Source of the DNA: a virus | DNA length: 5,022 nucleotides | IMG/VR virus record: IMGVR_UViG_3300025892_000007 | Direction: 5' to 3' (one strand) | Part shown: positions 1 through 5,022 of the stretch, in pieces | How the letters are laid out: each line of letters begins with the position of its first letter | Position numbering within the stretch: position 1 is the stretch's first letter | Translations under genes and position numbers: made by a program | The notes under the pieces: model-generated | Database searches by the model: none | What the model was told of the DNA's origin: nothing | Seen by the model: the letters and a program-made list of their open reading frames with translations, nothing else

Positions 1-127
1 CACTTCAAAGAAGGAACACCCTATACAGGATTAAAAGCAGTGACATACCAAGGCATGTTCATATGCGCAGAAATATTCAATAAACATCAATTCCCATTAG
101 TCATCACGTCAACATCAGACGGTCAAC
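1..127. repeat. Terminal redundancy, copy 1 (identical to 4896-5022); overlap of a linearised circular genome
   Basis: Bases 1-127 match 4896-5022 base for base, compared by eye over the full length. The period is 4,895 nt. The reading frame of the peptidase gene runs straight through the junction. Confidence 0.97.
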
Positions 128-306
128 ATATGGAAAACTCATTCCACTACACAGGAGAAGCATTCGACATAAGAACACGACGCATGACAGTAGTAGAAAA
201 AACAAACCTATTTAACAAAATTAAAAAAGCATTAACAGACTACAGCAAATGCTTCCAAGTAATAATGGAAGAAAATCACATACACGTTGAATACGACTGG
301 AGATAA
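1..306 (+). CDS. Peptidase M15-family zinc cell-wall hydrolase (putative endolysin). The gene wraps the circular junction: ATG at 4887, stop 304-306, 104 aa in total
   Basis: Frame 1 is open from base 1. In the duplicated copy the same frame reaches its first ATG at 4887 (MDIHFKEGTPYTGLKAV...). The product carries SFHYTGEAFDI (S-x-H-x-x-G-x-A-x-D; His codon 145-147, Asp codon 166-168) and HIHVE (His codon 283-285). This is the His/Asp/His zinc-ligand layout of M15 peptidases; from memory, phage T5 endolysin has SKHITGDAIDF ... GGHVEL. The track ORF 40-306 starts at an internal GTG. Codon usage (A/C-ending) matches the rest of the genome. Confidence 0.85.
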   Translation, partial: HFKEGTPYTGLKAVTYQGMFICAEIFNKHQFPLVITSTSDGQHMENSFHYTGEAFDIRTRRMTVVEKTNLFNKIKKALTDYSKCFQVIMEENHIHVEYDWR

Positions 307-308
307 AA

Positions 309-419
309 ATGAAACGCTACCCAACAAAAAACTCAAAACAGAAATTCCGCAACACTGCGGGATTACAACACAAATCAAACACATTACAACCAATCGCCAG
401 AGGCGGAACAAGGTTGTAA
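309..419 (+). CDS. Small highly basic protein, 36 aa; J / ORF8-like putative DNA-binding (packaging) protein
   Basis: Hand translation of ATG 309 to TAA 417-419 gives MKRYPTKNSKQKFRNTAGLQHKSNTLQPIARGGTRL. It has 9 K/R and no D/E. GGAG at 299-302 lies 6 nt upstream of the ATG. The ORF fills the gap between the peptidase stop (306) and the VP4 start (423). Its size, charge, position upstream of VP4 and RGGxRL-type C-terminus resemble gokushovirus ORF8 and phiX174 J proteins, as far as I recall them. It is too short for the supplied ORF track. Confidence 0.6.
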   Translation: MKRYPTKNSKQKFRNTAGLQHKSNTLQPIARGGTRL

Positions 420-422
420 TGA

Positions 423-1406
423 ATGCCATGCTATACGCCCCTAGACGCCTTCGAGGTAATCGGCAAGCACAACCAAAAAGCGAATGGCAAAAAAACTATC
501 TTATTCACGCGACCGCAACAAACGACATACAAGGAAGTCACTATACCATGCGGTCAATGCATAGGATGCAAACTAACCCGCTCAGTAACGTGGGCATCAC
601 GTTGCATGCACGAGGCTAAACAACATGACCAAAACTGCTTCATTACCCTTACTTACGACGACTCAAATCTGCCACAAGACCACAGCTTACGGAAAGACCA
701 TTTCCAAAAATTCCTTAAACGATTTAGAAAAGCAATACACCCGCACAAAATCAGGTACTTTATGTGCGGCGAATACGGTGACGATAGTTGGCGGCCTCAT
801 TATCACGCTATTATATTCGGCTATGACTTTAGCAACTCAGTCATATACAACAAAGAACACTGCGGACGCAGACAACAAGTACAATCATCAGAAGTCGGTA
901 ATCCCTACTACATCTCTCCACTACTTGCCAAACTCTGGCCCGACGGATTCCATCTTATCGCAGAATGCACATGGGAAACCGCAGCATACGTCGCACGCTA
1001 CTGCACTAAAAAAATCACAGGAGACCAAGCAGAAGAACACTACACAAGAACAATACTCGACTGGAACGAATTCACAGGAGAAATATTCGAATTCCAAGAA
1101 ACAGAACTACTGCCAGAATACGGAACCATGTCAACTCGTCCAGGCATCGGACACGAATGGTTCAAAAAATATAAAACAGACTGCTATCCATCCAACTACC
1201 TTATCCAAGACGGACGTAAAACACCTATACCTAAGTACTACGACAAACTACTCGAAAAAGAAAACGAAATTGAATTTAAAGCAATCAAAATCGCAAGAGA
1301 ACTCGCACTACTCGCACATAAACAAGACTTAACACCAGAACGACTAAAACAACGACATATAACAAAACTGGCACAAGCCAATCAACTAAAGAGGAATAAA
1401 ATCTAA
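423..1406 (+). CDS. VP4: Replication initiation protein VP4 (HUH rolling-circle endonuclease, phiX174 protein A analogue)
   Basis: 327 aa. N-terminus MPCYTPLDAF and the CGQCIGC cysteine cluster are typical of gokushovirus VP4. The HUH motif is HYHAIIF (His-Tyr-His codons 798-806). The two-tyrosine motif YVARYCTKK has Tyr codons at 987-989 and 999-1001, with Y-x-x-x-Y spacing as in phiX174 A. Confidence 0.95.
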   Translation: MPCYTPLDAFEVIGKHNQKANGKKTILFTRPQQTTYKEVTIPCGQCIGCKLTRSVTWASRCMHEAKQHDQNCFITLTYDDSNLPQDHSLRKDHFQKFLKRFRKAIHPHKIRYFMCGEYGDDSWRPHYHAIIFGYDFSNSVIYNKEHCGRRQQVQSSEVGNPYYISPLLAKLWPDGFHLIAECTWETAAYVARYCTKKITGDQAEEHYTRTILDWNEFTGEIFEFQETELLPEYGTMSTRPGIGHEWFKKYKTDCYPSNYLIQDGRKTPIPKYYDKLLEKENEIEFKAIKIARELALLAHKQDLTPERLKQRHITKLAQANQLKRNKI

Positions 1407-1657
1407 TGGAAAACAACCTATATACCGTTTATGACAAAAAAGCAGAAGTCTACTCACAACCTTTCACAGCAATTAATGACGAAGTAGCACAACGCATCAT
1501 GCAGAACTGCGTAAACAATCCAGAGCATAATTACGGCTTAAATCCAGAAGATTACCAACTAGTAAGAACAGGAAAATTCGACGACTCAGAAGGCATACTA
1601 ATACCAGACGAAAAACCAATCTTAGACCTAATCACTCTAAAAAAGGAGCCTAAATAA
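1406..1657 (+). CDS. VP5: VP5-like small non-structural protein (83 aa)
   Basis: AAAGAGGA lies at 1388-1395. The start overlaps the VP4 stop as TAATG (1404-1408). The size and the position between VP4 and VP1 match gokushovirus ORF5/VP5. The assignment rests on synteny and size more than on a motif I can name. Confidence 0.65.
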   Translation: MENNLYTVYDKKAEVYSQPFTAINDEVAQRIMQNCVNNPEHNYGLNPEDYQLVRTGKFDDSEGILIPDEKPILDLITLKKEPK

Positions 1658-3243
1658 TGCAATCCAACATGGTCAATCGCTTCATTCAAACACCCGAAGC
1701 AAACACGCCTCGCTCAACCTTCGACATGTCACATGGTCATAAAACAACTATCGACATCGACTATCTATATCCAATCTATGTAGAAGAAGCACTACCCGGT
1801 GACACACTCAACGTCAACATGACAGGATTCGCACGACTAGCAACACCAATATTTCCAATCATGGATAACATGACAATGCAAACATTCTTCTTTGAAGTAC
1901 CAACTCGCATTGTATGGGACAACTTCAGAAAATTCATGGGAGAACGCTATCCAGACCCAGACTCATCAATCGATTACACAGTTCCAACTGCAGCAGCTAC
2001 AGCAACATCAAACTTAGTCGGTAAACTATCAGACTATATGGGTATCCCAATAGAAGTAGACGGACTCGTATACAACAACTTACATCACCGAGCATACAAC
2101 CTAATCTGGAACGAATGGTTCAGAGACCAAAACCTACAAGACTCAATTACAGTAGACACCGGAGATGGCCCAGACGCACCAGCAAACTACGTACTAAAAA
2201 AAGCAAACAAACGCCACGACTATTTCACGTCAGCCTTACCTTGGCCACAAAAAGGCGATTCAGTAGATTTACCACTAGGCACATCAGCACCACTAGCAAT
2301 GAATCCAGCAACAGGAGCAATATCAGGAACAAAAATATTTAATGCCGATGGTTCACAATATACACCCGGTGCCACAAATACTCTTGACGCTTCAACAGGC
2401 GGCTTAGTAATTAATAGCACAGGAGCGGTCAAATCATTAGATGTTTCGCCACATATGGTCGCAGACTTAACACAAGCAACAGCAGCAACAATCAACCAAT
2501 TAAGAGAAGCATTTCAAATACAAAAATTATTAGAGAGGGACGCTCGCGGTGGAACTCGATATACAGAAATTATTAGAAGTCATTTCAATGTCACAAGCCC
2601 TGATGGGAGAGCATGGCGACCCGTTTATCTTGGCGGCGGTAAGTCTAACGTTAATATCTCTCCTATCTCGCAAACTTCTTCAACAGATGCAACAAGTCCG
2701 CAAGGCAACCTCGCAGCAATGGGTACATCGGTTCTTAACAATCATGGCTTTACTAAGTCTTTCACTGAACACTCTATTGTTATCGGCCTTATCTGCGTAC
2801 GTGCTGACCTTACTTATCAGCAAGGCCTAAACAGAATGTTCTCAAGACAGACCAGATACGATTACTTCTGGCCTTCCCTATCAACTATCGGTGAACAATC
2901 AGTACTCAACAAAGAAATATACGCACAAAACGATGCAAACGACGACCTTGTATTCGGCTATCAAGAACGCTACGCAGAATACAGATATAAACCATCACTA
3001 ATCACCGGTAAAATGCGTTCAGACGTAGGCGCACACAACACCAGCTTAGACGCATGGCATTTATCAGAACAATTCGGCTCACTACCTGCTTTAAATGATA
3101 CATTCATACAATCAACAACACCTATCGATAGAGTAATAGCTGTAAACACAGAACCACATTTCATACTCGATACATTCTTCAACATCAAAGCAGCCAGACC
3201 TATGCCACTCTATGGCGTTCCCGGCATGTTGGACCACTTCTAA
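1657..3243 (+). CDS. VP1: Major capsid protein VP1 (phage F-protein fold)
   Basis: 528 aa. Conserved gokushovirus VP1 blocks are present: RSTFDMSHGHKTT, YPIYVEEALPGDT, ARGGTRYTEIIRSHF, YLGGG, PQGNLAAMG, EHSIVIGL..RADLTYQQG. AAGGAG lies at 1643-1648. The start overlaps the VP5 stop as TAATG (1655-1659). Confidence 0.97.
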   Translation: MQSNMVNRFIQTPEANTPRSTFDMSHGHKTTIDIDYLYPIYVEEALPGDTLNVNMTGFARLATPIFPIMDNMTMQTFFFEVPTRIVWDNFRKFMGERYPDPDSSIDYTVPTAAATATSNLVGKLSDYMGIPIEVDGLVYNNLHHRAYNLIWNEWFRDQNLQDSITVDTGDGPDAPANYVLKKANKRHDYFTSALPWPQKGDSVDLPLGTSAPLAMNPATGAISGTKIFNADGSQYTPGATNTLDASTGGLVINSTGAVKSLDVSPHMVADLTQATAATINQLREAFQIQKLLERDARGGTRYTEIIRSHFNVTSPDGRAWRPVYLGGGKSNVNISPISQTSSTDATSPQGNLAAMGTSVLNNHGFTKSFTEHSIVIGLICVRADLTYQQGLNRMFSRQTRYDYFWPSLSTIGEQSVLNKEIYAQNDANDDLVFGYQERYAEYRYKPSLITGKMRSDVGAHNTSLDAWHLSEQFGSLPALNDTFIQSTTPIDRVIAVNTEPHFILDTFFNIKAARPMPLYGVPGMLDHF

Positions 3244-4061
3244 TGAATAAATTAATCATATTCATAATCAACTTCCTAACGCCTACTTTCATAGGCTCAA
3301 TAATATCTGCAGGTGCCTCCTTAATTGGAGGCGCACTCGCTAATAAAGGTAGAGCAGACGCTGCAAACACAGCAGGACAATTCAATCAATCATCAGCAAG
3401 AGAAACATCAGAATTTAACGCTAAAGAGGCAAAAATAAATCGTAAATTCCAAAAAAACATGTCAAACACGGCACACCAAAGACAAGTTAAAGATTTACGC
3501 GCTGCCGGACTTAATCCCATACTATCCGCAAAATACGGAGGGGCATCATCACCAACAGGAAATGCAGCATCAGGCGTAGCAGCAACTATGCCAATGTATG
3601 ACCAACAAGATATATTCACACCAGCAGTAAACTCAGCATTAAATACTTATCAAACATCACAACAAGGAAAATCAATAGATACTCAAATACAAAAAATGTC
3701 TCAAGAGATTGAAGAATCGAAATCTCGTGCTAATCTTACAGACAGACAACGAGAGAGAATAGACTATGAAATTCCTGACCTTATCGCTAAAAGTTATAAT
3801 AGTACTGAGTCTGGCAATTTGGCTGCTCGCAATTCTGAACTTACCAGGCTAAACGCAAAAATAGCAGAACTATCACAACAAGAAAAAGACATCCTTGTAC
3901 AAAAGGCACAAATGGACTTAGAGATATTAAAACAACCAGGCACTGGTGAAATGTACAGAAAATTAACATTACTCAAAGGCGTAAACTTCTCATCAGCGGC
4001 AGCAGTCGCAACAGATGAAGCAGCACAATTCGTACAACAATTAATCCAAATGTTCAAATAA
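3243..4061 (+). CDS. VP2: Minor capsid / DNA pilot protein VP2
   Basis: 272 aa. It has a hydrophobic Gly-rich N-terminus (FIGSIISAGASLIGGALA) and the conserved block MSNTAHQRQVKDLRAAGLNPILS typical of gokushovirus VP2. The C-terminal half is charged and coiled-coil-like. The start overlaps the VP1 stop as TAATG (3241-3245). Confidence 0.9.
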   Translation: MNKLIIFIINFLTPTFIGSIISAGASLIGGALANKGRADAANTAGQFNQSSARETSEFNAKEAKINRKFQKNMSNTAHQRQVKDLRAAGLNPILSAKYGGASSPTGNAASGVAATMPMYDQQDIFTPAVNSALNTYQTSQQGKSIDTQIQKMSQEIEESKSRANLTDRQRERIDYEIPDLIAKSYNSTESGNLAARNSELTRLNAKIAELSQQEKDILVQKAQMDLEILKQPGTGEMYRKLTLLKGVNFSSAAAVATDEAAQFVQQLIQMFK

Positions 4062-4071
4062 GGAAACTATC

Positions 4072-4485
4072 ATGGAAAACCCATTCAGAACCGCATACGG
4101 CGAAAAACTAAAAATACAAACCAATAACAATCAACCATCAATGACCAAACAAAGTCTAAAAGACGATGCAGACGTCAATAAAATCATAAAACGCTACAAC
4201 AAAACCGGCGTACTACCAAATATGAATAAACTAGAATCAATCTACGGACAAATAACATCCCAAGACCTTCAAGATGCACTCAACAAGGTAGACTCATCAT
4301 ACGAAGCATTCTCAGAAGTACCATCAGACATAAGAGCACAATTCGGCAACGATGCAGGTGCCTTCATAGACTACGCCACTAATCCACAAAACATAGACCA
4401 AATGAGACAATGGAAACTCGCACCACCACCAATACCAGAGCCGATACAAGAGTCACCACCACCAGAGCCTACACCTACCATCTAA
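4072..4485 (+). CDS. VP3: Internal scaffolding protein VP3
   Basis: 137 aa. The block QSLKDDADVNKIIKRYNKTGVL resembles the conserved N-terminal motif of Chlamydia-phage-type scaffold proteins. The position directly after VP2 fits. AAGGAA lies at 4060-4065 upstream of ATG 4072. The C-terminus is a proline-rich tail. Confidence 0.85.
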   Translation: MENPFRTAYGEKLKIQTNNNQPSMTKQSLKDDADVNKIIKRYNKTGVLPNMNKLESIYGQITSQDLQDALNKVDSSYEAFSEVPSDIRAQFGNDAGAFIDYATNPQNIDQMRQWKLAPPPIPEPIQESPPPEPTPTI

Positions 4486-4491
4486 AATAAC

Positions 4492-4517
4492 AAAAAGCCC
4501 CTTTAAGGGGCTTTTTT
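4492..4517 (+). terminator. Rho-independent terminator after VP3
   Basis: The sequence is AAAAAGCCCCTTTAAGGGGCTTTTTT. The GC stem GCCCC (4497-4501) pairs with GGGGC (4507-4511) and is followed by T6 (4512-4517). The upstream A5 can pair with the T-tract. It begins 7 nt after the VP3 stop (4483-4485). Confidence 0.85.
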
Positions 4518-4560
4518 AATGGTACAACCAACCCTTCATCCCTGATAAACCAAACACCCA

Positions 4561-4589
4561 GAACAGTTACTTACTTGATGTAACTGTTC
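4561..4589 (+). promoter_or_regulatory. Perfect 10-bp stem, 9-nt loop hairpin; candidate replication origin / Rep nick site
   Basis: GAACAGTTAC (4561-4570) is the exact reverse complement of GTAACTGTTC (4580-4589). The loop is TTACTTGAT (4571-4579). The loop heptamer ACTTGAT (4573-4579) equals the core of the phiX174 origin CAACTTG/ATATTAATAAC, recalled from memory. It lies in the only long non-coding region. Confidence 0.45.
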
Positions 4590-4610
4590 CCAGTGACACC
4601 AAATCACTGG
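4590..4610 (+). promoter_or_regulatory. Second hairpin (7-bp stem, 7-nt loop) directly abutting the first
   Basis: CCAGTGA (4590-4596) is the exact reverse complement of TCACTGG (4604-4610). The loop is CACCAAA. There is no spacer between this and the preceding hairpin, so the two could stack coaxially in ssDNA. Function is unknown. Confidence 0.4.
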
Positions 4611-4728
4611 ACAAACAAAAAAAATAAGCTAAACTACAATTAAGAAACGTAAGTTATTGTAATTTAACAATTTATACATTATGCGCACTCAAGGCATAAA
4701 AACCTTATAAAACAAGAGGTTATATATT

Positions 4729-4884
4729 ATGAATTTATTCAAAGCAATATCCATAGGATTCACCGTTCTAAAATGGTACGAATCAGCATCAGAAGATGAC
4801 AAAATCACCGCTAAAGAAATTACAGAATTACTCGCTACTGTAGCTACATCAGATGCAATCAGCCACTTAACAATAGAATTATAA
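4729..4884 (+). CDS. Hypothetical small protein, 51 aa, immediately upstream of the M15 peptidase
   Basis: Hand translation gives MNLFKAISIGFTVLKWYESASEDDKITAKEITELLATVATSDAISHLTIEL. AAGAGG at 4714-4719 lies 9 nt upstream of ATG 4729. Stop TAA 4882-4884 is 2 nt before the peptidase ATG 4887. Codon usage (A/C-ending) matches the genome. It is on the same strand as all other genes. It is too short for the supplied track, which shows only an antisense ORF here. Confidence 0.5.
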   Translation: MNLFKAISIGFTVLKWYESASEDDKITAKEITELLATVATSDAISHLTIEL

Positions 4885-4886
4885 AA

Positions 4887-5022
4887 ATGGATATACACTT
4901 CAAAGAAGGAACACCCTATACAGGATTAAAAGCAGTGACATACCAAGGCATGTTCATATGCGCAGAAATATTCAATAAACATCAATTCCCATTAGTCATC
5001 ACGTCAACATCAGACGGTCAAC
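4887..5022 (+). CDS. 5' end of the M15 peptidase gene (true start codon), truncated by the window end; from 4896 on it duplicates 1-127
   Basis: ATG 4887 is the first ATG after the in-frame stop at 4812-4814. It reads MDIHFKEGTPYTGLKAVTYQGMFICAEIF..., continuous with frame 1 at the window start. Confidence 0.8.
   Translation, partial: MDIHFKEGTPYTGLKAVTYQGMFICAEIFNKHQFPLVITSTSDGQ
4896..5022. repeat. Terminal redundancy, copy 2 (identical to 1-127)
   Basis: See copy 1. There are no mismatches. Confidence 0.97.

Follow-up and report, generated by a model that had tools for sequence, protein, structure and literature searches.

The ORF that spans the junction of this small viral genome resembles a zinc-dependent cell wall peptidase, and this raises the question of what such an enzyme would do for a microvirus. 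Gokushoviruses are among the most abundant ssDNA phages, and a homologue of the lysis gene E is missing from their genomes (PMC7062461). We analyzed the complete stretch of 5,022 nucleotides (IMG/VR record IMGVR_UViG_3300025892_000007), which is called the window here. Positions 1-127 of the window are identical to positions 4896-5022, and this 127-nt terminal duplication indicates that the unit genome is a circle of 4,895 nt. The window comes from a gokushovirus, a small circular temperate ssDNA phage.

Identification of the junction ORF

The ORF starts with the ATG at position 4887, runs across the junction and ends with the TAA codon at 304-306. It consists of 315 nt and encodes a protein of 104 aa (MDIHFKEGTPYTGLK...HIHVEYDWR). 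Its coordinates place it between VP3 and ORF8/VP4 (Table 1), and the His/Asp/His signature of M15-type peptidases is found at the residues named in the original prediction (H52, D59, H98). As had also been predicted, the protein contains neither a signal peptide nor a TM segment (best 19-residue Kyte-Doolittle mean 0.83; mean of the first 25 aa 0.07) and consists of the catalytic domain alone, with no wall-binding domain. The synonymous-codon log-score of the gene was 0.50 compared with 0.22-0.46 for VP1-VP5, and the alternative frames scored -0.38 and -0.04. Third positions carried 54% A and 8% G, as in the core genes. These data agree with the proposed core-like codon usage and support the view that the peptidase gene is accessory and that its codon usage has been ameliorated. 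When the gene was compared with its closest relative (dS 0.42), we obtained a dN/dS of 0.048, and thus the gene is under strong purifying selection. Taken together, the analysis confirmed the ORF as a genuine gene, far beyond chance.

Table 1. Positions of the peptidase gene, its motifs and neighboring features in the window
Feature	Position	Strand	Remark
Peptidase ORF, codons 1-3 (M-D-I)	4887..4895	+	Reaches the end of the unit genome; from the duplication and ORF reconstruction
Peptidase ORF, residues 4-104 and stop	1..306	+	Conservation, Shh profile match, fold search, dN/dS
H46	127-129	+	
S-x-H52-x-x-G-x-A-x-D59	139-168	+	
SFHYTGEAFDI	139-171	+	Residues 50-60
E93	268-270	+	
H96-I-H98-V-E100 (HIHVE)	277-291	+	Residues 96-100
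ORF8	309-419		Other flank of the peptidase gene
VP4	423-1406		Follows ORF8
Overprinted candidate in VP1, +1 frame	2549..2830	+	93 aa (start GTG 2549) or 80 aa (start ATG 2588)
Overprinted candidate in VP2, +1 frame	3766..3852	+	28-aa single-TM peptide (MKFLTLSLKVIIVLSLAIWLLAILNLPG)
VP3	4072-4485		One flank of the orf51-peptidase region
Terminator-like hairpin	4492-4516		Precedes the orf51-peptidase module
Dif-like XerC/D recombination site	4662..4689	-	attP candidate; lies between VP3 and orf51, close ahead of the orf51-peptidase module
Shine-Dalgarno sequence of orf51 (AAGAGG)	4713-4718		
orf51	4729..4884	+	51 aa, acidic, amphipathic N-terminal helix; probable operon partner of the peptidase

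Family assignment and structural modeling

When the window peptidase was searched as a single sequence against Pfam, PHROGs and the PDB, only sub-threshold matches were obtained. Pfam M15_3 and VanY gave no match at E ≤ 1. M15_4 scored 13.6 bits (E = 0.11; gathering threshold 25 bits) and HH_signal scored 14.0 bits over residues 41-64 only (gathering threshold 22.1 bits; full domain about 160 residues). Among ten microviral homologues, the best score against Peptidase_M15_3 was 19.5 bits, below the gathering threshold of 23.2 bits, and one microviral homologue (L001) narrowly cleared the HH_signal threshold with 24.0 bits. The window peptidase has eight close homologues, and at E ≤ 1e-3 its homologues amounted to 4,868 representative clusters (50% identity). 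From this family, 146 diverse members were compared with the databases. HH_signal was matched by 69 of the 146, Peptidase_M15_3 by 28 (E ≤ 0.01, best 1.3e-5) and VanY by one. In PHROGs, an endolysin group was matched by three of the 146 members and there was essentially nothing else, and NCBIfam gave scattered single-member matches only. A dedicated model for the family is absent from all three collections. On the basis of these searches, the window peptidase is outside the curated Pfam families M15_3, M15_4 and VanY and is one of the ~100-aa proteins that make up a large family without curation. Since some 4,900 clusters have neither a model nor, in the records examined, a name, they are currently called 'hypothetical' almost everywhere, and curating the family would improve the annotation of lysis genes across many phage genomes.

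Over the 146 members, T39, H52, H96 and H98 were invariant and H46, S50, G55, A57, D59, R61, E93 and E100 were kept in at least 90%. A profile built from these sequences found the N-domain of Sonic hedgehog with E = 2.2e-7 over about 70 residues. It can be seen from the alignment that H46 corresponds to the second His of DGHH, S-x-H52...D59 to SLHYEGRAVD and H96-x-H98 to HIH, and that E93 is one residue out of register with Shh E177. The zinc ligands of Shh are H141, D148 and H183 (PMC6027127). Thus, HMM comparison supported the superfamily at the level of the family profile, but the thresholds of M15_3, M15_4 and VanY were not passed by the window peptidase itself.

An AlphaFold model calculated from the 146-sequence alignment reached a pLDDT of 97.1. 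When this model was compared with the PDB by Foldseek, the best 16 matches, and 18 of the best 19, were Hedgehog N-domains (E 1.9e-4 to 3.1e-3, TMq 0.62-0.71, probability 1.00, identity 18-26%). The L,D-endopeptidase VldE (1.4e-3), the endolysin Ply500 (E = 0.044, TMq 0.52) and LdcB came after the Hedgehog domains, and the T5 endolysin was not among the best 50 structural matches. An earlier model based on a 9-sequence alignment (pLDDT 89, weak zinc loop) had retrieved no LAS or Hedgehog structure, and its best match (E = 0.04) was to unrelated folds. Taken alone, this failure would wrongly have spoken against the fold, but remodeling with 146 sequences recovered the LAS matches. Judged from these matches, the deeper model can be superposed on solved LAS structures, in which an antiparallel beta-sheet packs on helices, and the LAS motif (H-x(6)-D plus a C-terminal H-x-H) is present as H52-x6-D59 and, in the second motif, E93-x-x-H96-x-H98. 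Model and profile data support the assignment of the peptidase to the Hedgehog/DD-peptidase fold (LAS, Pfam clan Peptidase_MD) at the superfamily level. The structure-based search anticipated by the original prediction therefore returned significant matches to the Hedgehog-type zinc peptidase fold (E about 2e-4). Of the predicted M15 peptidase with a VanY/T5-endolysin fold, the metal site and the LAS superfamily hold, whereas the curated subfamilies do not. The suggested closest kinship with T5 endolysin and Ply500 has to be replaced, because the Hedgehog N-domain is nearest in both sequence and structure.

The Hedgehog N-domain (PF01085; Shh, Ihh, Dhh) and the peptidase have in common the S-x-H-x-x-G-x-A-x-D motif, the H-x-H motif and the preceding histidine of D-G-x-H. 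The phage protein is about 100 aa long, whereas Hedgehog N-domains comprise about 150-165 aa. Since the profile covers only the C-terminal 70 or so residues of the latter, their N-terminal part with the Ca2+ sites has no counterpart in the peptidase. Bacterial 'Hh/DD-peptidase' domains (Roelink, 2018; PMC6027127) form the C-terminal parts of larger proteins, whereas the phage peptidase is a stand-alone protein. The kinship adds a widespread phage-borne branch to this protein family, which has been discussed with regard to the origins of Hedgehog.

Gene neighborhood and temperate lifestyle

The stop codon of the upstream gene orf51 lies 2 nt ahead of the peptidase ATG, and in three genomes the two genes overlap by 4 nt. 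orf51 is kept in L003, L004, L162 and L202-L205, always directly 5' of the peptidase gene, and its dN/dS is 0.11. The orf51 family comprises six clusters, all of them inside the peptidase-bearing clade. The protein has no TM segment, carries a net charge of -4 and matched nothing in Pfam or PHROGs. With its missing TM segment and acidic tail, orf51 was rejected as a canonical holin. It is probably the operon partner of the peptidase and translationally coupled to it. A scan of the intergenic region yielded three promoter-like sites compared with 2.1 expected from shuffling, which is not above expectation.

The dif-like 28-mer AGTGCGCATAATGTATAAATTGTTAAAT can be compared with E. coli dif, GGTGCGCATAATGTATATTATGTTAAAT. 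A related prophage (L162/L165) shows the same gene order, with a dif-like site where its left end meets a gammaproteobacterial contig. The concept of temperate gokushoviruses that integrate at dif via XerC/D was introduced by Kirchberger and Ochman (2020; PMC7062461), and both of its features, a dif-like motif on the phage and a related integrated prophage, were found. Judged from these sequence features, the window phage is temperate. The combination of orf51 with the 104-aa zinc peptidase is a concrete testable module in a temperate phage with relatives that can be resurrected from prophages.

Functional context of the homologues

At 30 of 63 non-microviral (tailed-phage) loci, a small TM ORF was located immediately beside the stand-alone homologue, whereas 22.8% were expected (p = 1.3e-5). 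Among the neighbors of homologues, a holin was recognized by PHROGs (E = 2e-8), and there were also an XhlA-type 'hemolysin' (5e-5) and weak matches to Rz-like spanins. A few family members carried hydrophobic N-terminal leaders. When the flanking ORFs were listed directly, each of four other microviral lineages had a small, conserved ORF with a single TM segment next to the peptidase gene. In the fifth lineage, the window clade, the gene beside the peptidase is orf51 and not a TM ORF. A search pattern for an 'NWD' motif in small ORFs was too strict and matched only two loci. A lysis cassette, as it surrounds endolysin genes, was thus observed for the homologues, and the window itself has orf51 and two candidate overprinted ORFs.

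From this context, the best of the readings is the one put first by the original prediction, an endolysin that needs a membrane-permeabilizing partner. The peptidase probably cuts the host wall for the release of progeny, together with a membrane partner. It would be made in the cytoplasm as a single-domain zinc metallopeptidase of the LAS fold, named after lysostaphin, D-Ala-D-Ala carboxypeptidase and Sonic hedgehog. H52, D59 and H98 are expected to hold the metal and E93, H46 and H96 to complete the active site. Since an export signal is lacking, passage through the inner membrane would require a small membrane-active partner. Candidates are the translationally coupled orf51 and/or the hydrophobic ORFs overprinted in VP1 and VP2. 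Peptidoglycan would then be the substrate.

Candidate membrane partners

A canonical holin was sought in the window by Pfam, PHROGs and hydrophobicity searches, but none was found. The candidate in the VP1 +1 frame is holin-like, with two hydrophobic segments and a net charge of +4. T at VP1 third positions reaches up to 56% locally compared with 17.7% genome-wide. The hydrophobic +1 segment was present in 7/7 clade genomes and in 1/47 compositionally similar non-clade gokushoviruses, a compositional kind of support that comes from one clade and is thus phylogenetically non-independent. The VP1 protein is nearly identical in the non-clade gokushoviruses that lack the segment. Sliding-window analysis of synonymous divergence showed no dip over the VP1 overlap, the test being saturated (pS about 0.65 everywhere). 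Any link between this ORF and the peptidase would be putative, and a version of the endolysin reading in which it supplies the holin and orf51 acts as regulator is possible but rather doubtful. Gene E of phiX174 is overprinted inside D, which parallels the idea of a membrane protein overprinted in a structural gene.

At the VP2 overprint, T at third positions rises locally to 64%. In L003, L004, L005 and L202 the +1 frame is likewise open here and codes for a short hydrophobic peptide, but this peptide is missing in L162, L203, L204 and L205, where VP2 is divergent and the peptidase is retained. With its absence from four peptidase-bearing clade genomes, the peptide was rejected as an obligate partner.

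Alternative functions

The original prediction had also offered wall remodeling at the entry stage. Here, the peptidase would reside in or on the virion, or be set free together with the pilot protein VP2, and would locally open the peptidoglycan for a DNA-delivery conduit through the periplasm. The homologous domain does form the C-terminal part of some large proteins (P0063, 746 aa; P0038, 363 aa; an 870-aa ORF in L012). Among its structural neighbors in BFVD are a tape-measure protein and large polypeptides (400-1,191 aa), several of which are annotated as 'Peptidase M15A, C-terminal' or 'cell wall hydrolyse'. Because these large proteins look virion-associated, the fold appears to be employed at entry as well, and traces of Ebor Gp7 were detected in virions (PMC11980548). 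However, the window peptidase is encoded as a separate protein rather than as a fusion with VP1 or VP2, there is little free space inside the T=1 gokushovirus capsid, the stand-alone homologues of tailed phages lie in lysis cassettes rather than in structural modules, and infection proceeds in the absence of the peptidase in 77 of 78 related gokushoviruses. Considering the stand-alone gene and the lysis-cassette homologues, entry is less likely than lysis and, on the whole, improbable.

A similarly low probability applies to holin-free lysis by an enzymatic amurin, which would hydrolyze D-Ala-D-Ala, UDP-MurNAc-pentapeptide or lipid-linked stem peptides in the cytoplasm in a VanX-like manner. 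Destruction of murein precursors would starve wall synthesis, and growing cells would be lysed in the manner of phiX174 E. Amurins are protein antibiotics of other small phages (E, A2, LysM). VanX is a cytoplasmic M15-family enzyme, and the E-x-x-H spacing of the peptidase is like that of the VanX catalytic motif. The missing signal peptide and the lack of an identified canonical holin in the window would also suit a cytoplasmic enzyme. Moreover, the Pfam clan Peptidase_MD unites M15 with the fold of the peptidase, and microviruses classically lyse through a block of precursor synthesis (PMC3394797). On the other hand, homologues have holins or spanins nearby and a few carry export leaders, and from this the enzyme would be expected to act in the periplasm on the mature wall. 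The pairing with small TM ORFs in other microviral lineages and the extracytoplasmic location of the nearest structural neighbors argue in the same direction.

It is slightly less probable still that the peptidase is a moron expressed in the lysogen, which would trim stem peptides and thereby, for example, block superinfection or alter antibiotic or immune recognition. Such a role would fit a temperate phage with a dif-like site and a related prophage integrated in a bacterial contig, and orf51-peptidase is the first unit after the attachment site, past the hairpin. Yet the module runs in the same direction as ORF8/VP4 and the other lytic genes and directly adjoins them, no significant independent promoter was found for it, and the lysis-cassette context of the homologues points to lysis. 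An inert module that binds a wall or envelope component with no cleavage, like the pseudo-active site of Hedgehog, is very improbable: the nearest neighbors are Hedgehog signaling domains whose peptidase activity is debated, but Drosophila Hh lost the corresponding residues along with its activity (PMC6027127), whereas metal ligands and catalytic-type residues are (nearly) invariant in the 146 diverse members and related M15A phage enzymes are active.

Relation to known phage lysis enzymes

For the endolysin reading, the closest comparisons are with other lysis enzymes of small or Gram-negative phages. The remark that M15-type ORFs had been noted in Microviridae is correct, since M15_3 peptidases have been reported there since 2012; they were acquired horizontally and proposed to act as endolysins (Roux et al., 2012; PMC3394797). 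The statement that functional work is lacking does not apply to microviruses in general. Peptidoglycan hydrolase activity was shown in 2025 for Ebor Gp7 (146 aa, Tainavirinae, Rhodobacter capsulatus; PMC11980548). For the ~100-aa family the statement stands, as far as we found. The Ebor genome also encodes a 45-aa predicted membrane protein, and the best HHpred match of Gp7 is PDB 6SSC_A (PMC11980548). Compared by description, Gp7 and the window peptidase are both accessory enzymes of microviruses but differ in subfamily, host and length, and a phage tblastn search with the peptidase gave no Ebor match.

The endolysin of Burkholderia phage ST79 is a domain-only M15A enzyme of 149 aa with demonstrated muralytic activity (PMC5025407). 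The window peptidase shares with M15_3/M15A endolysins the superfamily, the H-x6-D ... H-x-H metal site, the domain-only architecture and the occurrence in Gram-negative phages, but it is shorter than the ST79 enzyme and has no M15_3 match. The 'M15A C-terminal' protein of Microvirus mar50 (234 aa) resembled the structure model only distantly (E = 0.014, TMq 0.55). Ply500 and T5 endolysin (VanY-type) have the LAS fold, the H/D/H triad and the endolysin function in common with the peptidase, but they are far more distant than Hedgehog. In VanY-type enzymes, the third ligand is part of a (D/E)-x-x-H motif and not of H-x-H. Protein E of phiX174, which represents the canonical way of lysis by microviruses, is a non-enzymatic MraY inhibitor, and the window phage appears to encode a hydrolytic-type enzyme instead. 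Thus, peptidases acquired by microviruses were described as early as 2012 and a microviral wall hydrolase was verified in 2025, and the compact ~100-aa family adds an uncurated variant to this kind of enzyme. With about 100 residues, its members are smaller than the ST79 endolysin and Ebor Gp7 and may interest enzyme engineers.

Distribution and acquisition of the gene

When gokushoviruses were surveyed for the same insertion, the gene turned out to be rare, as only 1 of 78 other VP1-related gokushoviruses carried it. In the five microvirus lineages with the peptidase family, it is found at differing genome positions. The proposal that the gene is not a recent acquisition thus holds within the small clade of nine genomes, but not beyond it. 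The peptidase identity in L004/L005 is just 45-49%, whereas VP4 and ORF8 reach 78-97%. An exchange of the cassette inside the clade was considered but rejected, since the clade peptidases are each other's nearest relatives, and rapid divergence after a single acquisition fits better. The nearest prophage relative (L162/L165) lies within a Gammaproteobacteria MAG. Contigs with more distant family members were mostly binned to Gram-negative lineages, which is consistent with a lysin lacking a wall-binding domain.

A compact peptidase family with a predicted LAS fold

The reconstructed peptidase ORF, which runs across the sequence junction, carries the motifs SFHYTGEAFDI (residues 50-60) and HIHVE (residues 96-100), and the positions of H52, D59 and H98 named in the original prediction were confirmed. 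As stated there, the protein shows neither a hydrophobic leader nor a transmembrane (TM) segment, and no core gene has a more native synonymous codon usage. Both alternative frames of the ORF gave negative synonymous-codon scores. The factual part of the prediction is correct.

When the peptidase sequence was searched alone, we obtained sub-threshold but mutually consistent matches, both in Pfam (HH_signal, E=0.041; DUF5715, 0.04; Peptidase_M15_4, 0.11) and among PDB chains (Desert and Sonic hedgehog, 0.15-0.3). The close homologues formed 8 clusters (identity 32-95%), and an exhaustive profile search retrieved 4,868 representative clusters (E<=1e-3), nearly all of them 98-145 aa long. In a 146-member alignment T39, H52, H96 and H98 were invariant, and H46, S50, G55, A57, D59, R61, E93 and E100 were conserved in at least 90% of the sequences. 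The corresponding profile matched Sonic hedgehog (Shh) N-domain chains with E=2.2e-7 over about 70 residues, and this alignment covered both halves of the zinc site (DG-x-H46/DGHH, S50-x-H52-x-x-G-x-A-x-D59/SLHYEGRAVD, H96-I-H98/HIH). The zinc ligands of Shh are H141, D148 and H183 (PMC6027127).

A first structure model, based on a nine-sequence alignment (pLDDT 89, residues 41-60 weak), gave no relevant match in Foldseek. With a second model, based on the 146-sequence alignment (pLDDT 97.1, pTM 0.89), Hedgehog N-domains made up the top 16 and 18 of the top 19 PDB matches (E 1.9e-4 to 3.1e-3, probability 1.00, TMq 0.62-0.71). Other matches were the pneumococcal L,D-endopeptidase VldE (1.4e-3, rank 17) and the LD-carboxypeptidase LdcB; the proposed comparison with known endolysins retrieved the Listeria phage enzyme Ply500 (0.044), but Hedgehog N-domains ranked first. 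In a viral structure library the best match was another Microviridae protein (E=2e-10, TMq 0.85, 38% identity), followed by a 120-aa Salinibacter phage protein and by large tailed-phage proteins, several of them named 'Peptidase M15A, C-terminal'. The best match bears the automated-pipeline name 'Sonic hedgehog protein...'. Judged from the profile alignment and the matches of the 146-sequence model, the peptidase has the LAS (lysostaphin/D-Ala-D-Ala carboxypeptidase/Sonic hedgehog) fold with a complete metal site.

The proposed assignment as an M15 peptidase thus holds for the superfamily fold and the metal motifs, but the window protein misses the Pfam thresholds of M15_3, M15_4 and VanY. The HH_signal threshold is missed as well. 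The M15_3 threshold was reached by none of the 10 microviral homologues tested, PHROGs v4 and NCBIfam hold no model for the family, and the database records of homologues examined were hypothetical, unnamed or evidently misnamed. The peptidase lies outside every curated family.

That microviruses have acquired wall peptidases is already established, and M15-type ORFs in these phages are, as the original prediction supposed, not unprecedented (PMC3394797; PMC7062461; PMC11499846; PMC9865509). The novelty lies in the family, a very compact, Hedgehog-like LAS branch that is widespread in phages, uncurated and of predicted activity. The clade-specific module formed by the peptidase and orf51, the 51-aa ORF directly 5' of it, is also new.

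Functional context of the peptidase

Of 63 non-microviral loci in which the homologue stands alone, 30 have a small TM ORF right next to it on the same strand, where the frequency expected from these loci is 22.8% (p=1.3e-5). Among the sampled neighbours were a holin identified by PHROGs (E=2e-8), a 'hemolysin' of the XhlA type (5e-5) and weak matches to Rz-like spanins, and a few homologues have hydrophobic N-terminal leaders. There are functional precedents for a domain-only and for a microviral wall lysin: domain-only M15A endolysins from Gram-negative phages are active (PMC5025407), and peptidoglycan hydrolysis has been verified for the microvirus protein Ebor Gp7 (PMC11980548), so that the earlier statement that no functional work was known does not hold for microviruses in general. 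Given this neighbour context, the small TM ORFs and the two precedents, the peptidase is best read as an endolysin, and it appears moderately probable that it is a zinc peptidoglycan peptidase used for lysis. Pfam and PHROGs searches found no recognisable holin in the window, which would suit a peptidase that acts in the cytoplasm on murein precursors and needs no partner; we consider such a mode of action improbable.

In tailed-phage contigs, the same domain of about 100 aa is also present at internal or C-terminal positions of large proteins (P0063, 746 aa; P0038, 363 aa; an 870-aa ORF of locus L012). These proteins are probably virion-associated wall hydrolases, and the family would therefore serve entry and exit in different phages.

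Small ORFs as candidate partners

In the clade of peptidase-bearing gokushoviruses, orf51 always lies directly upstream of the peptidase gene. It has a good Shine-Dalgarno sequence and ends 2 nt 5' of the peptidase ATG in the window; in three genomes the two overlap by 4 nt. This arrangement points to translational coupling. The ORF is under purifying selection (dN/dS 0.11) and, with just six clusters in a set of 5.8 billion proteins, is an ORFan confined to the clade. Its product is acidic, with a moderately amphipathic N-terminal helix and no TM segment. In L005 its slot is occupied by a 34-aa, more hydrophobic ORF. The name 'elongation factor P--beta-lysine ligase' that one record gives to an orf51 homologue looks spurious.

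In each of four other microviral lineages, at least one genome has a small single-TM ORF adjoining the peptidase gene (28-69 aa, C-terminus often basic), and in three of the four it is kept across genomes. These ORFs, unannotated in the GenBank records examined (e.g. L001), are possible holin-like partners.

The +1 frame of VP1 contains a candidate overprinted membrane protein with two hydrophobic segments and a net charge of +4. Over this ORF 56% of VP1 third positions are T (17.7% genome-wide). The hydrophobic segment was found in 7/7 clade genomes tested but in only 1/47 compositionally similar non-clade gokushoviruses, and the VP1 protein sequence is near-identical across the genomes compared. 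Synonymous divergence was saturated in the synonymous-rate (pS) test, and persistence of the hydrophobic excess despite this saturation suggests selection, with the clade counting as one evolutionary event. A strongly hydrophobic TM peptide in the +1 frame of VP2 (local T3 64%) is kept in five genomes, including L003, L004 (without ATG), L005 and L202. Four peptidase-bearing genomes, those with divergent VP2, lack it, so it cannot be an obligate partner. A separate study of the candidate overprinted membrane ORFs may be worthwhile.

Features of the window and of related loci
Sequence	Coordinates	Feature	Remarks
Window	4887 through end to 306	Peptidase, 104 aa	ATG 4887, stop 304-306
Window	309-419	ORF8-like 36-aa protein	phrog_10695
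Window	423-1406	VP4 replication initiator	Pfam, PHROGs
Window	625-1332	VP4 +1-frame ORF	235 aa
Window	1406-1657	VP5/ORF5	Pfam, PHROGs
Window	1657-3243	VP1 capsid	Phage_F, E=4e-179
Window	2549-2830	VP1 +1-frame ORF	80 aa from ATG 2588
Window	3243-4061	VP2 pilot	PHROGs
Window	3766-3852	VP2 +1-frame peptide	28 aa, MKFLTLSLKVIIVLSLAIWLLAILNLPG
Window	4072-4485	VP3 scaffold	Pfam, PHROGs
Window	4492-4516	Hairpin	
Window	4561-4589	Hairpin	GAACAGTTAC / GTAACTGTTC
Window	4662-4689 (-)	dif-like 28-mer	
Window	4729-4884	orf51	51 aa
L001	5745-5840	Small single-TM ORF	Lineage B, MEHMSPELVNVIVAITSFIIGLFTKKPGKKK
L074	859-948	Small single-TM ORF	Lineage D, MEVILANWDVIGLILTNIVALFVKSPLQK
L032	3539-3706	Small single-TM ORF by peptidase	Lineage C, related ORFs
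L054	4269-4364	Small single-TM ORF by peptidase	Lineage C, related ORFs
L060	4791-4877	Small single-TM ORF by peptidase	Lineage C, related ORFs
L049	4507-4716	Small single-TM ORF by peptidase	Lineage E, related ORF
L013	4552-4650	Small single-TM ORF by peptidase	
L039	2105-2200	Small single-TM ORF by peptidase	
L033	4756-4932	Small single-TM ORF by peptidase	
L099	2595-2711	Small single-TM ORF by peptidase	
L012	3063-5675	ORF with peptidase domain	870 aa
L162	7764-7791	dif-like site	Junction of related prophage

Distribution and evolution

The clade comprises nine genomes (window, L003, L004, L005, L162-165, L202-205) with the common gene order VP3 - intergenic region - small ORF - peptidase - ORF8 - VP4. 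Its peptidases are mutual nearest relatives, which indicates a single acquisition by the clade ancestor, and comparison with L003 revealed strong purifying selection (dN/dS 0.048 at dS 0.42). When we followed up the proposed survey of gokushoviruses for the same insertion, a peptidase gene proved rare outside the clade (1 of the 78 other gokushovirus loci found through VP1 similarity). Family members also occur in four other microviral groups at different positions, namely after VP1, before VP1 or after VP4, and these copies resemble tailed-phage homologues about as closely as they resemble other microviral ones. Both observations fit repeated horizontal acquisition by microviruses; for microviral M15_3 peptidases, horizontal acquisition was proposed by Roux et al. 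(PMC3394797). Most family members reside on large tailed-phage or prophage contigs, and those in MAGs belong mostly to Gram-negative lineages.

Lifestyle and genome organization

The region between VP3 and orf51 contains a dif-like site, and a close relative, with a dif-like site at its junction, is integrated as a prophage both in a contig of 276 kb and in the MAG of an uncultured gammaproteobacterium. This pattern matches the XerC/D-dependent lysogeny shown in enterobacterial gokushoviruses (PMC7062461), and the site together with the integrated relative makes it probable that the phage is temperate and that its host is a marine gammaproteobacterium.

Positions 1-127 of the window exactly duplicate positions 4896-5022, and the sequence therefore represents a circle of 4,895 nt. 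Its gene set, defined by Pfam and PHROGs searches, is that of a standard gokushovirus. The ORF in the +1 frame of VP4 has one hydrophobic stretch and is open in L003, L004 and L005 (209-235 aa), which may be a mere by-product of VP4 conservation. L003 (6,733 nt) looks longer than one genome as well, because this ORF occurs twice there. Two hairpins lie 3' of VP3. The first, a GC-rich intergenic stem between A and T runs, looks like a bidirectional terminator, and the second is a perfect 10-bp inverted repeat with a 9-nt loop; for both, a role as origin or packaging signal is conceivable. The coding strand has an unusually high A content (39%, with 16% G; about 43-56% A at third positions). Among the gokushoviruses compared, several others favour T at third positions instead (e.g. 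L002, L074; T3 about 0.58).

Follow-up and report, generated by a model that had tools for sequence, protein, structure and literature searches.

Does the major capsid gene of this gokushovirus hold a second gene in an alternative reading frame? Gokushoviruses rank with the most abundant ssDNA phages of oceans and guts, and we know of no homologue of the phiX174 lysis protein E in any of them. A preliminary description of the DNA analyzed here (a 5,022-nt stretch, hereafter the window) had proposed that the capsid gene VP1 carries, overprinted in its +1 frame, an ORF encoding a hydrophobic protein. This core idea held up in the comparative tests reported below, and we treat the ORF, here called ORF93, as a candidate gene. 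The explanation that we favor as a whole, at a probability of roughly 55%, is a clade-specific overprinted membrane protein that probably acts as a holin-like partner of a phage-encoded peptidase.

Genome Context and Feature Map

The window covers one full circular gokushovirus genome (4,895 nt) and repeats its first 127 nt at its end (1–127 duplicate 4896–5022). VP1 DNA is identical in eight other assemblies of the same virus, with no variant among them, which excludes an assembly chimera. Among GenBank phages no close relative was found, the only matches being of ~70% DNA identity and confined to the conserved VP1 core. Comparisons refer to a clade sample of 16 distinct relatives with VP1 identity of at least 68% and to a distant control of ~150 VP1 genes at most 64% identical; L223, whose VP1 match is split over contig ends and lies in two frames after rotation, was left out. 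The features discussed below are collected in Table 1. As side observations on the same genome, T3-rich patches (T at the third codon position) similar to that of VP1 are present in VP2 and VP4, and long alternative-frame ORFs occur elsewhere in this T-poor sequence, e.g., at 625–1332.

Table 1. Coordinates of VP1, the candidate gene and its parts, and the peptidase gene
Feature	Position	Strand	Description
VP1 major capsid gene	1657..3243	+	528 aa, Pfam Phage_F; older frame, host of ORF93
ORF93, candidate overprinted gene	2549..2830	+	+1 frame of VP1; GTG start, TAA 2828–2830, 93 aa
SD-like motif GAGAGGGA	2533..2540	+	From VP1 codons GAG AGG GAC; 8–10 nt before GTG 2549
Alternative in-frame ATG starts	2588–2590, 2603–2605	+	Predicted products of 80 or 75 aa
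Hydrophobic segment 1 of ORF93	2621..2668	+	aa 25–40, PFILAAVSLTLISLLS; first pyrimidine-third-base block of VP1
Basic loop of ORF93	2669..2731	+	aa 41–61, net charge +5; normal VP1 third bases, excess G
Hydrophobic segment 2 of ORF93	2732..2821	+	aa 62–91; second pyrimidine-third-base block of VP1
LAS/M15-like peptidase gene	4887..5022, continuing at 128–306	+	104 aa; 1..306 = codons 4–104 plus stop

The +1 Frame Stays Open within One Clade

The basic data of the ORF were reproduced exactly as first described (GTG 2549 with GAGG at 2535–2538, 10 nt upstream; ATGs at 2588 and 2603; 93 aa with 23 Leu), and Leu, Ile, Val, Met, and Phe together make up 41 residues. The preliminary description had asked whether the +1 frame remains open and hydrophobic in relatives, and it does: The frame is open in 13 of the 16 distinct relatives with VP1 at least 68% identical, which contain 0–3 stops where 4–10 are expected from each VP1 gene's own codon usage. 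At VP1 identities of at least 71%, 12 of 13 distinct genes have 0–3 stops against 4.6–9.9 expected (P <= 0.02, mostly <= 0.001), and this low-stop set includes the genome-wide T3-rich relatives L188, L091, and L187. L271 also has an open frame, with one stop against 3.9 expected (P = 0.057). The ~150 VP1 genes at most 64% identical, which serve as a negative control, show no depletion of +1 stops, their counts being as expected. ORF93 is limited to one clade and is not a feature of gokushoviruses generally.

Within carriers, the depletion is centered on the candidate gene. In each of the 12 carriers checked, no other +1 open run of VP1 is as long as that of the ORF93 region, and a window scan places the strongest stop depletion at ORF93 in each carrier scanned (z −2.6 to −4.7). 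When the codons of the window genome were resampled from VP1 usage outside the patch, 7.5 stops were expected against none observed (P < 2e-4). Synonymous permutation inside the patch, with T3 kept, is a stricter baseline: It gives 1.4 expected stops against none in the window genome (P = 0.066) and predicts ~27 stops against nine observed across nine lineages, with a combined P of 1.8e-4 that, like the other combined P value given here, is approximate because the sequences share ancestry.

Third Bases of VP1 Mirror the Predicted Helices

Codon usage in VP1 changes over ORF93 as the preliminary description had counted by hand, T-ending codons making up 42 of 100 at 2521–2820, 18 of 108 at 1657–1980, and 5 of 40 at 2821–2940. 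The reported codon switch is likewise borne out (TCT 5 and TCA 1 inside the patch, 6 and 52 elsewhere) and extends to ATA (0/7 in the patch vs. 41/86 elsewhere in VP1), CCA (0/4 vs. 46/72), and AAG (2/2 vs. 7/80). The T3-rich patch is real but not uniform: It consists of two pyrimidine blocks, at ~2621–2668 and ~2732–2821, with normal third bases at 2669–2731 between them. These blocks coincide exactly with the two hydrophobic segments of ORF93, whereas the VP1 third bases under its acidic N-terminus and basic loop are the usual A-rich ones.

Fourfold-degenerate VP1 codons make the partition quantitative. Across 12 carriers the fraction of purine third bases is 0.17 in segment 1 and 0.18 in segment 2, compared with 0.61 in the N-terminal region of ORF93, 0.54 in the loop, and 0.56 outside ORF93; in the window genome alone it is 0/10 and 1/15 in the two segments. 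G-ending codons account for 24% in the loop vs. 7% outside, and the loop contains Arg because the rare VP1 codons TCG, CCG, and TCG supply these third-position Gs. Taken one lineage at a time, the block pattern recurs beyond the subclade of the window (combined P = 1.2e-8), in lineages that are otherwise near synonymous saturation and whose overall T3 content is very different, from 0.16 to 0.45. Leu, Ile, and Val codons able to create a +1 stop end in A in 7 of 177 cases, compared with 16 of 51 for safe Leu, Ile, and Val codons in the same patch.

Constraint on synonymous sites was another check that had been proposed, and its outcome depends on the measure used. With composition corrected for, distant pairs show a concordance of 0.22 at fourfold third bases inside the patch vs. 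0.07 outside, so a position-specific constraint on base class is present; raw synonymous codon identity shows no consistent excess in the patch over the rest (0.45 vs. 0.58 between the window and L002; 0.46 vs. 0.58 between the window and L169). Because raw identity is not raised, the constraint lies on base class, pyrimidine or purine, and not on exact sequence. In the +1 arrangement nearly all VP1-synonymous changes are nonsynonymous in ORF93, and VP1 is highly conserved here. The constraint on VP1 synonymous sites matches exactly what a two-helix membrane protein requires.

Start Signals and Predicted Product

The GAGAGG at the start of ORF93 is the sole copy in the genome and is built from rare VP1 codons, GAG being 18% of Glu codons and AGG 7% of Arg codons. 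Motif and spacing are similar to those of VP5 and orf51. GAG AGG is retained in 7 of 13 aligned clade sequences, with GAG AGA in three further ones and also in L271; non-carriers have GAA CGT or GAA AGA at this site. GAGAGG or GAGAGA together with GTG is found in 10–11 of 13 carriers, most of which place the GTG 7–10 nt 3' of the motif. The ends of the ORF vary among lineages. The exact GTG 2549 is absent from L189 and L191, and the SD-like motif from L002 and L191; of 12 carriers, seven have ATG 2603, and L002, with two +1 stops within the 5' quarter of the ORF, has no other usable start. Termination is early, by 6–10 codons, in six lineages.

The predicted product has an acidic N-terminus (charge −4), the two hydrophobic segments on either side of the basic loop, and a two-residue tail, 'KA', after segment 2. 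Kyte–Doolittle hydropathy in a 19-aa window peaks at 1.8 in segment 1 (2.4 in a 15-aa window), which is just 16 residues long, and at 1.9 in segment 2; both 19-aa peaks lie above the usual cut-off of 1.6, a criterion of hydropathy and not the output of a dedicated TM predictor. An AlphaFold2 model is all-helical, with helices at 25–53 and 56–92 (pLDDT 72). Searches of 5.8 billion predicted proteins returned no homologue of ORF93, a Pfam scan at E <= 0.1 gave only weak, composition-driven transporter-like hits and no Microvir_lysis, and no PHROG family matched. Missing homologues are expected for an overprinted gene and lend it no positive support.

Taken with the comparative data, we consider it likely that ORF93 is a real, selected coding ORF; if it is, its product is very probably a membrane protein.

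ORF93 and a Small Peptidase Co-occur within the Clade

The peptidase has neither an N-terminal signal nor a TM segment. The preliminary description had assigned it to M15, and the motifs agree: H52-x6-D59 and H96-I-H98 are present, all four residues being invariant in eight homologues. A profile comparison gives a match to the Sonic hedgehog N-domain at its Zn-binding motif (E = 1e-4), the best Pfam E values are 2e-4 for HH_signal and 0.02–0.05 for Peptidase_M15_4 and M15_3, and, where scores are listed, no hit of the window peptidase reaches the curated Pfam thresholds, leaving the M15/LAS assignment below threshold.

All 11 carriers with enough sequence encode the peptidase. L190, L272, and L273 lack the peptidase, ORF93, and the pyrimidine blocks, though their VP1 is conserved; L190 and L272 have six and eight +1 stops, and L273 has two with a non-hydrophobic product. 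Stand-alone transmembrane ORFs lie elsewhere in these three genomes. Within the clade, a genome has either both ORF93 and the peptidase or neither. The three genomes form one group (191/200 bootstraps), mostly nested inside the carriers; VP1 alone did not resolve the placement of L190 until L272 and L273 were added. Because they form one group, the covariation of peptidase and ORF93 amounts to one evolutionary event.

Six other peptidase-bearing gokushoviruses (L263, L244, L260, L206, L199, and L105) show no +1 signal in VP1, which rules out a general partnership of ORF93 and peptidase across gokushoviruses. Within the clade, the link that the preliminary description had drawn between the two gains support from co-occurrence and a single joint loss or gain. 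Of 20 peptidase homologues in tailed-phage contigs, 15 adjoin small TM ORFs, a lysis-cassette-like arrangement; ORF93 is not adjacent to the peptidase, the two being ~2 kb apart in a 4.9-kb genome. Directly upstream of the peptidase in five carriers lies orf51 (4729–4884 in the window), which is absent from half of the carriers and has no TM-grade segment (KD17 ~1.1 in the L192 homologue).

Alternative Explanations

The pattern could in principle arise without a second gene if a neutral process or some constraint other than coding (a compositional or recombinant mosaic, codons tuned to VP1 folding or translation, a DNA or RNA signal) left an open hydrophobic frame as a by-product. A T3-rich patch by construction removes +1 stops and yields a hydrophobic product, the within-patch permutation is marginal in the window alone, raw synonymous identity is not elevated, VP2 and VP4 have T3-rich patches too, other long alternative-frame ORFs exist in the T-poor genome, and the start codon and 3' end of ORF93 vary. 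Yet the pattern persists at saturated synonymous sites and over the full range of T3 content; neither a mosaic tract nor a general codon shift predicts two blocks around a normal loop; A is avoided far more at at-risk than at safe codons of the same patch; and the rare-codon SD-like motif is largely conserved. VP1 itself has no need of the pattern, since L190, L272, and L273 keep the VP1 residues without the blocks. A structured RNA or DNA element finds no excess folding over the patch (z +0.9 for RNA, +1.6 for DNA). Codon choice for translational accuracy is rejected because the equally conserved VP1 under the ORF93 N-terminus has normal codons, and further because the pattern is missing from non-carriers whose VP1 residues are the same. 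The preliminary description had itself raised a recombinant segment from a T3-rich relative; this is not supported, as the patch has the same nearest neighbors as its flanks and the remaining VP1, with no foreign donor found for a recent block. We regard an origin without a second gene as unlikely. Far less probable still is programmed frameshifting (+1 or −2) from VP1, which would fuse the N-terminal 300 VP1 residues to a membrane anchor. Intragenic SD-like sequences are known to stimulate +1 frameshifting, as in prfB, and here GAGAGG lies inside a coding region and the +1 frame opens right after a TAG at 2531–2533. However, there is no in-frame VP1 stop and no recognizable slippery or hungry codon after the motif, a GTG or ATG stands at normal SD spacing in most carriers, and in L002 two +1 stops precede the intact 3' three-quarters of the ORF, a layout compatible with internal initiation and not with a fusion.

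Another alternative concerns function. ORF93 could be selected and yet not be a holin: It might act in single-gene lysis (E-, Lys-, or Sgl-like) by blocking murein precursor synthesis or flipping, mediate superinfection exclusion or membrane remodeling (phiX174 K-like), or help assembly or egress, with an indirect link to the peptidase. The comparative coding evidence is identical for such roles and for the holin-like one. The architecture is unlike that of classical holins, with no charged C-tail and a gene that is not beside the peptidase; other peptidase-bearing gokushoviruses do without ORF93; and orf51 could be the real partner. Set against this are the joint disappearance of ORF93 and peptidase from L190, L272, and L273, the missing TM-grade segment and patchy distribution of orf51, and the need of a signal-less cytoplasmic peptidase for some membrane lesion. 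On balance a non-holin role appears rather improbable, and the assignment of ORF93 as holin-like partner of the peptidase, all uncertainties included, is a tentative one that we rate slightly below even odds.

Proposed Mechanism and Significance

We infer translation, membrane insertion, topology, and a role in lysis from sequence comparison, and the following sequence of events would link them. ORF93 would have been overprinted de novo in the +1 frame of VP1 in one marine gokushovirus clade infecting Gammaproteobacteria. It would be translated from its own start (GAGAGG plus GTG 2549, possibly ATG 2588 or 2603) on the normal polycistronic mRNA, giving an inner-membrane protein of 83–94 residues whose N-tail is acidic and whose two hydrophobic helices are joined by a strongly basic loop. 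By the positive-inside rule, the loop would be cytoplasmic and both termini outside. Late in infection the product may permeabilize or depolarize the inner membrane, and this lesion would let the signal-less 104-aa LAS/M15-type peptidase reach and cut murein. A broader and more doubtful reading joins these elements into a two-component lysis system, a captured minimal LAS-type endolysin plus a holin overprinted in the most conserved part of VP1, and adds that VP2 (3766–3852) and Rep may hold further hydrophobic mini-genes, each with its own pyrimidine patch.

ORF93 offers a concrete, clonable candidate for a gokushovirus lysis (holin-like) factor and, if the interpretation is right, a clean case of a gene born de novo within a capsid gene under strong constraint. 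Gene callers miss overprinted genes of this kind. Pyrimidine-only third-base blocks that match +1 hydrophobic segments are a diagnostic that can be scanned over thousands of metagenomic Microviridae genomes; should the broader reading hold, pyrimidine patches could be searched for as a general mark of hidden membrane-protein genes in this family.

Comparison with Known Systems

E of phiX174 (Microviridae, genus Sinsheimervirus; Pfam Microvir_lysis) is overprinted in the scaffolding gene D; it has a single N-terminal TMD and a basic C-tail and acts alone by inhibiting MraY in an SlyD-dependent manner. ORF93 comes from the same virus family and is likewise ~90 aa, Leu-rich, placed as a whole gene in the +1 frame of an essential morphogenetic gene, overlooked by gene callers, and lineage-restricted. 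It is not homologous to E: The two share no sequence similarity, the host gene is a capsid instead of a scaffold gene, an acidic N-tail and two hydrophobic segments replace the single N-terminal TMD and basic C-tail, and, unlike phages with E-only lysis, those with ORF93 additionally encode a murein peptidase. Of the analogy to E that the preliminary description had offered, the principle of overprinting stands, whereas sequence relationship, host gene, and architecture do not.

Another comparison is with the class II (two-TMD) holins of tailed phages and with pinholins, e.g., S21 of phage 21, which are paired with an endolysin. Like them, ORF93 is small with two predicted hydrophobic helices and co-occurs with a signal-less cell-wall hydrolase, and its possible starts (GTG 2549, ATG 2588, and ATG 2603) recall the dual starts of holin/antiholin pairs. 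It differs from two-TMD holins in having no holin-family homology, no endolysin gene beside it, a position inside a capsid gene, no charged hydrophilic C-terminal cytoplasmic domain, and a topology predicted from loop charge as N-out/C-out instead of N-in/C-in.

Overprinting itself has precedents in this family. The K and B genes of phiX174 are overprinted within A. Overprinted ORFs have been reported in Rep of reekeekeeviruses (PMC9865509). ORF93 resembles both as a candidate de novo gene inside an older gene, found through conservation of an alternative frame; their sites are Rep or gene junctions, that of ORF93 the capsid gene. The literature searched yielded no case of overprinting within the most conserved stretch of a gokushovirus capsid gene. 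Microviridae M15/LAS peptidases have been proposed as endolysins, with no holin identified (Roux et al. 2012, PMC3394797). For the present clade, and for no other, ORF93 is a candidate for such a holin. The protein of the present clade differs from these peptidases in being a minimal one (104 aa) under Pfam thresholds, and it resembles them as a small LAS-fold Zn-peptidase without a signal peptide, encoded in the variable VP3–VP4 region.

Genome Organization and the Candidate ORF

The window contains a gokushovirus genome, circular and complete at 4,895 nt, with the first 127 nt repeated at the end. Identical VP1 DNA occurs in eight other assemblies (JGI, ENA, and Logan), and the sequence is therefore not a chimera. 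The coding strand is unusually rich in A and poor in T (A 39%, T 21%, G 16%), and third positions of the capsid gene VP1 comprise 43% A, 21% T, and only 7% G. Relatives range from the same bias (T at VP1 third codon positions, T3, of 0.13 in L190) up to 0.45; composition therefore shifts quickly within the clade.

The 93-aa candidate ORF93 lies in the +1 frame of VP1, beneath a T3-rich patch. The figures of the preliminary description were exact on recount: coordinates and length, 23 Leu, 41 L/I/V/M/F residues, +1 frame, upstream GAGG, two internal ATGs, and T-ending VP1 codons at 42/100 in the patch, 18/108 at the gene start, and 5/40 just downstream. The codon switch it described is real (TCA to TCT, CTA/GTA to CTT/GTT, AAA to AAG, with ATA vanishing), as is the similar patch in VP2; this and other T3-rich patches in VP4 and VP1 are weaker or shorter.

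Coordinates of genes, candidate ORFs, and sequence elements in the window
Feature	Coordinates	Strand
110-aa ORF	287-619	
38-aa basic gene	309-425	+
VP4/Rep	423-1406	
Rep +1-frame 235-aa ORF	625-1332	+
VP4 T3-rich patch	~753-857	
VP5	1406-1657	
VP1	1657-3243	
VP1 +2-frame stop-depleted stretch (listed ORF 2115-2342)	~1990-2342	+
Further VP1 T3-rich patch	~2320-2440	
GAGG	2535-2538	
ORF93	2549-2830	+
ORF93 internal ATGs	2588 and 2603	
VP2	3243-4061	
VP2 T3-rich patch	~3690-3860	
VP2 +1-frame mini-ORF	3766-3852	+
VP3	4072-4485	
Hairpin and T run	4494-4518	
Inverted repeat (within 4558-4603)	4561-4589	
51-aa ORF (orf51)	4729-4884	+
104-aa gene (peptidase)	4887-5022, then 128-306, across junction	

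Several further elements were observed. Directly 3' of VP3, AAAAAGCCCCTTTAAGGGGCTTTTTT combines a GC-rich hairpin with a T run after it and resembles an intrinsic terminator. The noncoding region also holds a perfect inverted repeat of 10 bp (GAACAGTTAC / GTAACTGTTC) separated by a 9-nt loop. Alone in the genome, this part shares 93-95% DNA identity with gokushoviruses that are otherwise unrelated and come from human, lemur, bird, and monkey samples; it is likely a replication-origin or integration (dif-like) signal. The highly basic 38-aa gene (MKRYPTKNSKQKFRNTAGLQHKSNTLQPIARGGTRL), conserved in L188, L192, L271, L272, and L190 (…GRVHK.N…MRGGTRL), probably encodes the gokushovirus small DNA-binding protein; in some pipelines the call went to the overlapping 110-aa ORF in its place.

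Other alternative frames also hold ORFs. The VP2 patch contains a 28-aa +1-frame mini-ORF (MKFLTLSLKVIIVLSLAIWLLAILNLPG) with one TM-like helix and an SD-like GAGAGAGAA 5' of it, which may encode a second overprinted membrane peptide. L001 and L002 carry a T3-rich patch and similar hydrophobic segment at the same place (in L002 without an ATG), and L191 has a comparable patch and segment near the VP2 end; other clade members have none. The sole hydrophobic stretch (TVTIVGGLIITLLYSAMTLAT) of the 235-aa Rep-frame ORF falls within the VP4 patch, and this ORF may be due to chance, since a T-poor genome is expected to hold long alternative-frame ORFs. The VP1 +2 frame is stop-depleted over one stretch (0-1 vs. 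~6.5 expected, z to −3.5), overlapping VP1 sequence nearly without T-ending codons; its product is very basic and Arg/Lys-rich (MVQRPKPTRLNYSRHRRWPRR...), and the frame runs open in L001 from the same Met; in L002 it is broken.

Conservation of the +1 Frame across Relatives

No close relative of the window was found among GenBank phages. Metagenomic collections supplied VP1 DNA from 16 distinct genes at 68-85% amino-acid identity and ~150 at ≤64%. Two relatives, at 73-74% VP1 identity, are prophages within Gammaproteobacteria contigs: L169 (1-8577) occupies one end of a 354-kb MAG contig, and L189 (1-9572) is flanked by an AsmA-family gene on one side and DUF4124, aminotransferase, and TatD genes on the other. 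The hosts are therefore Gram-negative, and these prophages indicate a temperate lifestyle and the host group of the clade.

We aligned 167 VP1 genes codon by codon and tallied +1 stops across the alignment columns that correspond to ORF93; expectations came from resampling codons of the same gene outside the patch. The frame stays open, as the preliminary description had asked of relatives: among the 13 genes at ≥71% identity, 12 carry 0-3 stops where 4.6-9.9 would be expected (P ≤ 0.02, mostly ≤ 0.001). The 12 include relatives with T3-rich codons throughout (L188, 0 vs. 5.2; L187, 0 vs. 5.8); L271 is open more weakly (1 vs. 3.9, P = 0.057). In each of the 12 carriers (relatives with the frame open) that were checked, the longest +1 open run within VP1 is that of the ORF93 region, which also shows the strongest +1 stop depletion in sliding windows across seven carriers (z −2.6 to −4.7). 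The ~150 distant VP1 genes had stops as expected, with P spread from 0.01 to 1, so the stop test is not biased by local amino-acid sequence. The nearest outgroup, L154 (1 vs. 7.1 expected, similar architecture), is a possible extra carrier, as are, less clearly, L018 and L104.

At the candidate start signal, the VP1 codons GAG AGG GAC sit 8-10 bases before the GTG; GAG makes up 18% of Glu and AGG 7% of Arg codons, and GAGAGG occurs nowhere else in the genome. In motif (AGAGG) and spacing, the site is similar to the ribosome-binding sites of VP5 and orf51. Seven of 13 aligned clade sequences keep GAG AGG and three more read GAG AGA, as does L271, with GTG 7-10 nt downstream in most carriers; the three noncarriers have GAA CGT or GAA AGA at this site. 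The start is not invariant, in that L002 has two early +1 stops and its only usable start is the ATG equivalent to 2603, and the 3' end falls 6-10 codons early in six lineages.

Constraint beyond T3 Content and Rival Explanations

An unlikely alternative is that no second gene exists at ORF93. The preliminary description had cautioned that a T3-rich patch itself removes +1 stops, so that ORF and patch are not independent; three results go further. Permuting synonymous codons within the patch, its composition kept, gives P = 0.066 for the window alone and, totaled over nine lineages, ~27 expected stops against 9 observed (combined P = 1.8e-4). Leu/Ile/Val codons whose A ending would create a +1 stop end in A in 7/177 cases in the patch, compared with 16/51 in safe contexts there; outside it, the values are 42% at-risk and 63% safe. 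The patch is also not uniform: among fourfold-degenerate codons, the purine third-base fraction is 0.17 and 0.18 under hydrophobic segments 1 and 2, 0.61 under the N-terminal 24 residues, 0.54 under the loop, and 0.56 elsewhere in VP1. G-ending codons are in excess under the loop (24% vs. 7%), where the rare VP1 codons TCG, CCG, and TCG yield +1-frame Arg codons. Because the blocks were defined on the window, the window's own subclade gives a circular test; L184, L189, L188, L187, L091, and L192 do not (each P 0.0014-0.015; combined P = 1.2e-8 once L191 and L002 are included), and noncarriers show no pattern.

A recombinant block, also raised earlier, finds no sign of a foreign donor: the nearest relatives of the patch are those of the rest of VP1 (L185, L001). 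Clade lineages are near saturation at synonymous sites, and composition-corrected concordance of fourfold third bases in distant pairs is 0.07 outside the patch and 0.22 inside. With overall T3 of these lineages at 0.16 to 0.45, a neutral inherited or recombinant tract should have drifted toward the composition of the genome it sits in. It is also unlikely that the codons are tuned for VP1 itself, given ordinary codons in the equally conserved stretch under the ORF93 N terminus and absence of the pattern in L190, L272, and L273 with VP1 residues kept. RNA or DNA structure was rejected, as the segment folds no better than shuffles (z +0.9 RNA, +1.6 DNA), and a frameshift fusion is very improbable. 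The expected synonymous constraint on VP1 acts on base class, T or C versus A or G; raw codon identity shows no consistent rise in the patch over the rest. Constraint of this kind is what a +1-frame membrane helix requires because the VP1 third base is the ORF93 second codon base. Together, the sequence comparisons support an overlapping coding sequence under selection at ORF93.

Association with the Peptidase

The 104-aa protein, the proposed partner, has invariant H-x6-D and H-x-H motifs and matches the LAS-fold zinc site (Sonic hedgehog N-domain, E = 1e-4); Pfam M15-family matches are sub-threshold, and no signal or TM segment was found in it. Within the clade, the peptidase is present in all 11 carriers with enough sequence, and L190, L272, and L273 have neither it nor ORF93 (6, 8, and 2 +1 stops, respectively; the L273 product is not hydrophobic). 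These three form one group in 191/200 NJ bootstraps, usually nested within carriers, which are monophyletic in just 37/200 replicates; the covariation amounts to one joint event, most simply loss of both. Stand-alone small TM ORFs lie between VP3 and VP4 in L273 (772-1268; 86 aa and 75 aa) and L190 (~802-1320; two, uncalled, one similar to the L273 75-aa protein), which suggests a swapped lysis module. Six gokushoviruses of other lineages with the peptidase show no +1 signal in VP1; ORF93 appears to be a clade-specific solution and not a universal partner. The 51-aa ORF directly 5' of the peptidase gene, with a short amphipathic N terminus (LFKAISIGFTVLKW) and acidic remainder, is conserved in L002, L169, L187, and L192 and absent from other carriers; its product could modulate the peptidase.

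Predicted Product and Comparison with Known Systems

From N to C terminus, ORF93 consists of an acidic tail (net −4), hydrophobic segment 1 (16 residues), a basic loop (21 residues, +5), hydrophobic segment 2 (30 residues), and a final KA, with Kyte-Doolittle 19-residue peaks of 1.8 and 1.9. Single-sequence AlphaFold2 predicts helices at 5-22, 25-53, and 56-92 (mean pLDDT 72). The positive-inside rule predicts a cytoplasmic loop and two periplasmic ends. ORF93 would be translated on late mRNA from its own SD and GTG, insert into the inner membrane as a helical hairpin and, at a critical level, permeabilize or depolarize it, whereby the cytoplasmic peptidase could gain access to murein. Sequence comparison backs a coding, hydrophobic ORF93 that covaries with the peptidase, and the function proposed earlier is plausible; single-gene lysis or another membrane function is rather doubtful.

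Protein and family searches found no homologues of ORF93, and open-access papers and bioRxiv yielded no description of a membrane ORF overprinted in the capsid gene of a gokushovirus. The proposed analogy with phiX174 E extends only to a Leu-rich microvirus membrane protein overprinted in the +1 frame, whereas sequence, host gene, and architecture all set ORF93 apart from the E family. In tailed phages, small TM ORFs adjoin peptidase homologues in 15 of 20 contig cases (a crude scan with no background control), the arrangement of holin-endolysin cassettes. Unlike ORF93, two-TMD holins have a charged C-terminal domain and a gene adjacent to the endolysin; it resembles them in size, predicted helices, and co-occurrence within the clade with a putative endolysin.
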